A stretch of 64,000 nucleotides of DNA from an uncultured Myxococcaceae bacterium (GTDB lineage: Bacteria; Myxococcota; UBA727; JABDBI01), in NCBI GenBank assembly GCA_964635635.1, contig CAZWPE010000002.1, positions 22,312 to 86,311 on the forward strand. The letters run 5' to 3'. This document shows, one piece after another, positions 1 through 64,000 of the stretch. The position numbers and the translations under genes were made by a program. The notes beneath the pieces are model-generated. The model was given only the letters and a program-made list of their open reading frames with translations. It had not been told where the DNA came from and did no database searches. How positions within the stretch are numbered: position 1 is the first letter of the stretch; every line of letters begins with the position of its first letter.

Positions 1-455
1 GTAAAAAACTTATCGATTGCAAATATGATTTAATCAAAAAAGGTTTTGCGATTAACGATTACAACGCTGAGGGTAGTTTCGAGGAAGAAGGTCAAAAAGA
101 CTACAAATGGGAATGTCATGGCGTGAGATTTAATATGCCAGCCCCAAGTCAAGAAATGATCAACAAGGCGATGAAAGCACAAGCCAAAGGCCCAGATAAA
201 ATGGGGATGGATTTCAGTGCCAATATGCTTGCGCCATTTTTTGGATTAGTTTCTACAACGCTGGGTGATTCGATTCGAGAATTGGTTTTAATTGTTCGTT
301 GGAATGAACAGGGGGTTGATGAAGAGCTTAAGGTTGTCACACACATCGTGAATGAAAAGCCATTAACGGAGATGGCAACAATGTTATCTGTTGCGCCAAA
401 CATGATTGGAGCTCAATGTCCTGAGGCTGCTAAAGATAAAGGGGAAACACAATAA
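1..455 (+). CDS. 5'-partial ORF open from the window edge; C-terminal part of an unknown protein upstream of the gsp pseudopilin genes (possibly GspH/I-like)
   Basis: Frame 3 is open from nt 3 to the stop at 453-455. The listed 123 start is only the first in-frame start codon. No recognisable motif. Lies directly upstream of gspJ. Confidence 0.3.
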   Translation, partial: KKLIDCKYDLIKKGFAINDYNAEGSFEEEGQKDYKWECHGVRFNMPAPSQEMINKAMKAQAKGPDKMGMDFSANMLAPFFGLVSTTLGDSIRELVLIVRWNEQGVDEELKVVTHIVNEKPLTEMATMLSVAPNMIGAQCPEAAKDKGETQ

Positions 456-1099
456 TGCCCAAAAACCTCAAGGGCTTTTCTCTGCTCGAAATTTTGATCG
501 CAGCTGCGCTTTTGGGCCTGATGGGCGTTATTTTATTTTCAAGTCTAGAGTCTTCTCTTGATGTAAGTGATAGAGCTCAGAGAATATCCAATCGCAACAA
601 CTTGATGCGCCAAGCACTTGCTAGAATGGCTGGCGAATTGACGATGGCCTATGTAAGTAACAACCGAAATCCCGTCAGTCTCGTAGTGGATACACAGTTT
701 AAAGGCGAGAAAGACAGGATTTCATATGTGGCATTTGGAGGATTACAGCACCGTCTTGATGCTAAAGAAAGCGGCGAACGTGAAATTAGCTATTTTGTGA
801 AAGATGGAAATCTCATGCGCCAAGAAAAAGCCAACCCCGGCAAAGAACTCTTTACTACAGGGAAAGAGCGATTGGTTTGTCCGGACGTTCATAAGCTAGA
901 ATTAAAATACTGGAATGCTGCAACGAGTGCTTGGGATAGTGAGTGGAAGACCCAGGGAAGAACTATTGCTGATGTTAAGCTGCCTCAACGTGTTCAGATT
1001 GAATTAACCTTTAAAGAGAAAGATGATGAGTTGGTGAAGGTAACTACAGAAAGTGAAATTTGGTTAACTGAACCCATCTTTTTGGTGAAATCACAATGA
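455..1099 (+). CDS. gspJ: Type II secretion minor pseudopilin, GspJ-like
   Basis: N-terminus KGFSLLEILIAAALLGL is a prepilin cleavage/methylation motif followed by a hydrophobic helix. 214 aa. Sits before a GspK-like gene. ATGA-type overlap with the upstream ORF. Confidence 0.55.
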   Translation: MPKNLKGFSLLEILIAAALLGLMGVILFSSLESSLDVSDRAQRISNRNNLMRQALARMAGELTMAYVSNNRNPVSLVVDTQFKGEKDRISYVAFGGLQHRLDAKESGEREISYFVKDGNLMRQEKANPGKELFTTGKERLVCPDVHKLELKYWNAATSAWDSEWKTQGRTIADVKLPQRVQIELTFKEKDDELVKVTTESEIWLTEPIFLVKSQ

Positions 1100-1794
1100 G
1101 ACTTCGGGGAATGGCACTGTTGATGGTAGTCGCTTCGTTGGCAGTTATTTCTGCTGTTGTGACAGACTTACTTGTAGACCAAACTTCAAGCTACCAGGTT
1201 GCTTTGAGACAGAGAGATGCTTTGAAGGCCGAAGCACTTGCCCAAAGTGGACTTAATCTAGGCCAATTGTTTTTAGTTATTCAAAGTGAGATTCAATTTT
1301 ATTTTACATGTTTTGCAGAGATTGGAGTTCCTTTGCCAAAACCGACGGTTTGGGAGATGTTACCCATTGATAGTAATCTTTTTTCTGGGTTGATTTCGGG
1401 AGATCTGGCTACGACATTTGGTATCGATGTGAGTGAAGCGGTCAAAAAACGTAAAGAGGAAGAAAAAGCGAAACTTGAAAAAATCATGCAGGAAAAAGAA
1501 GCCAAAACTCATGGGACAGATGGGATTTTTATACCCCCAGAAGGAGGCTTCGGTGCGTTTGAAGGAACATTCGGATTAAAAATTACTGATGAAGAAAGTA
1601 AGATTTCTTTGAAGAAGTGGCCCTACGGACAGGGACCTGAAAAGTTTCGAACCAAAAAACTCCTTATGTCATTGATGGCTCCAACCAAATATAATTATCT
1701 ATTCAAAAAAGTGCCGCGCTTAGAACTCTTAGCCAATATTTTTGACTATGTGGATACAGACCAAGTTCGTATCGACCAAAATGCGATTGGCTAG
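1096..1794 (+). CDS. gspK: Type II secretion minor pseudopilin GspK-like, N-terminal portion ending at an in-frame TAG
   Basis: N-terminus MRLRGMALLMVVASLAVISAVV resembles the GspK leader. Overlaps the gspJ stop. Same reading frame continues after the TAG at 1792-1794. Confidence 0.5.
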   Translation: MRLRGMALLMVVASLAVISAVVTDLLVDQTSSYQVALRQRDALKAEALAQSGLNLGQLFLVIQSEIQFYFTCFAEIGVPLPKPTVWEMLPIDSNLFSGLISGDLATTFGIDVSEAVKKRKEEEKAKLEKIMQEKEAKTHGTDGIFIPPEGGFGAFEGTFGLKITDEESKISLKKWPYGQGPEKFRTKKLLMSLMAPTKYNYLFKKVPRLELLANIFDYVDTDQVRIDQNAIG

Positions 1795-1830
1795 GCTTGG
1801 GGAACGCCCTTTGGGGGTTCTGAGCAAGAG

Positions 1831-2334
1831 TTGTATCTTATGGATAAGGGTGTTTTGCCTAAAAATGCTTATTTGGACAGTTTGGACGAATTGAATCTAG
1901 TGCATGGATTCACAGATAGACACTTGCAAACTTTTGGGCCTGCGATGACGATTTATGGCGATGGCAGTAAAATTAACATTTTATCAGCGAAGGAACCTGT
2001 GATTGGAGCGTTGGTTAGATTTTGTGCTCAAAATGATCAGGACCCATTACTGGCAAATCAAAGTTGGATAGAGGGTGTGGTTAAAAAATGGTTTGAATAC
2101 AAGGGTTCAGGAGCAGGGCCGATGAGTTCGGTGAGTGCTAGCGGATTTGTGAAATTTTTGACTGGAACTGGGTTATCAGTTAATAAGAAAGATTGTCAGG
2201 ATGCGTTGGGAGTAGGATCCAAGTATTTTACGTTAAAGAGTGAAGCAACAGTGGGTAGCGTGGCAAGAAGTATGAGTTTGGTGGTTCGTGTCGATAAAAG
2301 CGGGCTACAGCGGTTCTATTTTAGAGGTCAGTGA
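1831..2334 (+). CDS. gspK: GspK-like C-terminal portion (same frame as 1096..1794; first ATG after the amber stop)
   Basis: Frame is identical (1096 and 1831 are both 1 mod 3). No other stops lie between 1795 and 1830. Downstream gene overlaps its stop. Confidence 0.4.
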   Translation: MYLMDKGVLPKNAYLDSLDELNLVHGFTDRHLQTFGPAMTIYGDGSKINILSAKEPVIGALVRFCAQNDQDPLLANQSWIEGVVKKWFEYKGSGAGPMSSVSASGFVKFLTGTGLSVNKKDCQDALGVGSKYFTLKSEATVGSVARSMSLVVRVDKSGLQRFYFRGQ

Positions 2335-3671
2335 GTATGGCAAAAAAGACAATTGGGCTCGATATTGGGAATCGATACATCAAAGTAGTGCACCTTGAAG
2401 GCTCTGAAGTTCTAAGAACTCATGAGGTTCCCTATTCAGAAGAAGCACTCGCGTCTTTAAAAGAAGCCGGCCTGCTGGGTGGAGATGTACAGGTTACAGG
2501 TCTTGCTGGCGCAGATGCCCAAGTCCGTTCACTGGATGTTCCATTTTCAAATACCAAAAAAATAGCGGCTATTTTGGGTGGCTTGCTCGATGCACAATTG
2601 CCGCTGGAGATAGAGGATCTTGAAGTATCTTGGTTTCTGCAAACAGAAAAAACAGACCCTCAACAAAAAATTTCTGCAGCCTTCGCCAAGAAATCTGCGA
2701 TAGGGGGTCTTCTTGAGCGCTTGACCTCAGTAGGCATCAACCCTCAGATTATTACCTTAAGGGCAGCAGCGCTTTATGAACTCATGAAACGTGAGCTCAC
2801 AGAACCGGCAACAGCGATGATTGTGGATATCGGAGACGAAAGCACCAGCTGGTGTTTGGGAACAGATAAGCACCTATTGCTTGCGCGTTCGGTATTGAAG
2901 TCCGATGCAGCGTCCGTTTTGAGGGAGTTGCGTCAAACGCTAATTGCTTTTGAGAAGCCTGTAGATAAAATATTTTTAGTTGGTTCTGGCGCATTAACTC
3001 CAGAAATTGAACCAGAGCTATCACGAGTGATGGGGGTTCCCGTCACAGCTCTTCAACCACTCGGATTGTCCCCGACCTTTGCAATAGCGGCTAGCTACGC
3101 TTTGATCGGTCAAACTCGAACAGAAAAACTCAACCGCTTCAATCTACGCATTGGTGAATTTGCGTTCAAATCTGAGATGAAATTTGCCACAGAAAGAACG
3201 AAAACTTTCGGGATTTGGGCTGCAGTCGTTTTAGTTCTATTGACCGTCAACTATGGTGCGAGGCGTTATTTTTTAGGGTCACGCATTGATGACTTGAGGG
3301 CCTCAGAAGCTAAAGTATGTGCCCAGGTGATGGGCGACACAAAATCTAAGAGCTGTTTGTCGGCGATGAAAAAAGCTATTGCTCAGGGCAAGCAAGATGC
3401 AATCCCCGATATGAGTGCTACGGATATCTATTTAGAAATCGCTAAAGACTTGCCAACTGATATGAAGTTAAAAGTGACTAGCCTTGATATCGGCAATGAT
3501 GGAGTTCGTATGTCGGGTGATGTGACAGATTTTGAATCTGTTGATTCAGTAGTATCAGCCCTTTCAAAAGGACGCTGCTTTAAGAAGGTTGAGAAAGGAC
3601 CAGCCAGACAGTCTCAGTCAGGGGTGAGTTTCCAGGTGTCGATGGATATTGATTGCGGGAGTGCATCATGA
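2331..3671 (+). CDS. gspL: GspL/PilM-like secretion assembly protein with an actin-like ATPase fold
   Basis: N-terminus KKTIGLDIGNRYIKVVHLEG resembles PilM/GspL. A TM segment lies near residue 300. Follows gspK and overlaps its stop. Confidence 0.45.
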   Translation: MSMAKKTIGLDIGNRYIKVVHLEGSEVLRTHEVPYSEEALASLKEAGLLGGDVQVTGLAGADAQVRSLDVPFSNTKKIAAILGGLLDAQLPLEIEDLEVSWFLQTEKTDPQQKISAAFAKKSAIGGLLERLTSVGINPQIITLRAAALYELMKRELTEPATAMIVDIGDESTSWCLGTDKHLLLARSVLKSDAASVLRELRQTLIAFEKPVDKIFLVGSGALTPEIEPELSRVMGVPVTALQPLGLSPTFAIAASYALIGQTRTEKLNRFNLRIGEFAFKSEMKFATERTKTFGIWAAVVLVLLTVNYGARRYFLGSRIDDLRASEAKVCAQVMGDTKSKSCLSAMKKAIAQGKQDAIPDMSATDIYLEIAKDLPTDMKLKVTSLDIGNDGVRMSGDVTDFESVDSVVSALSKGRCFKKVEKGPARQSQSGVSFQVSMDIDCGSAS

Positions 3672-4216
3672 GTCGTCTAGAAGTTTGGGTAGATAAGTTT
3701 CAAGCGCTTAACGACCAAGATAAGAAGAAAACCCTCATGGGCCTGGGTGGCGGCCTTGGTTTTTTGGTCATTTTGATTTTAGGGCTATGCATTAGCTCAC
3801 TTAACTCCCGTCACAAAGAAATCCAAAAACTGGAACGAGATCTCAAAGAGATTGATCGAATCGGTGTGCAATACCAACAAGTCAAAGCTGAACAGGTTGC
3901 TCGGGAACGAGAGATTGAGATGAATAAAACGGCTTTATTCTCAGTAATCCAAAATGTGGCAACTCGTCTTGAACTTGAAGTGAATGACTTGAATGAACGT
4001 AAAGAACCCATGATGAATTCAGACATGGTCCAAGTCAGTGTTGTGGTTAATTTAAAGCAACTCTCAACCGATCGTCTGAGTGCGTTCTTAGAAAACATTG
4101 AAAATAGTTCAGATAAAGGCTTGGTGAAAGTGACAAAACTTCAAGTCAAAACTCGTTTTGATCAGCCGGATTTGTTAGATGCTCAAATGACGATTTCAAC
4201 TTGGAAGGCTAGCTGA
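3653..4216 (+). CDS. gspM: GspM-like bitopic membrane protein
   Basis: 187 aa with a single N-proximal TM helix (GLGGGLGFLVILILGL). Position after the gspL-like gene. Confidence 0.35.
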   Translation: MRECIMSRLEVWVDKFQALNDQDKKKTLMGLGGGLGFLVILILGLCISSLNSRHKEIQKLERDLKEIDRIGVQYQQVKAEQVAREREIEMNKTALFSVIQNVATRLELEVNDLNERKEPMMNSDMVQVSVVVNLKQLSTDRLSAFLENIENSSDKGLVKVTKLQVKTRFDQPDLLDAQMTISTWKAS

Positions 4217-4217
4217 C

Positions 4218-5114
4218 GTGAAAAAGCTTCTATATATTGCGTTCTTTTTCTTTGCATTTGTTGTCTCGTTCTATTTGACGTTTCCCGCAGATGCCTTAAG
4301 GCCAATGCTTGAAACACAAATGGCCTCTGGAATGGGTCCTGGTTCCAGTGTTCATATCGGGCATTTGTCTTTGTGGCGTTTGTCCGGTGTGTCCATGAGC
4401 GAAATGGAATTCCATATGCAGAATCAGTCATTCAAGCTTGCCGAGCTGAAGCTACGTTTTGGAATCTGGAGTACACTTAAAGGTTACCCAAAAATTATTT
4501 TTGACACCCATGTCTATGATGGCCGTGCCAGTGGTTTTGTAACCATGAATCCAAAGGGTGGACTCTCGGCGCTGAATCTGGATATTTCAAAAATCAATTT
4601 GGCAAAGATTGCTGAACCTGGTGCTGAAGGTGGTCTTAAAATGACTGGCTTGATGAATGTTAATGTGGACTTAAATCTTGGGGCAAATCCAGCCAAAGAT
4701 GGCTCTGGTAATCTGAACCTTGATTTTAAGAACCTTTCGATGGGTCCAGGGCCGATGCCTATTCCTGGAAGCTTCGGGGGTACGATGACGATTCCAGAGA
4801 TTAAATTAGGAGCATTCTCAGGAAAAGGCTCATTTGCGAAAGGCAAAGCTAATATCAAAGATCTCAAACTTGCAGGCGGCGATGTTGAGGCTCATATCAA
4901 TGCTGATATCGAGCTGTCTGATAACGTCTTGTTTAGTCCGCTTAAGGGTAATGGTTGGTTCAGGCTAAAATCCGAGTTCCAAAAAGCCAACCCCAAAATC
5001 GCCATGCTGCTTGAGCTCAGCCCTGATATTAAGGCTGCAGAGGAGTCAGACGGCCGTATTCACTTTAGCCTAATTGGAAGCTTGATGGCACCAACTCCTA
5101 AGTGGGGTAGATAA
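4218..5114 (+). CDS. GspN-like secretion protein
   Basis: N-terminal TM helix (LLYIAFFFFAFVVSFYL), then a Gly-rich periplasmic domain. Last gene of the gsp-like block. Confidence 0.3.
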   Translation: MKKLLYIAFFFFAFVVSFYLTFPADALRPMLETQMASGMGPGSSVHIGHLSLWRLSGVSMSEMEFHMQNQSFKLAELKLRFGIWSTLKGYPKIIFDTHVYDGRASGFVTMNPKGGLSALNLDISKINLAKIAEPGAEGGLKMTGLMNVNVDLNLGANPAKDGSGNLNLDFKNLSMGPGPMPIPGSFGGTMTIPEIKLGAFSGKGSFAKGKANIKDLKLAGGDVEAHINADIELSDNVLFSPLKGNGWFRLKSEFQKANPKIAMLLELSPDIKAAEESDGRIHFSLIGSLMAPTPKWGR

Positions 5115-6873
5115 AGCTTAGAGTTAGCATTGAGAGCATATAGGCGCTGATGCGCCAAGAAACTCCAAATGTGCTTAAATCATCGCCAGGTGTGGCTTCA
5201 TCATCTCGTTGTCCCCAGAATGTTCTGGAGTATGAGCGCATCAAGGCGATGCCATTAATCACAAAGATAATATTAAAGGCGATCAAAAAAAGCATGCCCT
5301 GACTTAGAGCAGCTTGGATTAGCATATCTTCACCGAGAAAAGTGAGCGATATCGGAAATCCAAGTATGCCTAGTACTCCAATTAAGGTGATTGAACTGGC
5401 AAATGGGAATCTGGCAAAGCTTATGGAGACTTGTCTTTTAATCACCTGAAGGCTTTCAAAGGCGAATAGCCATGAGACCAAGAGCCCTGATATGTAAAAA
5501 TATTGATTACTAGGCCACAGGGCAAATGCGACACAAAGATTCGAAAGCAACGACCAATTGATGTTTTGTTGAAGACGAGAGTTCGGCGAAAGTGTTCTCA
5601 GACACCAAATAAAACTCGGAATCAGGAGCCAAGATGGATTAATATATGCCAATGGGAAGAATACCAATGGCAACCACCAACGTAGCGCATATGCTTTCTG
5701 ACTGAGGTATCGAACAGGTGAGGTGACTGCGAGAATCAAAGTTTCTAAGTAGCCCTCATTAAGTCCAAAGATGTATAGTGCGGTGCTTCGTGGGTTCCAA
5801 GTTTTAATGCTTTTGCCTTCGAGAGCATGATGAATATGAAGCTGGTCAGCCTGAACAGATGGAGAATATAAAAGCTGAAAGCAGCGCAGAATGGCATTAA
5901 AAACCATATGGGCCATCGCAAGTTTCGGGAATCCTAAGGCAAGCTCAATGAGCATGACACCTACTTGTGCAATCGATGCATACCCAATCTGTCCCTTAAT
6001 ATTGGATTGTACGCGTCCTGATAGAGAACAAACCACGAAGGTTGACAGTCCAATGCCACCTACAATCCATGGGAATCCAAGCGTGCTATGCCAAATTGGA
6101 TAGACGCGGAGCAGCAAAAAAACACCTGCATGGACCGAGAGAGCACCATAAAAAATTGCGCTCGAGGGTGTTGGGCCTTCCATGGCCTTGGGAAGCCAGT
6201 AGCAAAATGGAAACTGGGCTGATTTCCCAATGACAGGAAGCATAATCACAAGGCTAATGGCCCATTGCTCGATCAGTGGAACTGACGACCATTGATGTGT
6301 AAACATTTCATGATCATGCCAAATGAGTTCTGAGATAAGTGCACTCGCTAGGAGCCCAACATCGCAAAATCGATACACGTAAAAAGCTCTGTTTGCGCTT
6401 TCAATAGCTGAAGGTCGATGCCAGTAGAATGCAATCAGTAAAAATGATGATAGACCCACAAATTCCCAACCTGCAAAAAGAAGAACAAAATTGCCCGCTG
6501 TGGCAATGATTGTCATTCCTGCTGCAAAAATTGATAAAATCATAAAAAATCGACGATACCCGGGATCTCGGTGCAAATATCTTCGCGAAAAATAGATGAT
6601 AATATTCGCTGTGAAGGCAATCAGCATGAGTAAAATGATGCCAGTCCAATCAACGAGTAAACTCCCGAATCGAATTTGATTACCATTATGTTGAGCAAAT
6701 TGTAGCGCTAGAATAAGCGTCGCTATTAAATAAATTCCAAATCCAATTTGAGCAATACTGGCAATCAATTGTTCGTCAGGTTTCTTACGAGAGATAGATT
6801 TAAGTGCGAGTATGATTGCTACAGCAACGGGTGCTGTGAAACTCAAGTAGAGAAGTTGTTCTATGATAACCAC
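5098..6873 (-). CDS. dabB: DabB: NuoL/MnhA-family proton-conducting membrane subunit of a DAB inorganic-carbon pump
   Basis: 591-aa polytopic membrane protein of complex I subunit L / Mrp antiporter type. Overlaps the upstream DUF2309 gene by 13 nt. Confidence 0.6.
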   Translation of the reverse strand: MVIIEQLLYLSFTAPVAVAIILALKSISRKKPDEQLIASIAQIGFGIYLIATLILALQFAQHNGNQIRFGSLLVDWTGIILLMLIAFTANIIIYFSRRYLHRDPGYRRFFMILSIFAAGMTIIATAGNFVLLFAGWEFVGLSSFLLIAFYWHRPSAIESANRAFYVYRFCDVGLLASALISELIWHDHEMFTHQWSSVPLIEQWAISLVIMLPVIGKSAQFPFCYWLPKAMEGPTPSSAIFYGALSVHAGVFLLLRVYPIWHSTLGFPWIVGGIGLSTFVVCSLSGRVQSNIKGQIGYASIAQVGVMLIELALGFPKLAMAHMVFNAILRCFQLLYSPSVQADQLHIHHALEGKSIKTWNPRSTALYIFGLNEGYLETLILAVTSPVRYLSQKAYALRWWLPLVFFPLAYINPSWLLIPSFIWCLRTLSPNSRLQQNINWSLLSNLCVAFALWPSNQYFYISGLLVSWLFAFESLQVIKRQVSISFARFPFASSITLIGVLGILGFPISLTFLGEDMLIQAALSQGMLFLIAFNIIFVINGIALMRSYSRTFWGQRDDEATPGDDLSTFGVSWRISAYMLSMLTLSFIYPT

Positions 6874-8846
6874 TGTACCTCCCAGTTAGTGGGATCAATG
6901 CTGGCCATCGCAATCCATTTGTTTTGAACCCATTGATGGATGGCCGGGTTTTTTTCAAGAACGCTTTGCACAACATCGTGTTTTTGAAATACGATGACAC
7001 ATAATCGAATCAAGTCATGCATTTCTGTCATCTGGACGGGCAATCCAGTTCTTAGGTCGTCATCTACTCCGTTATAGACGCCCAGAAGTGCTGCGATGTT
7101 GTGGGAAAGTTTTGTTCCAGAGCCATAGACCCATGGACAGAATTTGGAGAAATAATAATCTAGGTTAATCCCGGCACACACTGGGACTGCTGCACTCAGA
7201 ACTGAGTCTAGGATTTCGCCGTTTGGATCTAAACCTGGTTCGTAGGAGTTCAAGAAAGCCCTTCTTTCGAGTGAAAGTCCATTGGTTAGATACCTGGGGC
7301 CTACAATGCACAGCGCATTTTTTGCATGACCTAACTCGGGTCTGGGTTCAAACAAAGCTCTGGAGCGATGTCTTACCTCTTTGAGTGCATCGGCAGGAGC
7401 AATATTCATAGGAACAACCTCAAACATGCTGCATCTTTCCTGTGCGTTTTGGGCTCTTGCTAGATCCAAATTCTCCATCTGTGAGTTGCTTAATGGATTC
7501 GTTTCTAAAAAGATGAAATCATCCGTGCATGTATCGTGATAAGCGGGATAGAAACGAGTTCTTGGTGGAATCGTTAAACCCAATCTTTCAACGCGTTGTC
7601 TGACTTCAGGGATATTCGCCATTTGTGAAAACGCTCTCGCATTCGGAGCACCAGGATTTCCTGAGCAAGCACCGCATCCATAAGCAGCAAAGTAAGGATT
7701 ATTGACACTGCTTGAACCATGGGCAGTAATAATTACGGTGCTTGCGAAGTAGCGCATGCCCATTTGATTTAAAACGCTGAACACCCGATGTGCCATGTCA
7801 TCGAGTGAGTAGTGACTTAAGTCAAGTTCTGTGGGGACCTCAATAAATTCTTTACGAGTAAGGACAAAACCAAGCCAATGTCTGAGGCGCTCAGAGATAG
7901 TGGCCATTCTAAGTTGCTTTCTCTTTTGTGAATCATAATCTGTTAAATGTTCTGGATGAGGGCGCTCATGGACATGACGGTGAACACTTAATGGGGCGGG
8001 TGCAAGTTTTCGAGGAGATGAATCATTGAGAGACTGAAACATCATATCAATGCCAAAGTAACCAGCAGTTGAGAGGGTTTCTAGGCCAGATTCTAAAGCT
8101 TCCCAGTGCCTTCTGAAAGAACACTCACGATCATCGATGCAAAATATTGCCTGAATCTCGGGTGTATTTTCTGAGTTAACGCTGTTTTTTCGAAGAACAA
8201 TTTGGTCAATAACACCGTCGTAATATGCCTTTTCATTCGTTTTTTGATTGATTGGTATTTCGGATGGAGGATGTGCCTGCTGGGGCAAGTCCTTAAAACC
8301 GTACTCAGATTCTAGGATGAGTTTGAATGCTAGAAATTCAATTAACTTGATGGGCCTTGGCTTTAATAAATAATGGGGATTTTTTTCGAGTTGATTGACC
8401 ATTCCGGACCAGCCAGGATGTGCCATGAGTGTGGTTTCAATATGTTTCTGATCGAGATTAAATTGATTTAAGATTTTTTCTATGACTGCAAGGGGATCTT
8501 GTTGAAGCCAACCTAAAACACGCTTTCGTTTCGCATAAGGTGCAATTGGCAGCCAAGACGCACGTTGGAGCTCATGTAAGGACTCCCAGTAGCTTACTTT
8601 AAGTGTAGGAAACGTCCATGTTCCAATCCCTTGATCTAGGTAATTAGCTGTAATGCGAAACAAGGTCTGATGGACTGGGGCTGTAATCGGTTCGCGGTAA
8701 AATTTAGAAGCTTCACGCAATGCATCTTCAAAATGTAGATGTTGAAATGCATAGAGAATATTAATGTGAATAAAATCCTTCATCGGCGCTTGCCCTGGCA
8801 GGCGCTGGCTGATGGATTCAAGAGCTTCTTTAAGCTTCGTCTTCAT
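6861..8846 (-). CDS. dabA: DabA (DUF2309/UPF0753) inorganic-carbon transporter subunit
   Basis: Soluble 661-aa protein with FCIDDRE (beta-carbonic-anhydrase-like CxDxR) and TAHGSSSVNNPYFAAYGC (His and Cys 15 residues apart, as in the DabA zinc site). N-terminus LPGQAPMKDFIHINILYAFQ is typical of the family. Coupled to a NuoL-like gene. Confidence 0.65.
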   Translation of the reverse strand: MKTKLKEALESISQRLPGQAPMKDFIHINILYAFQHLHFEDALREASKFYREPITAPVHQTLFRITANYLDQGIGTWTFPTLKVSYWESLHELQRASWLPIAPYAKRKRVLGWLQQDPLAVIEKILNQFNLDQKHIETTLMAHPGWSGMVNQLEKNPHYLLKPRPIKLIEFLAFKLILESEYGFKDLPQQAHPPSEIPINQKTNEKAYYDGVIDQIVLRKNSVNSENTPEIQAIFCIDDRECSFRRHWEALESGLETLSTAGYFGIDMMFQSLNDSSPRKLAPAPLSVHRHVHERPHPEHLTDYDSQKRKQLRMATISERLRHWLGFVLTRKEFIEVPTELDLSHYSLDDMAHRVFSVLNQMGMRYFASTVIITAHGSSSVNNPYFAAYGCGACSGNPGAPNARAFSQMANIPEVRQRVERLGLTIPPRTRFYPAYHDTCTDDFIFLETNPLSNSQMENLDLARAQNAQERCSMFEVVPMNIAPADALKEVRHRSRALFEPRPELGHAKNALCIVGPRYLTNGLSLERRAFLNSYEPGLDPNGEILDSVLSAAVPVCAGINLDYYFSKFCPWVYGSGTKLSHNIAALLGVYNGVDDDLRTGLPVQMTEMHDLIRLCVIVFQKHDVVQSVLEKNPAIHQWVQNKWIAMASIDPTNWEVQWLS

Positions 8847-10104
8847 AGCTGGCTTCTGCTGGAATTGGCCTTACAGCATAGGGAGTATAATCGAGGACTG
8901 ATTTGATTATCAATCCTGAGAGTACCCCAATCAACAGGTCCACTTTGAGTGTAATCAAAAGCGTTGTCAAGAATACAATCAATGTTGGGACTCCAAGGCT
9001 ATACATATGAGCGAACGCTTTGGGAGATGCAAGCCTGAGGCCTGTAATAATCAGCAATGCAGCGAGTGCTGATAGTGGGATCAAATGAATGACCGGTGTC
9101 AATAGTGTGACAGCTACCAATATGAATATGCCATGATAGAAATTTGAAAACCTACTTTGGGCGCCAGCATCGATGTTAGCTTTACTCCTAACAACTTCTG
9201 AGATCATGGGGAGACCGCCAATCATGCTAGAACAAAAGTTCGCGACACCGACTGCAAATAAATCTCGGTCTAAACTGGCTTTTTTATCGACAGCCATGAC
9301 CGTGAGAAGGGACTCAAGGCTTCCAATTAGAGCAAGCATGATGATGTATTTCCAAGCGATTGGATTACCTAAAGCGCTGAAGTCTGGAAGCGTAATTGAA
9401 CTTAGAAAATTTGCAGGAAGCGTGACGAGAAATTGGGGCCCAACTTCGAATCGTTGTCCCTCGAACCAATAAAAATGGTCTAGATCTAAGTGCCAGTACA
9501 TCGCCAAGGGCAAAACAAACAAAAGTGATGTGAGGGCAGGGGGGATTTTTTTAAGGATAGAGCTTGGGAGTAGCGGGTAAAACCATACTGTCATGAGCGT
9601 TACCATGCCAATGGCTAGGATTTCCGGATTACTGTTAGCGATGCTGTGTGGAACTTCGGCGAGAAGCTGAAGGGGAGTTTTGCTACTAGGCAATACGCCA
9701 AGCATAATATGGAGCTGCTTGGCGATAATAATAATGCCAATAGCAGCGAGCATACCTTCGACAACAGGGACAGGAACATATCTGGCAATTTTCCCTGCTC
9801 CCAATCTTGAGAAGATGATTTGAATCAGGGCTGCCATCACACCGACTGCTAGACATTTTTCGTAACCCAATTCTTGGACAGCACCTAGAATGATAACGAT
9901 TAAACCTGCTGCGGGGCCTTTAATTGTCAGAGGCGATCCACCCAGAATTGTTGGGATAATACCTCCAACAATTGCCGTAATCAGGCCTGCCATCGGGGGG
10001 AATCCGCTGGCCATAGCAATCCCTAGGCAAAGCGGTAGAGCAATCAAAAAAACCAAAAATCCGGAACGAAGATCTGCCATAGGATTACCTCTCCAAGGGA
10101 ACAA
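8830..10104 (-). CDS. SulP-family anion transporter without a STAS domain
   Basis: 424-aa polytopic membrane protein with the SulP signature region (LIALPLCLGIAMASG, GPAAGLIVII). Ends right after the membrane domain with no C-terminal STAS. Overlaps the dabA start by 17 nt. Confidence 0.55.
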   Translation of the reverse strand: MFPWRGNPMADLRSGFLVFLIALPLCLGIAMASGFPPMAGLITAIVGGIIPTILGGSPLTIKGPAAGLIVIILGAVQELGYEKCLAVGVMAALIQIIFSRLGAGKIARYVPVPVVEGMLAAIGIIIIAKQLHIMLGVLPSSKTPLQLLAEVPHSIANSNPEILAIGMVTLMTVWFYPLLPSSILKKIPPALTSLLFVLPLAMYWHLDLDHFYWFEGQRFEVGPQFLVTLPANFLSSITLPDFSALGNPIAWKYIIMLALIGSLESLLTVMAVDKKASLDRDLFAVGVANFCSSMIGGLPMISEVVRSKANIDAGAQSRFSNFYHGIFILVAVTLLTPVIHLIPLSALAALLIITGLRLASPKAFAHMYSLGVPTLIVFLTTLLITLKVDLLIGVLSGLIIKSVLDYTPYAVRPIPAEASYEDEA

Positions 10105-10148
10105 TCCGCCAGTGGCCTAATATTTCAATTATGATATAGTCCTCAGCT

Positions 10149-11363
10149 ATGAAAGGCATGAATGACTTATTCTCAGATGAACTACGTCTGAGACGTTATG
10201 TAATTGGTAAAGCGAGCGAAACTTTTGAGCGATTTGGATTTTCTGAAATCCAAACACCTGTTCTTGAGGAATTAAGCCTTTTTCTCCGTAGCGTGGGTGA
10301 GAGCTCTGACATTGTCACAAAAGAAATGTACGCTCTTGAAGACCGTGATGGGACAAAAATCTGCATGCGCCCAGAAGGGACTGCGGGTGTTGTTCGTGCC
10401 TTGGTTGAGCATCACAAAGTTTCAACAGACCAAGAAGCCAAAGTTTACTATGTGGGTTCTATGTTCAGACGTGAACGTCCTCAAAGAGGTCGTTTGCGTG
10501 AATTTTCCCAAATTGGTGCTGAGTTTTTAGGTGTTTCAGAGCCTACAGCAGATGTCGAAGTTCTTGCGATGCTTCATACCTGGCTGTCATCGTTGCAGCT
10601 TGGTGAACTGACGCTTTTGATTAATAGCCTCGGTCAGCCAGACGAACGGGCTGGTTATTTGCAAGCCTTGCGTGATTATTACACACCCTTAACATCGCAG
10701 CTTTGTGCTGATTGCCAACGACGTTTAACCCAAAACGTTTTAAGGTTACTTGACTGCAAAAATCCAAACTGTTCTGCATTGGCAGACAAGGCCCCAAGCA
10801 TTCTTGAGTTCCTAGGTGAGGATTCGAAACTGCACTTTGAACAAGTGAAATCTGGTCTCAAACAACTGGGTATCGAGTTTAAGGTTTCGAGTCGTTTGGT
10901 GAGAGGTTTGGATTATTACACTCGAACAGTATTTGAGTTTGTCGCGGAGTCCGGTCTTGGAGCTCAAAATACCGTTGCTGCCGGTGGTCGATATGACAAC
11001 TTGGTGGCTGAGCTAGGTGGGTCTTCAACTCCAGCGTTTGGTTTTGCAGCAGGTGTTGAGCGCTTAGTTTTGTTGCTGGAAGAAAATAGTTTTAAATTGC
11101 CAGAGTCTAGACCAGACTTCAGCCTTGTGTATGCAGACGATTTGGGTAAGTCAAAAGTGTTTGAACTTGCTCAGGCGTGGCGCTTAAAGGGCCTGTGGAT
11201 TGACTTCGAACACAAAACTAAGAGTGTTAAAGCTCAAATGCGCCGCGCTGATCGCATGCGTTGCAAAGAAGTGATCGTGATTGGGGCACGAGAAGTCGAA
11301 AGCGGCGAAGGACAAGCTAAGATGCTTGATTCTGGTGAGATTCGGGTTTGTAGAATATCCTAA
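10149..11363 (+). CDS. hisS: Histidine--tRNA ligase
   Basis: Class II aaRS motifs: MRPEGTAGVVRA, FRRERPQRGRLREFSQIG, GGGRYDNLV. 404 aa. Confidence 0.85.
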   Translation: MKGMNDLFSDELRLRRYVIGKASETFERFGFSEIQTPVLEELSLFLRSVGESSDIVTKEMYALEDRDGTKICMRPEGTAGVVRALVEHHKVSTDQEAKVYYVGSMFRRERPQRGRLREFSQIGAEFLGVSEPTADVEVLAMLHTWLSSLQLGELTLLINSLGQPDERAGYLQALRDYYTPLTSQLCADCQRRLTQNVLRLLDCKNPNCSALADKAPSILEFLGEDSKLHFEQVKSGLKQLGIEFKVSSRLVRGLDYYTRTVFEFVAESGLGAQNTVAAGGRYDNLVAELGGSSTPAFGFAAGVERLVLLLEENSFKLPESRPDFSLVYADDLGKSKVFELAQAWRLKGLWIDFEHKTKSVKAQMRRADRMRCKEVIVIGAREVESGEGQAKMLDSGEIRVCRIS

Positions 11364-12582
11364 CAAGGAACCCGCTAACGACAAACAAGCTAGCGGTTGC
11401 CAAGGTTGTGAGGGTGGTCTCTGACAGAATCCACCCACAAAATGCAAGTGCGACAAGGCTAATCCATGCTCTTTGCATCTTAAACAATGCCAAGCAACAA
11501 ATTGCATAGACGAATAAAAATGCAGTGACTGAAAAATCAATAATCATTGTAATCTGCGCTGCAAGATTGCTGTGAGTTGTTAAGATTAGCAGCGGCGCAG
11601 TGCCGAAAGCGCTGATGAGAAGTGCAATATAGGGGGCTTCGTGTTTATTGGTTTTACCAAAAAATTTTGGTAGCAATTTATCACCGGCTAGGCCGAGTGC
11701 AATTTGACCACTTGAAAGTATCCATGCGTTCAGGGTTCCTAAACACAATATGGAAGCAATGAGTGAAATCAAAAGATACCAGTTCCCGCCAAATAGATGC
11801 TGCGTCATATCTGCGTAAGGTGCTTTCGACTGAGCTAAACTGGTTCCAGGGAGTGCCCCTAAGATGCCAATGCTGTTGAATATGTAAATTGCAGCAACAG
11901 TGAGTGTTCCTAGAACGATTGCTCTAGGAATGGTTTTAGATGGGTTTTCGATAGAACCTGCTGGGGTGGTGGCAGTTTCTAGGCCGATAAACCCCCATAG
12001 AGTCAATAACACCACATGTCCTAATATGTTACCCATTGGCATATTTGAGGCCTCGTAAGACATCGAGATGTTATCAGCGTTAAAGTAAGCTAATGCTAAT
12101 GCAGGCAAAATGATGAGGGGAATAAACTTGAGAACAGTCAGAACAAATTCTGTCATTCCAGAAGCATAAACTCCCAGACAGTTGAGAGCAGTCAGACCAA
12201 ACAACAAGGCGAGTTGTAGGAATAGAGTTGTTTCAGGTGAAAACGGTCCAAACAGTGGATCTAAATAGCCCACACTGGCAACTACTACTGCTGTGGTACT
12301 AATCCAGGAGACGACCCAATAGGTCCAACCTGTAAAGAATCCGACAGTCGGTCCAAAGGCTTCAAGTGCATAGACATGAGGGCCGCCGGTCTTGGGCAGT
12401 AAGCCACAAAGACGTGCAAACACTATAGCGAGTGCAATGGCACCGAAACTGGAAATTATCCAACCAGCTAGACCATACATTCCAAACGGAGCCAAGGGTG
12501 CTGGCAGCATAAAAATGCCTGACCCAATCTGAGCGCTGATAACAATTGCAAATACAGACCAAAAGCCTAGTTTGTGAGACAT
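11317..12582 (-). CDS. APC-family amino acid permease
   Basis: 421 aa, 12 predicted TM helices. N-terminus FWSVFAIVISAQIGSGIFMLPA is typical of the APC superfamily. Its 3' end overlaps hisS by 47 nt (convergent). Confidence 0.7.
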   Translation of the reverse strand: MSHKLGFWSVFAIVISAQIGSGIFMLPAPLAPFGMYGLAGWIISSFGAIALAIVFARLCGLLPKTGGPHVYALEAFGPTVGFFTGWTYWVVSWISTTAVVVASVGYLDPLFGPFSPETTLFLQLALLFGLTALNCLGVYASGMTEFVLTVLKFIPLIILPALALAYFNADNISMSYEASNMPMGNILGHVVLLTLWGFIGLETATTPAGSIENPSKTIPRAIVLGTLTVAAIYIFNSIGILGALPGTSLAQSKAPYADMTQHLFGGNWYLLISLIASILCLGTLNAWILSSGQIALGLAGDKLLPKFFGKTNKHEAPYIALLISAFGTAPLLILTTHSNLAAQITMIIDFSVTAFLFVYAICCLALFKMQRAWISLVALAFCGWILSETTLTTLATASLFVVSGFLVRIFYKPESHQNQAS

Positions 12583-12635
12583 CAGGCGTGGTTAATCACG
12601 CTTTTGCCTTGTCTACCAGGGGGTGATTTAGGTGA

Positions 12636-12944
12636 TTACTGAGTATCGGGTTCAGCATCGGCATCAATCCATTCACCAGAAGAGCTTTGGCTAATTGATG
12701 GCTTATTGGATTCTTGCGAGCAACCAGAGGTCTCAGCCTTCGTGCTATGTTCTTGCCAGATTCGCCAAATTGATAGTGCAGCGATGGCGCCAAAAATCCA
12801 AACAGTTGGATTTGCCCAAATTGCAGTGCCTCCTGAGGATTGAACTTGAGCCGATTTTGCGGATACCGGGACTTTTCCAGATGAGGCGGCAAGGGTTGAA
12901 ATTGAAATGAAAGAGATGAACACAAAATAGGCAGTTACTTTCAT
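12636..12944 (-). CDS. Small secreted/membrane hypothetical protein
   Basis: Signal-like N-terminus plus one further hydrophobic helix. Preferred over the overlapping 12596..12925 ORF, which has no such features. Confidence 0.3.
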   Translation of the reverse strand: MKVTAYFVFISFISISTLAASSGKVPVSAKSAQVQSSGGTAIWANPTVWIFGAIAALSIWRIWQEHSTKAETSGCSQESNKPSISQSSSGEWIDADAEPDTQ

Positions 12945-12975
12945 GGTACTTGCCTATAGTAGCATCGAAGTTGAA

Positions 12976-14358
12976 TCAAGACTCCCTGGTGACAGATTGA
13001 CCACCCAGTGTGTCTTTGACAATTTTAAGAAGCGCTTTAGGCATAAATGGCTTTTGGATGAATGAAGCGTTTTCTTGCAAAAGTCCTTTCCCAAATGCTG
13101 CATCGCTGTTGTAGCCAGACATGAATACAACACCGATTTTAGGGAATTTCGAAGATAGCTTTTTGATAAATTCGGGCCCATTCATTTTTGGCATGACAAG
13201 GTCTGTCAGTACAAGGTCAATGTTTGGGGATTGCTCACAGAGCTCTAAAGCGCTCAGTGCGTTTGTTGCTTCAATAACATTATAGCCATCGCTTCGAATA
13301 ATATCGCAGGTCACCTGTCGGACGATTTCTTCGTCCTCAACGACAAGAACTGTTTGAGAACTTGTTCCAAGAGAGGTGACTTTTTCCGGCTCTGTTAAAG
13401 CCGGTTGTTCATCTGTTGGGAACGAGATGGTGAACTTGGTGCCGGAACCGGGCTTGCTTTCAACTTGAATATCTCCTTTGAGAGCTTTGATGATTCCTGA
13501 AATTGCAGGAAATCTCATGTCATTTTTCTCGCCAGGCGTGAATAGTTGACTTAAAGTTTCTTTGTCAAATCCTCGGCCCGTATCTTCAATCACCAATGAA
13601 ACATGGCCGTTATTTTGTTTTGTGGAGATACTGAGTGTTCCGGAATTTGTGATGGATTCCCTCGCTGATTCAGCCAAAGTCATTACAACGTGTAACAACT
13701 GATAAGGGTCAGCGTGGACAAGGCCTAACTTATTGGCAAGTGTAACTTTCAGTTCAATATCTTCGCCCAATACACGCTCTAACATATGAAGTGCGCTGTT
13801 TAAAAGCATGTTGAGTTGAATGGGTTGTTCTTTAAATGTCTGTGACCGACTGTAGGTCAGTAACTGGCTGGTGAGTGAAACCGCACGTTGTGTGCAATTC
13901 GCAATAGCGTCTATTTTTTTCTTCGCTGCTGGAACTCCTTTAAGATCGTCTTCCAACAACTCGGTATAGTTCATGGTGACTGTGAGAAGATTGTTAAAAT
14001 CATGTGCAATCCCGCCCACGAGTCGTCCCAATGAGAGTGCGCCTTGGCTCTGAGCGCGCTGAATCTCAAGAATCTTTCGCTCTGTGACATCCAATGCGAA
14101 TCCTGCAACGCCATTCTCTAAAGGCTTAAGCATAACTTCGTATGAAAACCCTTCCCAATCCATTGAAAAAGACACAGCCGCTCCATCCAGCGTTTGTTTC
14201 GCAGCTTGTATGAGTGTTGGTGAGTCCCACAATGGTTTTGTAGAGTTCTTAAGGGCTCCTCCAGCAGAGCGCATAACCTGTAGTGACTTGTCCATCATCC
14301 AGGTGCAAATGGGTAATTCAGGGATAAAGAGCTCAATTGCAGAATCCAGAGTACTCAT
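12976..14358 (-). CDS. Hybrid sensor histidine kinase / response regulator
   Basis: HisKA H-box [10 protein letters not shown]. HATPase N/G boxes (DTGRGF, GSGTKF). C-terminal REC domain (VLVVEDEE ... [14 protein letters not shown]). N-terminal PAS-like region. Confidence 0.8.
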
Positions 14359-14400
14359 AGGTGTTTTACAATATCACGGGTTCTTGATATTGAGCCAATC

Positions 14401-15528
14401 ATGACCGAAACTTCTTTCTTGTTTACGAGCGAGTCTGTTACTGAAGGCCACCCGGATAAAATGGCGGATCAGGTATCTGATGCTATCTTGGATGCGATGA
14501 TTGCCCAGGACAAGCATTCGCGTTGTGCAGTTGAAACTTTGTTCAAGACAGGGGTTTGCATCGTGGCGGGTGAAGTTCGAACCAAGGCATGGGTGGATGT
14601 CCCAGCCGTTGTTCGAAGAACAATTACCAAGATTGGTTACACCTCTTCAGACGCAGGATTTGATGGACATAGCTGTGGGGTTCTGGTGGCGATTGAAGGC
14701 CAGTCTCCTGACATCGCCATGGGAGTAGATGCTGACTCTGAGAAAGAGCAGGGCGCTGGTGACCAGGGCATGATGTTTGGATATGCTTGCAATGAGACAC
14801 CAGAACTGATGCCGATGCCAATCGCGTTGTCTCACCGATTGACCCATCGCTTAGCACAGGTTCGTCATGAAGGTATTTTGAATTTCTTGCGTCCAGATGG
14901 TAAAGCCCAAGTGACCATCAAATATGAAAATGACACTCCGGTTGGTGTGGATACTGTGGTTTTATCGAGTCAGCATACCCCAGACGTTTCGACCACCCAG
15001 CTGCGAGAAGCGCTTGTTGAGGAAGTGATTAAAAAAGTTATTCCTCCAGAACTTAGACTGCCGGGTATTAAATTTCATGTAAACCCAACAGGCAGGTTTC
15101 TCATCGGTGGTCCAATGGGCGATACAGGCGTGACTGGTCGAAAAATTATTGTAGATACCTATGGTGGAATGGGACGCCATGGCGGTGGTGCATTCTCGGG
15201 TAAAGATCCTTCTAAAGTAGATCGCTCTGCCGCTTACATGGCTCGTTATATTGCAAAATCTCTTGTTGCGCGTGGACTTGCCAAGAAGTGTGAAGTTCAA
15301 ATCGCTTATGCAATAGGTGTGGCAGAACCTGTGAGTGTGATGGTGGATAGCTTTGGCACAGGCAAGGTGTCAGATGTCCAGCTTTCGAAGCAGGTGATTG
15401 CAGAGTTCCCACTAACGCCTGCAGGCCTGATTAAGCATCTGGATTTGTTAAGGCCTATCTATGAGCAGACAGCTTCTTATGGTCACTTTGGGCGTTCAGA
15501 GCCTGATTTCACCTGGGAGCGGGTATGA
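14401..15528 (+). CDS. metK: S-adenosylmethionine synthetase
   Basis: [25 protein letters not shown] and [19 protein letters not shown] motifs. 375 aa. Confidence 0.9.
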
Positions 15529-16310
15529 AGTTACTCACGGCGCTCTTGTTTTCCTGGCAAGTATTTGCCTGGAATGCTGTAGGCCATAAAATAGTCGCTT
15601 TGATTGCCTTAGATCAGTTTACGGATGTTGAGCGCAAAAAAATCAGCTCCAAGATGGGCGATTGGGTCGCAATGTCTTCAGAACCTGATGAGTATCGTGA
15701 TATTTCTAATGCTTTGTCTGGTTGGCACTATATTGACTACCCTTGGGTTGTTGAACCTGTTGTAAAACCGATCAACCTTGTTGAAAAAAATAACAATATC
15801 GTTTGGGCTTTGGGTGAGTCTAGAAGGGCACTCGCCAGAAAAAATAAACCTCGTCAAGAAGCCATTGTCCAGGTTTTTAGGGCGAATCTGGTTCATTTGA
15901 TTGGAGATATCCATCAGCCCTTGCATTGCATTTCCAGGGTGACGGAAAGTCATCCAAAGGGTGATATGGGGGGAAATAAATTCGATGTCAAGATTGGCGA
16001 TAAAACAGAAACTCTTCATCATTTTTGGGATGGTGGTCTAGGGATGCTGGAGGGATTAAACGCAGATAAAACTGAAGAGCTTTCTAAACGAATTCAGAAA
16101 GAATATCCCAAAAATAAACTTAAACTCGATGGTAGTTTTGAAGACTGGTCAAAAGAAAGTTATTTTGCAGCTCAAAAATATGTCTACAGTATCCTTGAGA
16201 ATACGTTGGTTTCAAAAGACTATGTCGACCAGGGTCAGAAAATTGTTAAAGAGCGCCTTGCACTGGCGGGTTATAGGTTGTCCGTTGAACTCAGAAATCT
16301 CTTTCTTTGA
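15525..16310 (+). CDS. S1/P1-family zinc nuclease, secreted
   Basis: Signal peptide. Mature N-terminus WNAVGH is the hallmark Trp-x-x-x-Gly-His of S1/P1 nucleases. GDIHQPLH metal-binding motif. Confidence 0.7.
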
Positions 16311-16707
16311 TAATTTTGGCTTCAAAATCACCCGTGCCAGGGAGGTGATTATTGAGGCTTTGTTGGAACAAAAGTCACATGTGAGTGCAGAGGCTTTGCT
16401 GGAGACTGTTCGTAAGACCGAACCTAAGATAGGTCTAGCGACGATTTATCGAACTTTGAAAATGCTTCAAGATCAAGGTCTGGTTAAAGCACACTATTTT
16501 TCAGACTCTCAAGCGTTATTCGAGATTGAGATGGATCCAGATAATCATCATGATCATCTTATCTGTGAACAGTGCCGCCATATTGAAGAATTTACGCATC
16601 CTCAGATTGAGGCGTTGCAAGAAGTGATTGCTGGCCAGCATGGTTTTAGACTCACAAAGCATCGAATGGAGCTTTATGGAATCTGTAAGTCGTGTCAGGT
16701 GTTCTAA
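16285..16707 (+). CDS. Fur-family metalloregulator (Fur/Zur/PerR-like); start inferred at a TTG
   Basis: Winged-helix region ITRAREVIIEALL ... LATIYRTLKMLQDQGLV. HHDHLICEQC and CKSC metal-site motifs. The ORF-track start 16129 would overlap the nuclease by 180 nt. TTG at 16285 gives a ~140-aa product. Confidence 0.55.
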   Translation: MNSEISFFDNFGFKITRAREVIIEALLEQKSHVSAEALLETVRKTEPKIGLATIYRTLKMLQDQGLVKAHYFSDSQALFEIEMDPDNHHDHLICEQCRHIEEFTHPQIEALQEVIAGQHGFRLTKHRMELYGICKSCQVF

Positions 16708-16711
16708 TTGC

Positions 16712-16912
16712 ATGAAAATTTTAATTTTGAGCGCTGTGTTCTCTTTGAGTGCGCTAAGTGGGCCTAAACCAAAAACAGAGAAACTGGTTTTGCCTCCTGG
16801 GCCGGTAAAGGCTGCCCTCAAAAAGAACTACAAACTTCAGCTAGCCAGAAACTTTGCTGAAGAGGCCGAAAAAGAGATTCAACTCAAGTATATCAAGAAG
16901 CAAGGCTTATAA
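16712..16912 (+). CDS. Small secreted hypothetical protein
   Basis: MKILILSAVFSLSALSG signal-like N-terminus. Internal start chosen within the 16628..16912 ORF. Confidence 0.25.
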   Translation: MKILILSAVFSLSALSGPKPKTEKLVLPPGPVKAALKKNYKLQLARNFAEEAEKEIQLKYIKKQGL

Positions 16913-17441
16913 ACGCGACCCAAGTTCCGCCGTAAGTTTTCTCCCGGATGATTTCGAATCCTGCTGGGAGTGAAAAGTCTGATTGCTTGCCACACCTGAA
17001 GACAATAACAGCTTCCGTAGCCATATGTTTTTGAAGCTTTTGCCAGAATGTATCATCTAGTTTGAGTTTATAGGGTGGGTCCACAAAAATAATATCGAAA
17101 GTACCAGAAGGAGGCTGTGTGGCGTCTCCTTCGCGAACTGAGCACTTGTTTTCAAGTTTCAGCTTCGCAATGTTGCGTTTAATACAAGCTGCCGTGCTAC
17201 GGCTTTTTTCTACGCAGATGGCTGATTGAGCACCACGGGAAAGGCTTTCAAAACTAGACGCTCCACTGCCGGCAAAAAGATCTAAGACATGCGCGTCTAA
17301 AATGCGGTGTCCAAGGGCAGAGAAGATGGCTTCTCGTACTCGGTCGCTGGTTGGTCGGACCAAATGTTGATCCGCTTCTTCTGGGACTTCAAAACGTTGG
17401 CGAACGAGTTCGCCACCAGTGATGCGTAGGGTGCCGGGCAT
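16893..17441 (-). CDS. rsmD: 16S rRNA (guanine966-N2)-methyltransferase RsmD
   Basis: LDLFAGSGA SAM-binding motif and DPPY motif (IFVDPPY). 182 aa. Confidence 0.75.
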   Translation of the reverse strand: MPGTLRITGGELVRQRFEVPEEADQHLVRPTSDRVREAIFSALGHRILDAHVLDLFAGSGASSFESLSRGAQSAICVEKSRSTAACIKRNIAKLKLENKCSVREGDATQPPSGTFDIIFVDPPYKLKLDDTFWQKLQKHMATEAVIVFRCGKQSDFSLPAGFEIIREKTYGGTWVAFISLAS

Positions 17442-17475
17442 AGGTTGATGACCGTATCGCTTTGAAATTTAAAGA

Positions 17476-26201: not shown

Positions 26202-27919
26202 GGAATATTCTCCTTCAGTATGGTTTAGCCTCGATGTTTTACTCGCGCAACTGGGTTTTTCTATGTTTCATCATCTCACTAATTTCAGGAGTTAGTTGCA
26301 AGCCGAAAGGGCATCAAATACGGGAGCAACTGGCTAGCCCCGATACCATCACCATAGGCCTTTCTCAGGAACCAGATTCGTTGTTTGTGCCATTCAAGGA
26401 AATGATGGTTTCCGAAGAGGTAATGCGTGTTGGGAATTACACTCTGACAATTTTCGATGAAGGGTGGAATCTTGTTCCTTGGGCTGCAAAAGAAATCCCA
26501 ACCGTTAAAAATGGTGGGTTAAGACTTTATACGGAAAATGGTCAGAAAAAGATGCAGACAGTCTGGCATATTAGGGAAGACCTTTTTTGGCCAGACGGCA
26601 AACCGCTGATCGCAGATGACTTTGTCCTAAATTATGAAATTCATAAAGATCCAACTCAAGAAGTGATTGACCGGACCGGTGTTGAAAAAATTGAGCGAAT
26701 GGAAAGCATTGGGGTGGACAAAAAGACCCTGGTGGTAACTTGGAAGGAGCCTTATGCCTATTATGCCAATTACCGAAATCATGAGGCATTACCGGTTCAT
26801 ATTTTAGGCCCGCTATACCAGTTAAATCCTGAGCGTCTTAAAAAAAGCCCATTTGCTCAAACACCCATGCTGGCTGGGGCATATACCATTACAGAGTGGT
26901 CACCGGGTGAGTATATCCGCGCTGAGGTGAATGCTTATGCTAAAGGTTGGCTGAAGCCAAAAGTCAAAGAGATTGTCTGGCGCATTATCCCCCAAACAAA
27001 CACACTTGAGTCAAATTTGGTTGCAGGCGATATCGATGCAATTTCTCCTGTTGGTATGGATTTAGATCAAGCCATGCAATTTGAGCGGCGCTTCAAGGAT
27101 CGATTTAACTTCTATTACACCCCTGGTTTGGTCTGGGAGCATATTGATTTCAATTTAGATAACCCAATCTTGAAAGATAAACGTGTACGCCAAGCGCTTG
27201 CCTATGGTTATAATCAAGATGGTATTACCAAGTTGCTTTTTAAAGGCAGGCAGCCATCTGCGCATGCAAGTGAGCCCGAAAAATCTCCTTACTACAACCC
27301 CAATGTCCGAAAATATGAGTTTAACTCAGCCAAAGCAGAAGCTTTGCTTGAGGAGGCTGGCTGGAAGCGGCCGAGTCCGGGTGAAACCCGCCAAAAAAAT
27401 GGCCAGCCATTAAAATTTATCCTGATGACAACTTCGGGCAACAAATCACGAGAACGGGTTGAACAGCTTTTACAGTCTTCTTGGCGGAGTATTGGGATAG
27501 ATGTTGAGATCCGAAATCAGCCAGCCAAGGTTTTTTTCAGTGAGACAGTTCATAAACGCAAATTCCCTCACATGGCACTGTTTTCTTGGGTGAAGGATCC
27601 AGTCATGATGTCAGACACAATCTGGCGTTGTGATAATATCCCCCGCGAATCAAATCACTTTTTGGGTCAGAACATATCTGGATTCTGCAACGCCGAGGCA
27701 GATGCTCTGATCAAAGCTGGGTCGCAGGAATTGGACGCTGCTAAGCGTGCCAAGATAGGTCAGAAATTAGAGGCTGTACTGGCAGAGGAACTTCCGTCGT
27801 TGCCTCTATACTTTAGAGTTGAAGTGAGTGTGACCAAGAAAGGTTTCCAAAATTGGAAGCCGACGGGTATTTTACAACCAGTGACCTGGAATGCAAAAGA
27901 TTGGAGCTTTAAATCATGA
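26195..27919 (+). CDS. ABC transporter substrate-binding protein, family 5 (peptide/nickel, OppA/DppA-like); true start probably downstream of 26195
   Basis: About 570 aa periplasmic binding protein with the overall family 5 pattern. Directly followed by two OppBC-type permeases. Confidence 0.6.
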   Translation: MTWNILLQYGLASMFYSRNWVFLCFIISLISGVSCKPKGHQIREQLASPDTITIGLSQEPDSLFVPFKEMMVSEEVMRVGNYTLTIFDEGWNLVPWAAKEIPTVKNGGLRLYTENGQKKMQTVWHIREDLFWPDGKPLIADDFVLNYEIHKDPTQEVIDRTGVEKIERMESIGVDKKTLVVTWKEPYAYYANYRNHEALPVHILGPLYQLNPERLKKSPFAQTPMLAGAYTITEWSPGEYIRAEVNAYAKGWLKPKVKEIVWRIIPQTNTLESNLVAGDIDAISPVGMDLDQAMQFERRFKDRFNFYYTPGLVWEHIDFNLDNPILKDKRVRQALAYGYNQDGITKLLFKGRQPSAHASEPEKSPYYNPNVRKYEFNSAKAEALLEEAGWKRPSPGETRQKNGQPLKFILMTTSGNKSRERVEQLLQSSWRSIGIDVEIRNQPAKVFFSETVHKRKFPHMALFSWVKDPVMMSDTIWRCDNIPRESNHFLGQNISGFCNAEADALIKAGSQELDAAKRAKIGQKLEAVLAEELPSLPLYFRVEVSVTKKGFQNWKPTGILQPVTWNAKDWSFKS

Positions 27920-29358
27920 AGCACTTGGGCCTTAGGCTAGCGCAGATGTTTGCTATTCTCGCTGTGCTGAGTGTCTTTCTTTTTGCGTTGATGCTTAAAA
28001 TGCCTGGTAATCCGGTCGATTTATTGATTACCAGCAATCCGCGGATCAAAGCTGAAGATGTGATTCGGCTTAAAAAGCTTAAGGGCCTCGATAAGCCTTG
28101 GTATGTGCAATATGCACGTTGGATGTGGGGGTATTATGAACCCATGCGCGCACCGGAAATCCCATCCAGTTGGGGAGAAATACCCCCCTTTGAAAAAGGG
28201 GGGGAGGGGGGATTTATTAGCAGTGGCCGTGAGTGGATTATTGCTAAAAATGAGGCTGGTCTCGAGTCAGTAGGCTCTCGGGTTGTTCAGAAATCTAAAC
28301 CATCTCCATTTTGGATTGTTCCGATCCCAGAGCAGGTTGTTGAGAATGCTGACAATTTTTCAGTCGATTTGTCACACTATGTGATGGGAGATACGAAGGG
28401 ACTGACTTATAAACTTGAAAGTGGTCCGGGGAAGATTGACGCGTCGGGTGTTTATCGGTGGCCAGAGCATGCCATGGGTCAGAAGGCAGTTGTTTTCAGC
28501 GTTCGAAACAAAACTGGTTTAGAAGCCAAAGGCGCGTTTTCGGTTGAGCAGGATCCGGTTCCGAATAGGTCTCTATTTAATCGTGGATTCATGTTTGTGT
28601 TAATAGGCGATACCGCTGCGATGGGTTTTTCAAATACATACAAACGCCCCGTGTGGGGACTTCTAAAAAGCCGTATTGCTAATACATTGGCCCTCATGAT
28701 TCCTGCGATATTGCTGTCGCTCCTAATCGCTTTGCCGCTTGGAATCTGGAGTGCATACAGGCAGTATTCATGGCTCGACTATGTTTTGAATTTCCTAGCC
28801 TTTGTTGGCATCTCAATGCCTGTTTTTTGGTTCGGAATCATGATGATGTACTGGTTTTCCGAACAACTTCAGTGGCTTCCGGCAGGTGGTATTGAAACTC
28901 CGGGCATTGGACGACAAGGTCTTTGGATTCAGTTTTTGGATCGCCTGGAGCATGCAATTTTACCTGTCTCAGTCTTGTCGATTGCCTATGTGGGTCGCTG
29001 GCTTCGATATATGCGCGCATCGATGTTGGAAGTGTTGCCGGCTGACTATATTCGAACTGCTCGTGCGAAGGGTTTGTCCGAACGTTGGGTGGTTTTGAAA
29101 CATGCTTTGCGTAATGCACTGATTCCCATCGTGACCATTTTAGCGTTGTCAGTCCCCGCACTTTTTGGTGGAGCGGTGCTGACAGAGACTGTATTTTCGT
29201 GGCCCGGGATTGGGCGTTTAGAGTACGACGCAATTGCAAGCAGTGACTATTATGTGGCGATTGTGGTGTTTTTGATATCGGCCTTTTTAGTGATGTTGGG
29301 TAACTTGCTTGCCGATTGGTTGTACATTTTGGTTGACCCAAGAATGAGAAAATCATGA
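27916..29358 (+). CDS. ABC transporter permease, OppB/DppB-like, with a ~170-aa periplasmic insertion between TM1 and TM2
   Basis: C-terminal two-thirds matches OppB-type permeases (EAA-like loop YIRTARAKGLSERWVVLKHALRNA). Residues ~60-230 are extra and contain an Ig-like beta-rich segment. Confidence 0.7.
   Translation: MKHLGLRLAQMFAILAVLSVFLFALMLKMPGNPVDLLITSNPRIKAEDVIRLKKLKGLDKPWYVQYARWMWGYYEPMRAPEIPSSWGEIPPFEKGGEGGFISSGREWIIAKNEAGLESVGSRVVQKSKPSPFWIVPIPEQVVENADNFSVDLSHYVMGDTKGLTYKLESGPGKIDASGVYRWPEHAMGQKAVVFSVRNKTGLEAKGAFSVEQDPVPNRSLFNRGFMFVLIGDTAAMGFSNTYKRPVWGLLKSRIANTLALMIPAILLSLLIALPLGIWSAYRQYSWLDYVLNFLAFVGISMPVFWFGIMMMYWFSEQLQWLPAGGIETPGIGRQGLWIQFLDRLEHAILPVSVLSIAYVGRWLRYMRASMLEVLPADYIRTARAKGLSERWVVLKHALRNALIPIVTILALSVPALFGGAVLTETVFSWPGIGRLEYDAIASSDYYVAIVVFLISAFLVMLGNLLADWLYILVDPRMRKS
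28156..28216. repeat. Second intragenic copy of the G/C-tract palindromic element (GAAATCCC ... CCCCCCTTTGAAAAAGGGGGGGAGGGGGGATTT)
   Basis: Core is near-identical to the mfd copy. Encodes ...EIPPFEKGGEGGFI... in frame within the permease loop. Confidence 0.6.
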
Positions 29359-30257
29359 CAGAGACCTTTTCTGCACTGGTTTGGAGACGGTTTAAAAAGC
29401 ACAAGCTCGCGTTTTATTCGGCGTGGATTTTGCTGGTGCTTACTTTATTATCCGTGGCTGCGGGTGTTATCGAAAGTTTTCTGCATGTTTCCCATGACAT
29501 GGCGAGTCTGGATTTGGTGAATCAGGGCTCTGGCTGGCCACATTTGATGGGCACCAATGAGCTGGGTCAAGATGTTTTCACGCGTCTTTTATACGGCGGA
29601 CAAATTTCACTTGCGGTTGGTGTGATCTCGGCAGTGACTTCAGCGATTATTGGTTCGGTGATTGGATTGCTGGCGGGATATTACGGAGGTTGGCTGGATA
29701 GCATCTTGATGCGCTTTACCGATGCAATGTTGTCAATTCCAGTATTGCCACTCATGATCGTTTTTTCTGCGATTGATTTGGAAGCCATGTTTGGAGCCAG
29801 CAGCTGGACCTCGGGCAACTTTGCTTCGGTCGTTAAGCTTATTTTGATTATTGTTTTCTTTGGATGGATGACGGTGGCGCGTCTTGCTCGTGCAGCAGCT
29901 TTGCAACTTAAGAGCATGGAATTTGTGACAGCGGCACGTTCGCTGGGAGCTTCAGATCTTCGTATGCTTCTGGTTCATATTTTTCCAAACGCTCTAGCGC
30001 CAATTATTGTCGCAGCGACTCTCGAAGTAGGTGGCAATATTTTATATGAGGCATCTTTAAGTTTTCTAGGACTTGGTGTTCAACCACCCGTTAGTTCTTG
30101 GGGTAATATGCTGAACAACGCCGTTGAGTACATCAAAAGCGACCCAAGCTTAGCCTTTTGGCCGGGATTTATGATTTTAGTGACGGTGTCATGTTTTAAC
30201 TTCTTTGGTGATGGTTTGAGGGATGCGCTTGACCCGTATCAAGTCATGAAGCAATAA
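29355..30257 (+). CDS. ABC transporter permease, OppC/DppC-like
   Basis: 300 aa, six TM helices, EAA-like motif region (AARSLGASDLRMLLVHIFPNA). Confidence 0.75.
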   Translation: MTETFSALVWRRFKKHKLAFYSAWILLVLTLLSVAAGVIESFLHVSHDMASLDLVNQGSGWPHLMGTNELGQDVFTRLLYGGQISLAVGVISAVTSAIIGSVIGLLAGYYGGWLDSILMRFTDAMLSIPVLPLMIVFSAIDLEAMFGASSWTSGNFASVVKLILIIVFFGWMTVARLARAAALQLKSMEFVTAARSLGASDLRMLLVHIFPNALAPIIVAATLEVGGNILYEASLSFLGLGVQPPVSSWGNMLNNAVEYIKSDPSLAFWPGFMILVTVSCFNFFGDGLRDALDPYQVMKQ

Positions 30258-30264
30258 TGCTTGC

Positions 30265-30597
30265 ATGATTAAACAAATTACGTGCGATGACCTTAAAGCC
30301 AAGCAATCTTCCGGTAGTAAATTTTTGCTGATTGATGTCCGAACTCGTGAAGAGTGGAATGAAGGCAATATCCCGGGAGCTAAGCTCATGCTTGATATAC
30401 CAGGGGAAGAACTTGAAACGCTGCCTAAAGATACTGAGATTGTGTTTCAGTGTCGTTCCGGAGGCAGAAGCCAGCGTATGGCCGAGATTTTTGAAGCACG
30501 CGGTTTTACGAATTTGGCCAATCTGGCTGGTGGAATCCTGTCTTGGTCGCAAAAATCTGGCACAAGTGCCTCGTGTTGCGCGTCCCATCTCCACTAG
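30265..30597 (+). CDS. Single-domain rhodanese (sulfurtransferase)
   Basis: Active-site loop FQCRSGGRS and the LIDVRTREEW motif. Confidence 0.7.
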   Translation: MIKQITCDDLKAKQSSGSKFLLIDVRTREEWNEGNIPGAKLMLDIPGEELETLPKDTEIVFQCRSGGRSQRMAEIFEARGFTNLANLAGGILSWSQKSGTSASCCASHLH

Positions 30598-30608
30598 GGA
30601 GATGAGTT

Positions 30609-33389
30609 TTAAAAACTTTGTCCAATCGTGAATAGGAACTGCATGGCTGAATCCCCGCCTGGAATACCAGGGCTTCCATGCGGCCTTCGCACAAGCGGGA
30701 ATCCCCATTCGAAACGCAAAGCACCCATAGGACTAAACCATCTGAGTCCAAAACCCGCAGAACTGAAAAGTCCAAGGCCATAGAATGTTCCCAGTGGGTC
30801 GCTGTAGCCAGGATACTTCGATTTGGTATCGCCGGAGCCAATGTGAAAGAATCCTTCACCGGGTCCATACACATTACCCATATCGATAAAGCCAACACCA
30901 AAAAGATTCATCTGCTTAACCAATGGAAACTCGAGTTCGAGGTTAAGTAAGAATTGCTTGTTTCCACCAATGATTAACTGCCGAACAGGTTGTGTGCTGT
31001 ACTGCTGGCCAACATTCACAACGGGGCCAATGGACTGAAAGAAATAACCTCGAAGCCCCGTGGCCGCACCCAGTTGAACCCCCCCAAGTCTGAAGTTTTC
31101 AGACACGAGCGAAACGCCCATTGTGTCCAAAAGACCCATGTCAACGTTGAGTTTTAAAACCCAATTTCTCCAAAAAAACCACTTATCAAAGTTGTAGTAA
31201 ATCCTAAAATTTCCACCATAACGAATAAAGTTGTTCGTCGTGGCATCTTGTTTTAAGAAGTTGAGACCAGCGTCAATTCCTGTTGGCTGGTTGTCTTTGA
31301 CAATTTTATTTTCCAAATCAGCTAGCAAGACAGAGCCTAAATAACTGCTCGCAAATTCAGTTCTGAATTCAAAGAAGTACCCAGCTGTTGGGAAGATTCG
31401 ATTGTTTCGTTGGTCGAATTGCAACACAGGTCTTAGAGAAGTTGTGTATCTGGGTTGATGTAAGTGCCAGCCCCAGTAGTTAACACCGTCAATGCTGTCT
31501 TCAATGCGAACACGTTCAGCCGTGTAAGATAAGTAAAATCTCAAGTTTTCAAAATCTGGAACATAAGGACGCCATCCAGGAGATGCATTTTTCCACCATT
31601 TGGTTGAGATGTCTCGCATGAAGAATCCTACAGGGTAGCCCAAACTGATTTCTCCGCCTGAACTTGCTCTGTAGTAGTCCATGAAAAATCGTTGTGTGTC
31701 ATAGGCTCTAATCGAGAATGATAGAGGCGCATTGCCAATATAAGCGATATAGGGGTCAATGAACTGAAGTTCAAAGATTCTTCTGAAAGCAGACCATTGG
31801 ACTGTTCCTGTGATGACTTGTCCACGACCAAATAAGTTATTTTGGCTAATTTGGGCTTGAAACAAGAAACCTTCACCACCAGTGCCATACCCACCACCAA
31901 CCTGAATTGAACCCAGACGTTTTTCCTGAACTTCAATTTCAACATCCATGATATCTGGATCTGTGCTGGGCTTCGTTTTGAAACTGATGTTTTCAAAGTA
32001 ACCCAATTGGTGAAGTCTTTGTTCGCTTAACCTTAGCATGGATGCTGAATAAAGCTCACCTTCATAAACACGAAGTTCTCGTCGAATGACTTCATCAATG
32101 GTTGTGTTATTTCCTTTGATATCAAATCTTCCAAAATGGACTAATGGACCAGGCTCAATCTCCAGTTTCAAGTCAACCGTGAGGTCTTCTTCATGAATTT
32201 CACTCAAGGGGATAACATTCACATAGGCGTAACCTTCGTCTTGGTAGAGTTCCTGAATCGAAGATAGGTTCTGCCCAAAGAGTGTTTTGTTGAAGGTATC
32301 CCCGTCTTTGAGTTCGATTTTTTTACGAAGTTGTTCACGAGTGTGTTCTAAGAGTTCACCGGAGAAATCTAAATCACCTAATTTGTAAGATTGACCTTCA
32401 ATAATTGATAGATAGATAGAGATACGCTTCTTATCGGGTGAAAGACTTGCTCTTGGTTTAGCAACTTGTACATTTAAAAATCCGTGTTCTTGGTAAAGCT
32501 GCTCAATCAGGAGCCGGTCATATTCCAACATATCTTCGTTGAAGACCCCCCACTGAGTGACAAAGCTCAGCGGATGTCGCTCTTTGGTGGGCATGATTTC
32601 TTTAATTTGATCAGTCGAAATGTGTTTGTTGCCCAGGATCGTAATATGCTCGACCTTGATTTTAGATTCTTCGTCAATATGGAATATGACATCAACGAAA
32701 TCAGGAGACTTAGATTTTTCTTCTGTTTTGATATCGTTTGGTGTGGTTGATTTAACTTCATACTCGACATGGGCGAGTAAGAACCCCTTATCAACGTATA
32801 ATTTCCGAATTTTTTCTGCGTTTTCCTTAATTCGGCTGAGTGTTGCAATCTGATAGGGTTTGAGGTCAACAACTTCTTTCAGATCATCTACAGAAATATC
32901 ATCATTGCCTTCGAACCGAATCTGATAGAGAGTCGCTTTTTCTTTAAGGTTATATGTAAGAACAATGCTGTTATTGGGTCCAGATTGTTCCTCAACCTGA
33001 ATGTCTGTAAAAAGACCCATTTTAAAAATTTGTCTAATATCTTCAGCAACAGTTTCAGGATCTAATGTTTTTCCTAGTTCAGATTTAATGACTGGGAGCA
33101 CTGCCTCAGGCTCAATTTTTTGAGTTCCAGTGATCCGAATTTCATAAATTAAATTGGAGTTAGGAGTTTCAGCCCTCAAAACTCCAGGTTCTCCACCTCG
33201 TTTGAGAGCTTCTATGAATTTGGGTGATGGAGCTGCAGAGGGCAGGGCGCGTGAAATAGAGGGGTCTCTGATTTCGGCAGCCTTTTTCTTTTTATGTGGC
33301 ACAGGAGGCTGATTCGGCATTCCCATCTGCCCAAATGCCATGGGCAAAGCAACAATCAAGCCGAAGATAATTTTTGAGCACCGATTCAT
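30609..33389 (-). CDS. bamA: Outer membrane protein assembly factor BamA
   Basis: 926 aa. Signal peptide, multiple POTRA-like repeats, C-terminal 16-strand beta-barrel ending in an aromatic residue (..IGQSF). Confidence 0.8.
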   Translation of the reverse strand: MNRCSKIIFGLIVALPMAFGQMGMPNQPPVPHKKKKAAEIRDPSISRALPSAAPSPKFIEALKRGGEPGVLRAETPNSNLIYEIRITGTQKIEPEAVLPVIKSELGKTLDPETVAEDIRQIFKMGLFTDIQVEEQSGPNNSIVLTYNLKEKATLYQIRFEGNDDISVDDLKEVVDLKPYQIATLSRIKENAEKIRKLYVDKGFLLAHVEYEVKSTTPNDIKTEEKSKSPDFVDVIFHIDEESKIKVEHITILGNKHISTDQIKEIMPTKERHPLSFVTQWGVFNEDMLEYDRLLIEQLYQEHGFLNVQVAKPRASLSPDKKRISIYLSIIEGQSYKLGDLDFSGELLEHTREQLRKKIELKDGDTFNKTLFGQNLSSIQELYQDEGYAYVNVIPLSEIHEEDLTVDLKLEIEPGPLVHFGRFDIKGNNTTIDEVIRRELRVYEGELYSASMLRLSEQRLHQLGYFENISFKTKPSTDPDIMDVEIEVQEKRLGSIQVGGGYGTGGEGFLFQAQISQNNLFGRGQVITGTVQWSAFRRIFELQFIDPYIAYIGNAPLSFSIRAYDTQRFFMDYYRASSGGEISLGYPVGFFMRDISTKWWKNASPGWRPYVPDFENLRFYLSYTAERVRIEDSIDGVNYWGWHLHQPRYTTSLRPVLQFDQRNNRIFPTAGYFFEFRTEFASSYLGSVLLADLENKIVKDNQPTGIDAGLNFLKQDATTNNFIRYGGNFRIYYNFDKWFFWRNWVLKLNVDMGLLDTMGVSLVSENFRLGGVQLGAATGLRGYFFQSIGPVVNVGQQYSTQPVRQLIIGGNKQFLLNLELEFPLVKQMNLFGVGFIDMGNVYGPGEGFFHIGSGDTKSKYPGYSDPLGTFYGLGLFSSAGFGLRWFSPMGALRFEWGFPLVRRPHGSPGIPGGDSAMQFLFTIGQSF

Positions 33390-33414
33390 CTCAGGGTTTG
33401 CTATAGAACGGAGT

Positions 33415-33888
33415 ATGATCCTGGTCTATAGCCTCCTGACAGAAAATAGAGAACGGCTTGTGAATGATTTGGTTCACCATCTTCGAAGTGAATCAAGAGT
33501 TTACGCTCGATTCTCACGCGTTGAACTCCGAGAAACCATGAAATCGTTATTTGATGCGTATTGTGAATATTTGATTTCAGGAAACCAGGCAAAGCTGCAA
33601 GTGATTTTGGGCTACTGGTTTAAATTGGGCTCAAGCCGTTCGATCGACGCTGCAATGCTTATTAAAGCTCCATTTGCGATACTGCCAGTGGTGAGAGAAT
33701 ATTTACAGGTTGCTTACAAAAATATGTCAGAGCAAGATCGAGCAAGCTTTAACCAAGCCATGAAGTGTGTTGAAGGTTCTGTTTCAAAGACAATGGGTCT
33801 TTGTGTGGGCGTATTTGCTGAACAACAGGCGTTGCCTGTACTCGGTAAACAACCCGGAATGCTCAGATACGCTGTGTTGCGTGGTTAA
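33415..33888 (+). CDS. Hypothetical protein
   Basis: ORF trimmed to the first ATG that does not overlap bamA. No motif recognised. Confidence 0.3.
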   Translation: MILVYSLLTENRERLVNDLVHHLRSESRVYARFSRVELRETMKSLFDAYCEYLISGNQAKLQVILGYWFKLGSSRSIDAAMLIKAPFAILPVVREYLQVAYKNMSEQDRASFNQAMKCVEGSVSKTMGLCVGVFAEQQALPVLGKQPGMLRYAVLRG

Positions 33889-34373
33889 AGAGATTTAATA
33901 TGCTCCACATAAGTTGCCCAATTGGCAGCCATCATGGATGTTTCTCGTTCATTAACAGGTCTGATCACTTTAGCGGGTGAGCCCATCACCAAAGAGCCAG
34001 GTGGGATTTTGGTATTAGCTGTTACAAGACTACCAGCACCGACGAGAGAGCCCCTCCCGATCACGCAGTTGTCGAGTAAGATTGCTCCCATACCAATGAG
34101 ACAATCATCTTCAACAGTGCAGCCGTGGAGAATCACGCGATGCCCAATGGTGACGCGATTACCCACGTAGGTTTCGCTTAGGTTCTTGGTTGCGTGTACA
34201 ACGGTTCCATCTTGAACCGAGCAAGAGTCACTAATGGTGATTTTCCCCATATCACCCCGCAAAACAACCATGGGCCAGATGCTTGAATCTTTACCGATTT
34301 CAACATCACCAATGATTTCAGAACGAGGATGTATGTAAGCTTCTGGATGAATTTTCATGACGCTTGCTGACAA
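33885..34373 (-). CDS. Gamma-carbonic-anhydrase-family / hexapeptide-repeat protein (YrdA/PaaY-like)
   Basis: Left-handed beta-helix hexapeptide repeats with conserved His residues (VHATKN, ILHGCTVED). Confidence 0.65.
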   Translation of the reverse strand: MSASVMKIHPEAYIHPRSEIIGDVEIGKDSSIWPMVVLRGDMGKITISDSCSVQDGTVVHATKNLSETYVGNRVTIGHRVILHGCTVEDDCLIGMGAILLDNCVIGRGSLVGAGSLVTANTKIPPGSLVMGSPAKVIRPVNERETSMMAANWATYVEHIKSL

Positions 34374-34603
34374 GGTGCTTTATCAGTTCCGCAGCCAGCT
34401 TTTTCACATGAGGGCTTAGAAGATGCATACAAGTCTTTGTACCAACCACCGCCTTTGAGTGAGAAACTTGTATGACTCATTACTTTTTGCATTCCCATTT
34501 TCTCTCCACATGCGCTACAAGACTCTGGAGCGGGATCGGTGACCTTTTGAAGGACCTCTTCCTGAGAATTGCAGAAAGTACACTGGTATTCGTAGATGGG
34601 CAT
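34355..34603 (-). CDS. FmdB-family zinc-ribbon protein
   Basis: MPIYEYQCTFC ... CSACG: classic FmdB CxxC pairs. Start trimmed to MPIYEY. Confidence 0.55.
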   Translation of the reverse strand: MPIYEYQCTFCNSQEEVLQKVTDPAPESCSACGEKMGMQKVMSHTSFSLKGGGWYKDLYASSKPSCEKAGCGTDKAPCQQAS

Positions 34604-35234
34604 TGCTAAAAAACCTCTCACTCAGAAAATAAACACGGCTACAGGGTCCGTCAAGCGGCTTTCCTTTTATGCCAAAACCCTTTTACCGACCTCTCATGGT
34701 TCTTTTGAGTGTTTAATATTTCGGGATTCCAATGGGTTAGAGCATGTAGCCATGGTGAAGGGTGATCTGAAAGAAGGTGAAGATGTGCTCTGCCGAATCC
34801 ATTCAGAATGCTTAACCAGTGAAGTTTTTGGCTCTCAAAAATGTGATTGCAAGCATCAGTTAGATTCTGCTTTAGACGAGGTCCAGCGTTCCGGTAGAGG
34901 GGTTGTTTTGTATTTGCGCCAAGAAGGCCGAGGGATTGGCCTTGGCAATAAAATCAAAGCCTATGCCTTGCAAGAAGAAGGGCTGGACACGGTAGATGCT
35001 AACCAAGCATTGGGTTTACCCATAGATGCTAGAAATTATGAAATAGCTGCTGAAATGCTTCAGCATCTGGGCATACGTTCTGTTCGTTTGTTGACCAATA
35101 ATCCTCTTAAGATCAAGGCATTGGCTGATATTGGCATTGCGGCCAAGCGGCAGCAGCTTGAGATTGGACAAATCCCAGCACAGGCGGCTGAGTACGTTCG
35201 GGTCAAACAAAAACGTTTAGGGCACATTGCTTGA
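34596..35234 (+). CDS. ribA: GTP cyclohydrolase II
   Basis: Zinc site CLTSEVFGSQKCDCKHQ and the RQEGRGIGL motif. 212 aa. Confidence 0.8.
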   Translation: MGIAKKPLTQKINTATGSVKRLSFYAKTLLPTSHGSFECLIFRDSNGLEHVAMVKGDLKEGEDVLCRIHSECLTSEVFGSQKCDCKHQLDSALDEVQRSGRGVVLYLRQEGRGIGLGNKIKAYALQEEGLDTVDANQALGLPIDARNYEIAAEMLQHLGIRSVRLLTNNPLKIKALADIGIAAKRQQLEIGQIPAQAAEYVRVKQKRLGHIA

Positions 35235-35270
35235 AACATAGGGACTCTCCAGCTTAAGCTGGTAGGCACT

Positions 35271-35633
35271 ATGAACAACAAACATCTTTTAACTCTTGGA
35301 CGTGTTTTTTTTGCAGTTCCATTTTTGATTTTCGGGGTTAACCACTTGATGATGGCAGATGCTATGGCCTCAATAGTCCCGGGATTCTTGCCTTATGCAA
35401 CTTTCTGGGTTTATTTCACTGGCCTAGCTTTGGTTGCTGCCGCACTTGCAATCCTGTTGAAGCGCTACGTGAAATGGGCTTGTTATGGTCTGGCCATCTT
35501 TCTCCTTTTGACAATGTTTACGATCCATTTTGTCGGCATAATGAATGGAGACATGATGATGCCAATGGTAGGCTTTCTCAAAGACATGGGTCTCCTGGGT
35601 GGAGCACTCTTGTTGAGTAGTATCGAAAACTAG
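35271..35633 (+). CDS. DoxX-family membrane protein
   Basis: 120 aa with four TM helices. N-terminus LGRVFFAVPFLIFGVNHL is typical of DoxX. Confidence 0.5.
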   Translation: MNNKHLLTLGRVFFAVPFLIFGVNHLMMADAMASIVPGFLPYATFWVYFTGLALVAAALAILLKRYVKWACYGLAIFLLLTMFTIHFVGIMNGDMMMPMVGFLKDMGLLGGALLLSSIEN

Positions 35634-35646
35634 TCTAAAGTGCTTC

Positions 35647-36657
35647 ATGCACCTAGACCCAAGACTCCCTGAAACTCTTGTAGATCTTCATATCCATGTT
35701 GGGGGGGCTGTAGCCCCTCATGTTTTATTCGGAATCGCCCATGAGCAAGGGTTTAAACTTCCGGTTAAAAACTACTGGGAGTTTGTCGATTTAGTTACTG
35801 CTAAGCAGAGCTCCATTAAAAGTTTAGATGATTATTTGAAAATCATGCATCAGTGGACCGAGAAGATTCAAAGTTCCCCGGCAGCAATCGAGCGTTCTGT
35901 TTATGAGATTATTTGCAAAGAGTATCGCTCGTCTCGGGTTGAACATATTGAGCTCAGATTTAACCCCATGAAACGTAATCTGGGGGGTGAACGAGACTTA
36001 GATCATATCATCCACGCTGCTCTGCGCGGAATGGACCGCGCAGTTCTAGAATATGGTGTCAAAGCTTGCTTGTTATTCTGTTTGGCGCGTGAATTTGACC
36101 ATTCAACCAATGAAATCATTGTTGAAAAGGCAATTAAATATGCTCACAGAGGTGTGTTGGGCATAGATTTGGCGGGTCCGGAAAGTCACAATCTTGAGCT
36201 TTCACTTCAAGACGTTCCTCGTTATGAAAAGCTTTTTGAAAGAGCTCGGGCAGCAGGCCTAAAAACAACACTGCATACAGGTGAAACGACCCATACTGGC
36301 GCTGCAGGGGTTAAAGCGGCGCTGAAGTATCTAAAGCCTAATCGAATTGGTCACGGAATCCAGGCTGCGTACGATGAAGAGGCCCTTAAAATGCTGGCGG
36401 ATTCAGGAGTGGTTTTGGAGATCTGCCCAACCTCCAATCTTTATACGCGTGCAGTCAAAGACCTGGCAGAATTAAAGCAAGTCTTAAAGGCCTTCCAATC
36501 TCACAAAATTCCGTTTACGATCAACACAGACGGGCCTTATCTGCTGGATACGGATATGGCCAAAGAGTCTATCTTGCTTTTGGATAATGGGGTTTTAACT
36601 CAGCAAGAACTGGCTCAGTGTTTTGAAATATCCAAGAGAGCGTCTTTTATACAATGA
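35647..36657 (+). CDS. Adenosine/adenine deaminase-family amidohydrolase
   Basis: N-terminal metal-binding DLHIHVGGA (cf. ELHxHLDG). TLHTGE and TINTDGP(Y) motifs. 336 aa. Confidence 0.6.
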   Translation: MHLDPRLPETLVDLHIHVGGAVAPHVLFGIAHEQGFKLPVKNYWEFVDLVTAKQSSIKSLDDYLKIMHQWTEKIQSSPAAIERSVYEIICKEYRSSRVEHIELRFNPMKRNLGGERDLDHIIHAALRGMDRAVLEYGVKACLLFCLAREFDHSTNEIIVEKAIKYAHRGVLGIDLAGPESHNLELSLQDVPRYEKLFERARAAGLKTTLHTGETTHTGAAGVKAALKYLKPNRIGHGIQAAYDEEALKMLADSGVVLEICPTSNLYTRAVKDLAELKQVLKAFQSHKIPFTINTDGPYLLDTDMAKESILLLDNGVLTQQELAQCFEISKRASFIQ

Positions 36658-37430
36658 GTTCAGAAGCTATTACATTGTTGTCGGCCAGCGAGATTGAAAA
36701 AATGCGGAAGGCTGGTCGTCTTGCAGCTGAGCTGCTCACGCATTTAGGCTCTATGGTTCGTCCGGGTATTTCAACTCAAGCATTGAATGATGAAGCAGAG
36801 CGCTGGACCAGGGAACATGGCGCTCGAAGTGCTCCTTTGAACTATGCTCCTGGTGGTTGCACACCATTCCCTAGGTCTATTTGTACCAGTGTCAATGAAG
36901 TTGTGTGTCATGGTATCCCAAACTCTAGGCAGGTTTTGAAAGAGGGCGATATTATTAATATCGATGTGACGCCAATTTTAGATGGCTATCACGGTGACAC
37001 GTCCAAGACATTTTTCGTAGGGACACCCTCAAAAGCTGCCCGCCAATTAGTGGAAGTGACTGAAGAGTGCCTAAAGCTTGGGATTGCAGAAGTAGGCCCT
37101 GGCAAGCGTCTCGGGGACATTGGTGCTGCAATCCAGGAATACGCTGAGTCATTTGGATATGGCGTGGTGCGTGATTTCGTTGGGCACGGCATTGGCAAAA
37201 AGTTTCATACAGCCCCCCAAATCTACCATTATGGAACTCGCGGTAAGGGTGACCGAATGATTCCGGGGATGTGCTTTACCATCGAGCCCATGATTAACCA
37301 GGGAACTTGGAAAACCAAATTGCTGGATGATGACTGGACTGCGGTCACCGGAGACCGCAAGCTTTCAGCTCAATTTGAGCACACAGTGGTGGTAACTGAA
37401 ACTGGGGTTGAAATCCTTACTTTAAGATGA
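36654..37430 (+). CDS. map: Methionine aminopeptidase, type I
   Basis: Metal ligands in the GDIINIDVT ... HGIG ... FTIEPM ... EHTVVVT context. 258 aa. Confidence 0.85.
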   Translation: MSSEAITLLSASEIEKMRKAGRLAAELLTHLGSMVRPGISTQALNDEAERWTREHGARSAPLNYAPGGCTPFPRSICTSVNEVVCHGIPNSRQVLKEGDIINIDVTPILDGYHGDTSKTFFVGTPSKAARQLVEVTEECLKLGIAEVGPGKRLGDIGAAIQEYAESFGYGVVRDFVGHGIGKKFHTAPQIYHYGTRGKGDRMIPGMCFTIEPMINQGTWKTKLLDDDWTAVTGDRKLSAQFEHTVVVTETGVEILTLR

Positions 37431-37435
37431 TTGTC

Positions 37436-37465
37436 ACCCCGGCCTCCGAGCCGGGGTTCAGTCTT
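37436..37465 (+). terminator. Rho-independent terminator-like hairpin downstream of map
   Basis: CCCCGGC-ctccga-GCCGGGG stem-loop followed by a T-rich stretch. A second hairpin TCCCGGG-tcaag-CCCGGGA at 37482-37500 overlaps the stop of the ancestral PpiD-like gene tail on the opposite strand. Confidence 0.5.
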
Positions 37466-37550
37466 TATGAGATATTTCTGGATCCCGGGTCAAGCCCGGG
37501 ATGACAAAACAGTCTGTTTATCGTCTGACTCTGTTGTTCCATCAACCAAC

Positions 37551-37615
37551 TTACCCATTTGTTCTGCTACCAAATCTTTGCGCAGCTGGCTTTCGAACTG
37601 AGCTTCGCTTAAGTG
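37551..37615. repeat. Left copy of a 65-bp imperfect direct repeat (ancestral 3' end of the SurA_N/PpiD-like gene)
   Basis: Matches 38641-38705. The last 32 nt (CTGGCTTTCGAACTGAGCTTCGCTTAAGTG) are identical. Minus-strand translation gives ..HLSEAQFESQLRKDLVAEQMGKLVDGTTESDDKQTVLSSRA*. Confidence 0.7.
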
Positions 37616-37624
37616 TGTTTAATA

Positions 37625-38317
37625 TCAATGGTACTGAATTTTAATGCTGAAATTATCTCTAAATCTTTTTAGGTATAAAATTCCTAAATCCCCGAACATG
37701 AGTCCCAGTTTATCGGTGGAGTTTATCTGTAAATCTGAATCTATTTCATTTTGGATTGTGGTTGGATATCCACCGATTTTACTGTGGTTACGATGGTTTT
37801 TTTCAAGATATTTTTCTAGTTTCTTAAATTCTTCATAGGCTTGATCGGAATCGTCTAGATCGCAATATTCATCTTCGTAAGCCTCCATTGGTACGTCTTC
37901 GGCTAATTCCCAACTGATTTGATAACCTTCTTCAAAGGTACACTCTTTAGGTATAGAGACAGGAACAAGCCCATCTAAAGATTTATAAGCCCTGACAACA
38001 TAAGGGTAACTATCGATGAAGTTTGGGTTGATGAATATGGTGATAATTTCTATGTCTTTAAGGTTGTCAGGGACATAAGGAGCCTCTGTTAGATTAATTT
38101 GGCATAAAAAAAACAGAGGTTTAATGTCAGGAGGTGCCTGTTTCCCTGTAAAAAAAGCTTCTCTATTTCTATCCTGTTGGGTAACAAAATCGCATTCCGG
38201 CCATGATTCATTAGGTTTTGCAACTAATTTTAAGCCAAAATTAGAAGCAAAATCAGATATAGTTCCTTTTGGCTTGTGAATGTTAATCAAAGAACATTCT
38301 TTTTTGATGATATTCAT
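37625..38317 (-). CDS. Hypothetical protein, AT-rich, acidic C-terminal half; possible DUF1963/YwqG-like
   Basis: 230 aa. KIGGYPTTIQNE motif is reminiscent of DUF1963. Codon usage is visibly AT-richer than neighbours. Lies between the two direct repeats. Confidence 0.4.
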   Translation of the reverse strand: MNIIKKECSLINIHKPKGTISDFASNFGLKLVAKPNESWPECDFVTQQDRNREAFFTGKQAPPDIKPLFFLCQINLTEAPYVPDNLKDIEIITIFINPNFIDSYPYVVRAYKSLDGLVPVSIPKECTFEEGYQISWELAEDVPMEAYEDEYCDLDDSDQAYEEFKKLEKYLEKNHRNHSKIGGYPTTIQNEIDSDLQINSTDKLGLMFGDLGILYLKRFRDNFSIKIQYH

Positions 38318-38526
38318 AGAGGTGTTCTACTTGTTTTTATAGAACTTTACAAGTTGTTGTCCTGGTTCAAGATATTTAAAACTTTAAGCCTCTCAGGGCT
38401 TGGTGAGGCCTAATGTAATTATGGATGTATTGCCAGCGACCAAGCTAGCGTCTCAAAGCGCCTATTTCATAGGCTAAGTTGTAGACCCAGTGGGTATTTT
38501 TGCTGGAAGCATGGGAGCAGAGATCC

Positions 38527-39132
38527 TTACCCTTGGGGTAATGCAGAACTCTTGATGGTGGCGCCTTTTTTCAAAAACTCAACATAGTTCTGGAAAAACT
38601 TGGCGCGTGGCTCATCGCTTTGAAGGGTTCCGTCAATCAGCTTGCCCATTTGTTCAGCTACTAGATCTTTGCGTAACTGGCTTTCGAACTGAGCTTCGCT
38701 TAAGTGATAGTTTGAATAAATTGCACGTTGATAAGCTGCACGATCAATTTTCTTTTCACCCCCAAATAAGTTGGTTCGAATAAAGTCGGCAAGCTCGCGG
38801 TCTGAAACCCTGAGACCCTCGCTCTCTGCGAGCTGAGCCAAGAGCGTTTTCGAAATTAGGCGCTCCAGAACAGCCTTTTTAAGCATTTCTTGTACAGGGC
38901 CTTCCGGATTAAAATCGGGTGTGTTGCTTTGGATCATGCGGATCTGCTGTGTGTAGGCCATCTGAAGTTCAGGGTAAGTGATAACATGTCCATTGACAGT
39001 CGCAGCATAGGGAAGTTCGGAGCCAGTTTGTCCAACCCATGGGCCAAAATTGATGGCAAACACAAAGATAATGACCCCGAACAGGAGTACAATCAACCAA
39101 GAGTTTGAGTTTTTTCGCATGAGATCGAGCAT
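38527..39132 (-). CDS. SurA N-terminal-domain periplasmic chaperone (PpiD N-terminal-like), 201 aa
   Basis: Signal-anchor helix then YAATVNGHVITYPELQMAYTQQ..., as in the PpiD/SurA N-domain. Its 3'-terminal 38 codons differ from the ancestral tail preserved at 37489-37560. Confidence 0.55.
   Translation of the reverse strand: MLDLMRKNSNSWLIVLLFGVIIFVFAINFGPWVGQTGSELPYAATVNGHVITYPELQMAYTQQIRMIQSNTPDFNPEGPVQEMLKKAVLERLISKTLLAQLAESEGLRVSDRELADFIRTNLFGGEKKIDRAAYQRAIYSNYHLSEAQFESQLRKDLVAEQMGKLIDGTLQSDEPRAKFFQNYVEFLKKGATIKSSALPQG
38641..38705. repeat. Right copy of the 65-bp direct repeat (inside the current PpiD-like gene)
   Basis: See left copy at 37551-37615. Confidence 0.7.
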
Positions 39133-39188
39133 TTTTTCTTCCTTTTTCGGTTTAAAACTCTCTATAACTGCGCTAGTACAAAATTACT

Positions 39189-40220
39189 ATGGCGCGTTTT
39201 CTTCCTAACTGGTTTTCGAGCGATATTGCAATTGATTTAGGTACCTCCAATACCTTGGTGTTTCTTCAGGGGCGTGGAATCGTTGTCAATGAGCCCAGCG
39301 TGGTCGCTGTTGATCAGCGTATTGTCGGAAAAAATCGTATCGTTGCTGTTGGCCGCGAAGCAAAAGATATGCTTGGCCGAACACCTGGGATGATATCTGC
39401 GATTAGACCTATTCAAAAGGGTGTAATCTCGGATTTTGATGCCACCGTAGAAATGCTTAGAGCATTTATAGAGCGTGCGCTTGGGCGGATGTCCTTTTTG
39501 AAGCCCAGGGTCGTAATCGCTGTCCCGGTGGGTATTACAGAAGTTGAGAAACGTGCGGTTAAAGAGTCTGCCGAGTCTGCAAATGCTGGAGAGGTATTTT
39601 TGATTGAAGAGCCTATGGCTGCCGCGATTGGTGCAGGAATGCCTATTACCGAGCCGTCTGGTAACATGATTGTTGATATTGGCGGTGGAACAACAGAAGT
39701 TGCTGTTATCTCCCTTGGGGGAATCGTGTTTAGTCACTCCACCCGTATTGGTGGTGACAATTTAGATGACGCGATCGCTGCCCATATTAAGAAACATTAT
39801 TCTTTGCTGGTGGGTGAAAGAACAGTAGAGCAGATTAAGATTCGTTTGGGCTCTGCCTTTCCCGATGAGGACTTGGGGACCATGGAAGTAAAGGGCAGAG
39901 ATATTATTGCCGGAGTCCCTAGAACGATTGAAGTCGGTGGTGCTGAAATCCGAGAAGCGATGGCTGAGCCTATCTCCGCAATTGTTGAGGCCGTGCGGGT
40001 TAGCCTTGAAAGAACCCCCCCTGAGCTTGCATCTGACATTGTAGATAGGGGTATTATCCTTTCTGGAGGGGGCGCTTTGTTAAGAAACTTGGATACATTG
40101 TTGCAGCGTGAAACAGGTGTCCCTGTGTGTCTTGCTTCAGACCCCTTGTGTGGGACTGTTCTTGGTGCTGGTAAGGTTTTGGAAGAACTCGATCGATTGA
40201 AACAGGTTTTGACGATATAA
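39189..40220 (+). CDS. mreB: Rod shape-determining protein MreB
   Basis: Actin-like ATPase motifs: IAIDLGTSNT, DIGGGTTEVAV, ILSGGGALL. 343 aa. Confidence 0.9.
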   Translation: MARFLPNWFSSDIAIDLGTSNTLVFLQGRGIVVNEPSVVAVDQRIVGKNRIVAVGREAKDMLGRTPGMISAIRPIQKGVISDFDATVEMLRAFIERALGRMSFLKPRVVIAVPVGITEVEKRAVKESAESANAGEVFLIEEPMAAAIGAGMPITEPSGNMIVDIGGGTTEVAVISLGGIVFSHSTRIGGDNLDDAIAAHIKKHYSLLVGERTVEQIKIRLGSAFPDEDLGTMEVKGRDIIAGVPRTIEVGGAEIREAMAEPISAIVEAVRVSLERTPPELASDIVDRGIILSGGGALLRNLDTLLQRETGVPVCLASDPLCGTVLGAGKVLEELDRLKQVLTI

Positions 40221-40223
40221 GAG

Positions 40224-41102
40224 GTGCGGGTGGCAGGTAAGAGATTTTCTCAAATTAAAACCCTTGTGGGAGTGGTGATGTTGTTGCTGCTCCCTTTTGT
40301 GTTTTTAAAAGTTCAAAAAAAAGCCCCTGAATTATCGGATGCGGTTGGGGGTACATTTTTAGATTTATCATCCATCCTACAAGAGGGAGTTTTGTGGGCT
40401 TTTGGTGGGGTTTCTGATGCCCTTGAGCGCCGATTTGTTCGTCAAAAATCAGAGGATGAAATCTTTGAACTTCGAGCCGAGCGTACCAAAATGAGAACGC
40501 TCGAGATTATGTTAACCGAATCTGAACGGGAGAACGCTCGTTTAAAAGAACTACTGGCATTTTCTCCAACCATTAATGCTCCTCGAGTGATTGGCGCACT
40601 GGTAATTGGTCAAACAGGGATTCCGCTCACAAGAGTAATCCAAATTGATCGAGGTTCTAAAGCAGGTGTCAAAAAAGGAGATGCCGTTGTCAATACTGCG
40701 GGTGCGGTAGGCCAAGTCTTACTGACAGGCAAGTATAATAGTGAAGTCCTCCTATTGCCAGATGCATCTAGTGCGATTGATGTCGTTGTGGAACGTTCCA
40801 GAATAAAGGGTATCATGCGGGGGCTCAAGGTTCATAACTTTGATAGACTCGGCGACGTTCGAGTTGGGGATATTCTTGTCACTTCAGGGGTAGGAGCGCG
40901 ATTCCCTGAGGGAATGCCGATTGGAAAAATTAGCCGTGTCAAAAGTCATGAGCAAGGTTTGTACACGGAAGCTGAGGTGGAGCCTTTTGTCAACTTTAAC
41001 AAATTGGAAGAAGTGCTTGTCTTGACTCAAAACTCAAAAACAAGTTTGTGGCGTCGAAAAGATATGGTCTCTCAGTTTCTTCAAGTGAGTGTTGCAAAAT
41101 GA
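40224..41102 (+). CDS. mreC: Rod shape-determining protein MreC
   Basis: N-terminal TM, coiled coil, then a beta-rich C-domain. Position after mreB. 292 aa. Confidence 0.75.
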   Translation: MRVAGKRFSQIKTLVGVVMLLLLPFVFLKVQKKAPELSDAVGGTFLDLSSILQEGVLWAFGGVSDALERRFVRQKSEDEIFELRAERTKMRTLEIMLTESERENARLKELLAFSPTINAPRVIGALVIGQTGIPLTRVIQIDRGSKAGVKKGDAVVNTAGAVGQVLLTGKYNSEVLLLPDASSAIDVVVERSRIKGIMRGLKVHNFDRLGDVRVGDILVTSGVGARFPEGMPIGKISRVKSHEQGLYTEAEVEPFVNFNKLEEVLVLTQNSKTSLWRRKDMVSQFLQVSVAK

Positions 41103-41554
41103 TACCCTTCTTTTTGTTGATGCTGTTCACTCTTTTTTATCAAGCTGTGTTGAATGGTATGTCTGTTCTTACTCATGCGTACTCTAGTTTTTTTCTGGCA
41201 GCTCCAGTTGTCTTGGTGTTGGTGATATTCTGCATGAATATTTTATCAGGCTTGTTCTTGCTGCCATTTTTAGGAATGTTGTTGGATGCAATGACAGGTG
41301 GGGTTGCTGGCCAGCATTTGGTATGGATGGTTATTTTTGGATTTAGCGGTATGATGCTGAGCTCTCTGCTTGGAAAACCGCATTCGCCGCTGATCCTTTC
41401 GTTTCTGTTAGGTTCTTCTCTTATCTATAGGCTCTGGCTGTCTCAAATGGGTAATTGGGGGATTTCAAATTTGTTGTTGGGTCCGTTTGCGGATGCTCTG
41501 GTCGGTATGTTGATCTTTTATTGTTTACCAACTCGATTGATTCGAATGGATTGA
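41099..41554 (+). CDS. mreD: Rod shape-determining protein MreD
   Basis: Small polytopic membrane protein. ATGA overlap with mreC. Start trimmed to MIPFF. Confidence 0.6.
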   Translation: MIPFFLLMLFTLFYQAVLNGMSVLTHAYSSFFLAAPVVLVLVIFCMNILSGLFLLPFLGMLLDAMTGGVAGQHLVWMVIFGFSGMMLSSLLGKPHSPLILSFLLGSSLIYRLWLSQMGNWGISNLLLGPFADALVGMLIFYCLPTRLIRMD

Positions 41555-41560
41555 TTTTTT

Positions 41561-43681
41561 ATGAATTTTTCAGAAAAAAGATTCGCGATATTTAGCTTTG
41601 CGCCGATGGTGGTCTTCGCTATTTTTACGCTGAGACTTTTTTATCTTCAGGTTATCCGAGGAGATTATTATCTTACTCGCAGTGAAAGCAATTTCATTCA
41701 AGAAAGACCCATTAGTCATACGCGAGGTTTAATCTTAGATCAGGCGGGTGTTCCGCTGGCAGATAACCGACCTTCGCATGACCTATACATTACGCTTTCT
41801 CTTTTTCCTGAAGCAAGTGCCACCTTAAAGAAAATGGGTTTAGCTCTTGGGCTTAAACGAATTCAGATTAAAGATGCAGAGAAAAAATTCACCCAAGCAC
41901 AGGGAGAATTCGCCTTGTGGAACTTGTCTGGTTCGAAATGTCGACAGTTCTCATCCTGGTTGCAGAATCAACGGATCCCTGGTGTATATGAGTCGAATTG
42001 TGTTGTTTATGTAGATCCAGAGCATTTTCCCTCAAGACAAGTTTCTGTCAGAGAGTTGAGTAAACTTTTAGGGATTCCAGAAGAAGAAATGGCTTTGTAC
42101 TGGGCATCTGCAGAAAAGAAATCTCAGGGCTTGGGGCAATATAAGCCCGTGTTGCTCTTGAGCGACCTGGACTATGATGCTTATGCACGGTTAGAGTCTG
42201 CGATTTCTTTAGGACTGATGCCGGGGTTAATAATTTTTGATTCAGTTAAGAGACGCTACATCAATGGTCCAATGGCTGCCCACGCGCTTGGGTATCTGAA
42301 TGAAATCTCTGCAAACGAATTGATTAAGAAACCTGACTATCGCCAAGGACAACGCATTGGCCGCCGCGGGATTGAGTTGATGTATGAAAAAACTCTGCGC
42401 GGTGAAGATGGATATGAACGCACCGTGGTTGATGCCAAAGGGCGCAGATTCTCTGAGGCCATTGAAAAAGATTGGTTGGGTGATGACCGCATAGAGCCAT
42501 CAGTCCCTGGAAATAATCTCATCTTATCGATGGACATTGAGTTACAGAAAGCTGCAGAAAAGGCGTTTTCTGGTAAAGCTGGGTCTGTTGTTGCGCTTGA
42601 GGCTGGAACTGGATTTGTTTTAGCTATGGCTAGTTTCCCGGCATATGATCCGAACGAAATTATCGGCCGTAATAACCGGAAAGTATTTCAGCGCTTAACG
42701 ACGGATCCATTGAAGCCTTGGCTCAATAAAGCGATTCAAGAACATTATGCTCCTGGTAGTACTTTTAAGGCCATTACAGCGGTTGCCGGGTTTGAACATG
42801 GCATGCTCAAGCAGACAGATCATAAAACGTGCCGGGGAACTTTCTATTTGGGGAGAAATAGCTGGCGATGTTTCAAGCGAGAAGGACATGGAACCATCGA
42901 TGTCGTAGATGCTCTTAAAACATCTTGTGACGTCTTTTTTTATAGCCTTGGTTATGAACTAGGTCCTGAAAAATTGGCAGAAACTGCACGCCTTCTGGGG
43001 TTTGGTCGAAAAACAGGTGTTGAGCTCGACATGGAAATTCCTGGCATTATGCCGGACAAAGCCTACTACCAAAAACGTCTTGGATATTACTCTCCTGGCT
43101 TGGTGGTGAACAGTGCGATTGGTCAAGGTGATGTAACGACAACTCCGCTACAGCTTGCAGTTGCTTATGATGCTTTGGTCAATGGAGGAACACTTTATAA
43201 GCCACAACTTGTGCGTGAAATACGAGATGTTCACAATAATTTGATTCAAAAAAAAGAGCCTATCGTGGCATCTCACCTGAAAGAGAGCGAGGAAAGTTTG
43301 CAATTAGTCAAAGAAGGATTAGCACATATTTTAGAGCCAGGTGGAACTGCTAATAGTGTTTTATATCGAGGTGATTTGCCTGAGCTTTCAAAATGGCTTC
43401 GGGAGTCGGGCATTAAAATTGGTGGTAAAACAGGGACAGCTCAGGTAGTTCGGCTCTCAAAATCTGTGAAACATATTGATCCTAATGCGGTGAGCTATGC
43501 CCACCGTGATCATGCTTGGTTCGTGGGTTTTGCCCCAGCAGATAAACCAGAGATAGTGGTTGTGGCCATGACAGAACATGGAGGTTTTGGAGGGACTGCT
43601 TCAGCGCCTGTTGTGCTTGAGGTAATCAAAACTTGGTATGAGAAGGTGAGGGGAAAAGGTCGCTATGCGCAGCAAAAATAG
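41561..43681 (+). CDS. mrdA: Penicillin-binding protein 2 (elongasome transpeptidase)
   Basis: SxxK (GSTFKAIT), SxN-like (KTSCD) and KTGT (GGKTGTAQV) motifs. N-terminal TM. 706 aa. Confidence 0.85.
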   Translation: MNFSEKRFAIFSFAPMVVFAIFTLRLFYLQVIRGDYYLTRSESNFIQERPISHTRGLILDQAGVPLADNRPSHDLYITLSLFPEASATLKKMGLALGLKRIQIKDAEKKFTQAQGEFALWNLSGSKCRQFSSWLQNQRIPGVYESNCVVYVDPEHFPSRQVSVRELSKLLGIPEEEMALYWASAEKKSQGLGQYKPVLLLSDLDYDAYARLESAISLGLMPGLIIFDSVKRRYINGPMAAHALGYLNEISANELIKKPDYRQGQRIGRRGIELMYEKTLRGEDGYERTVVDAKGRRFSEAIEKDWLGDDRIEPSVPGNNLILSMDIELQKAAEKAFSGKAGSVVALEAGTGFVLAMASFPAYDPNEIIGRNNRKVFQRLTTDPLKPWLNKAIQEHYAPGSTFKAITAVAGFEHGMLKQTDHKTCRGTFYLGRNSWRCFKREGHGTIDVVDALKTSCDVFFYSLGYELGPEKLAETARLLGFGRKTGVELDMEIPGIMPDKAYYQKRLGYYSPGLVVNSAIGQGDVTTTPLQLAVAYDALVNGGTLYKPQLVREIRDVHNNLIQKKEPIVASHLKESEESLQLVKEGLAHILEPGGTANSVLYRGDLPELSKWLRESGIKIGGKTGTAQVVRLSKSVKHIDPNAVSYAHRDHAWFVGFAPADKPEIVVVAMTEHGGFGGTASAPVVLEVIKTWYEKVRGKGRYAQQK

Positions 43682-44936
43682 CTCATTTAAGGTTCGATTT
43701 CCTATCTCACTGGTTTCTCTTGCGTTAATTCTAACTCTGGTTGGTATTGTGAATATAGCTTCAGCGGCTAAAGCCACTCAGCCAAACTTGTTCATCTACC
43801 AATTTGTCTGGTTGGGGATCGCTGCTTTAATGGCAGCTGTAATTTGTTTCTTTCAAACAAGAACTCTAGGACTTTTAGCCTACCCGTTTTATGTCGGTGT
43901 TGTTGGACTGCTGCTTGCTGTGCTTGTAGTGGGTGTTGTTGTTAAAGGCTCTCAACGCTGGATTGATATTGGCATTATGAGGCTTCAACCCTCAGAGCTA
44001 GCTAAAATAGCAGTCGTATTGGCCACGGCAAAATTCTGCACAGATTTTGAAGTGTATGGTGGGTATCGACTCAGGGATCTTATAAGGCCATTTAATATTT
44101 CTAGACCCTTGGCAGTGTTGGCAGTGTGTCTCTATGTTCTTAAAAAATTTCCAGCTTACATTTGGCCGGCGAGTATTGGGATCGTGCTTGGACTGGTTTG
44201 GGTTGCACTGTCTTTAAAGCAAATGCGCAAGGAAGGTTTTCATTTTTACCAGATTGTTTCGTTGGGAGATGTTGTTTTGGTGCCATTTCTCTTAATTCTG
44301 GTGGAGCCAGATTTAGGAACGTCGATGATTGTTTTAGCCATTCCGACAACGATGTTGCTATTTGCAGGTATGCGAGCATCATCGCTTTTTATAGCTGCCT
44401 TATTTGCGGTTGGTATTGCATTGGTTGGTTGGAATTTTGTCCTGATGGACTACCAAAAGCAGCGGGTTCATACTTTTATTAATCCTGAAGCTGATATCAA
44501 GGGCAAGGGATATCACGCAATGCAGTCTATGATTGCTGTAGGTTCTGGGCAGTTTTTAGGTAAAGGCTTTGGGGAAGGAACGCAGACACAGCTTTCATTT
44601 CTACCTGAGAATCATACAGACTTTGTTTTTTCTGTTCTGGCAGAGGAATGGGGTTTCCTTGGAGCAGTTCTGGTGTTGGCTTTGTTAGCAGCTCTAGTGC
44701 TTTCCATGATTCAAATTGCAGCGAAGGCTCAAGATCGTTTTGCAAGTTTACTCGCCGTGGGAGCGGCCTCGGTAGTTTTTTGGCATATGACGGTTAATGT
44801 GGGTATGGTGATTGGCCTCTTGCCGGTAGTAGGCGTACCATTGCCATTTGTGAGCTATGGGGGCGCTTCAATGCTGATTCAGGTTGCTGCTTTAGCGATT
44901 TGTATGAATGTTTCAATTTGGCGTAAGGTGCGGTGA
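43665..44936 (+). CDS. rodA: SEDS-family peptidoglycan glycosyltransferase RodA
   Basis: FtsW/RodA/SpoVE topology. Follows mrdA with a 17-nt overlap. 423 aa. Confidence 0.8.
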   Translation: MRSKNSSFKVRFPISLVSLALILTLVGIVNIASAAKATQPNLFIYQFVWLGIAALMAAVICFFQTRTLGLLAYPFYVGVVGLLLAVLVVGVVVKGSQRWIDIGIMRLQPSELAKIAVVLATAKFCTDFEVYGGYRLRDLIRPFNISRPLAVLAVCLYVLKKFPAYIWPASIGIVLGLVWVALSLKQMRKEGFHFYQIVSLGDVVLVPFLLILVEPDLGTSMIVLAIPTTMLLFAGMRASSLFIAALFAVGIALVGWNFVLMDYQKQRVHTFINPEADIKGKGYHAMQSMIAVGSGQFLGKGFGEGTQTQLSFLPENHTDFVFSVLAEEWGFLGAVLVLALLAALVLSMIQIAAKAQDRFASLLAVGAASVVFWHMTVNVGMVIGLLPVVGVPLPFVSYGGASMLIQVAALAICMNVSIWRKVR

Positions 44937-46378
44937 ATTTAATGCGACGAACAAAGATGTTATGCACCTTAGGACCCTCAAGTTCTTCTGAAGCAGAGAT
45001 AGAGGCCTTGATTTTAGCAGGCATGGATGTTGCTCGGATTAACTTTTCGCATGGTGATTTGGAACTCCACCGGGCAGTGATTAATCGTGTGCGTTCTGTG
45101 GCTGCACGTCTTGGAAAACCGGTGGGCGTTTTGCAGGACTTACAGGGCCCCAAGATCCGCACACGAAAGATGACAGGCGGTGCTGTGACTCTGGAATCAG
45201 GTGCTCAAACCGTTATTACTGTTGACGATGTTTTGGGAACCGCAGAGCGATTCTCAACGCAATACTTAGACTTGCCCAGAGATGTTAAACCTGGGGATAT
45301 GATTTTGCTCGATGATGGCAAGCTGGCTGTACGCTGTCTCGAAGTCCAGAATGCACGAGAAATTATCTGTGAAGTTGTCTATGGAGGTGTGCTTAAAGAC
45401 AACAAGGGTATTAATGTGCCTGCAGGCGGGCTCTCAACATCAAGTCTAACGGATAAAGATATTAGAGATGTTCACTTTGGTGCCCAAGTAGGCGTAGATG
45501 CGGTAGCACTTTCTTTTGTGCGCTCAGCCGAAGATGTGCGCTTGCTTCGTAAAGAGTTGGCGAATGCCAAAAGTAGACCGCTTGTATTTGCTAAAATTGA
45601 AAAGCAACAAGCCCTTGAAAATCTAGACGATATTATTGCTGAATCCGATGGCGTGATGGTTGCTCGTGGCGATTTGGGGGTTGAAATGCCTCTGGAACAA
45701 GTTCCCGTCGCCCAAAAACGCATTGTAAGCCGCGGTATTGAACAAGGCAAAACGGTGATTGTTGCGACTCAGATGCTGGAGTCCATGATTACTCAGTCAA
45801 GGCCAACGCGTGCAGAGGCGAGTGACGTTGCGAATGCAGTGTTGGATGGAGCGGACATGCTCATGCTTTCAGCGGAGACTGCTGCAGGAGATTTTCCGAT
45901 TGAGGCAGCTCAAACAATGGACAAGATTATCCGAGAAACAGAGTCTTCAGACTGGCTTATGTATTGGCGAAATGATGTTAAACTCACGACTTCTTCCAGT
46001 CAGCAACATCAAAACATTGCATCTTTAGCAGGTACTCGTGCTGCCGAAGAACTGCATGCAAAGGCGATTGCGATTTACACAAGTTCTGGAAGTACTGCGA
46101 AGTTAATCAGTGGCTACCGGCCCAAAGTCCCCCTTGTCGCCTTCGTTTCTAACTTAACGGACCAGCGGCGTTTGATATTCAGTTGGGGTGTAGAGAGTGA
46201 GGTTATTCCTGAACCCGTTGATTTTGAGACGATGCTTGCTCAAATTAATGACAGACTTCAACAACGTGGCTCTGCTAAATCCGGCGATACTGTCGTTGTT
46301 TTAACCAAAGTCCCCCTAAAGCCTTCTCAGAAGACTAATACGATTCACATTCATACTGTCACTAAACCGATTGTGTGA
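44933..46378 (+). CDS. pyk: Pyruvate kinase
   Basis: TKMLCTLGP, ARINFSHG and MVARGDLGVE motifs. 481 aa. Confidence 0.9.
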   Translation: MNLMRRTKMLCTLGPSSSSEAEIEALILAGMDVARINFSHGDLELHRAVINRVRSVAARLGKPVGVLQDLQGPKIRTRKMTGGAVTLESGAQTVITVDDVLGTAERFSTQYLDLPRDVKPGDMILLDDGKLAVRCLEVQNAREIICEVVYGGVLKDNKGINVPAGGLSTSSLTDKDIRDVHFGAQVGVDAVALSFVRSAEDVRLLRKELANAKSRPLVFAKIEKQQALENLDDIIAESDGVMVARGDLGVEMPLEQVPVAQKRIVSRGIEQGKTVIVATQMLESMITQSRPTRAEASDVANAVLDGADMLMLSAETAAGDFPIEAAQTMDKIIRETESSDWLMYWRNDVKLTTSSSQQHQNIASLAGTRAAEELHAKAIAIYTSSGSTAKLISGYRPKVPLVAFVSNLTDQRRLIFSWGVESEVIPEPVDFETMLAQINDRLQQRGSAKSGDTVVVLTKVPLKPSQKTNTIHIHTVTKPIV

Positions 46379-46405
46379 TAGCTGTATCCTCTAACAAAGG
46401 AGTCT

Positions 46406-46927
46406 GTGATGCGTTTATTGGTTCTGTTTGCTTTCGGGTTAAGTTTGCTTGTTCATGCTGAAGTAAAGATTGCTGTTGTTGATCTGGAACGTGCTCTCAA
46501 TGATGTAGCTGATGGCCAAGCTGCTAAGGCAAAACTTCAAGATGAGTTCAAAAAGAAACAAGATATGCTTGATAAAAAGCAGAACGAGCTCAAAAAACTT
46601 CAGGATAATTTACAAAGCAAAGCATCTATGCTGACGGAGAAAGCTCGTCAGGAAAAGGCCATGGAATTTCAGAGCAAATATGCAGAGGCCCAACAAGTCT
46701 ACCAAGAAACTCAACAAGAGTTTGTCAAAAAGCAACAAGAAGTCATGGGTGATATTCTCAAAAAGATGAATCCAATCGTTCGCGATATTTCTCAAAAAGA
46801 AGGCTATTCGATGGTCTTAAACAAAACTGATGCTACAGTCGTGTTTGCACAGGCAAATTTGGACATTACCGACGAAGTTATTAAGCGTTACAATACCGCT
46901 TATCCCTCGAAGTCTAAGAAGAAATAG
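46406..46927 (+). CDS. skp: OmpH/Skp-family periplasmic chaperone
   Basis: Signal peptide, then a long coiled-coil rich in K/Q/E, about 150 aa mature. Confidence 0.65.
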   Translation: MMRLLVLFAFGLSLLVHAEVKIAVVDLERALNDVADGQAAKAKLQDEFKKKQDMLDKKQNELKKLQDNLQSKASMLTEKARQEKAMEFQSKYAEAQQVYQETQQEFVKKQQEVMGDILKKMNPIVRDISQKEGYSMVLNKTDATVVFAQANLDITDEVIKRYNTAYPSKSKKK

Positions 46928-47923
46928 TCACGATTTCAGCGCGTTGAATATTTCATAGTGGCCCAGGCGTAGGAAATCCGGAAGTTTCTCAAGATTAGGA
47001 TCTCTAACGTCTGGGTAGTCTTTTATTTTAAGAGTACGAACAATTAAGGCAGACAGTATGGATGAAAACTTTTGTTCTTCAGGACTGAGCAGGCAATTAA
47101 TGTCTTCAATGAACGATGTGGACTGAGAATATCGTTCATAGACTGGATCGTTGAGATATTCGATTAGGTCAACATTTCGTTTTCGTTTAATGTACTCAAC
47201 ACTGAGCGCGAATAATTTGGCTGCATGTTCTTCACGGTCAACAGAGAGTTTTTTTTGCTTTTTTTTGATCTGATGTCGGATTGCACTACGGATGTTAACA
47301 CTGATTCGAATCAATGAACCTGTGGTGCTGATTGCTAAACCTGGAATAACAGTTGCTCCGGCAGTAAACAAACCACAAGTTGTGGTGATACCCCCGGATA
47401 GTTGAGCCAGTTTTCCGTATAGAAGTATCTCTTGCTTGAATTTTTTATTTTCAAATTGAGCGACAATGTATTCGAGTGTTGGTTTGAGATAGCTTTCTTT
47501 TGGAGTCCGATGATTAAAGCTTTTAAAATCTTGCAGTGTGTCAAAAGTGCATTTCCAGCTATCAATCTCTTGCGTCATTGTCGCTGCTGAGATTATGGGC
47601 CCCACAATTGGTAAGTGTGTTGTAAGATGATGAACAATTTCGGGAGTCTCTGAAATGGCTGCTCCAAGAGCAGTTTTCTTGAGTTCGTCTTTTTGAGCTG
47701 CTAATTTATCGACGAATATTCGCGCTGAGTCGCGAAATCCAGTTTCCCTGATTTCTGGTAAAAATTCATAGGCATCATCTGCGCGATCTATGCATAAATC
47801 ATCTTGCGGGAAGCCAAAACTTGAATCATCTGCATTCGGGAGTAGAGGGGCTTGATTTGGATCGACTTCATGCATCTCAACAGCACATGCATGGTTAGGG
47901 TCTGAAATGATCCTTCGTGGCAT
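46928..47923 (-). CDS. Hypothetical protein (331 aa)
   Basis: Long ORF, no motif recognised. One hydrophobic Gly/Thr-rich segment (LSGGITTTCGLFTAGATVIPGLAI). Confidence 0.4.
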   Translation of the reverse strand: MPRRIISDPNHACAVEMHEVDPNQAPLLPNADDSSFGFPQDDLCIDRADDAYEFLPEIRETGFRDSARIFVDKLAAQKDELKKTALGAAISETPEIVHHLTTHLPIVGPIISAATMTQEIDSWKCTFDTLQDFKSFNHRTPKESYLKPTLEYIVAQFENKKFKQEILLYGKLAQLSGGITTTCGLFTAGATVIPGLAISTTGSLIRISVNIRSAIRHQIKKKQKKLSVDREEHAAKLFALSVEYIKRKRNVDLIEYLNDPVYERYSQSTSFIEDINCLLSPEEQKFSSILSALIVRTLKIKDYPDVRDPNLEKLPDFLRLGHYEIFNALKS

Positions 47924-47985
47924 TTTAAAAAAACAACCGCGGTGGACAGGTGAATAATCCTTTGTTACGCAGAAAGACGTAAATC

Positions 47986-48846
47986 ATGACAATTGATCTT
48001 GTTGCACTGACGAAGCCTCGCATTACCCTCATGGCCATTATTGTGGCTGGCGGATGCATGCTTTTAGCTGAAGCAGTCTTACCATGGCCCAAAGCGATCT
48101 TGGCTTTACTCGGGATAGCCTTGTTGGTTTCGGGTTCAAGTGCATTCAACATGTATATCGAGCGTGATTATGACGGTTTAATGGAGCGCACCAAGACCCG
48201 CCCATTGCCTGCCGGACGTTTAAAGCCACATTGGGCTTTGTGGATTGGAGCGGCGACGTCCTTTTTGGCTATGCCAGCTTTATGGTTTGGAACCAATAGT
48301 CTGACGTTGCTTTTAGGTGTTCTATCTTTGTTTGCCTATGTTTTGGTTTATACCCCGATGAAACGCCTAAGCACTTGGGCATTGGTTGTGGGTGCAGTAC
48401 CAGGCGCTATGCCTGCTTTGATGGGCTATACTGCAGTGACCGGTCAAATTGATGCGGTTGGACTCTCGCTTTTTGGGCTCGCATTCTTTTGGCAGCTTCC
48501 GCATTTTATTGCGATTGGGATCTTTAGAAAAGAAGAATATCTGAAAGCTGGCTATCCTGTAATCGCAGATCTGCTGGGTGACACTAAGGCCATTGGATTA
48601 AGTTTGTTGACGACAGGGATGATGGTGATTAATGCCGGGGCCATATGGTGGCTAGAAGTCGGTGGTGCATTTTACGGGCTTGTCAGCACTTTGCTTGGGG
48701 TTTGGTTTGTTGTTTTAGCGGGACTTGGATTTTGGACTCAGGACATCAAAGCCTGGGCGCGAAAGCTCTTTAGAGCTTCACTGGTTTATCAAACAGTTTT
48801 ATTTGCCTTGTTGGCGGTCGACGGTCTGGTATGCAAGTTCATGTGA
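47986..48846 (+). CDS. ctaB: Protoheme IX farnesyltransferase (heme O synthase)
   Basis: UbiA-fold. LTKPRITLMAII N-terminus. Asp-rich motif region (NMYIERDYD ... TKTRP). Confidence 0.8.
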   Translation: MTIDLVALTKPRITLMAIIVAGGCMLLAEAVLPWPKAILALLGIALLVSGSSAFNMYIERDYDGLMERTKTRPLPAGRLKPHWALWIGAATSFLAMPALWFGTNSLTLLLGVLSLFAYVLVYTPMKRLSTWALVVGAVPGAMPALMGYTAVTGQIDAVGLSLFGLAFFWQLPHFIAIGIFRKEEYLKAGYPVIADLLGDTKAIGLSLLTTGMMVINAGAIWWLEVGGAFYGLVSTLLGVWFVVLAGLGFWTQDIKAWARKLFRASLVYQTVLFALLAVDGLVCKFM

Positions 48847-49511
48847 AGGAACTGGCGTTTTCTTACGCCAGAAAGCCTGTTCTTCGAAGCATATCTTTTG
48901 AAGTGCAATCAGGTGAAATATTAGGGATTTTAGGCATTAATGGAGCGGGTAAAAGTACGCTGCTTAAACTGCTATGTGGTTTGCTGCCAATGCAGTCTGG
49001 ACAGATCAGTCATATCCCTAAAGACAAGCTCGGTGTTGTGTTTCAAGAGGCTAGTCTTGATCCAAAACTTTCAGGTCATGAAAACCTGGCACTTTTTGCA
49101 AAACTTTATGCTGGAGCTGAGGTTCCAAAGAACGTTGATGGCGTTGATTTAAACATGCCTGTTGGTAAATTGTCTGGTGGCCAGAAACGCAAGTTAGAAC
49201 TAGCCCGTGTTTTTGTTCATAATCCTGAGTTGGTACTGATGGATGAGCCAACCACGGGACTCGATTTGGGTGCTACCGAGCTGTTTTGGCGGGGGCTTCG
49301 CCAGCGTCATGTGACAGCAATTATTAATACGCACAAAGCTGAAGAAGCAGAACGTTGCGATAGACTTTTGTTGATTCATGAAGGAAAAATATTGCTTTCG
49401 GAAACACCGGCTGAATTTAAAAAGCGTGTGCCGAGCGAGCCCATTGTTGAAGTTCGCCAACCGAGTTTGGCGGACGCCTTCTTAAAAGTGACAGGGGTGT
49501 CGTTGAAATGA
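48831..49511 (+). CDS. ABC transporter ATP-binding protein
   Basis: Walker A GINGAGKST, signature LSGGQKRK, Walker B VLMDEPT. 226 aa. Confidence 0.85.
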   Translation: MQVHVKELAFSYARKPVLRSISFEVQSGEILGILGINGAGKSTLLKLLCGLLPMQSGQISHIPKDKLGVVFQEASLDPKLSGHENLALFAKLYAGAEVPKNVDGVDLNMPVGKLSGGQKRKLELARVFVHNPELVLMDEPTTGLDLGATELFWRGLRQRHVTAIINTHKAEEAERCDRLLLIHEGKILLSETPAEFKKRVPSEPIVEVRQPSLADAFLKVTGVSLK

Positions 49512-50278
49512 GCAATTTGCGAATGATGGCTGTCTTGTTTGTGCGCGAGTGGCTCAAGATGACCAAGGAGCCTTCTCGGTTGATGGGAATTGTTGCTCAG
49601 CCATTGCTGTTCTGGATTGTGATCGGTGGCGGATTTATGCCGAGCTTTCGGGTCGCCGAGAATACATCTTTGGGTTACCAAGATTTTTTCTTCGTGGGTG
49701 TGGTTGCGATGGTGGTTCTGTTCTCCGCTATTTTTGGAACCATTACGCTGATTGATGACAAAGCATCTGGGTTTATGCAGGCAGTATTGGTTGCTCCTGG
49801 AAGTCGGTGGGCATTGGTCCTTGGCAAGATTTCGGGCGTTGCTTCGGTGGCCGTGCTTCAGGCGTTGTTGATAGTGGGTGTGGGTGCGGCCTTGGGTGTT
49901 TCACTCGGCGAAGCAGCCTGGTTTCAGGTGTTTGGATTTTTGGCCCTTGGGGCAATTGCCTTGGGAGGCATGGGTTTTGTTTTCGCTTGGGGAACCTCTT
50001 CGAGTGCTGCCTATCACGCTTTGATGGGAATTGTGATGATTCCGATGTGGATTGTTTCTGGAGGCATGTTCCCACCAGATACCCCATGGATGCAGTGGAT
50101 TGTTCTAGTAAATCCAGTGGCATGGTTGGTTGCAGGACTTCGGGCTGCATTTGCAGGAGGCTTAGCCCCTGTTGGTAGCGTGACGGAGATTTTAACGCCT
50201 GAATATTGTTTGGCGGGTTTAGTTGTTTTTAGCGTGGTTATGATAGTTTTGGGCGCACGACTATGCGCAAAAAATTAA
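49508..50278 (+). CDS. ABC-2-family transporter permease
   Basis: 256 aa, six TM helices. Overlaps the ATPase stop. Confidence 0.7.
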   Translation: MSNLRMMAVLFVREWLKMTKEPSRLMGIVAQPLLFWIVIGGGFMPSFRVAENTSLGYQDFFFVGVVAMVVLFSAIFGTITLIDDKASGFMQAVLVAPGSRWALVLGKISGVASVAVLQALLIVGVGAALGVSLGEAAWFQVFGFLALGAIALGGMGFVFAWGTSSSAAYHALMGIVMIPMWIVSGGMFPPDTPWMQWIVLVNPVAWLVAGLRAAFAGGLAPVGSVTEILTPEYCLAGLVVFSVVMIVLGARLCAKN

Positions 50279-50742
50279 CTCGCAAAGGACATGGAAAACT
50301 CAAAGCTGAGTATGAAGAACTCATGTTCACGAAGCGCCCACAGGTCGTTAAGGGTATCGCGAATGCTGCGGCAGAGGGAGATCGCTCCGAAAATGCGGAG
50401 TATATTTATGGCAAGAAGCATCTTCGTGAAATCGATAAGCGTTTGCAGTACTTAGGTATGCTGCTCAAAGATGTTGTGGTTCTAGACCCGGCAAAACAAC
50501 CTACTGGGCAGGTGACTTTTGGACTCACCGTTGGTGTTCAAGATGAAACAGGCGAAACAAAGAGATTTATGATTGTCGGTGAGGGTGAGACCGATTTTTA
50601 CGATGCTGCAATATCTGAACGCTCACCGGTTGCACAAGCGCTCTTAGGAAAAAAAGTTGGCGATATTGTAGAGATTCATCGCCCAAAAGGTATTTGGGAA
50701 GTTGAAGTTGTTCAGATTATTGTGGCACAATCCTCTGACTGA
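50263..50742 (+). CDS. greA: Transcription elongation factor GreA/GreB family
   Basis: N-terminal coiled-coil with EGDRSENAEY, C-terminal FKBP-like domain. 159 aa. Confidence 0.8.
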   Translation: MRKKLTRKGHGKLKAEYEELMFTKRPQVVKGIANAAAEGDRSENAEYIYGKKHLREIDKRLQYLGMLLKDVVVLDPAKQPTGQVTFGLTVGVQDETGETKRFMIVGEGETDFYDAAISERSPVAQALLGKKVGDIVEIHRPKGIWEVEVVQIIVAQSSD

Positions 50743-51908
50743 TGAACCATCTTCTTACCATTACGGGACGTGATGCGCCCGGTATTACATCGGCCCTTAC
50801 GGAGACATTATCAAAATCTGGGGCTGAGCTTAAAGACATTGAGCAGGTTGTGGTTCAAGGTCAACTAACACTTTGTCTTTTGGTTGATTTGCATCAAAAC
50901 CAAAAAGTTCTGGAACAGTTGCGAATTCAAGCGCGAAAGCTAGGCCAAGAAATGAGCGACCGGGTAGTTCCCGAACTCTCTGAGAAAAACAATAAAAGAC
51001 GTTACGTATTAACTGTCATGGCTGAGCCGGTAACGGCTGAAACCATGTGTCAAATATCGACATTACTAGCGACACATGAAGCGAATATTGAAAACATTCG
51101 ACGCTTGAGTCATGGCGATTTGTCTTCACTGGAGATTGCACTGTCCATTCGGCAGGAAAATGCCGCTCCGTTAAAAGAAGGTTTGCTAAGAGAACTCTCA
51201 GAGCGGAATGTAGATATCGCTTTGCAACGTGAAAGCTTATCACGTCGCAACAAACGCCTGGTTGTGATGGATATGGATTCTACATTAATCCAGAACGAAG
51301 TGATCGATGAGCTGGCACGTGCGAATGGCGTATTTGAAGAGGTGAGCGCGATTACTCACCAGGCGATGTCTGAGGGGTTGGAATTTGGCGATAGTCTCAA
51401 TAAGCGGGTTGCCTTGTTGAAGGGTTTATCAGTGTCACAGGTTGATACGGTTGTTGCTGAGTTGAAACTCACTCCAGGCGCTGAAGATTTAGTCCGAGTA
51501 CTTAAAAGTCTTGGGTACCAAATGGGAATTATTTCTGGGGGGTTTGAACAGGCGGCGAATCATTTCCGTGATAAACTTGGACTTGATTTCGCTTATGCAA
51601 ATCGCTTGGAAATCGAAGATGGCAAACTTACGGGGCGTGTTTTAGAGCCTATTGTGGATGCCAATCGCAAAGCCGATTTGCTTGATATTATCGCACAATC
51701 AAAGCAAATCCCATTGGAGCAGGTGATTGCAATCGGCGATGGTGCAAACGACGCACTGATGCTTGCAAAGGCTGGACTTGGGATCGCATTTCATGCAAAG
51801 CCAATCTTAAAGCAGGCGGCTGATACAACAATCAGCGCTGGTGGGCTGGATAGAATTTTATACCTACTTGGAATTCATGGGCGCGAAATAGCCGAATTGC
51901 TTAGGTAG
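50742..51908 (+). CDS. serB: Phosphoserine phosphatase with N-terminal ACT domains
   Basis: HAD motifs: VVMDMDSTL (DxD), ISGGF, GDGANDALML. Two ACT-like N-terminal domains. 388 aa. Confidence 0.8.
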   Translation: MNHLLTITGRDAPGITSALTETLSKSGAELKDIEQVVVQGQLTLCLLVDLHQNQKVLEQLRIQARKLGQEMSDRVVPELSEKNNKRRYVLTVMAEPVTAETMCQISTLLATHEANIENIRRLSHGDLSSLEIALSIRQENAAPLKEGLLRELSERNVDIALQRESLSRRNKRLVVMDMDSTLIQNEVIDELARANGVFEEVSAITHQAMSEGLEFGDSLNKRVALLKGLSVSQVDTVVAELKLTPGAEDLVRVLKSLGYQMGIISGGFEQAANHFRDKLGLDFAYANRLEIEDGKLTGRVLEPIVDANRKADLLDIIAQSKQIPLEQVIAIGDGANDALMLAKAGLGIAFHAKPILKQAADTTISAGGLDRILYLLGIHGREIAELLR

Positions 51909-51922
51909 ATGAAATAACCAGA

Positions 51923-52792
51923 ATGGTTTTTATATTGATGGCTGTTCTGGCATTTGGTGCGATGTCGCAGGCTCCAGAACTTCACCCGCTCGATGAACCC
52001 GAGTTAGCCTCACATTCGGTGAATGAACCCCGAGCGATTGCAGGATCCACAGGACTTTCACAATTTGCGCATCACTTTGCGCCTAATGAACCCAATTATG
52101 TTGTGGGTGGTTGGGTGACCCCGCATCTTAAGTTCCAAGTTAGTTTTCGATATATGCCTTTTAGTATTGCAGGTTCGATTGCACGCAAACACCCATGGGT
52201 GACGGGATTCAACTTTGGGTACTCGCAAACAGGGTTTATGGATGTCAGCACTTTTGATGACTCATTTTTTGCAGATACCAGTTACCGACCGGAAGTATTT
52301 TATTATTTTCAGGATATACCCGGTATTCAAATGCCTGCTGGCTGGGGTTTAGGTTTACAGGGCGGATATGGTCACGAGTCCAATGGCTTTAAAAAACCAG
52401 AGCATCGCTCTCTGAATATTTTGTATTTGCGACCAATCTTCACAATAGGAAGCTCATCCCACACTTGGTTTGTGACCTTTGCACCGAAGGTGTATTTGTA
52501 CTTATACCCGATGAATTTAAATCGAGATATGCCGGAATATCGGGGCTATGTTGACTTAAGAATCCTTGGAGGTTGGCGAGATGGTTTGCAATTGGCCATG
52601 ATGGGACGTGTTGGAAATCATTTCGATCGAGGCGGTATTCAACTTGATTTGACCTATCCGCTGACGCAGTTATCTAAAGGCAATATCGATTTTTCTTTGA
52701 CCGCCCAATATTTTGTCGGGTACGGCGAAGGTCTTTTGGATTATCGGGACTTTCGAAATATGCTTCGTTTTGGGCTTACGCTGGTCCGTTGA
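51923..52792 (+). CDS. pldA: Outer membrane phospholipase A (OMPLA)
   Basis: Signal peptide. Catalytic motif GYGHESNG (His-Ser with downstream Asn). 12-strand barrel pattern. Confidence 0.75.
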   Translation: MVFILMAVLAFGAMSQAPELHPLDEPELASHSVNEPRAIAGSTGLSQFAHHFAPNEPNYVVGGWVTPHLKFQVSFRYMPFSIAGSIARKHPWVTGFNFGYSQTGFMDVSTFDDSFFADTSYRPEVFYYFQDIPGIQMPAGWGLGLQGGYGHESNGFKKPEHRSLNILYLRPIFTIGSSSHTWFVTFAPKVYLYLYPMNLNRDMPEYRGYVDLRILGGWRDGLQLAMMGRVGNHFDRGGIQLDLTYPLTQLSKGNIDFSLTAQYFVGYGEGLLDYRDFRNMLRFGLTLVR

Positions 52793-52823
52793 CAAAAGGC
52801 ACACAATATCATATAATGAGACC
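52789..52823 (+). promoter_or_regulatory. Near-consensus sigma70 promoter for brnTA (TTGACA, 17-nt spacer, TATAAT); predicted start site at or near the brnT ATG (leaderless)
   Basis: TTGACA at 52789-52794 and TATAAT at 52812-52817. brnT ATG at 52824 is only 6 nt after the -10 box. Confidence 0.55.
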
Positions 52824-53120
52824 ATGCGTGCTGAGTTAAAGATTGAATTCGACCCAGAGAAAAGTTCAAAACTGAAGGCTGAGCGCGGTATTGGTTTCGA
52901 TGAAATTATTGCTTTGTTAGATTCAGATCAGCTGTTGGAAGTTATTGAGCATCCTAATCAGGAGAAATATTCAAACCAGAAGGTTTTTGTGATCAATATA
53001 GATGGTTATGTGTACTGGGTTCCTTTTGTGAAAACGGAACATACAATTTTTTTGAAAACGATTTTTCCAAGTAGAAAAGCGACGGCTCAATACATGAAGA
53101 AAGGTGGGAGGTTAATATGA
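52824..53120 (+). CDS. brnT: BrnT-family (DUF497) ribonuclease toxin
   Basis: IEFDPEKSSKLKAERGIGFDEI ... FPSRKATAQY matches the DUF497 pattern. 98 aa. ATGA overlap with the downstream antitoxin. Confidence 0.75.
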   Translation: MRAELKIEFDPEKSSKLKAERGIGFDEIIALLDSDQLLEVIEHPNQEKYSNQKVFVINIDGYVYWVPFVKTEHTIFLKTIFPSRKATAQYMKKGGRLI

Positions 53121-53392
53121 AAAAGTTAAAATTAGACACTGATGAGCAAGAGTTGTTTGATTCTTTAGAGAAAGGCGAGTGGAAGCCAGTAAAGGATCAG
53201 TCTGAAGAAATCGCTCAAGTGCGTGTGGCAGCTCGCAGTTTTATGCAAAAAGATGCTCGAATCAACATTAGGGTCTCGCAGTTTGATTTGAATCGGATTA
53301 AGCGAGTTGCGGCTCACGAAGGGCTGCCATATCAGACACTTATTGCCAGCATTTTGCATAAATTTGCAGCCCAAAGAGCTGCACTCCATTAG
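53117..53392 (+). CDS. brnA: BrnA-family antitoxin
   Basis: INIRVSQFDLNRIKRVAAHEGLPYQTLIASILHKF is the typical BrnA C-terminal RHH-like domain. 91 aa. Confidence 0.75.
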   Translation: MKKLKLDTDEQELFDSLEKGEWKPVKDQSEEIAQVRVAARSFMQKDARINIRVSQFDLNRIKRVAAHEGLPYQTLIASILHKFAAQRAALH

Positions 53393-53397
53393 GGGGC

Positions 53398-54927
53398 TTA
53401 TCGGTTAGCGCTAATGGCTCTGGCCACATGCATACCATCCATGGCAGCACTAACAATCCCACCGGCGTAGCCAGCGCCTTCTCCACAGGGATATAGTTTG
53501 GCTAGGCTAGGGCTTTGAAGTGTATTCGCATCTCGAACAACTCGAACTGGACTTGAAGTTCTCGATTCAACACCAACCAAAATAGCCTCGTTTGTAACGT
53601 AGCCAGGCATCTTTTGGTTAAATACACGCAAGGCTTCTCTCAGTCTTGATGCCAGTGGAAGTCCTGAGGCATTTAAGACAGCATCCATATCGCCAGGTTT
53701 GATGCCGGGCTGATAGCTTGTGTTTGGCAAATCGTTCGAGAGACGTCCGGCAACGAAATCAGCTACTCGAATAGCAGGTGCCATGAGACCGCCACCACCG
53801 GCCTGCCAAGCTGCTTCTTCGATGCGGCGTTGTAACTCAAAGCCACCTGGCTCTGAAACTGCAACGACTAGTCCAGAGTTGGCATACGGTGAGTCTCTGC
53901 GTGAGAGGCTCATGCCATTCACCACAAGCTCTCCTTGTTGAGTCGAGGCAGGTACAATCCAGCCCCCGGGGCACATGCAAAAAGAAAAAGCTCCACGTCC
54001 GTCTTCTGGTGTGTAGGCTAACTTGTATGGGGCTGCGCGAAGCTTTGGGTGATTCGCGAATTTGCCGTATTGAATTTCATTAATTAGCGGCTGTGGGTGC
54101 TCAATGCGGACACCCATGGCAAAGGGTTTGTCTTCTAACAGAGCGCCACGCTTATCCAGAATATCGATGATATCGCGTGCCGAGTGTCCTGTCGCAACTA
54201 CCACGCTGCTACCCGGAAATTCGCGACCATCCGACAGCTTCACGCCAATGGCGCGTCCAGATTCAACGTGTAAATCCACCACGCGGGATTCAAATTCAAA
54301 TTGCACACCGACGGACTCAAGATGCTCGCGTAAAGCTGTGACAACTTTGGGCAGTTTGTTTGAACCGATATGCGGTCTTGCATCGACCAAAATATTTTCA
54401 GGTGCGCCGTGAGCGACTAGTATGTGAAGCACATCTCGCACATCTCCGCGTTTGTGTGAGCGGGTATAAAGCTTGCCATCAGAGTAAGTCCCGGCACCAC
54501 CTTCTCCAAAACAATAGTTGCTGTCTGAATTCACCACTCCGTGTTGATTGAGGCCTTTGAGATCATGCCGCCTGGGCTGGACTTTCTTACCGCGTTCAAA
54601 TACAATTGATCTGATACCAGCCCGAGCGAGCTCATAAGCGCAAAACAGCCCAGCAGGCCCAGCTCCAATAATCAAAACGGGCTCGCCTTGGCAAGTTTTA
54701 AGTGACTGAAATACAGGGGCAATTGGGTCTTCAGATACAGGTCCAATGGTGAGCAAAAAACGAACTTTCTGATGCCTAGCATCTATTGCACGGCGCTTGA
54801 TTTCTAAGGGTGGCAGAGTTTCCAGGGCGACACCCAAATGCCCAGCTACTCGAGCAGCTAGAGCATTGCTGTCATCAGACTCATCTAGTTGAAAATAAAG
54901 ATCTATTTCTGAAAATATCACGCACAA
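53398..54927 (-). CDS. FAD-dependent oxidoreductase (COG2509-type NAD(FAD)-utilising dehydrogenase)
   Basis: Rossmann dinucleotide motif IIGAGPAGLFCA; second GG motif. 509 aa. Confidence 0.6.
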   Translation of the reverse strand: MCVIFSEIDLYFQLDESDDSNALAARVAGHLGVALETLPPLEIKRRAIDARHQKVRFLLTIGPVSEDPIAPVFQSLKTCQGEPVLIIGAGPAGLFCAYELARAGIRSIVFERGKKVQPRRHDLKGLNQHGVVNSDSNYCFGEGGAGTYSDGKLYTRSHKRGDVRDVLHILVAHGAPENILVDARPHIGSNKLPKVVTALREHLESVGVQFEFESRVVDLHVESGRAIGVKLSDGREFPGSSVVVATGHSARDIIDILDKRGALLEDKPFAMGVRIEHPQPLINEIQYGKFANHPKLRAAPYKLAYTPEDGRGAFSFCMCPGGWIVPASTQQGELVVNGMSLSRRDSPYANSGLVVAVSEPGGFELQRRIEEAAWQAGGGGLMAPAIRVADFVAGRLSNDLPNTSYQPGIKPGDMDAVLNASGLPLASRLREALRVFNQKMPGYVTNEAILVGVESRTSSPVRVVRDANTLQSPSLAKLYPCGEGAGYAGGIVSAAMDGMHVARAISANR

Positions 54928-55009
54928 AGTTTGCCATAATGATCGGATAAATCAAGATTTATATTTTGTTGTGTTGATTTTTGAGTGCATATTGTTTTAA
55001 TATTTATGT

Positions 55010-55579
55010 ATGTTTAAAATAATCTTAACGATAATTTTTTTGGTCCCATTAGCAGCTTGTCCAAAGACCCCATCAGGTTTTGGGGAACATCAAGATTCAG
55101 CTTCTTCGGAAGAGCCGATTAAAGAGCCTGTCAAACAAAAGGATGATGTTGATTCCCAGGGTGAGACCCCTTGGCCTGAGACAACTCCTTGGCCTGAGAC
55201 AACACCTCGTTGGGAAATGTGGATTCACTTCAAACAGGGTCAGCAGACTAAAATCCCTAGCGAAGAGCTCGAGCTTGCTTTGTTGTTGAATGCCCACCGA
55301 ACCATGGATGCACATTTAGACACGACTCAGAAAAGCGAAGCCCTAGAAAGAGCTAAGTTGGTTGTTCAGCAGATTTGTGAGCGTTTTGGCAGTTGGTTTT
55401 CGGGTAGTTGCAGTGTGATTTTCAATCGCTTAGAAGAGTTTAAAGCGCCTAAGGCACTGGAAAATACTAAAAAAGAAGTTTTGGAAGCTGAGAATGAGGA
55501 ATACAACAGCATATACTATAATATGGAAGTGTTTAGTGCAGACCATGCTCAAAGAGCACTCGATAGGCTTGCTCATTAA
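55010..55579 (+). CDS. Hypothetical lipoprotein with an ETTPWP tandem repeat
   Basis: Signal + LAAC lipobox. 21-nt tandem repeat encoding ETTPWPETTPWPETTP. Confidence 0.45.
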   Translation: MFKIILTIIFLVPLAACPKTPSGFGEHQDSASSEEPIKEPVKQKDDVDSQGETPWPETTPWPETTPRWEMWIHFKQGQQTKIPSEELELALLLNAHRTMDAHLDTTQKSEALERAKLVVQQICERFGSWFSGSCSVIFNRLEEFKAPKALENTKKEVLEAENEEYNSIYYNMEVFSADHAQRALDRLAH

Positions 55580-56223
55580 GTGGATGACAGTGCTAACCTA
55601 ATCCGATCATTCGGCATCTTATTCACGATCTTGTTGACTAAAAACCCGAGGGCTGCGGTTGGCAGCTCTTCTGGTTTGAAAAGCGTTGATTTGACCGTGG
55701 CCAAGACGCTAGGCTTATCGTTAGCAGAATCAAGCGTGACAGTGATGTCGGCAGAAGAACTGGCAGCTTCAAAAATGGTTTGCAAGGCGAGTTCAGCCTG
55801 AGCGCGCTTTTCTTCTGGCGTGCTGGTTAAAGTAAATTCCGCATTGCCCTCATCGTCAAAATCAAACAGGCGCTTCAAACGTTTGTCGTTCTTGTCTTGT
55901 TTGTCGGCAGGCTTTTCTGCTTGTTGAGCAGGCTGCTCTACGGGGATCAAATGGCTGAGTCCTGCGACCACGGGGTTAACACCACCGATAATATAACGAC
56001 CCATGCGTTGATGTGGAGCCTGCTCACTCTTTTTACGATAGGCGCTATTGAGCTGATGCGTTGGGGCGGAATCAATCGAGTTTCCTAGGTTGTCAGGGAT
56101 TTCATAAGCACGTTCTTCGCTGCTGATGTAATTTCCAATGCCATCATGAGGAATCTGAATTTCTTTTTGAGATTTGCGATTACCTACGCCATCTCCGGAA
56201 TCTAGACCATAAAAATTTCTCAT
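55576..56223 (-). CDS. Hypothetical protein downstream of yidC (the position where Jag/KhpB usually sits; homology not established)
   Basis: Synteny only. No clear KH/R3H motif seen. Confidence 0.3.
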   Translation of the reverse strand: MRNFYGLDSGDGVGNRKSQKEIQIPHDGIGNYISSEERAYEIPDNLGNSIDSAPTHQLNSAYRKKSEQAPHQRMGRYIIGGVNPVVAGLSHLIPVEQPAQQAEKPADKQDKNDKRLKRLFDFDDEGNAEFTLTSTPEEKRAQAELALQTIFEAASSSADITVTLDSANDKPSVLATVKSTLFKPEELPTAALGFLVNKIVNKMPNDRIRLALSST

Positions 56224-56226
56224 GAA

Positions 56227-57774
56227 CTAAGCCTCATAACGTTGCTTGATATACACCTGCTGAGCAATGGTAAGCAGGTTATTGACCAGCATATAGATCG
56301 AAAGCCCAGCTGGCAAGTTCAGCATAATGAAAGTCAAAAATAGGGGCATAAACCACAAGACATATTTCATTTGAGGCTGAGAATCATCAATCGCTGGAGG
56401 CATGATCCACTGGCTTGCAAGCATGCTGACACCCATCAAAATTGGCATGACATAGTAGGGGTCTGGCTGGGTCAAGTTGGAAATCCAACCATAGAAAGGC
56501 TGTTCAAAAAGCTCTACAGAGTTGCCCAGCATTTGGTACAGGGCAAACCAAACCGGCATCTGAATCAAGATAGGCAAGCAGCCCGCCATGGGGTTAATAC
56601 CCTCTTCTTTGTAGAAAGCCATTTGCTGTTGAGCAAGCATTGCCTTGTCATGGCTGTATTTGGTTTGCAGCTCTTTCAGCTTGGGCTGAATCTTCTTCAT
56701 TTGCTGTTGTGCTTTAAAAGACTTGTTCGTTAGCGGGAAAGTCAGCAGCTTGATAAACACCGTGAGCAAAATGATAGCAATGCCGAGATTACCCACAAAT
56801 CCGTTAATTTTAAGCAAAAGCCACAACAAAGGCCGGCTCAACACACCAAACCAGCCGTAGTCGATATTTTCGACGATCCCATGACCAGCCTCTGTGAGTA
56901 GGGCAGAATCTTTGGGGCCGATATAGGCATCAAAAGTGAAGATTTTCGAAGCGCCTGGTTGCAGAATAAATGTTGGTGCTCGGAGACTGATTTCCAGAGA
57001 CTTATCCTTTTCAATCGTGTCCGTTTTGGCTGTAAGCGACTCAAACTGAATATCGCTGTTTGGGGCAAAGCTCATGAAAAAATAACGGCGGTCAAAGCCA
57101 ACATACTGTGGACTGCCGGCGAAGCTTTGAGCTTTTTCGACCAGGTCAGCAAAGGGGATTCTTGTGTGTTTGTCGCCAATTCTAAAAGAAGCGGCCAGCT
57201 GTTCTTCTTTGGAAATAGCTGCTTCGCGTGTTTCAAATACCCAGTTGAGTGAAAGTGCCTGCGGAGCAGAACCCTGATTCTTGAACTCAACGCTTTGGCC
57301 AATCACGAATGGCTTTGAAGCAAAATCGTAGCGTCTCGTCACCGAGATGCCTTCATGCGTTACTTTCTGGAAAACCACTTCTTGAGCATCAGATTTGACC
57401 AGATTGAATCTAGTTTTCCCTGAGAGATTCAATGACGAATCTCTGGATTCAACAAGCCAATGAGGTGTTAACACGATAGGAGCTTGATACCCTGTGAGTG
57501 ACAAATTCGTGATTTGTGCGCCTTCACTTGATACGGTCACATCGTAGCCTTGTTCATGAAGCGTTCGAGTGATGAGCGGCAATGAAGTCTCAGGTTCAGG
57601 AGCTTTGCTTGGAGCTGGTGGCTGAATTGGAGCAGTGGCCACAGGTTCAGTTTGTACAGGCTTTGGTTTGCTGCCAGGTTTTGGAGCAAATAAGGCGTTA
57701 TAGCCCATGAGCAATGCAGTCATCAAAAAGACGGCCAACAGAAGGCGCTTAAAATCTGGAGTTTCTGGATTCAT
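56227..57774 (-). CDS. yidC: Membrane protein insertase YidC
   Basis: N-terminal TM, large periplasmic domain, C-terminal five-TM core with the conserved YidC pattern. 515 aa. Confidence 0.85.
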   Translation of the reverse strand: MNPETPDFKRLLLAVFLMTALLMGYNALFAPKPGSKPKPVQTEPVATAPIQPPAPSKAPEPETSLPLITRTLHEQGYDVTVSSEGAQITNLSLTGYQAPIVLTPHWLVESRDSSLNLSGKTRFNLVKSDAQEVVFQKVTHEGISVTRRYDFASKPFVIGQSVEFKNQGSAPQALSLNWVFETREAAISKEEQLAASFRIGDKHTRIPFADLVEKAQSFAGSPQYVGFDRRYFFMSFAPNSDIQFESLTAKTDTIEKDKSLEISLRAPTFILQPGASKIFTFDAYIGPKDSALLTEAGHGIVENIDYGWFGVLSRPLLWLLLKINGFVGNLGIAIILLTVFIKLLTFPLTNKSFKAQQQMKKIQPKLKELQTKYSHDKAMLAQQQMAFYKEEGINPMAGCLPILIQMPVWFALYQMLGNSVELFEQPFYGWISNLTQPDPYYVMPILMGVSMLASQWIMPPAIDDSQPQMKYVLWFMPLFLTFIMLNLPAGLSIYMLVNNLLTIAQQVYIKQRYEA

Positions 57775-57825
57775 TGGTGAGCCTCAAATGCCGTAAGCTG
57801 TGGTTATTGGCAAGGGAGTTATACT

Positions 57826-57935
57826 GTATTTACCCTCTCCCTCTGGGGGAGGGAGATTTTGGCTCGCCAAAATCGGGAGGGGGTCCGTATTAAAGGAAGT
57901 GAACCCTCCCCCAGAGGGAGAGGGTAATTTGGTTA
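57826..57935. repeat. Intergenic compound inverted repeat: 23-bp arms CCCTCTCCCTCTGGGGGAGGGAG / complement, plus an inner TTTTGG-ctcg-CCAAAA hairpin
   Basis: Seen in sequence between divergent yidC and uppP. Shares the GGGGGAGGGAGATTTT motif with the intragenic elements. Confidence 0.55.
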
Positions 57936-57956
57936 TATATGTGTTATCCATAAGCC

Positions 57957-58766
57957 ATGGAACTGACTTTTCTTCAGGTGGCTTTGTTGGCTATTGTGCA
58001 GGGTGCTGCCGAACTTTTGCCTGTTTCGAGCTCGGCACATGTGATTTTGGCAGAGCGCCTCATGGGCATAGACCCAACGACACCAGAGATGACCTTTTTA
58101 TTAGTAATGCTTCACACGGGAACGATGTTCGCTGTGCTTTTGTATTTCTGGAAGCGCTGGATTACGTTGAGCCTCGATTTTTTCAAATGGGTGATTGCAG
58201 CAACGGCTGTGACGGGCTTTGTAGGCTTGGGGCTCAAGTTTGGGATTGAGCATTTGATTGGTGCTGAACTTGAGACGTTATTTGGCAATTTAAGACTGAT
58301 TGCGTGTGCTCTGTTTGCAGTGGGTATTTTTATTATTGTTGCGGACTTTATTTCTGCAGCGAAGAAGTTAAAAGAGGGTGACCACGAACTAACGCTGCGA
58401 AGTGCTTTGTGGATAGGTTTGGTTCAAGCACTTTGTTTGCCTATTAGAGGCTTTTCAAGATCAGGTGCTACAATCTCCACAGGGTTAGTGTTGGGTGTTT
58501 CACGCCAGAGAGCGGAAGATTTTAGTTTTGCCCTTGCGGTTGCTGTCACTCCCCCAGTGATTTTACATGAACTTAAGAGGCTCGTCGAGCATCACGAAGA
58601 GAACTGGATGCATCATGTAACGCCAGGACTTTTGGGGATGTGTTTGAGTTTTGGGGCCGGTTTGCTGGCTCTGCGTTGGCTTTCTAGTTGGCTTGAGCAA
58701 GGACGCTGGAAGTTATTTGGTATTTATTGCTTGATGTTTGCAGCACTGATAGCGTTTGTGGGTTAG
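57957..58766 (+). CDS. uppP: Undecaprenyl-diphosphatase
   Basis: BacA/UppP motifs: VSSSAHV and RSGATISTGL (PGxSRSGxTI-type). 269 aa, eight TM helices. Confidence 0.85.
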   Translation: MELTFLQVALLAIVQGAAELLPVSSSAHVILAERLMGIDPTTPEMTFLLVMLHTGTMFAVLLYFWKRWITLSLDFFKWVIAATAVTGFVGLGLKFGIEHLIGAELETLFGNLRLIACALFAVGIFIIVADFISAAKKLKEGDHELTLRSALWIGLVQALCLPIRGFSRSGATISTGLVLGVSRQRAEDFSFALAVAVTPPVILHELKRLVEHHEENWMHHVTPGLLGMCLSFGAGLLALRWLSSWLEQGRWKLFGIYCLMFAALIAFVG

Positions 58767-59236
58767 GTACCTATTTCAGTTCTCATGAGCTTGCCGTTCA
58801 TGCAAGCATGGCGGGCTTCCATTTTGATTTTAAGTGATTTGGGTTCTAACGCAGTAAAGCAGGTGTTCCAAATTTGAGCTGTGAGAGCTTCCTGCAGCGT
58901 GAGCCTTCTTGCATGGGCATGAATCACCGACTCTAAAGTCATGGCATCGATCCAGTATTGTCCGGGCTGGTAGTTGAGTGAGACTGTGCCCATGAATGGC
59001 AAGAAAGTATGTTCACAGAACGATACAAAAGCAATCTCAGGTATTTCGATAGAACCAGTGTATTCGAAATTGGCGGGTTGTCTAGCTTTGACAAGGAGTT
59101 GATAGGGGTTCGTATGATATCCCGCTAAAAGGTTCGTGAAGGCTTTTGCTGAACGGGCAGGGGTTTCACTCAGCTGATTGCTTACACGAGGGTCTTGGGT
59201 ATGAGAGAGCAGTTGATTAAATAGTGATTCAATCAT
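58763..59236 (-). CDS. GTP cyclohydrolase I (FolE)-family protein, short variant with CEHT in place of CEHH
   Basis: SFCEHTFLPFMGTVSLNYQP and RLTLQEALTAQI ... EARHACM align to the FolE zinc-site regions. 157 aa. Confidence 0.55.
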   Translation of the reverse strand: MIESLFNQLLSHTQDPRVSNQLSETPARSAKAFTNLLAGYHTNPYQLLVKARQPANFEYTGSIEIPEIAFVSFCEHTFLPFMGTVSLNYQPGQYWIDAMTLESVIHAHARRLTLQEALTAQIWNTCFTALEPKSLKIKMEARHACMNGKLMRTEIGT

Positions 59237-59302
59237 AGCTCTCAGCTAGCAGCCCTGCGCCGCATTGACAATCTCGGGCCATAAGGAAAAAATACCTCCA
59301 CT

Positions 59303-59668
59303 TTGAATCCAATACGTTTTGAACATATCCCTGAAGTTGGTCTAGAAAAACAGCACACATTCTCCAAAGAGAAGCTGTCTGAGATGCTTTTTGAAGAGGG
59401 CCGAGAGCTCTTTTATAGGGCGCTTGAGCCATCTGTGGTTTCATTCAGGCTCGAACGAAAGAATCGCGATGTCATGGTGACTGGTTCAGGCAACTTCACA
59501 CTAACTCATCCCTGTGTCAGGTGCCTGGAAGATATGACAGTTTCCATGAAGCTCGATTTCGAATCTGAGCTTGAGAAGCCAGACGAAATAGATTTGCAGG
59601 AATTACTTCGTGAAGAGTTGTTTTTAGAACTTCCTTTATATCCTGCATGTGAGCCATCTTGCTCATGA
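59303..59668 (+). CDS. yceD: YceD/DUF177-family protein
   Basis: CVRCL motif and C-terminal LELPLYPACEPSC. The true start may lie upstream at a non-ATG codon. Confidence 0.6.
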   Translation: MNPIRFEHIPEVGLEKQHTFSKEKLSEMLFEEGRELFYRALEPSVVSFRLERKNRDVMVTGSGNFTLTHPCVRCLEDMTVSMKLDFESELEKPDEIDLQELLREELFLELPLYPACEPSCS

Positions 59669-60486
59669 AAAACTGGGTTTTGGCGACGCGACCAAAAACT
59701 TTACTGGTTTCAGTGGCGCCGGTTTTGGTGGGGTGTTCCTATGCTTGGCAAGAAGGCATGTTTGACGCTTTGATTGCCCTGATTACGTTGTTAACAGCGT
59801 TGATGATTCAGATTGGTACTAATCTGTGTAATGACTATTTTGATCATCAAAAAGGTGCTGATACGCTGGAAAGAGTAGGCCCTGTGCGAGTGACGCAAGC
59901 TGGGTTAATTTCGCCTCAGCATGTCAAATATGCATTTATAGCTGTGTTCGGGTTTGCAGCTGTGTTGGGTGTCATGTTGGCACTTCGGGGTGGTTGGCCG
60001 ATTGTGTTGATCGGTATTGCCTCTTTGATTTCGGGTGTGATTTATACAGCTGGGCCTTATGCTTTGGCTTATGTTGGGCTCGGCGAAGTTTTTGTGCTCA
60101 TATTTTTTGGGCCTGTGGCAGTGTTGGGGACTTACTATTTGCAAACACTTCACTGGGCGTTTGAACCAGCAATCACTGGGATTGCATTAGGTCTTTTGGC
60201 CTGCGCAATTTTGGTAGTGAATAATATTCGTGATGTCCAGCAAGATCAAAAAGCAGGCAAAAGAACTTTGGTGGTCCGATTTGGCAAGAACTTTGGCCAG
60301 CTGGAATATCTATTTTGTTTGCTAATGCCTGCTTTGATTGCTTTTTGGTTGAAAGCTTATTTTAGTAGTCTTTTGGTTTTGGTCGCGTTTTTATTTATGC
60401 GAAAAAGCAGTTTGGAAAAATTGTTGCCACAGACGGCGACATTGCTTTTCGTGTATGCGTTGCTTTTCTCTTTTGCTCGTCTATAA
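59659..60486 (+). CDS. menA: 1,4-dihydroxy-2-naphthoate polyprenyltransferase (UbiA superfamily)
   Basis: NDYFDHQKGAD Asp-rich motif. Second motif NNIRDVQQD. 275 aa, multiple TM helices. Confidence 0.7.
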   Translation: MLMKNWVLATRPKTLLVSVAPVLVGCSYAWQEGMFDALIALITLLTALMIQIGTNLCNDYFDHQKGADTLERVGPVRVTQAGLISPQHVKYAFIAVFGFAAVLGVMLALRGGWPIVLIGIASLISGVIYTAGPYALAYVGLGEVFVLIFFGPVAVLGTYYLQTLHWAFEPAITGIALGLLACAILVVNNIRDVQQDQKAGKRTLVVRFGKNFGQLEYLFCLLMPALIAFWLKAYFSSLLVLVAFLFMRKSSLEKLLPQTATLLFVYALLFSFARL

Positions 60487-60512
60487 AGACGGCATAAGGA
60501 GAAATACTAATC

Positions 60513-60890
60513 ATGAAACGACTCTTCCCGGTAATTTTCTTGGCTTCTTTTGCTGTTTTTGCAGATGATGTTGAGGCCCAACCTGCACCAGAGGCTCTGG
60601 AGTCTGTTCAAGAAGCTCAGCCTGAGATCCCTGAACATGTTCAACCTATTGAAATGGCAAGCCACCAAGATGCTGGCTCTGTCTTGAATGGAATCCTGGA
60701 GCATGCGAGCCAACTGGGTGCTCTATTGAACAAGGCCTACAAAGCCACTGGTCTGTCAAAGTATATATCGACAGAAAATGTTGTGGTTGCAAGTTTGGCT
60801 GGCCTCGTAATTATAGTTGGGTATAAAAAACTTAAAACGTACCAGGCTCATAAAGCAGGTGCTGGTTCTGACGACAAAAAGAAAGACTAA
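60513..60890 (+). CDS. Small secreted hypothetical protein
   Basis: Signal peptide (VIFLASFAVFA) and C-terminal hydrophobic segment. Confidence 0.4.
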   Translation: MKRLFPVIFLASFAVFADDVEAQPAPEALESVQEAQPEIPEHVQPIEMASHQDAGSVLNGILEHASQLGALLNKAYKATGLSKYISTENVVVASLAGLVIIVGYKKLKTYQAHKAGAGSDDKKKD

Positions 60891-60892
60891 AG

Positions 60893-63800
60893 CTACTGCA
60901 AAAACGCTTCCTGGCTACCAGGCCCAACGGCAGTGTTTTCTTTGACCTTCACATTGACTGTCTTAGAAATGCCGGCTTGCTCCATGGTAACTCCATAGAG
61001 CTGGTCGGCTTTTTCCATGGTTCGCTTGTTGTGCGTAATCACAATAAACTGTGAAATCTTGGACATCTCAGCCACCATTTGGCTAAATCGGTCTACGTTT
61101 GCTTCATCTAATGGCGCATCGACTTCGTCTAGCAGACAGAATGGTGATGGCTTGATTAAGAAGATGGAGAAGATTAAGCTTGTGGCCGTCAGGGCTTTTT
61201 CACCGCCGCTCATCAGAGCAATAGACCCGAGCTTTTTGCCAGGGGGCTGAGCGAAGATCTCAACGCCTGTGCCCAGCATATCTTCAGGATTGGTCAGCTC
61301 TAGCCAAGCTTTTCCGCCTCTAAATAGGCGAGGGAAGACTTGCGAGAATTTGTCGTTGATGGCGTTAAATGCTTCTTCAAAACGCTGTTTGGTGGTTTCG
61401 TTAATTTTTTGAATCGCTGCTTCAAGCTGACCCAATGCATTGGCCAAGTCCCCACTTTGGGAGCTTAAGAAGGCATAACGTTTCTGAAGCTCTTCAAACT
61501 CTTCAATGGCGCCCTGATTAATAGGTCCAAGGCGCTCAAGTTGGTGGCTGAGGGTGCGGATTGACTCACTCACATGATCTGCATCAAACGCCAAGTGATG
61601 GAAGTCGGTGAGAATTTCAGCGGGACGAACACGGTATTTTTCAAACAGACGTTCATGAAGTGTTTCAAGAGCAAGCTCTGTTTCACGGATTTCAAGTTGG
61701 AGCTTCGAGTTTTCTTGGTGAAGAGTCTCGATTTTTTTGCGTTGCTGGCTGATGGCAGCTTCTAAATTCGCAATAAGCTCTTTTTGATCTTGAACCGATT
61801 GGTATTCGTTTTGACGATTCACTTTGAGTTGCAAAAGCTCTTTTTCGGCTTGGATAATCTTTTGAACGGCGACTTTTTCTTGAGCTGCCAAAGCAATTTC
61901 ATCTTCAGCAAGGTCTTTGGATTGTAGTTCAAGATTCGCGATCTGAGCCCGGATGTCTTTAAGATTTTGCTCAATCTGGGCCTGGGAACGTGAGATGTGA
62001 TCTAGGCGTTCTTTGCTGCCAGCAGCATCAATACGGGTTTTGGTGAAGGCTTCACTTTGAGCTTGATACTCAGTTTCGAACTGAGCCATGGCCTCTTGAT
62101 GGGCTTTCAAATCTAGCTCAAGTTTTTGGTGAATATCTAAAGCCAGGGCCCATTTTTCTTCAAGAGATTTAAACTGCTCATCGGAGTAGGCGGGGTTATT
62201 TCGTAGCCGCTCTTGCTCAGCTTGAATGCTGGATAAACGGTTTTGGAGATTTTTGTCTGCAGCATCTTTGGCTTTGAGAGCTTCTTCAAGGCGCGCCAAA
62301 TTCAGTGAAACAGCTTGATGTTCGCGGCTGAGCTGGTCAAGCTGCTCGCGCATAGAAGCCTGCTTTGTTGTGAGATCAGCAATCTCTGTTACCAGAGACT
62401 CAGCCTGGGTTGCGAGGTCTGCCAGTTCAGTCTCTAGTGAAGCAATTTCACGCTTTTTAGCCAAAATACCCGCACCTTTTTGACGCTCACCTGCCACGCA
62501 GGAGTGATCTAGATCAAAAAGTTCACCATCTTCGGTAATCAGAACAGTATCGTTTGCGCGGGCATTATCCCATTTTTTAAGCGCGTCTGCTCTGGAGGAG
62601 ACAATCTCGAATTTGAAGGGTTGCTTGTTCGCTACGAAACGAATGCGGCCTTGCTTGGAGAGCTCAAACCCTGTGTCTAGGTCGGGCAGAACATAAGCAT
62701 CCAGACGCTGTGCGCAGGCGTCCTCAACCAAGTTTTCAAAGGTTTGAGGAATATCCACATGTTCGCCAGCACGGCTGTATTTTGCATGTTCAGGCTGCTT
62801 GGGATCTTTGAGGGATTCAAGTAGTGCGCTGAGGCGGCCTTGTTTGGAGGCGATCTGGTTCGCAAACTCACGCTGAGCTTTATTTTTGAGGTCTAATTCG
62901 GCTGCGCAGGTTTTGAGCTGTGTTTGCAGGTCAGCAATCTGCGATGCAAAGTGGTGTTTGGAGGTATTCGCAGCTTCTATGTCTGCCTGGAGGGTTTGTT
63001 TTTGCGTGTCGCCCGTGGAGCGCTGTGACTCCAGGACACTGGCTTCTTGCTGCAGTGCTTGCTCGCGTTGACGTGCTTGTTCGCGGGCATTCGTTTTAGA
63101 GGTGATTTCAGCCTGTGCACTGCTGGCTTCACGGGAAGCCTGCATGATTTTGGATTGGATTTGGTTTTGCTCGCGGTAAAGCTCTGCTCGCTTGGCGGTT
63201 GCAGCAGTCATTTTATCTGAAGCTGCCTGTAAAATACTCTGTGCATTGGTATTGCCAGATTCGAGGTCTGTGCGCTGAGTGGCTAAAGATTCAGACTCGC
63301 GGTTGAGTTCAGCGAGACGTCCAGTCAGACGACCCGTTTCGTCACTGATGTGGCGGGCATGTTTTTGTTTGGACGCCAGCGTGGTTTGGGTAAACTGAAT
63401 ATCTTGGTTTGCTAGAGCAATCGTATTTTCAACTGTATTAATCAAACCTTGGGTGATGCTAAGAGCCTCTTCTTTGGATTCGAGGGTCTGTTTCTGAGAA
63501 GTAATGCCCGCTTCGTGGGAGCTTATCTCTTGTGTGTGAGTCTCAAGTAGGTTTGCTGTATTAGCTTTTTGTGCGCTTAAGAAATTTTGTAAGTTGCTAA
63601 ATTCAAAGAAGCGATTCGTCGCCTCATGGAGTTCGAGGTGCTTAATCTCTGTAATTAATTCTTTATGTTGTTTGGCTTTTTGAGCTTGTTTTTCAAGAGA
63701 AGAAAGTCGTTTTTCGACCTCAGTCGTGATGTCTTGGATGCGCAGTAGGTTTTGCTGGGTGCTTTCCATCTTGCGTTCAGCAGCAAGTTTGCGCATTTTG

Positions 63801-64000
63801 TATTTGGTAATACCGGCGGCTTCTTCAATAATTTGTCTTCGGTCTTCAGGTTTTGCTTGGACCAAACTTGAGACGCGACCTTGTTCAATAATTGAGTACG
63901 CTTTTGTTCCTACGCCGGTGCCCAAGAAGAATTCGGTGATATCGCGCAAGCGACAAGCGCGTTTGTTGATTTCATATTCAGAGTCGCCGTTTCGATATAA
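60893..64000 (-). CDS. smc: Chromosome partition protein SMC (5' end beyond the window)
   Basis: C-terminal ABC signature LSGGEKALTA and Walker B CLLDEVDAPLD. Long coiled coils. Frame stays open to the window edge (..LYRNGDSEYEINKRACRLRDITEF). Confidence 0.85.
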   Translation of the reverse strand, partial: LYRNGDSEYEINKRACRLRDITEFFLGTGVGTKAYSIIEQGRVSSLVQAKPEDRRQIIEEAAGITKYKMRKLAAERKMESTQQNLLRIQDITTEVEKRLSSLEKQAQKAKQHKELITEIKHLELHEATNRFFEFSNLQNFLSAQKANTANLLETHTQEISSHEAGITSQKQTLESKEEALSITQGLINTVENTIALANQDIQFTQTTLASKQKHARHISDETGRLTGRLAELNRESESLATQRTDLESGNTNAQSILQAASDKMTAATAKRAELYREQNQIQSKIMQASREASSAQAEITSKTNAREQARQREQALQQEASVLESQRSTGDTQKQTLQADIEAANTSKHHFASQIADLQTQLKTCAAELDLKNKAQREFANQIASKQGRLSALLESLKDPKQPEHAKYSRAGEHVDIPQTFENLVEDACAQRLDAYVLPDLDTGFELSKQGRIRFVANKQPFKFEIVSSRADALKKWDNARANDTVLITEDGELFDLDHSCVAGERQKGAGILAKKREIASLETELADLATQAESLVTEIADLTTKQASMREQLDQLSREHQAVSLNLARLEEALKAKDAADKNLQNRLSSIQAEQERLRNNPAYSDEQFKSLEEKWALALDIHQKLELDLKAHQEAMAQFETEYQAQSEAFTKTRIDAAGSKERLDHISRSQAQIEQNLKDIRAQIANLELQSKDLAEDEIALAAQEKVAVQKIIQAEKELLQLKVNRQNEYQSVQDQKELIANLEAAISQQRKKIETLHQENSKLQLEIRETELALETLHERLFEKYRVRPAEILTDFHHLAFDADHVSESIRTLSHQLERLGPINQGAIEEFEELQKRYAFLSSQSGDLANALGQLEAAIQKINETTKQRFEEAFNAINDKFSQVFPRLFRGGKAWLELTNPEDMLGTGVEIFAQPPGKKLGSIALMSGGEKALTATSLIFSIFLIKPSPFCLLDEVDAPLDEANVDRFSQMVAEMSKISQFIVITHNKRTMEKADQLYGVTMEQAGISKTVNVKVKENTAVGPGSQEAFLQ

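What the first reader, a model, noticed from the sequence alone, without database searches (positions are those of the whole stretch)
5098..10104. Translationally coupled SulP - DabA - DabB operon: a putative dual inorganic-carbon uptake module in a non-autotroph
The DUF2309 protein has the beta-CA-like CxDxR (FCIDDRE) motif and a His-x15-Cys pair that match the zinc site described for DabA. It overlaps a NuoL/MnhA-type membrane subunit (DabB) by 13 nt. The upstream gene, which overlaps the dabA start by 17 nt, is a STAS-less SulP-family transporter; SulP includes BicA-type bicarbonate transporters. All three genes on one coupled transcript suggest a combined bicarbonate/CO2 acquisition unit, unusual for a presumably heterotrophic or predatory bacterium. 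The DabA is short (661 aa) relative to characterised homologues.
Basis: partly seen in the sequence, partly recalled or inferred. Interest (0 to 1): 0.55.

Follow-up and report, generated by a model that had tools for sequence, protein, structure and literature searches.

The report
SulP–DabA–DabB inorganic-carbon operon, minimal form
Three overlapping genes encode an energy-coupled CO2-hydrating complex (DabA/DabB) and an anion transporter that travels with it in many bacterial phyla; this copy is a rare stripped-down version lacking the membrane "finger" that couples the two Dab subunits in the only solved structure.

Summary
The minus strand carries sulP (8830-10080, 416 aa, no STAS), dabA (6861-8846, 661 aa) and dabB (5098-6873, 591 aa). 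They overlap by 17 and 13 nt. All structurally proven DabA zinc and catalytic residues are conserved.

- A DAB in a heterotroph is already known, and the three-gene layout is not unusual. A SulP homologue lies beside dabAB in 46 of 80 species-level loci, in three arrangements. Four of four SulP relatives picked blind sit directly upstream of dabA.
- I found no paper describing this linkage.
- The SulP is not BicA-type. It belongs to a DAB-associated subfamily with its own invariant signature, and its substrate is unproven.

The shortness of DabA comes from four clean deletions. One removes most of the membrane-inserted helix-loop-helix "finger", whose Glu444 is essential in H. neapolitanus DAB2. 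Only six such proteins turned up among the 120 best hits from 5.8 billion clusters. All three genes are under strong purifying selection (dN/dS about 0.05).

Best reading: a conserved CO2/bicarbonate acquisition operon supplying bicarbonate to a probably heterotrophic, Myxococcota-affiliated bacterium, in a minimised form with altered DabA-DabB coupling. This is a new variant of a known kind, of moderate interest.

The parts
8830..10080 (-). sulP: 416-aa SulP/SLC26 transmembrane domain without a STAS domain; member of a DAB-associated SulP subfamily
   Evidence: PF00916 171 bits, no STAS. Start ATG 10080. The closest homologues lie on the same contigs as DabA homologues. TM8 GSLESLLT and TM10 ISEVVRSKAN; Glu, Glu and Arg invariant in 53 DAB-linked SulPs.
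10088..10094 (-). Shine-Dalgarno-like GGAGAGG, 7 nt upstream of the sulP ATG
   Evidence: Read directly from the sequence.
10081..10148 (.). 68-nt divergent intergenic region between sulP and hisS; the only non-coding DNA upstream of the operon, so the presumed promoter region
   Evidence: hisS identified by TIGR00442 at 443 bits. The sigma-70 scan found no site here.
6861..8846 (-). dabA: 661-aa minimal DabA (beta-carbonic-anhydrase-like cytoplasmic subunit)
   Evidence: PF10070 551.6 bits. PDB 9rd0_A DabA2, E 7e-52. The N-terminus aligns with homologues from residue about 4, so the ATG at 8846 is the real start. dN/dS 0.046 against the 85% relative.
8127..8141 (-). Codons for C236-I-D238-D-R240 (zinc ligand Cys plus the Asp-Arg dyad)
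   Evidence: Align with DabA2 C351/D353/R355. Invariant in 89 of 89 DabAs from the fetched loci.
7674..7721 (-). Codons for H376 to C391 (second and third zinc ligands)
   Evidence: Align with DabA2 H524/C539. Invariant.
7860..7955 (-). Remnant of the DabA finger motif: residues 298-329, predicted as one long helix instead of a helix-loop-helix
   Evidence: About 32 aa are deleted relative to all long relatives. The span E294 to M351 is 57 aa, against 85-101 aa in 81 other DabAs. AlphaFold gives a single helix 298-329, against two helices 386-410 and 413-436 in the finger-bearing control P0007. The Glu444 column is Leu.
5098..6873 (-). dabB: 591-aa NuoL/MnhA-type membrane subunit
   Evidence: PF00361 and PF00662. 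PDB 9rd0_B DabB2, E 3.5e-27. GTG start at the same position as the ATG of the 85% relative. dN/dS 0.063.
6878..6883 (-). Shine-Dalgarno GGGAGG for dabB, inside the end of dabA
   Evidence: Read directly from the sequence.
5101..5208 (-). C-terminal extension of DabB (about residues 556-591) with a moderately hydrophobic 21-residue stretch, FGVSWRISAYMLSMLTLSFIY
   Evidence: In the 16-sequence alignment it is present only in the DabBs of the window clade and its sister groups (L086, L087, L001, L004, L002, L005). It is absent from the 10 other DabBs aligned.

Best explanation
This is a three-gene, translationally coupled operon for acquiring inorganic carbon. It sits in an uncultured, probably heterotrophic, Myxococcota-affiliated bacterium.

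DabA and DabB form a membrane complex. DabA, a zinc enzyme resembling beta-carbonic anhydrase, hydrates CO2 that has diffused into the cell. DabB, a NuoL-like cation channel, makes the reaction one-way by coupling it to the ion gradient. Bicarbonate therefore accumulates for the bicarbonate-using carboxylases of central metabolism.

The SulP protein belongs to a subfamily that accompanies dabAB across many phyla. It most likely moves bicarbonate, or exchanges it, across the same membrane, so the cell can draw on both CO2 and HCO3-.

This copy is a minimised derivative:
- SulP has lost its STAS domain.
- DabA has lost about 190 residues, including most of the membrane-inserted finger.
- Coupling between DabA and DabB must therefore work differently from H. 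neapolitanus DAB2.

Shown here: gene identities, catalytic residues, overlaps, conservation of the linkage, the deletions and purifying selection. Inferred: the SulP substrate and direction, complex formation, and the physiological role.
For: Identity of the parts:
- Pfam and PDB matches.
- Zinc ligands, the Asp-Arg dyad and Ala376 are all conserved and are functionally validated in DAB2.

Operon structure:
- Overlaps of 17 and 13 nt are repeated in relatives: 17/13, 14/4 and 31/4 nt.

Linkage of SulP to dabAB:
- sulP-dabA-dabB is present in all five relatives of the short clade and its sister.
- A SulP homologue lies beside dabAB in 46 of 80 GTDB species loci, in three different arrangements.
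- Four of four blind-picked SulP homologues lie directly upstream of dabA, including one in a cultured planctomycete.
- The SulP subfamily has an invariant signature that distinguishes it from CA-fused SulPs and from BicA.
- SulP-STAS-beta-CA fusion genes lie next to the operon in two relatives.

Function and role:
- dN/dS of 0.046 and 0.063 shows both Dab genes are functional; for sulP, dN is 0.058 but dS is saturated, so no ratio could be computed.
- The role in heterotrophs follows Desmarais et al. and the MpsAB work.
Against: - No experiment shows that any member of this SulP subfamily carries bicarbonate.
- Its TM10 Arg and TM8 Glu resemble proton-coupled sulfate or dicarboxylate SLC26 proteins more than BicA.
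- It is below the cut-off of every NCBIfam equivalog.
- The finger and Glu444, essential in DAB2, are missing. Energy coupling could therefore be lost or different.
- The organism's metabolism is unknown, because only 64 kb were examined.
- 34 of 80 dabAB loci show no SulP nearby, although several of these are cut at contig ends.
Confidence: 0.6

Rival explanations
1. An acid-loading or anion-exchange module. DabAB hydrates CO2 to H+ and HCO3- in the cytoplasm, and SulP exports the bicarbonate or exchanges it for another anion. The net effect would be proton retention (alkaline pH homeostasis) or bicarbonate-gradient-driven anion uptake, as with carbonic anhydrase plus SLC26/SLC4 exchangers in animal epithelia.
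For: The SulP has sulfate-type TM10 Arg and TM8 Glu rather than the BicA sodium site. DabB is related to Mrp antiporters, which act in pH homeostasis. The tight linkage in heterotrophs across phyla does not indicate a direction of transport.
Against: Characterised DAB and MpsAB systems rescue CO2-dependent growth by supplying bicarbonate. Exporting the product would defeat this. There is no direct evidence for exchange.
Confidence: 0.15
2. SulP transports an unrelated anion (sulfate, a dicarboxylate or similar). It is co-transcribed with dabAB without taking part in inorganic-carbon handling.
For: The best NCBIfam scores are DauA (153 bits) and the generic sulP model (141 bits), above BicA at 105 bits. 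The PDB similarity to the fumarate transporter SLC26Dg equals that to BicA, at 75 against 77 bits.
Against: Linkage is kept in three different gene orders over at least five phyla. The closest SulP homologues are consistently beside dabA. The subfamily has its own invariant motif. CA-fused SulPs lie next door in two relatives.
Confidence: 0.15
3. The fingerless DabA is no longer gated by DabB. It acts as an ordinary reversible carbonic anhydrase held at the membrane, feeding or draining the SulP transporter as a transport metabolon. DabB would be only an anchor or an independent cation channel.
For: The finger hairpin is deleted and there is no acidic residue at the Glu444 column. AlphaFold predicts a single helix. 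By offset arithmetic, DabB keeps the NuoL-type Glu (E137) where DabB2 has Ile151.
Against: dabB is retained, translationally coupled and under purifying selection (dN/dS 0.063). Its conserved channel residues (GWE, RxxD, GKSAQ) are intact. Long relatives that keep the finger also lack Glu at that column, so Glu444 may simply not be universal.
Confidence: 0.1

Closest known systems
DAB2 (DabA2/DabB2) of Halothiobacillus neapolitanus, PDB 9rd0/9rd8/9rd9
   Same: The same two protein families, encoded by adjacent genes. DabA zinc ligands Cys/His/Cys, the Asp-Arg dyad and Ala376 are conserved. DabB is NuoL-like with conserved channel motifs.
   Different: - DabA is 661 aa against 827 aa.
- The N-terminal domain is about 115 aa shorter before the catalytic Cys.
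- The finger hairpin is reduced to one helix, and the Glu444 column is Leu.
- DabB keeps Glu at the Ile151 position; this rests on offset arithmetic and is an inference.
- DabB has a C-terminal extension.
- An upstream SulP gene is part of the operon.
- The host is not a known autotroph.
MpsAB of Staphylococcus aureus (DAB homologue in a heterotroph)
   Same: A DabB-like plus DabA-like pair that supplies dissolved inorganic carbon to a non-autotroph and can replace carbonic anhydrase.
   Different: From my own knowledge, the gene order is mpsA (the DabB-like gene) first. The searched papers report no SulP partner. No sequence comparison was made here.
BicA (SulP-type Na+/HCO3- symporter of cyanobacteria, PDB 6KI1)
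   Same: The same SLC26/SulP 7+7 transmembrane fold family. It is the best PDB hit at 77 bits. The acidic residue and the Thr on TM8 are kept: Asp258 aligns with Glu, and Thr262 with Thr.
   Different: There is no STAS domain. Thr302 aligns with Val. TM10 reads ISEVVRSKAN with an Arg, where BicA has GATMGTVVN. The NCBIfam BicA score is 105 against a cut-off of 880.
SulP-carbonic anhydrase fusion proteins (SulP-STAS-Pro_CA)
   Same: They pair a SulP transporter with a beta-CA-type enzyme, here by operon rather than by fusion. Such fusions lie directly beside the operon in relatives L001 and L004.
   Different: They belong to a different SulP subfamily (about 160 bits to the window SulP; TM10 reads TGVIVRSATN). 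They keep the STAS domain, and their CA is a canonical Pro_CA rather than DabA. The window has no such gene.

Membership tests
DAB (DabA/DabB) inorganic-carbon pump | Cytoplasmic subunit with the PF10070 (DUF2309/DabA) domain | tested here: met
   551.6 bits against a cut-off of 25. 9rd0_A, E 7e-52.
DAB (DabA/DabB) inorganic-carbon pump | Zinc site Cys351/His524/Cys539 and the Asp353-Arg355 dyad | tested here: met
   C236, H376, C391, D238 and R240 align with these residues. Invariant in 89 of 89 related DabAs.
DAB (DabA/DabB) inorganic-carbon pump | Adjacent PF00361 membrane subunit (DabB) in the same operon | tested here: met
   PF00361 and PF00662. 13-nt overlap with dabA. 9rd0_B, E 3.5e-27.
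DAB (DabA/DabB) inorganic-carbon pump | Membrane-inserted finger (alpha16/alpha17 helix-loop-helix) of DabA carrying the essential Glu444 | tested here: not met
   About 32 aa are deleted. A single helix is predicted, against a hairpin in the control. The Glu444 column is Leu. This feature is defined from one structure only. Long relatives of this branch also lack the Glu.
DAB (DabA/DabB) inorganic-carbon pump | DabB2-type loss of the second NuoL ion pair (Ile151 in place of Glu) | tested here: not met
   Window DabB has GWE with E137. From the aligned ranges (query 71-357 against chain 85-373), E137 falls on position 151 and D171 on Asp185. This rests on offset arithmetic, not a residue-level alignment.
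DAB (DabA/DabB) inorganic-carbon pump | Energy-coupled DIC accumulation or rescue of CA-free E. coli | not testable with these tools
   Requires an experiment.
BicA-type bicarbonate transporter (SulP family) | NCBIfam equivalog NF050096 at or above its cut-off | tested here: not met
   105.2 bits against a cut-off of 880.
BicA-type bicarbonate transporter (SulP family) | Sodium/substrate-site residues Asp258, Thr262 and Thr302 | tested here: not met
   They align with Glu, Thr and Val respectively.
SulP/SLC26 family | PF00916 transmembrane domain | tested here: met
   171 bits, profile positions 3-370 of 380.
SulP/SLC26 family | C-terminal STAS domain | tested here: not met
   No STAS hit. The protein ends about 25 aa after the last hydrophobic segment, and dabA starts there. 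Relatives of about 520 aa keep a short STAS-like domain.
Single operon (co-transcription of sulP, dabA and dabB) | Same strand, overlapping stop and start codons, no terminator between genes, arrangement conserved in relatives | tested here: met
   Transcription itself was not tested.

The most novel reading that the evidence does not exclude
SulP, DabA and DabB form one three-part machine. In this reading the STAS-less SulP docks onto the cytoplasmic DabA in place of its lost STAS domain. The fingerless DabA is gated through SulP and/or the extra C-terminal helix of DabB, rather than through a DabA finger in the proton path. This would be a natural carbonic anhydrase-SLC26 transport metabolon, with a coupling mechanism different from DAB2.
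Probability: 0.07. Interest if true: 0.8.

Novelty: new variant of a known kind. Interest (0 to 1): 0.5.

Why it matters
- The 2026 DAB2 structure proposes that a DabA finger carrying Glu444 forms part of the proton path and couples ion flow to CO2 hydration. A naturally fingerless DabA that is still under selection, within a large branch that lacks that Glu, tests how general the mechanism is. It also defines a smaller core for engineering.
- The conserved partnership of dabAB with one SulP subfamily across at least five phyla, mostly heterotrophs, points to an undescribed functional unit.
- That partnership also gives a strong genomic handle for assigning a substrate to a large group of uncharacterised SulP transporters.

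Tried and rejected
- A Foldseek search of the DabA model against the PDB copy found nothing above noise. That library evidently does not yet hold 9rd0.
- I tried to obtain the DabB2 sequence through a closer DabB query, but Complex I subunits outranked it and no alignment was printed. The Ile151/Glu comparison rests on coordinate offsets only.
- The Rfam gathering scan of the whole window found nothing.
- The promoter scan found no site in the sulP-hisS intergenic region. Terminator-like hits are at chance level.
Taxonomy was inferred from Mfd homologues.
- A tblastn search of the window with a CA-fused SulP found no carbonic-anhydrase domain in it.
- I considered and rejected the idea that the short DabA is an assembly or frameshift artefact. 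The same in-frame deletions occur in six independent sequences, and dN/dS is 0.046.
- I rejected the TTG start of sulP at 10104.
Full report
**1. What is in the sequence**

The minus strand of 5098-10104 holds three consecutive ORFs.
- The 661-aa product matches Pfam PF10070 DabA at 551.6 bits.
- The 591-aa product matches PF00361 and PF00662, the NuoL/MnhA-type membrane subunit families.
- The upstream product matches PF00916 (SulP) only, with no STAS domain.
- No NCBIfam equivalog is reached. For the SulP the scores are DauA 153/614, the generic sulP model 141/380 and BicA 105/880.

- The dabA ATG at 8846 lies 17 nt inside sulP.
- The dabB GTG at 6873, preceded by GGGAGG, lies 13 nt inside dabA.

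The sulP start needs correcting. ATG 10080 with GGAGAGG 7 nt upstream gives 416 aa. An independent gene call on a second assembly of the same locus agrees.

Upstream lies a 68-nt divergent intergenic region, then hisS. Downstream, a Leptospira-type gspN converges on dabB and overlaps its end. No terminator-like feature separates the three genes, and such features in the region occur at chance frequency.

**2. DabA is a genuine DabA, but a stripped one**

The PDB now holds H. neapolitanus DabA2 (9rd0), and the window protein matches it at E 7e-52. The accompanying paper gives the reference features:
- zinc ligands Cys351, His524 and Cys539, and the Asp353-Arg355 dyad;
- a 280-residue helical N-terminal domain;
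- a membrane-inserted "finger-like" helix-loop-helix (alpha16/alpha17), whose Glu444 replaces NuoL Lys399/Asp400 in the proton path. E444A and E444Q abolish activity.

I reconstructed residues 327-615 of DabA2 from a printed alignment and aligned them with the window protein and 19 homologues.
- C236, D238, R240, A261, H376 and C391 match C351, D353, R355, A376, H524 and C539.
- The CDRHCC pattern is invariant in all 89 DabAs from the loci I fetched.

The shortness has a precise anatomy. There are four clean deletions relative to the typical 800-950-aa relatives:
- one in the N-terminal domain;
- one before the first CA-like domain;
- loss of the C-terminal tail;
- a deletion of about 32 residues that removes part of alpha16 and all of alpha17.

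The finger deletion is well supported.
- The span between the invariant E294 and M351 is 57 residues here and in three close relatives.
- It is 68 residues in a sister group, and 85-101 in all 81 other DabAs.
- AlphaFold (pLDDT 76.5) predicts one long helix at 298-329. A matched control on the finger-bearing relative P0007 predicts two helices, 386-410 and 413-436.
- The Glu444 column is Leu in the window. It is Ala, Val, Ser, Ile, Leu or Phe in all 19 relatives, including those with a full finger. This whole branch therefore lacks that Glu; the alignment in this segment is less certain than elsewhere.

Short forms are rare. Six of the 120 best hits, out of 3709 homologues in a 5.8-billion-cluster database, are 649-727 aa long. 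They are not artefacts. The deletions are in frame in six independent sequences, and dN/dS against the 85% relative is 0.046.

**3. DabB**

DabB matches Complex I NuoL/ND5 chains and DabB2. The conserved channel motifs are present: GWE (E137), RxxD (R168, D171) and GKSAQ (K217).

By coordinate offset, E137 falls on DabB2 position 151 and D171 on Asp185 (query 71-357 aligned with chain 85-373). The paper reports that DabB2 has Ile151 there and that restoring Glu halves activity. This DabB is therefore more NuoL-like at that site. The point rests on offsets, not on a residue-level alignment.

In the 16-sequence alignment, the DabBs of the window clade and its sisters share a C-terminal extension of about 35 residues with a moderately hydrophobic stretch. 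The other DabBs aligned lack it. Whether it occupies the space vacated by the finger could not be tested. dN/dS for dabB is 0.063.

**4. The SulP travels with dabAB**

All relatives of the short clade and its sister show the same sulP-dabA-dabB order with overlaps or tiny gaps.

The closest SulP homologues in the protein database lie on the same contigs as DabA homologues. At least eleven pairs have matching contig lengths.

Four SulP homologues chosen only for their long contigs all lie directly upstream of dabA-dabB. One is in the cultured planctomycete Poly30.

A scan of one genome per GTDB species returned 80 dabAB loci. In 46 of them a SulP homologue lies within about 1.6 kb:
- 13 directly upstream on the same strand;
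- 19 directly downstream of dabB, mostly in Bacteroidota;
- 9 divergent upstream, mostly in Methylococcales;
- 5 about 1.2-1.5 kb away.

Several of the remaining loci are cut at contig ends. Linkage preserved through three gene orders and at least five phyla argues for a functional tie.

The papers I could search do not mention this linkage.
- The DAB discovery preprint has no occurrence of "SulP".
- The 2024 toolkit review treats DAC and SulP separately.
- Other searches found nothing relevant.

**5. What kind of SulP is it?**

It is not demonstrably BicA-like. The best PDB hit is the BicA transmembrane domain at 77 bits, but the fumarate transporter SLC26Dg scores 75 bits.

At the BicA sodium/substrate site Asp258/Thr262/Thr302, the window protein has Glu, Thr and Val. 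Its TM10 reads ISEVVRSKAN, with an Arg as in SULTR4;1 (SRSAVN) and SLC26A11 (GRTAVN). BicA has MGTVVN and SLC26Dg has GQSMIN.

Across 53 DAB-linked SulPs, the TM8 Glu and the TM10 I[SA]E[VI][VA]RS Glu and Arg are invariant. The CA-fused SulPs next door read TGVIVRSATN.

Most members are about 520-550 aa with a short, weakly detected STAS-like tail. The window protein and about eight close relatives have lost the tail. STAS loss also occurs alongside finger-bearing DabAs (P0126 with P0007, P0172 with P0012), so the two reductions are independent.

**6. Organism and context**

The rest of the window is housekeeping: Mfd, BamA, YidC, a PBP, an oligopeptide ABC system, SMC and T2SS genes.
- Mfd's best named homologues are Myxococcota, Myxococcaceae and "Deltaproteobacteria" MAGs at 64-75% identity.
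- No carbonic-anhydrase domain and no autotrophy gene was seen in the window. However, 64 kb cannot settle the organism's lifestyle.
- DABs in heterotrophs are established knowledge.

**7. Verdict**

- The three genes very probably form one inorganic-carbon module.
- That module is a common, conserved architecture rather than an oddity.
- The BicA analogy is weak.
- The distinctive feature of this copy is its minimisation, above all the loss of the DabA finger.

Most likely mechanism (confidence 0.6): DabAB performs ion-gradient-coupled CO2 hydration and SulP moves bicarbonate, together supplying bicarbonate to a heterotroph's carboxylases.

Rivals are bicarbonate export or exchange for pH or anion balance (0.15), an unrelated SulP substrate (0.15), and an uncoupled membrane-tethered carbonic anhydrase (0.1).

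Classification: a new variant of a known kind. Interest: 0.5.

Noticed in passing
L001:4080-6365 (-) and L004:3327-5657 (-): A SulP-STAS-Pro_CA (beta-carbonic anhydrase) fusion gene of 761-776 aa lies divergently next to the sulP-dabA-dabB operon in two relatives. The window has hisS at that position and no CA domain.
   Followed up: partly
L088:10505-13308 and L089:10384-13039: In the planctomycete Poly30 and one other genome, the DabB position is occupied by two consecutive genes (443+491 aa and 461+425 aa). This suggests a split or two-subunit membrane part.
   Followed up: no
A1/ alignment, DabA2 Glu444 column: All 19 relatives of this DabA branch have a hydrophobic or small residue at the column of the essential Glu444 of H. 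neapolitanus DabA2, including those with a full finger. An Asn or Gln two residues downstream is common.
   Followed up: partly
window 5098-5114: The 3' ends of dabB (minus strand) and a Leptospira-type T2SS gspN (4218-5114, plus strand, TIGR04411 at 142 bits) overlap convergently by 17 nt, with no terminator between them.
   Followed up: no
L005:3706-5986: The dabA of the finger-bearing sister (P0070) is split into two overlapping ORF pieces, and dabB starts about 400 nt later. This is a probable frameshift or assembly error, or a pseudogene.
   Followed up: no
L016:6496-9630 and L041:1470-4883 (-): Some Methylococcales loci carry a second, much longer DabA paralogue (over 1000 aa, DabA1-like length) within a few kb of the first dabAB pair.
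   Followed up: no
window 17476-20424 (-), 20605-22380 (+), 2331-3671 (+): Three large ORFs (982, 591 and 446 aa) have no Pfam match at the thresholds used (1e-5 for the first two, 0.01 for the third).
   Followed up: no
L015:11333-13567, L038:11406-13667, L074:3664-5910 (-), L034:5187-7334: In some Bacteroidota the DAB-linked SulP ORF is 716-754 aa long, with about 200 extra C-terminal residues that have no Pfam match beyond weak STAS hits.
   Followed up: partly

Follow-up and report, generated by a model that had tools for sequence, protein, structure and literature searches.

The window, as we call the whole 64,000-nt stretch of DNA analysed here, contains an OppB-like permease gene interrupted in frame by a G/C-run palindrome of about 60 bases. 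This locus raises the question of what the palindrome is, and whether its open reading frame reflects selection on the encoded peptide, a peculiarity of insertion or neither. As the best joint explanation we propose, with a probability of roughly 0.7, that it is a decayed, non-autonomous copy of a widespread G/C-run repeat family tied to DUF559 elements.

Related in-frame elements in oppB and mfd

The DNA and the peptide quoted for the oppB element in the first-pass annotation were both found as given; the peptide, also written EIPPFEKGGEGGF, stands in the ORF translation as ...APEIPSSWGEIPPFEKGGEGGFISSGR.... Pfam domains flank the element (BPD_transp_1_N at aa 6–73 and BPD_transp_1 at aa 272–479), and the homologs P0001–P0012 align to OppB on either side of it. 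The site is a linker of variable length among homologs at 71–75% identity, the element is absent from P0002–P0012, which differ in length at this point, and the AF2 model shows a coil with a pLDDT of about 44 over aa 72–99. Exact-protein look-up of the window OppB returned no record. Permeases of the DppB/OppB type have a cytoplasmic N-terminus and the element comes after TM1, so the annotated placement in a periplasmic loop is plausible.

Table 1 Features of the oppB, mfd and yidC/uppP loci, in window positions
Feature	Position	Strand	Description	Basis
mfd	22402..25713	+	Transcription-repair coupling factor, host of the sister copy	Pfam UvrB_inter, CarD_TRCF_RID, DEAD, Helicase_C, TRCF
mfd element	23314..23390	+	Full 77-nt doublet, in frame, aa 305-330, KIPLNPPLLKGEEIPPFEKGGLGGI	Repeat search, fold
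mfd left unit	23314-23347		Type B	
mfd spacer	23348-23355			
mfd right unit	23356-23390		Type A	
oppB	27916..29358	+	OppB/DppB-like ABC permease ORF, host of the element, 480 aa	ORF list, Pfam, homologs
oppB element	28157..28215	+	In-frame left-right doublet, left unit decayed, ~aa 81-100, EIPSSWGEIPPFEKGGEGGF	
oppB left unit and spacer	28157..28182	+	Decayed unit AAATCCC-ATCCAGTTGGGG, spacer AGAAATA	Alignment to mfd copy, direct reading
oppB right unit	28183..28215	+	Intact, type A, CCCCCCTTT-GAA-AAAGGGGGG(G)-A-GGGGGGATTT	Exact core match; pattern of at least 116 genome loci
yidC/uppP element	57830..57927	.	Third palindromic element, intergenic, CCCTCTCCC/GGGAGAGGG, BoxC-like flavour	24-nt arms, 100% complementary

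The Mfd homologs were taken from an exhaustive HMMER search; a word-index search with the Mfd segment returned fragments only. The HMMER matches break exactly at the mfd element, and at its position the homologs have 55–80 different residues. Both sites are therefore variable, with the element absent from orthologs, and both copies stand in place of ancestral residues rather than being merely added to them; plain insertion is therefore not a sufficient explanation. Inspection of the mfd and oppB boundaries revealed no convincing target-site duplication. Separately, a GCTCG direct repeat lies 2–3 nt from the mfd copy and does not abut its ends.

The two copies share 35 of 40 bases (88% over the 40-nt stretch), and their likeness extends into the 8-nt spacer (GAGATA versus GAAATA), where copies from other genomes read differently. 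By alignment the oppB left unit is about 14 nt shorter than its mfd counterpart, and the DNA fold of the oppB copy (−14 kcal/mol, z −2.0) is weaker than that of the mfd copy (−24 kcal/mol, z −4.1). Elements made mostly of C and G runs, in a window with 50 runs of at least five C or G, might resemble each other as low-complexity sequence, and a short chance run of this kind was the explanation that the first-pass annotation had set against its own claim. However, a search for the 21-mer core with up to three mismatches found 2 sites (3 strand-specific matches), where 100 dinucleotide shuffles gave an expectation of 0.01; the identity between the copies includes the spacer, and the oppB copy matches exactly a pattern recurring in at least 116 genome loci (the mfd copy departs from it at a single position, G to T). 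The similarity thus exceeds that of a chance G/C run, an explanation to which we assign practically no weight and which core, identity and recurrence together refute. These data show that a genome-specific doublet subfamily, marked by the GAGATA/GAAATA spacer, has given rise to at least two copies in this lineage, one in mfd and one in oppB, and they bear out the annotation of a second in-frame copy of the mfd palindrome in the OppB-like ORF. The oppB element, a repeat with copies elsewhere that leaves its host ORF intact, with neither a frameshift nor a stop, is as an in-frame insertion an ordinary and known kind of event.

Reading frame, peptide and turnover between close genomes

Because both copies are open in the same frame, the first-pass annotation had suggested either selection on the encoded peptide or an insertion mechanism that tolerates only this frame. 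The consensus hairpin contains a stop in one of six frames (cc ccc ctt TGA) and is open in the other five, hand translation of the mfd copy gave 4/6 open frames, and the chance that two copies share one open frame is about 0.25–0.5. Verified copies within genes of other bacteria are read in different frames and from the opposite strand, giving PPFEKGG, PPLKKGG, IPPxPPFSKGG or IPPAPLFQRG, and Pfam-verified in-frame copies were found in GlnRS, an AcrB-like protein, a PKS linker, Lhr, RlpA, CcmI/CycH and PolB. A frame-specific insertion mechanism finds no support in these numbers and readings.

The peptide fares no better. A functional IPPFEKGGxGG motif of mature proteins, its frame kept by protein selection, would account for the one frame common to both window copies and for the reading PPFEKGGxGG[IF] in five in-gene copies of other bacteria (the Pfam-checked GlnRS, PKS, Lhr and RlpA, plus the locus L095). 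But in a 95%-identical ortholog of the window OppB this position holds another palindrome, which encodes another peptide (PPLHRVERGPGGEG versus SSWGEIPPFEKGGEGG). The in-gene copies sit in proteins with no relation to each other, within linkers or loops that vary, and elsewhere they are read in different frames or from the opposite strand. Most copies, moreover, are intergenic, with conservation at the DNA level that extends to non-coding phage copies. Selection on the peptide is thus largely refuted and very unlikely.

The further point of the first-pass annotation, that the repeat still remodels core genes, was supported by comparison with the relative GCA_964484075.1. At the DNA level its oppB agrees with that of the window in 1279/1443 columns of the full alignment (89%) and at about 90% of positions once the element is set aside, whereas the element interval is 35% identical (21/60) and 9 nt shorter in the relative. 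The oppB copy is therefore not conserved as a peptide: its interior has been swapped between two close genomes while its boundaries were kept. Inversion between the two alleles was considered and rejected, as the reverse complement of the relative's interior matches the window interior nowhere. A search of metagenomes for orthologs of the oppB site (TGGATGTGGGGNTAYTAYGARCC) gave two matches, one unrelated and one a distant ortholog without the element, and hence no further alleles. Structure-driven instability may have caused the remodelling, or else gene conversion with other copies. Both copies probably survive because they hit hypervariable linkers, because most frames of the G/C runs are stop-free and because the product would be a flexible Pro/Gly-rich stretch.

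A widespread repeat unit and its association with DUF559 genes

The family unit is 34 nt long (C6TTT-GAA-AAAG6-N2-3-G6ATTT; triplex-motif unit sequence, CCCCCCTTTGAAAAAGGGGGGCTAGGGGGGATTT), and scanning for its pattern gave at least 126 matches at at least 116 genome loci, in genomes of 30–73% GC. The hosts among the matches listed include Gamma-, Beta- and Deltaproteobacteria, Binatia, Kapaibacteria, Deinococcota, Omnitrophota, Elusimicrobia and Acidobacteriota, some of them cultured isolates, and the unit also occurs at 31 loci of viruses and phages. Copies are chiefly intergenic. Run lengths covary (5-5-5 in 65/128 and 6-6-6 in 18/128 non-seed units), and the two sub-types with 6-6-6 and 5-5-5 runs join inverted as doublets, A/B doublets occurring in both arrangements.

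Read from the sequence, the oppB right unit consists of a 9-bp hairpin and, after it, a third block that is a mirror repeat. ITxF triplexes are defined by a pyrimidine block, a complementary purine block and a mirror purine block, with stems no shorter than 6 nt and loops of 1–6 nt (PMC4666352), and by register all three blocks are present here: C6T3 / GAA / A3G6(G) / A / G6ATT, giving six G*G:C, one A*A:T and two T*A:T triads. The unit layout thus fits a putative intrastrand purine-motif triplex, as in BoxC/PIT/TMECO. The yidC/uppP element folds at −35.5 kcal/mol (z −8.1) and is probably a related type of module built on a different unit from that of oppB and mfd; its CCCTCTCC flavour was found only there and in the variant of GCA_964484075.1.

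Elsewhere the units form the inner part of ~85-nt terminal inverted repeats (TIRs) of ~650-bp elements, whose sole gene encodes a YcjD-like DUF559 (Vsr-like PD-(D/E)xK) nuclease. ORF clustering of the scan loci found unit-flanked DUF559 genes in at least 7 loci, the element proteins align to the whole of the YcjD model, and 113 of the 120 best DUF559 homologs end in ...EIPPGPPLKKGG, encoded by the left unit. One identical 139-aa protein (P0165) occurs in at least 6 distinct genomic contexts with the ~85-nt TIRs conserved; the outer TIR module, GGGGGAGGG-TTA-GGGTGGGGG, is like TMECO type A. Inspection of the ends of these elements showed no target-site duplication. The in-gene copies have TIR-like ends and share their units with the autonomous-looking DUF559 elements, in permuted order: the in-gene copies are left-right doublets with tails outermost, whereas the gene-bearing elements read right-gene-left. 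Simple internal deletion of such elements therefore does not account for the small copies. Tblastn found no DUF559 gene in the 64-kb window, whose copies are gene-less. The DUF559 element had no blastn match among annotated plasmids, only distant DUF559 domains by tblastn among phages, and only weak domain-level matches in PADLOC. No paper linking DUF559 to these repeats was found in the literature searched, in which journal coverage is partial, and the link appears to be undescribed in the searchable literature.

The association reaches E. coli, where the 3' end of ycjD lies inside a BoxC-like unit, with TMECO no. 9 inverted 154 nt away. The gene is single-copy in 3378 of 5426 complete E. coli genomes. 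TMECO counts are 19–30 in strains of phylogroups reported with ycjD and 1–2 in B2 strains, where ycjD is reported absent, a comparison that phylogeny confounds.

We tentatively suggest, at somewhat less than even odds, that an undescribed system, REP/RAYT-like and pan-bacterial, has the units and E. coli BoxC/TMECO as its cis elements and the YcjD-type DUF559 protein as its enzyme, and that it drives the spread and instability of gene-less units including the oppB and mfd copies. In such a system inverted triplex-motif units enclose the nuclease gene, which is mobile and multi-copy in some bacteria, single-copy in others. By analogy with RAYT and REP/REPIN, the DUF559 nuclease might nick or cut at the units and thereby drive their copying; a PD-(D/E)xK nuclease is not known to perform strand transfer on its own.

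Alternative origins, significance and known systems

Two other origins were weighed. The units might be classical REP/REPINs moved by a RAYT (an IS200/IS605-like Y1 transposase), or MITEs of a DDE insertion sequence. Like REP/BIME/REPIN, they are short imperfect palindromes that form inverted doublets, occur in many copies and lie mostly outside genes. Yet among the 2970 ORFs of the loci listed (at least 116) no recurrent transposase cluster was found and no Y1 (RAYT) gene was flanked by units, DUF559 being the only recurrent unit-adjacent gene; moreover, the GTAG-type 5' tetranucleotide of REPs is absent, the 34-nt unit is conserved across phyla while REPs are species-specific, and no target-site duplication was seen. 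A RAYT or MITE origin is judged improbable.

We consider it about equally improbable that the units are host-selected, immobile cis elements (terminators, mRNA stabilisers or protein sites), the in-gene copies tuning expression of oppB and mfd. Their strong hairpin, their position beside strongly expressed phage genes (a capsid gene, for example), and the Lysobacter units, which often directly follow stop codons and precede T-rich tracts, would suit such a role. Against it, the units occur in both orientations and unrelated contexts, and the window had no Rfam match at the gathering threshold (E-value mode gave only spurious sub-threshold hairpin matches); BoxC/PIT elements showed no promoter or terminator activity in work summarised in PMC4666352. 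The oppB copy has decayed, and the nearest relative has a different sequence there; an identical DUF559-bearing element at at least 6 loci shows mobility. We therefore favour a decayed, non-autonomous member of the DUF559-tied family.

Taken alone, the oppB copy is an ordinary case of a repeat that a protein loop tolerates. Its follow-up joins three subjects that tend to be studied apart: in-frame 'selfish' palindromes in core genes, the long-unexplained BoxC/triplex-motif repeats associated with genome instability, and the uncharacterised DUF559/YcjD family. If DUF559 proteins act on the units, a widespread domain of unknown function would gain a function, the origin of BoxC-type repeats would be explained, and a new nuclease-repeat partnership would be open to direct testing in E. 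coli K-12. On the practical side, the units break metagenome assemblies, most contigs with these DUF559 genes being shorter than 2 kb, and yield spurious 'PPFEKGG'-type hypothetical proteins.

Among known systems, the repeats fused in frame into genes include the RPEs, palindromic elements of 105–146 bp confined to Rickettsia (Ogata et al. 2000 in Delihas 2011, PMC3184786). The element resembles them as a palindrome lying in frame in housekeeping genes at tolerant sites, with intergenic copies too, but differs in its 34-nt unit, its 60–80-nt doublets, its G/C-run base and its occurrence in many phyla and phages. Membership of the RPE family was thus set aside on this description, length, composition and host all differing. 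TMECO is reported to be always intergenic in MG1655 and unassociated with mobile elements (Holder et al. 2015, PMC4666352). The present family shares with BoxC/PIT/TMECO a three-block C-G-G layout with short loops, two sub-types in inverted doublets, and loci unusually rearranged between close strains. Unlike TMECO, it has the stem C6T3/A3G6 instead of CCCTCNCCC/GGGNGAGGG, so the TMECO consensus CCCTCNCCC-N3-6-GGGNGAGGG-N3-GGGNGAGGG does not describe it, and its copies also lie within genes and in the TIRs of DUF559 elements. With REP/BIME and REPIN-RAYT (Nunvar 2010; Bertels and Rainey 2011, PMC3116915) it has in common palindromic mosaics, inverted doublets and an associated nuclease gene flanked by inverted units and single-copy in some hosts (E. 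coli ycjD), but the associated protein is a DUF559 PD-(D/E)xK-type nuclease rather than a Y1 HUH transposase, and the units cross phyla. Finally, small Vsr-like nuclease genes that act as selfish DNA are also known from the EDxHD/Vsr-like homing endonucleases (I-Bth0305I; Taylor 2011, PMC3239194; Dassa 2009, PMC2677866), a family in which a DUF559-containing gene has been placed (PMC9403480). Those enzymes are intron- or intein-borne and target a single cognate site, whereas the DUF559 genes described here stand free, have long structured TIRs on either side and occur at unrelated loci.

Two copies of the palindrome in the window

The palindrome in the OppB-like permease gene, which the first-pass annotation had described as a second copy of one element, is a genuine repeat: the oppB and mfd copies are identical at 35/40 bases, spacer included, and the 21-mer core occurs at 2 sites in the window (44.8% G+C), against 0.01 expected from shuffled sequence. 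The spacer is common to both copies, and copies in other genomes have different spacers; the two sites hold a doublet subfamily specific to the source genome. The oppB copy is a decayed form of the mfd copy, as its left unit is ~14 nt shorter in the alignment and its DNA fold is weaker (z −2.0 vs −4.1). The stretch GAGGGCAGGGGGGATTTTTTT at 9529-9555 resembles a lone G6ATTT tail of a unit and could equally be an ordinary terminator-like run. Two 80-nt stretches, 37536-37615 and 38627-38706, form a direct repeat (89% identity, 1091 nt apart), probably because neighbouring genes are paralogs.

Features of the window, and units inside genes of other bacteria (host genes confirmed by Pfam)
Feature	Position or locus	Strand	Context	Sequence or domains
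DppB/OppB-type permease ORF, 480 aa	27916-29358	+		Pfam BPD_transp_1_N aa 6-73, BPD_transp_1 aa 272-479
oppB element	28157-28215		In-frame in permease ORF	DNA AAATCCCATCCAGTTGGGGAGAAATACCCCCCTTTGAAAAAGGGGGGGAGGGGGGATTT; peptide EIPSSWGEIPPFEKGGEGGF
mfd element	23314-23390		Inside mfd (22402-25713)	DNA AAAATCCCCCTCAATCCCCCTTTGCTCAAGGGGG-AAGAGATA-CCCCCCTTTGAAAAAGGTGGGCTGGGGGGGATTTT; peptide KIPLNPPLLKGEEIPPFEKGGLGGI
Intergenic palindrome, 98 nt	57830-57927		Between yidC (56227-57774, −) and uppP (57957-58766, +)	
In-gene unit	L065		GlnRS of Chromatium okenii	
In-gene unit	L073		AcrB-family pump	
In-gene unit	L140		PKS ACP-KS linker	
In-gene unit	L051		Lhr helicase	
In-gene unit	L035		RlpA linker	
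In-gene unit	L034		CcmI/CycH	
In-gene unit	L127		Family-B polymerase	

The unit is composed of C6T3, a GAA loop, A3G6, a 2-3-nt loop and G6ATT, the third block mirroring the purine block. With this layout it would form a class II purine-motif intrastrand triplex (G*G:C x6, A*A:T, T*A:T x2), a register that would explain the conserved TTT/AAA positions and the ATTT tail. The intergenic palindrome has fully complementary 24-nt arms (TTACCCTCTCCCTCTGGGGGAGGG...), a DNA fold of −35.5 kcal/mol (z −8.1) and a BoxC or 'CCYTC class 4' flavour, a class taken from the Geobacter metallireducens genome paper (PMC2700814).

Insertion sites and encoded peptides

In an alignment of the twelve closest OppB homologs, the nearest, P0001 (GCA_964484075.1; 95% identical), contains a palindrome whose boundaries are exactly those of the window copy and whose interior is different (DNA GAGATTCCCCCTCTCCACAGGGTGGAGAGGGGGCCAGGGGGTGAGGGATTT, peptide PPLHRVERGPGGEG). 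The oppB DNA of the two genomes agrees at 1279/1443 alignment columns overall (89%) and at about 90% of those beyond the element, vs 21/60 matching positions across it, where lengths are 9 nt apart. This bears out the earlier suggestion of ongoing remodelling: the element interior has been swapped between two close genomes, with its boundaries retained. A second indel near oppB is a 391-aa AAA_14/DUF4143 ATPase gene, which lies between oppC and a rhodanese gene in the relative (locus L001, 3449-4624) and is absent from the window (30257-30265).

OppB homologs at 71-75% identity lack the element and have an unrelated, length-variable linker of 16-45 aa there. In an AlphaFold model of the window OppB, built on a shallow alignment and poor overall (mean pLDDT 59), residues 72-99 were modelled as coil (pLDDT about 44) and residues 100-212 (about 110 aa) as an extra beta-rich domain in the predicted first periplasmic loop (pLDDT 70-88). 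Homologs of 580-720 aa have other inserts in the same loop, and some include PF13948 cysteine-rich repeats; this loop seems especially prone to domain insertion. In an exhaustive HMMER search, the matches of Mfd homologs break exactly at the element, giving one stretch from 1 to about 305 and another from about 325 to 560. Aligned homologs have 55-80 unrelated residues there, whereas the element encodes only 25, and the window Mfd has 1103 aa vs about 1110-1220 aa for most full-length homologs, as if the element had replaced 55-80 residues of a variable region. The linker variation in OppB, together with the break and unrelated residues in Mfd, places both copies in hypervariable regions. Both sites are tolerant linkers, and, judging from the alignments, each seems to have lost ancestral residues instead of just having them interrupted.

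The frame shared by the two copies had been read as selection on the encoded peptide or as insertion confined to one phase. Of the six frames of the consensus hairpin CCCCCCTTTGAAAAAGGGGGG, just one contains a stop (cc ccc ctt TGA), and hand translation found the mfd copy open in 4/6; because both are open in most frames, a frame shared by two copies is weak evidence. In-gene copies in other bacteria use several frames and both strands, giving PPFEKGGxGG and PPLKKGGRGGF and, from the opposite strand, IPPxPPFSKGG or IPPAPLFQRG; insertion is not confined to one phase. With the different peptide in P0001, they also leave peptide selection unsupported. The Chromatium okenii GlnRS (L065:803-2665, −) has about 45 extra residues at the start of its anticodon-binding domain, formed by three consecutive in-frame units (EEIPPAPPFTKGGEEKPPVDKSPQPPLLKGEEEEKPPFEKGGLGGF). 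Copies may persist because their composition seldom makes stops and encodes flexible Pro/Gly stretches, and their interiors could turn over because the structure makes them unstable, or by gene conversion with copies elsewhere.

A unit family bounding DUF559 elements

Scanning one genome per species with CCCCCCTTTGAAAAAGGNGGG-N2-3-GGGGGGATTT gave at least 126 matches at at least 116 loci, and an exact scan of viral contigs gave 31 loci with the exact core (42-68% G+C). Among the matches listed, host genomes span 30-73% G+C and include Gamma-, Beta- and Deltaproteobacteria, Binatia, Kapaibacteria, Deinococcota, Omnitrophota, Elusimicrobia and Acidobacteriota, with cultured isolates of Lysobacter, Luteimonas, Thiothrix, Chromatium and Geomesophilobacter. 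Units are of type A (C6TTT-nnn-AAAG6-N2-3-G6ATTT) or type B (C5TTT-nnn-AAAG5-ATTGA/ATTTA/ATCGA-G5ATTT), and their three runs vary together in length (5-5-5 in 65 and 6-6-6 in 18 of the 128 units that the search pattern did not constrain). The two types pair as inverted doublets, either left-right (LR) with tails outermost, as in the mfd and oppB copies, or right-left (RL) with tails innermost and a spacer of 11-47 nt. None of the Rfam families matched the element. The oppB element is a gene-less member of this pan-bacterial family. In Lysobacter sp. Root916 (L079 968-1912), four units at alternating spacings of about 228 and 454 nt lie within a longer repeated segment, apparently a module with units in it that is repeated in tandem.

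When 2970 ORFs, taken from the 116 genome loci listed, were clustered all against all, a single small family recurred directly beside units, DUF559 (Pfam PF04480). The order right unit-gene-left unit was found at L056, L069, L105, L112, L122, L139 and viral L029. A database search with one unit-flanked protein returned 1497 homologs; in 113 of the best 120, the C-terminus ...AEIPPGPPLKKGG is the left-unit translation, and most are on contigs <2 kb, as expected of repeats that break assemblies. One 139-aa protein, P0165, is identical in at least six distinct gene neighbourhoods, and aligning its copies delimited an element about 650 bp long whose TIRs span about 85 nt (CCCCCACCCTnnCCCTCCCCC-TCGA-GGGGCATAAGCGCTAACTTAAT-CCCCCCTTTGAAAAAGGGGGG-AA-GGGGGGATTT). 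In other bacteria, the same units form the TIRs in a DUF559 element that has recently been mobile. The NCBIfam model for E. coli YcjD is matched along its whole length by unit-flanked DUF559 proteins, which also match PDB 3HRL, an 'endonuclease-like protein'. Passages in PMC9403480 (citing Taylor 2011), PMC3239194 and PMC2677866 group DUF559 with Vsr-like/EDxHD homing endonucleases.

Spread of the units and known repeats

By analogy with RAYT and REPINs, the DUF559 nuclease may act on the units and drive their spread. Predicted targets of programmed inversion are enriched in DUF559 (PMC9881135), in keeping with inverted repeats on either side of it. Against such spread, no DUF559 gene was found in the 64-kb window, in-gene doublets are LR whereas gene-bearing elements are right unit-gene-left unit, and no target-site duplications were seen at in-gene copies or DUF559-element ends. 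It also counts against this mechanism that we know of no strand-transfer activity for a lone PD-(D/E)xK nuclease.

The unit architecture matches that of E. coli BoxC/PIT/TMECO (CCCTCNCCC-N3-6-GGGNGAGGG-N3-GGGNGAGGG), and the outermost TIR module of the DUF559 element resembles TMECO type A (GGGGGAGGG-TTA-GGGTGGGGG). TMECOs comprise two types paired as inverted doublets, form triplexes in vitro, lie at loci unusually rearranged between strains and were stated to have no mobile-element association (Holder et al. 2015, PMC4666352). Phylogroups A, B1 and C are reported to carry ycjD, with eefRABCD in its place in B2 and others (PMC12817139), and TMECO counts per strain are 19-30, 1-2 and 6-15 by strain group (Holder 2015 Table S1, PMC4666352). 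In E. coli K-12 (L162, NC_000913.3 1351204-1351760), the final codons and stop of ycjD lie within a decayed BoxC-like unit, and 154 nt downstream there is an intact inverted TMECO (no. 9 of Holder Table 1). Of 5426 complete E. coli genomes, 3378 have ycjD, which is a single-copy gene. We take the strain groups to be phylogroups A/B1/C (19-30), B2 (1-2) and D/E/F (6-15). TMECO counts then track the phylogroups reported with ycjD, which fits a functional link and is confounded by phylogeny.

A literature search of incomplete coverage found no paper connecting DUF559 or YcjD to these repeats and no description of their association. The family, a triplex-motif-like repeat that crosses phyla and is linked to DUF559/YcjD nucleases, is more interesting than the oppB copy, which, as an in-frame palindromic repeat like the Rickettsia RPEs, is an ordinary case of a known phenomenon.

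Follow-up and report, generated by a model that had tools for sequence, protein, structure and literature searches.

An AT-rich islet with a DUF1963 gene between two diverged copies of a gene's 3' part in an uncultured Myxococcota genome

Prophage e14 and phage 21 integrate in icd of Escherichia coli with a spare 3' end, displacing the icd fragment: the insertion falls within the 3' part of a protein-coding gene that stays intact, a dead piece of the 3' end remains on the far side, and the resulting direct repeat of ~100–200 nt is made of the gene's 3' segment and differs mainly at synonymous sites. CIMEs (cis-mobilizable elements) are integrase-less remnants of ICEs or IMEs flanked by att sites (e.g. 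at the 3' end of fda in Streptococcus thermophilus). In homology-facilitated illegitimate recombination, 0.1–2 kb of foreign DNA enters beside a homologous anchor, with microhomology or a duplication at the joint; duplication of ~100 nt of a neighbouring gene is abnormal for this process, and no 30-nt identical core is expected at the far end.

The locus described here, found in 64,000 nt of DNA from an uncultured Myxococcaceae bacterium (the window), is a neat but unexceptional case of a known kind of insertion and opens no long-standing question. About 1.1 kb of AT-rich foreign DNA with one DUF1963 gene lies between two housekeeping genes, and on either side of this islet stands a copy of the 3' part of one gene; the two copies have diverged and are the probable footprint of an old recombinational insertion. 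Foreign DNA has settled in a dense essential-gene block of an uncultured Myxococcota lineage, harmlessly owing to the duplication of the gene's end, and what was left of that end appears to have been reused as stop codon and terminators for the neighbouring map. The features, in window coordinates, are:

36654–37430, plus strand: map, type I methionine aminopeptidase (Pfam Peptidase_M24, E 2.6e-55)
37410–37420: left copy of an 11-nt repeat, GAAATCCTTAC, the final bases in common with the map of the relative L006
37421–37515: 95-nt spacer with map's current stop, two stem-loops and an atypical short tail (...KQTVLSSRA*)
37437–37456: stem-loop 1, between map and the left copy (folding z = -3.2)
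37484–37500: stem-loop 2, a 23-nt palindrome inserted into the gene fragment (folding z = -3.3)
37516–37615, minus strand: dead fragment of a second SurA_N allele, codons ~143–176, with the strong repeat at 37536–37615
37625–38317, minus strand: cargo gene, a 230-aa DUF1963/YwqG (TYPP) protein (34.9% GC, GC3 30%)
38388–38474, minus strand: possible relic of an rve-type (IS481-like) transposase/integrase C-terminus, ending ...WQYIHNYIRPHQALRG
38520–38530, plus strand: right copy of the 11-nt repeat, GAGATCCTTAC, where homology to L006 resumes
38520–38555, plus strand: frame EILTLGVMQNS* following from the right 11-nt repeat, matching the L006 map end and antisense to the SurA_N tail
38527–39132, minus strand: working SurA_N-domain gene, 201 aa, 'PpiD-N-like', with the right repeat copy at 38627–38706 and its core at 38677–38706

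The AT-richness described in the initial annotation holds, at 35% vs 45% GC (cargo ORF, 34.9%; 37616–38626, 37.4%; whole window, 44.8%), and the islet's surroundings form a tightly packed core-genome block. The essential-gene block at the locus comprises map, the SurA_N chaperone and mreBCD. The direct repeat is likewise real, and at 80 nt by alignment (37536–37615 vs 38627–38706; 71/80 identical or 89%; BLAST E 3e-24 within the window) it is longer than the 65 bp first given; its right-hand coordinates of 38641–38705 were off by one, the correct ones being 38642–38706, and the supposed 32-nt identical end is a perfect stretch of 30 nt, and the minus-strand translations quoted with it are correct. 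This identical core (30/30 nt; 37586–37615 = 38677–38706) encodes the protein's most conserved motif, HLSEAQFESQ. The repeat ends sharply on the gene-5' side (37615/38706), and identity decays towards the gene's 3' end (39/48 beyond the core), with weaker similarity reaching ~37516/38607. Running from the core to 7 nt beyond the gene's stop codon, the repeated segment has the reach that a spare 3' end needs.

Eight of the nine differences between the copies are synonymous and the ninth exchanges Val and Ile (random expectation ~20% synonymous; P = 1.7e-5 overall), none of the nine lies beyond position 50 of the 80 nt (chance ~0.01), and there are no indels in 100 nt. Polarised with L006, the only close relative (~85% nucleotide identity, i.e. 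~15% diverged and not of the same species), the three to five changes that are the left copy's own are again mostly synonymous. With eight of nine differences synonymous and one Val/Ile exchange, the copies resemble alleles of two separate lineages, not the products of a local duplication. A three-way comparison found them 81% identical to each other outside the core, as distant as each is from L006, and identical within the core, where they share five states that differ from L006; such divergence outside and identity inside suggest that the core is where two lineages were joined. One rival is that the gene's 3' region underwent a local tandem duplication within this lineage, trapping foreign DNA between the copies, after which the left one decayed in place. 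In its favour, no more than 1.1 kb separates the direct repeats, and the left copy shows partial degradation, with a palindrome insertion and an unrelated distal part. Yet synonymous change of this kind, in the left copy's own changes too, without indels, is not neutral decay, and the copies are as diverged outside the core as separate species; we consider such a duplication very unlikely.

The repeat structure is not an assembly artefact, since an independent Logan contig (L007, covering 37480–44430 at 100% identity) carries both copies. Another contig, L026, covers 35864–37504 and is also 100% identical to the window; the two overlap by 25 nt only, within the palindromic hairpin. That both end there would fit a chimera in which the map side and the islet side were joined at the hairpin from non-contiguous strains or loci, but the assembly of the window spans the hairpin, both contigs are identical to it throughout, and the two repeat copies and the cargo sit on a single contig. 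Palindromes routinely break de Bruijn contigs, and a chimera is in our judgement extremely improbable.

A recombinational insertion probably brought together the two alleles of the gene's 3' part. The directional version, in which an element with a spare gene 3' end integrated in the manner of e14 at icd, falls a little short of an even call, and we adopt it tentatively. Such an element would have carried its own copy of the SurA_N gene's last ~59 codons and recombined with the chromosome inside the 30-nt identical core, and the working gene would thereby have retained its full canonical tail. The other copy of codons ~143–176 would have been displaced to the far side of the insert, beside map, where it is now a dead fragment; it would later have been interrupted by the 23-nt palindrome, and its distal part replaced by the sequence that now gives map a stop codon and two terminator stem-loops. 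We infer the crossover in the core, the identity of the resident copy and the later remodelling of the displaced one. The remnant of the element would be ~0.9 kb, with the AT-rich DUF1963/YwqG gene and at most a ~90-nt recombinase relic, and would have no self-mobility. What recommends integration as the best explanation is the spare-3'-end form of the repeat, the 30-nt core, the synonymous differences, the foreign GC content and the absence of the islet from L006; the weak rve-like relic abutting the spare tail also counts for it.

As at icd, then, the insertion lies within the 3' part of a protein-coding gene that remains intact, a 3'-segment repeat differing mainly at synonymous sites has its identical core at the gene-5' edge, a dead 3' fragment stands at the far end, and an unoccupied site with a single repeat copy is represented by L006, albeit ~15% diverged. 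Unlike at icd, the insert is only ~1 kb and without an integrase (the place of a site-specific recombinase is taken by a sub-threshold rve_3-like relic, 17 bits vs 26.5), the putatively displaced fragment is truncated and apparently remodelled, and the target overlaps the convergent essential gene map, whose end changed too. Integration also has costs: a displaced copy that lacks the canonical tail calls for one more step of remodelling, or for a resident gene that was already truncated, and 30 identical nucleotides in alleles ~19% diverged need ascertainment (identity-dependent recombination) or gene conversion. No second copy of the repeat motif or gene segment was found in any other fetched locus or genome, with no sign of repeated use of the site. 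Of the initial proposal of an integrative element at a gene 3' end, the form of the repeat and the foreign cargo stand, and the almost entirely synonymous differences agree with it, whereas the ancestral tail and the predicted empty site are not supported.

The ancestral tail was said to be preserved by the left copy. Its ending ...DKQTVLSSRA* is unique, and it is the current gene's tail that all 13 homologs have conserved; the ending of the left copy looks atypical and broken by the 23-nt palindrome. Two in-frame stops separate the left fragment from the DUF1963 ORF, and these 100 nt are best annotated as a pseudogene piece, not as an alternative C-terminus. Global and local alignments of the spacer as a decayed native tail were not significant against shuffles (p 0.08–0.6); a 17-mer was the only match to the native tail, obtained after removing the 23-nt palindrome (post hoc, p ~0.01). 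The spacer stem-loops are terminator-like on the plus strand, and the spacer is unique in the window, where no repeats of the hairpins were found.

In L006 the islet and the hairpins are missing, the repeat is present in a single copy, and map overlaps by 29 nt a SurA_N gene with the canonical tail. The initial annotation had predicted an empty site with map convergent with a short gene ending in VLSSRA; L006 instead has the canonical long tail overlapping map. It had also placed the insert between the repeats, but relative to L006 the extra DNA is 37421–38519 (1,099 nt), at the map/SurA_N junction, edged by the 11-nt repeat (GARATCCTTAC at both ends, 10/11 matching between copies) and taking in the hairpins as well as the left repeat copy. 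The match to L006 breaks off at 37420, so the final 10 nt of map (37421–37430, ...LR*) fall in DNA that L006 does not have: the extra DNA provides map's present stop codon and terminator, and the end of the protein has changed from EILTLGxMQNS* in L006 to EILTLR* in the window. The initial annotation missed this altered end. Homologs of map end in ...GVEILT followed by variable short tails.

L006 has the right-hand arrangement directly joined to map, so that the extra DNA includes the left copy, and this junction taken at face value favours a rival in which the left copy was the incoming one. A 1,099-nt fragment from a related lineage, comprising the hairpins, a piece of the donor's SurA_N gene, the DUF1963 gene and part of an IS, would have been inserted into L006-like overlapping ends of map and the SurA_N gene, by illegitimate or homology-facilitated illegitimate recombination or by a transposase with an 11-nt target duplication. 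The working gene and its tail would then be fully native and the left copy a passenger, with map gaining a new stop and terminator. The break in L006 homology at 37420, its resumption at 38520 and GARATCCTTAC at both ends are as this simple insertion predicts; the current SurA_N tail is typical of the family, relatives usually have convergent gene ends that are tight or overlap beside map, and the rve-like relic breaks off precisely at the right boundary, as a random fragment end would. The size of the insert, the anchor and the short duplication (the 11-mer) are shared with homology-facilitated illegitimate recombination; unlike in that process, ~100 nt of the neighbouring gene are duplicated here, and the far end of the insert has an identical core of 30 nt. 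It would be a coincidence for the fragment to hold a piece of the adjoining gene that is likewise oriented and only ~100 nt away from the stretch of homology, and the 30/30 identity at the far end goes unexplained when the rest is ~19% diverged (~0.002–0.004 by chance, an estimate). The ends at 37421/38519 have no inverted repeats and there is no transposase. The donor must, moreover, already have joined the DUF1963 gene to the gene at the core, which is the very event that integration supposes. We therefore rate simple insertion as rather unlikely, though the strongest competitor.

Recombination of 37410–37420 with 38520–38530 would also yield the exact L006 junction, as expected if the arrangement in the window were the older one and L006 had lost the islet by deletion between the 11-nt repeats; chance alone would give ~0.7 matches of 10/11 between two stretches of ~300 nt (a rough estimate), so the endpoint may be fortuitous. 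Against this, the 35% GC content and the mostly synonymous left-copy differences favour a recent arrival, after the ~15% divergence from L006, and the polarity check found no outgroup with the map/SurA_N adjacency, which is confined to the window and L006. In other relatives the SurA_N gene is followed by rlmN, or map by unrelated genes, and the P0007 contigs stop 45–130 nt past the SurA_N gene. Loss in L006 is in our view improbable. Segment-wise identities to L006 (tail 92%, variable part 75%, core 81%, N-terminal part 84%, map 87%) fail to show which copy is foreign, and leucine codon usage (TTA+CTA 24% in resident genes) does not discriminate either. A search for a map relic left of 38520 gave just a GAEILTL match (E 0.15), marginal DNA alignments and no Peptidase_M24 match. 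'Ancestral' and 'replacement' gene ends are not assignable from one genome alone.

The initial annotation stated that no integrase remains; none works, the sole ORF of the islet being the DUF1963 gene, and no recombinase, including any tyrosine or serine integrase, lies in the islet or within ~12 kb. The statement has to be qualified by a possible relic, weakly evidenced, of an rve-type recombinase C-terminus at ~38388–38474: ~30 aa (~90 nt), interrupted by an in-frame stop and truncated on its 5' side, scoring below the cut-off of 26.5 bits (rve_3, E 0.005–0.012, 16–17 bits; NCBIfam IS481, E 0.009). A DDE transposase ORF and terminal inverted repeats, as in the IS481 family, are absent, and although an 11-nt flanking repeat is present, the content of the insert is not an IS. 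No RNA family, tRNA or tmRNA usable as an att site was found. With CIMEs the islet shares its small size, its position within direct repeats at a gene 3' end, and cargo without recombination or transfer genes; unlike in CIMEs, the repeat is a diverged gene segment and not a short exact att core. No cognate ICE, IME or integrase for the site was found, neither the core nor relatives of the cargo occurred in viral contigs, and no other fetched locus had a duplicated site. On a further reading, which is a long shot, the islet would be no dead scar but a minimal integrative cassette, non-autonomous and dependent for its movement on a recombinase supplied in trans from another locus: a ~1.1 kb circle (the DUF1963 gene plus ~190 nt of spare SurA_N 3' end) would enter and leave the chromosome at the 30-nt core, within the conserved chaperone gene. 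If true, it would be a single-gene mobile cassette outside integrons, able to repair a truncated target gene.

The gene that harbours the core was initially called PpiD-like, which is apt for its N-terminal part. It matches SurA_N_3 over residues 1–162 of 162 (Pfam, E 1.8e-36) and the PpiD model over positions 1–172 only, and has in common with PpiD an N-terminal membrane anchor and a SurA_N-type chaperone domain. PpiD also has a parvulin domain and a full length of ~620 aa; the 201-aa SurA_N protein has neither, and its 13 homologs (187–218 aa) have no parvulin/rotamase domain, the whole family being of ~190–220 aa. The current C-terminal tail (...KFFQNYVEFLKKGATIK...) is conserved in 13/13 homologs, down to ~44% identity (alignment A1).

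The cargo had been called DUF1963-like, and this was borne out by Pfam (PF09234, E 5e-10, 40.5 bits vs a cut-off of 23). A profile of its family matches PDB 1PV5 (YwqG) at E 4e-7 over the GGxP region; a single-sequence PDB search gave no match. The GGxP motif and a conserved Gln mark DUF1963/YwqG in the TYPP superfamily (Burroughs and Aravind, 2014, PMC4275035); both are kept in the cargo, where K180-I-G182-G183-Y-P ... I188-Q189 is invariant in alignment A4. The family is also characterised by an all-beta fold of two repeats. Its best homolog is 38% identical, setting aside an identical copy of the query itself, and it differs from its nearest homologs by a 21-aa insertion and two missing segments; it is a divergent family member without close relatives. 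PADLOC gave no defence match for it, and no toxin gene was found within ~12 kb of the islet. The cargo is probably a protein-binding accessory or immunity-type protein. It lies outside any toxin/immunity array, with map and the SurA_N gene as neighbours. One homolog is a lone gene, and another (P0017) adjoins an Imm43/Imm11 immunity-family gene in an array, in agreement with the initial remark that DUF1963 genes occur beside immunity loci.

The AT-rich insert lies between map and the gene for a SurA_N-domain ('PpiD-like') protein, in the following arrangement.

36654-37430, plus strand: map (ORF map)
37437-37456: stem-loop 1, between map and the left repeat copy
37484-37500: stem-loop 2, a 23-nt palindrome, between map and the left repeat copy
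195 nt: gap between map and the 230-aa ORF
37625-38317, minus strand: 230-aa ORF, the DUF1963/YwqG cargo (ORF map, Pfam)
209 nt: gap between the 230-aa and 201-aa ORFs
38527-39132, minus strand: 201-aa ORF, the SurA_N gene (ORF map, SurA_N_3 domain)
Beyond the 201-aa ORF: mreB, mreC, mreD and PBP2

The 230-aa ORF has a GC content of 34.9% against 44.8% for the window, in keeping with the AT-rich islet recognised in the initial annotation. The wider neighbours encode an Opp transporter, BamA, RibA, Ada, MreBCD, PBP2, RodA and pyruvate kinase. Genes in the window are packed very tightly, most neighbours overlapping or lying a few nucleotides apart, and the gaps of about 200 nt on both sides of the DUF1963 gene are conspicuous in the ORF map of this neighbourhood. 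Independent Logan contigs from SRR16481186 were 100% identical to the window sequence; a single contig holds the cargo together with both repeat copies, two contigs join inside the palindromic hairpin with an overlap of 25 nt, and an assembly chimera appears highly improbable.

One strong direct repeat of 80 nt was found by repeat search (37536-37615, beside map, versus 38627-38706, inside the working SurA_N gene; 71/80 identical; spacing 1091; BLAST E 3e-24). The repeat reported initially is thus present, although its right-hand coordinates were one base off. Position-by-position comparison revealed an identical core of 30 nt (37586-37615 = 38677-38706), and weaker similarity runs about 20 nt further toward the 3' end of the SurA_N gene. 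The nine differences are confined to the first 50 nt of the 80 (chance about 0.01). Only one of them, Val/Ile, alters the amino acid; the other eight are synonymous, where random changes would be about 20% synonymous (P = 1.7e-5). This synonymous bias, together with the absence of indels between the copies over 100 nt, indicates that until recently the left copy was coding, whether in this lineage or a different one. The left fragment shares its reading frame with the DUF1963 ORF, only TAA-TAT-TAA lying between them (37616-37627), and SurA_N homology may reach the cargo stop codon with small indels (92-nt gapped BLAST alignment).

The 201-aa protein consists of a complete SurA_N_3 domain and an N-terminal hydrophobic segment, nothing more; of the 626 positions in the PpiD model it matches 1-172 only. 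Its 13 homologs come from Myxococcota MAGs and metagenomes and range in length from 187 to 218 aa. Its present C-terminus (...RAKFFQNYVEFLKKGATIKSSALPQG) shows the family pattern ...F.xNYVxFLKKxAxIK, kept by all homologs, the most distant of them about 44% identical, and the continuation of the left copy (...TTESDDKQTVLSSRA*) is like no homolog tail in the same alignment (A1). The architecture described initially, an islet in the 3' end of this gene, is largely correct, but its 'ancestral' and 'replacement' tails find no support in these relatives: since the left-copy tail is unmatched and the right-copy tail is the family pattern in all homologs, 'ancestral' is wrong for the left copy in the family sense. 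The P0007 homolog is present on two independent assemblies, both of which break off in AT-rich DNA 45-130 nt past the SurA_N gene (L027 4104-4233; L028 4104-4148); in that lineage, too, the DNA 3' of the gene may be variable or repetitive.

An islet-less close relative is represented by the 960-nt JGI contig L006, about 15% diverged from the window, which encodes a protein (P0001) 95% identical to the SurA_N protein and whose DNA is 84% identical to the window over 39146-38520 and 87% over 37420-37080, without any match in between. On this contig map and the SurA_N gene are convergent and overlap by 29 nt (L006 592-620), the map end ...EILTLGAMQNS* being antisense to the SurA_N end ...SSALPQG*. 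The last seven map codons are antisense to the chaperone's last codons. The empty site had been predicted to have map beside a short gene with the end VLSSRA; L006 instead shows this overlap and a canonical tail. Window homology ends at 37420 and restarts at 38520, with the 11-mer GARATCCTTAC at both sites, and the frame EILTLGVMQNS*, stop included, is intact at 38520-38555 though now outside map. Measured against L006, the window has 1,099 nt of extra DNA (37421-38519), within which lie the stop codon that map now uses (EILTLR*), stem-loops 1 and 2, the left repeat copy, the cargo gene and a spacer at 38318-38519. A window-like state would yield L006 by deletion between the two 11-mers, an origin of L006 that is improbable; adjacency of map and the SurA_N gene is absent from all outgroups (other relatives have rlmN after the SurA_N gene, or unrelated genes after map), so L006 cannot fix the polarity. 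The DoxX-Ada-map and SurA_N-mreBCD-PBP2 blocks are each conserved in relatives, but lie side by side nowhere except in the window and L006. Synteny breaks at the map/SurA_N junction (37420/38520; L001 6001-7887; L019-L024), and the islet therefore lies precisely where a lineage-specific rearrangement joined the two blocks.

Outside the core the copies are 81% identical to each other, and 83% and 81% to L006; inside it they show no difference from each other and five from L006. Polarised with L006, four changes fall on the working right copy and three on the left (two synonymous, one Val/Ile), while two sites show three different states, all synonymous. Judged from these comparisons the two copies look like alleles, and local duplication is very doubtful, given the predominance of synonymous differences and a distance between the copies outside the core about as great as that of each from L006. 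The core marks recent history common to both, most simply a crossover.

A recombinational insertion thus probably united two alleles of the 3' part of the SurA_N gene, by either of two histories that yield the same final structure. In the one we tentatively prefer, an element bearing the cargo and a segment that starts at the core and stops 7 nt beyond the SurA_N stop codon would have recombined with the chromosome within the 30-nt core, bringing the right copy and canonical tail and leaving the left copy as the displaced resident end, remodelled before or after integration. This history accounts for the exact span of the repeat, which begins in a conserved motif and ends shortly after the stop codon, for perfect identity at the gene-5' edge with decay toward the 3' end, and for the piece of SurA_N gene within the insert, at the cost of an added step to explain the unusual tail of the displaced copy. 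Rather unlikely is the entry of the 1,099-nt fragment into an L006-like junction at the 11-mer, with the left copy as passenger, which agrees with L006 at face value but leaves to chance both that the insert holds a piece of the SurA_N gene and that 30 of 30 core positions are identical (about 0.002-0.004, estimated), and requires a similar core crossover in the donor first, linking DUF1963 with the core.

Both stem-loops are strong, unique in the window and fold far better than shuffles. The 95 nt from the 11-mer to the left copy have no significant similarity to the native tail, except for a 17-mer once the 23-nt palindrome is removed: GTTTTGTCCAGAAATAT then aligns with GTTTT-TCCAGAACTAT, the FFQNY codons (post hoc p about 0.01), which suggests that the left fragment formerly ran into a canonical tail and that the palindrome later interrupted it. 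The minus strand of 38388-38474 reads ...AYEIGALRR*LGRWQYIHNYIRPHQALRG, with sub-threshold matches to rve_3 (E 0.005-0.012) and IS481 transposase (E 0.009), and may be what is left of a recombinase gene, its 5' side cut at 38519. No further recombinase or toxin was found within about 12 kb, nor any Rfam family, tRNA or inverted repeats at the insert ends, and the repeat motif has no second copy in the other fetched genomes, hence no sign of a recurrent attachment site. Among known patterns the nearest are that of e14/phage 21 at icd and that of CIME-type remnants, which have no integrase; the islet lacks the defining recombinase and is therefore at most a decayed member. The locus is a real, neatly readable insertion scar of a known type, of modest significance.

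The 230-aa protein matches Pfam DUF1963 over the cut-off (E 5e-10), and a profile from it and its homologs matches the YwqG structure 1PV5 (E 4e-7), bearing out the DUF1963-like cargo first proposed. It retains the GGxP motif and conserved Gln that are hallmarks of the TYPP superfamily (PMC4275035), a family with a proposed protein-binding or chaperone-like role for its DUF1963/YwqG members (PMC4275035). The cargo is an outlier, the closest of 5.8 billion proteins being at most 38% identical (the identical copy of the query excepted), with no match in PADLOC and no viral relatives found. Set beside its nearest homologs it shows a 21-aa insertion (FVTQQDRNREAFFTGKQAPPDI), and the N-terminal VGGFRP motif and two segments of the C-terminal part (WW..HP..P.YC, GTAAGCEDQW) are missing; the protein may have degenerated or become specialised within its family. 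The gene for one homolog (P0017, listed at 34% identity in the homology search) adjoins an Imm43/Imm11 gene in a same-strand array, and another DUF1963 homolog is a lone gene amid housekeeping genes; an immunity role for the cargo is only hinted at, by the neighbourhood of that single homolog. The run of small genes around P0017 (L029 160-8762; Imm43/Imm11, MORN, DUF4241, DUF7638/7639, PDDEXK_2 and Macro domains) has the look of an array of immunity or accessory genes.

The nearest Myxococcota-like relatives of the map protein (36654-37430) are only 77-83% identical, and many further matches among those listed, at about 71-77%, bear cyanobacterial names (Scytonema, Coleofasciculus, Oscillatoria and others); map may be a transferred cyanobacterial-type MetAP, or this may be a mere effect of database composition.
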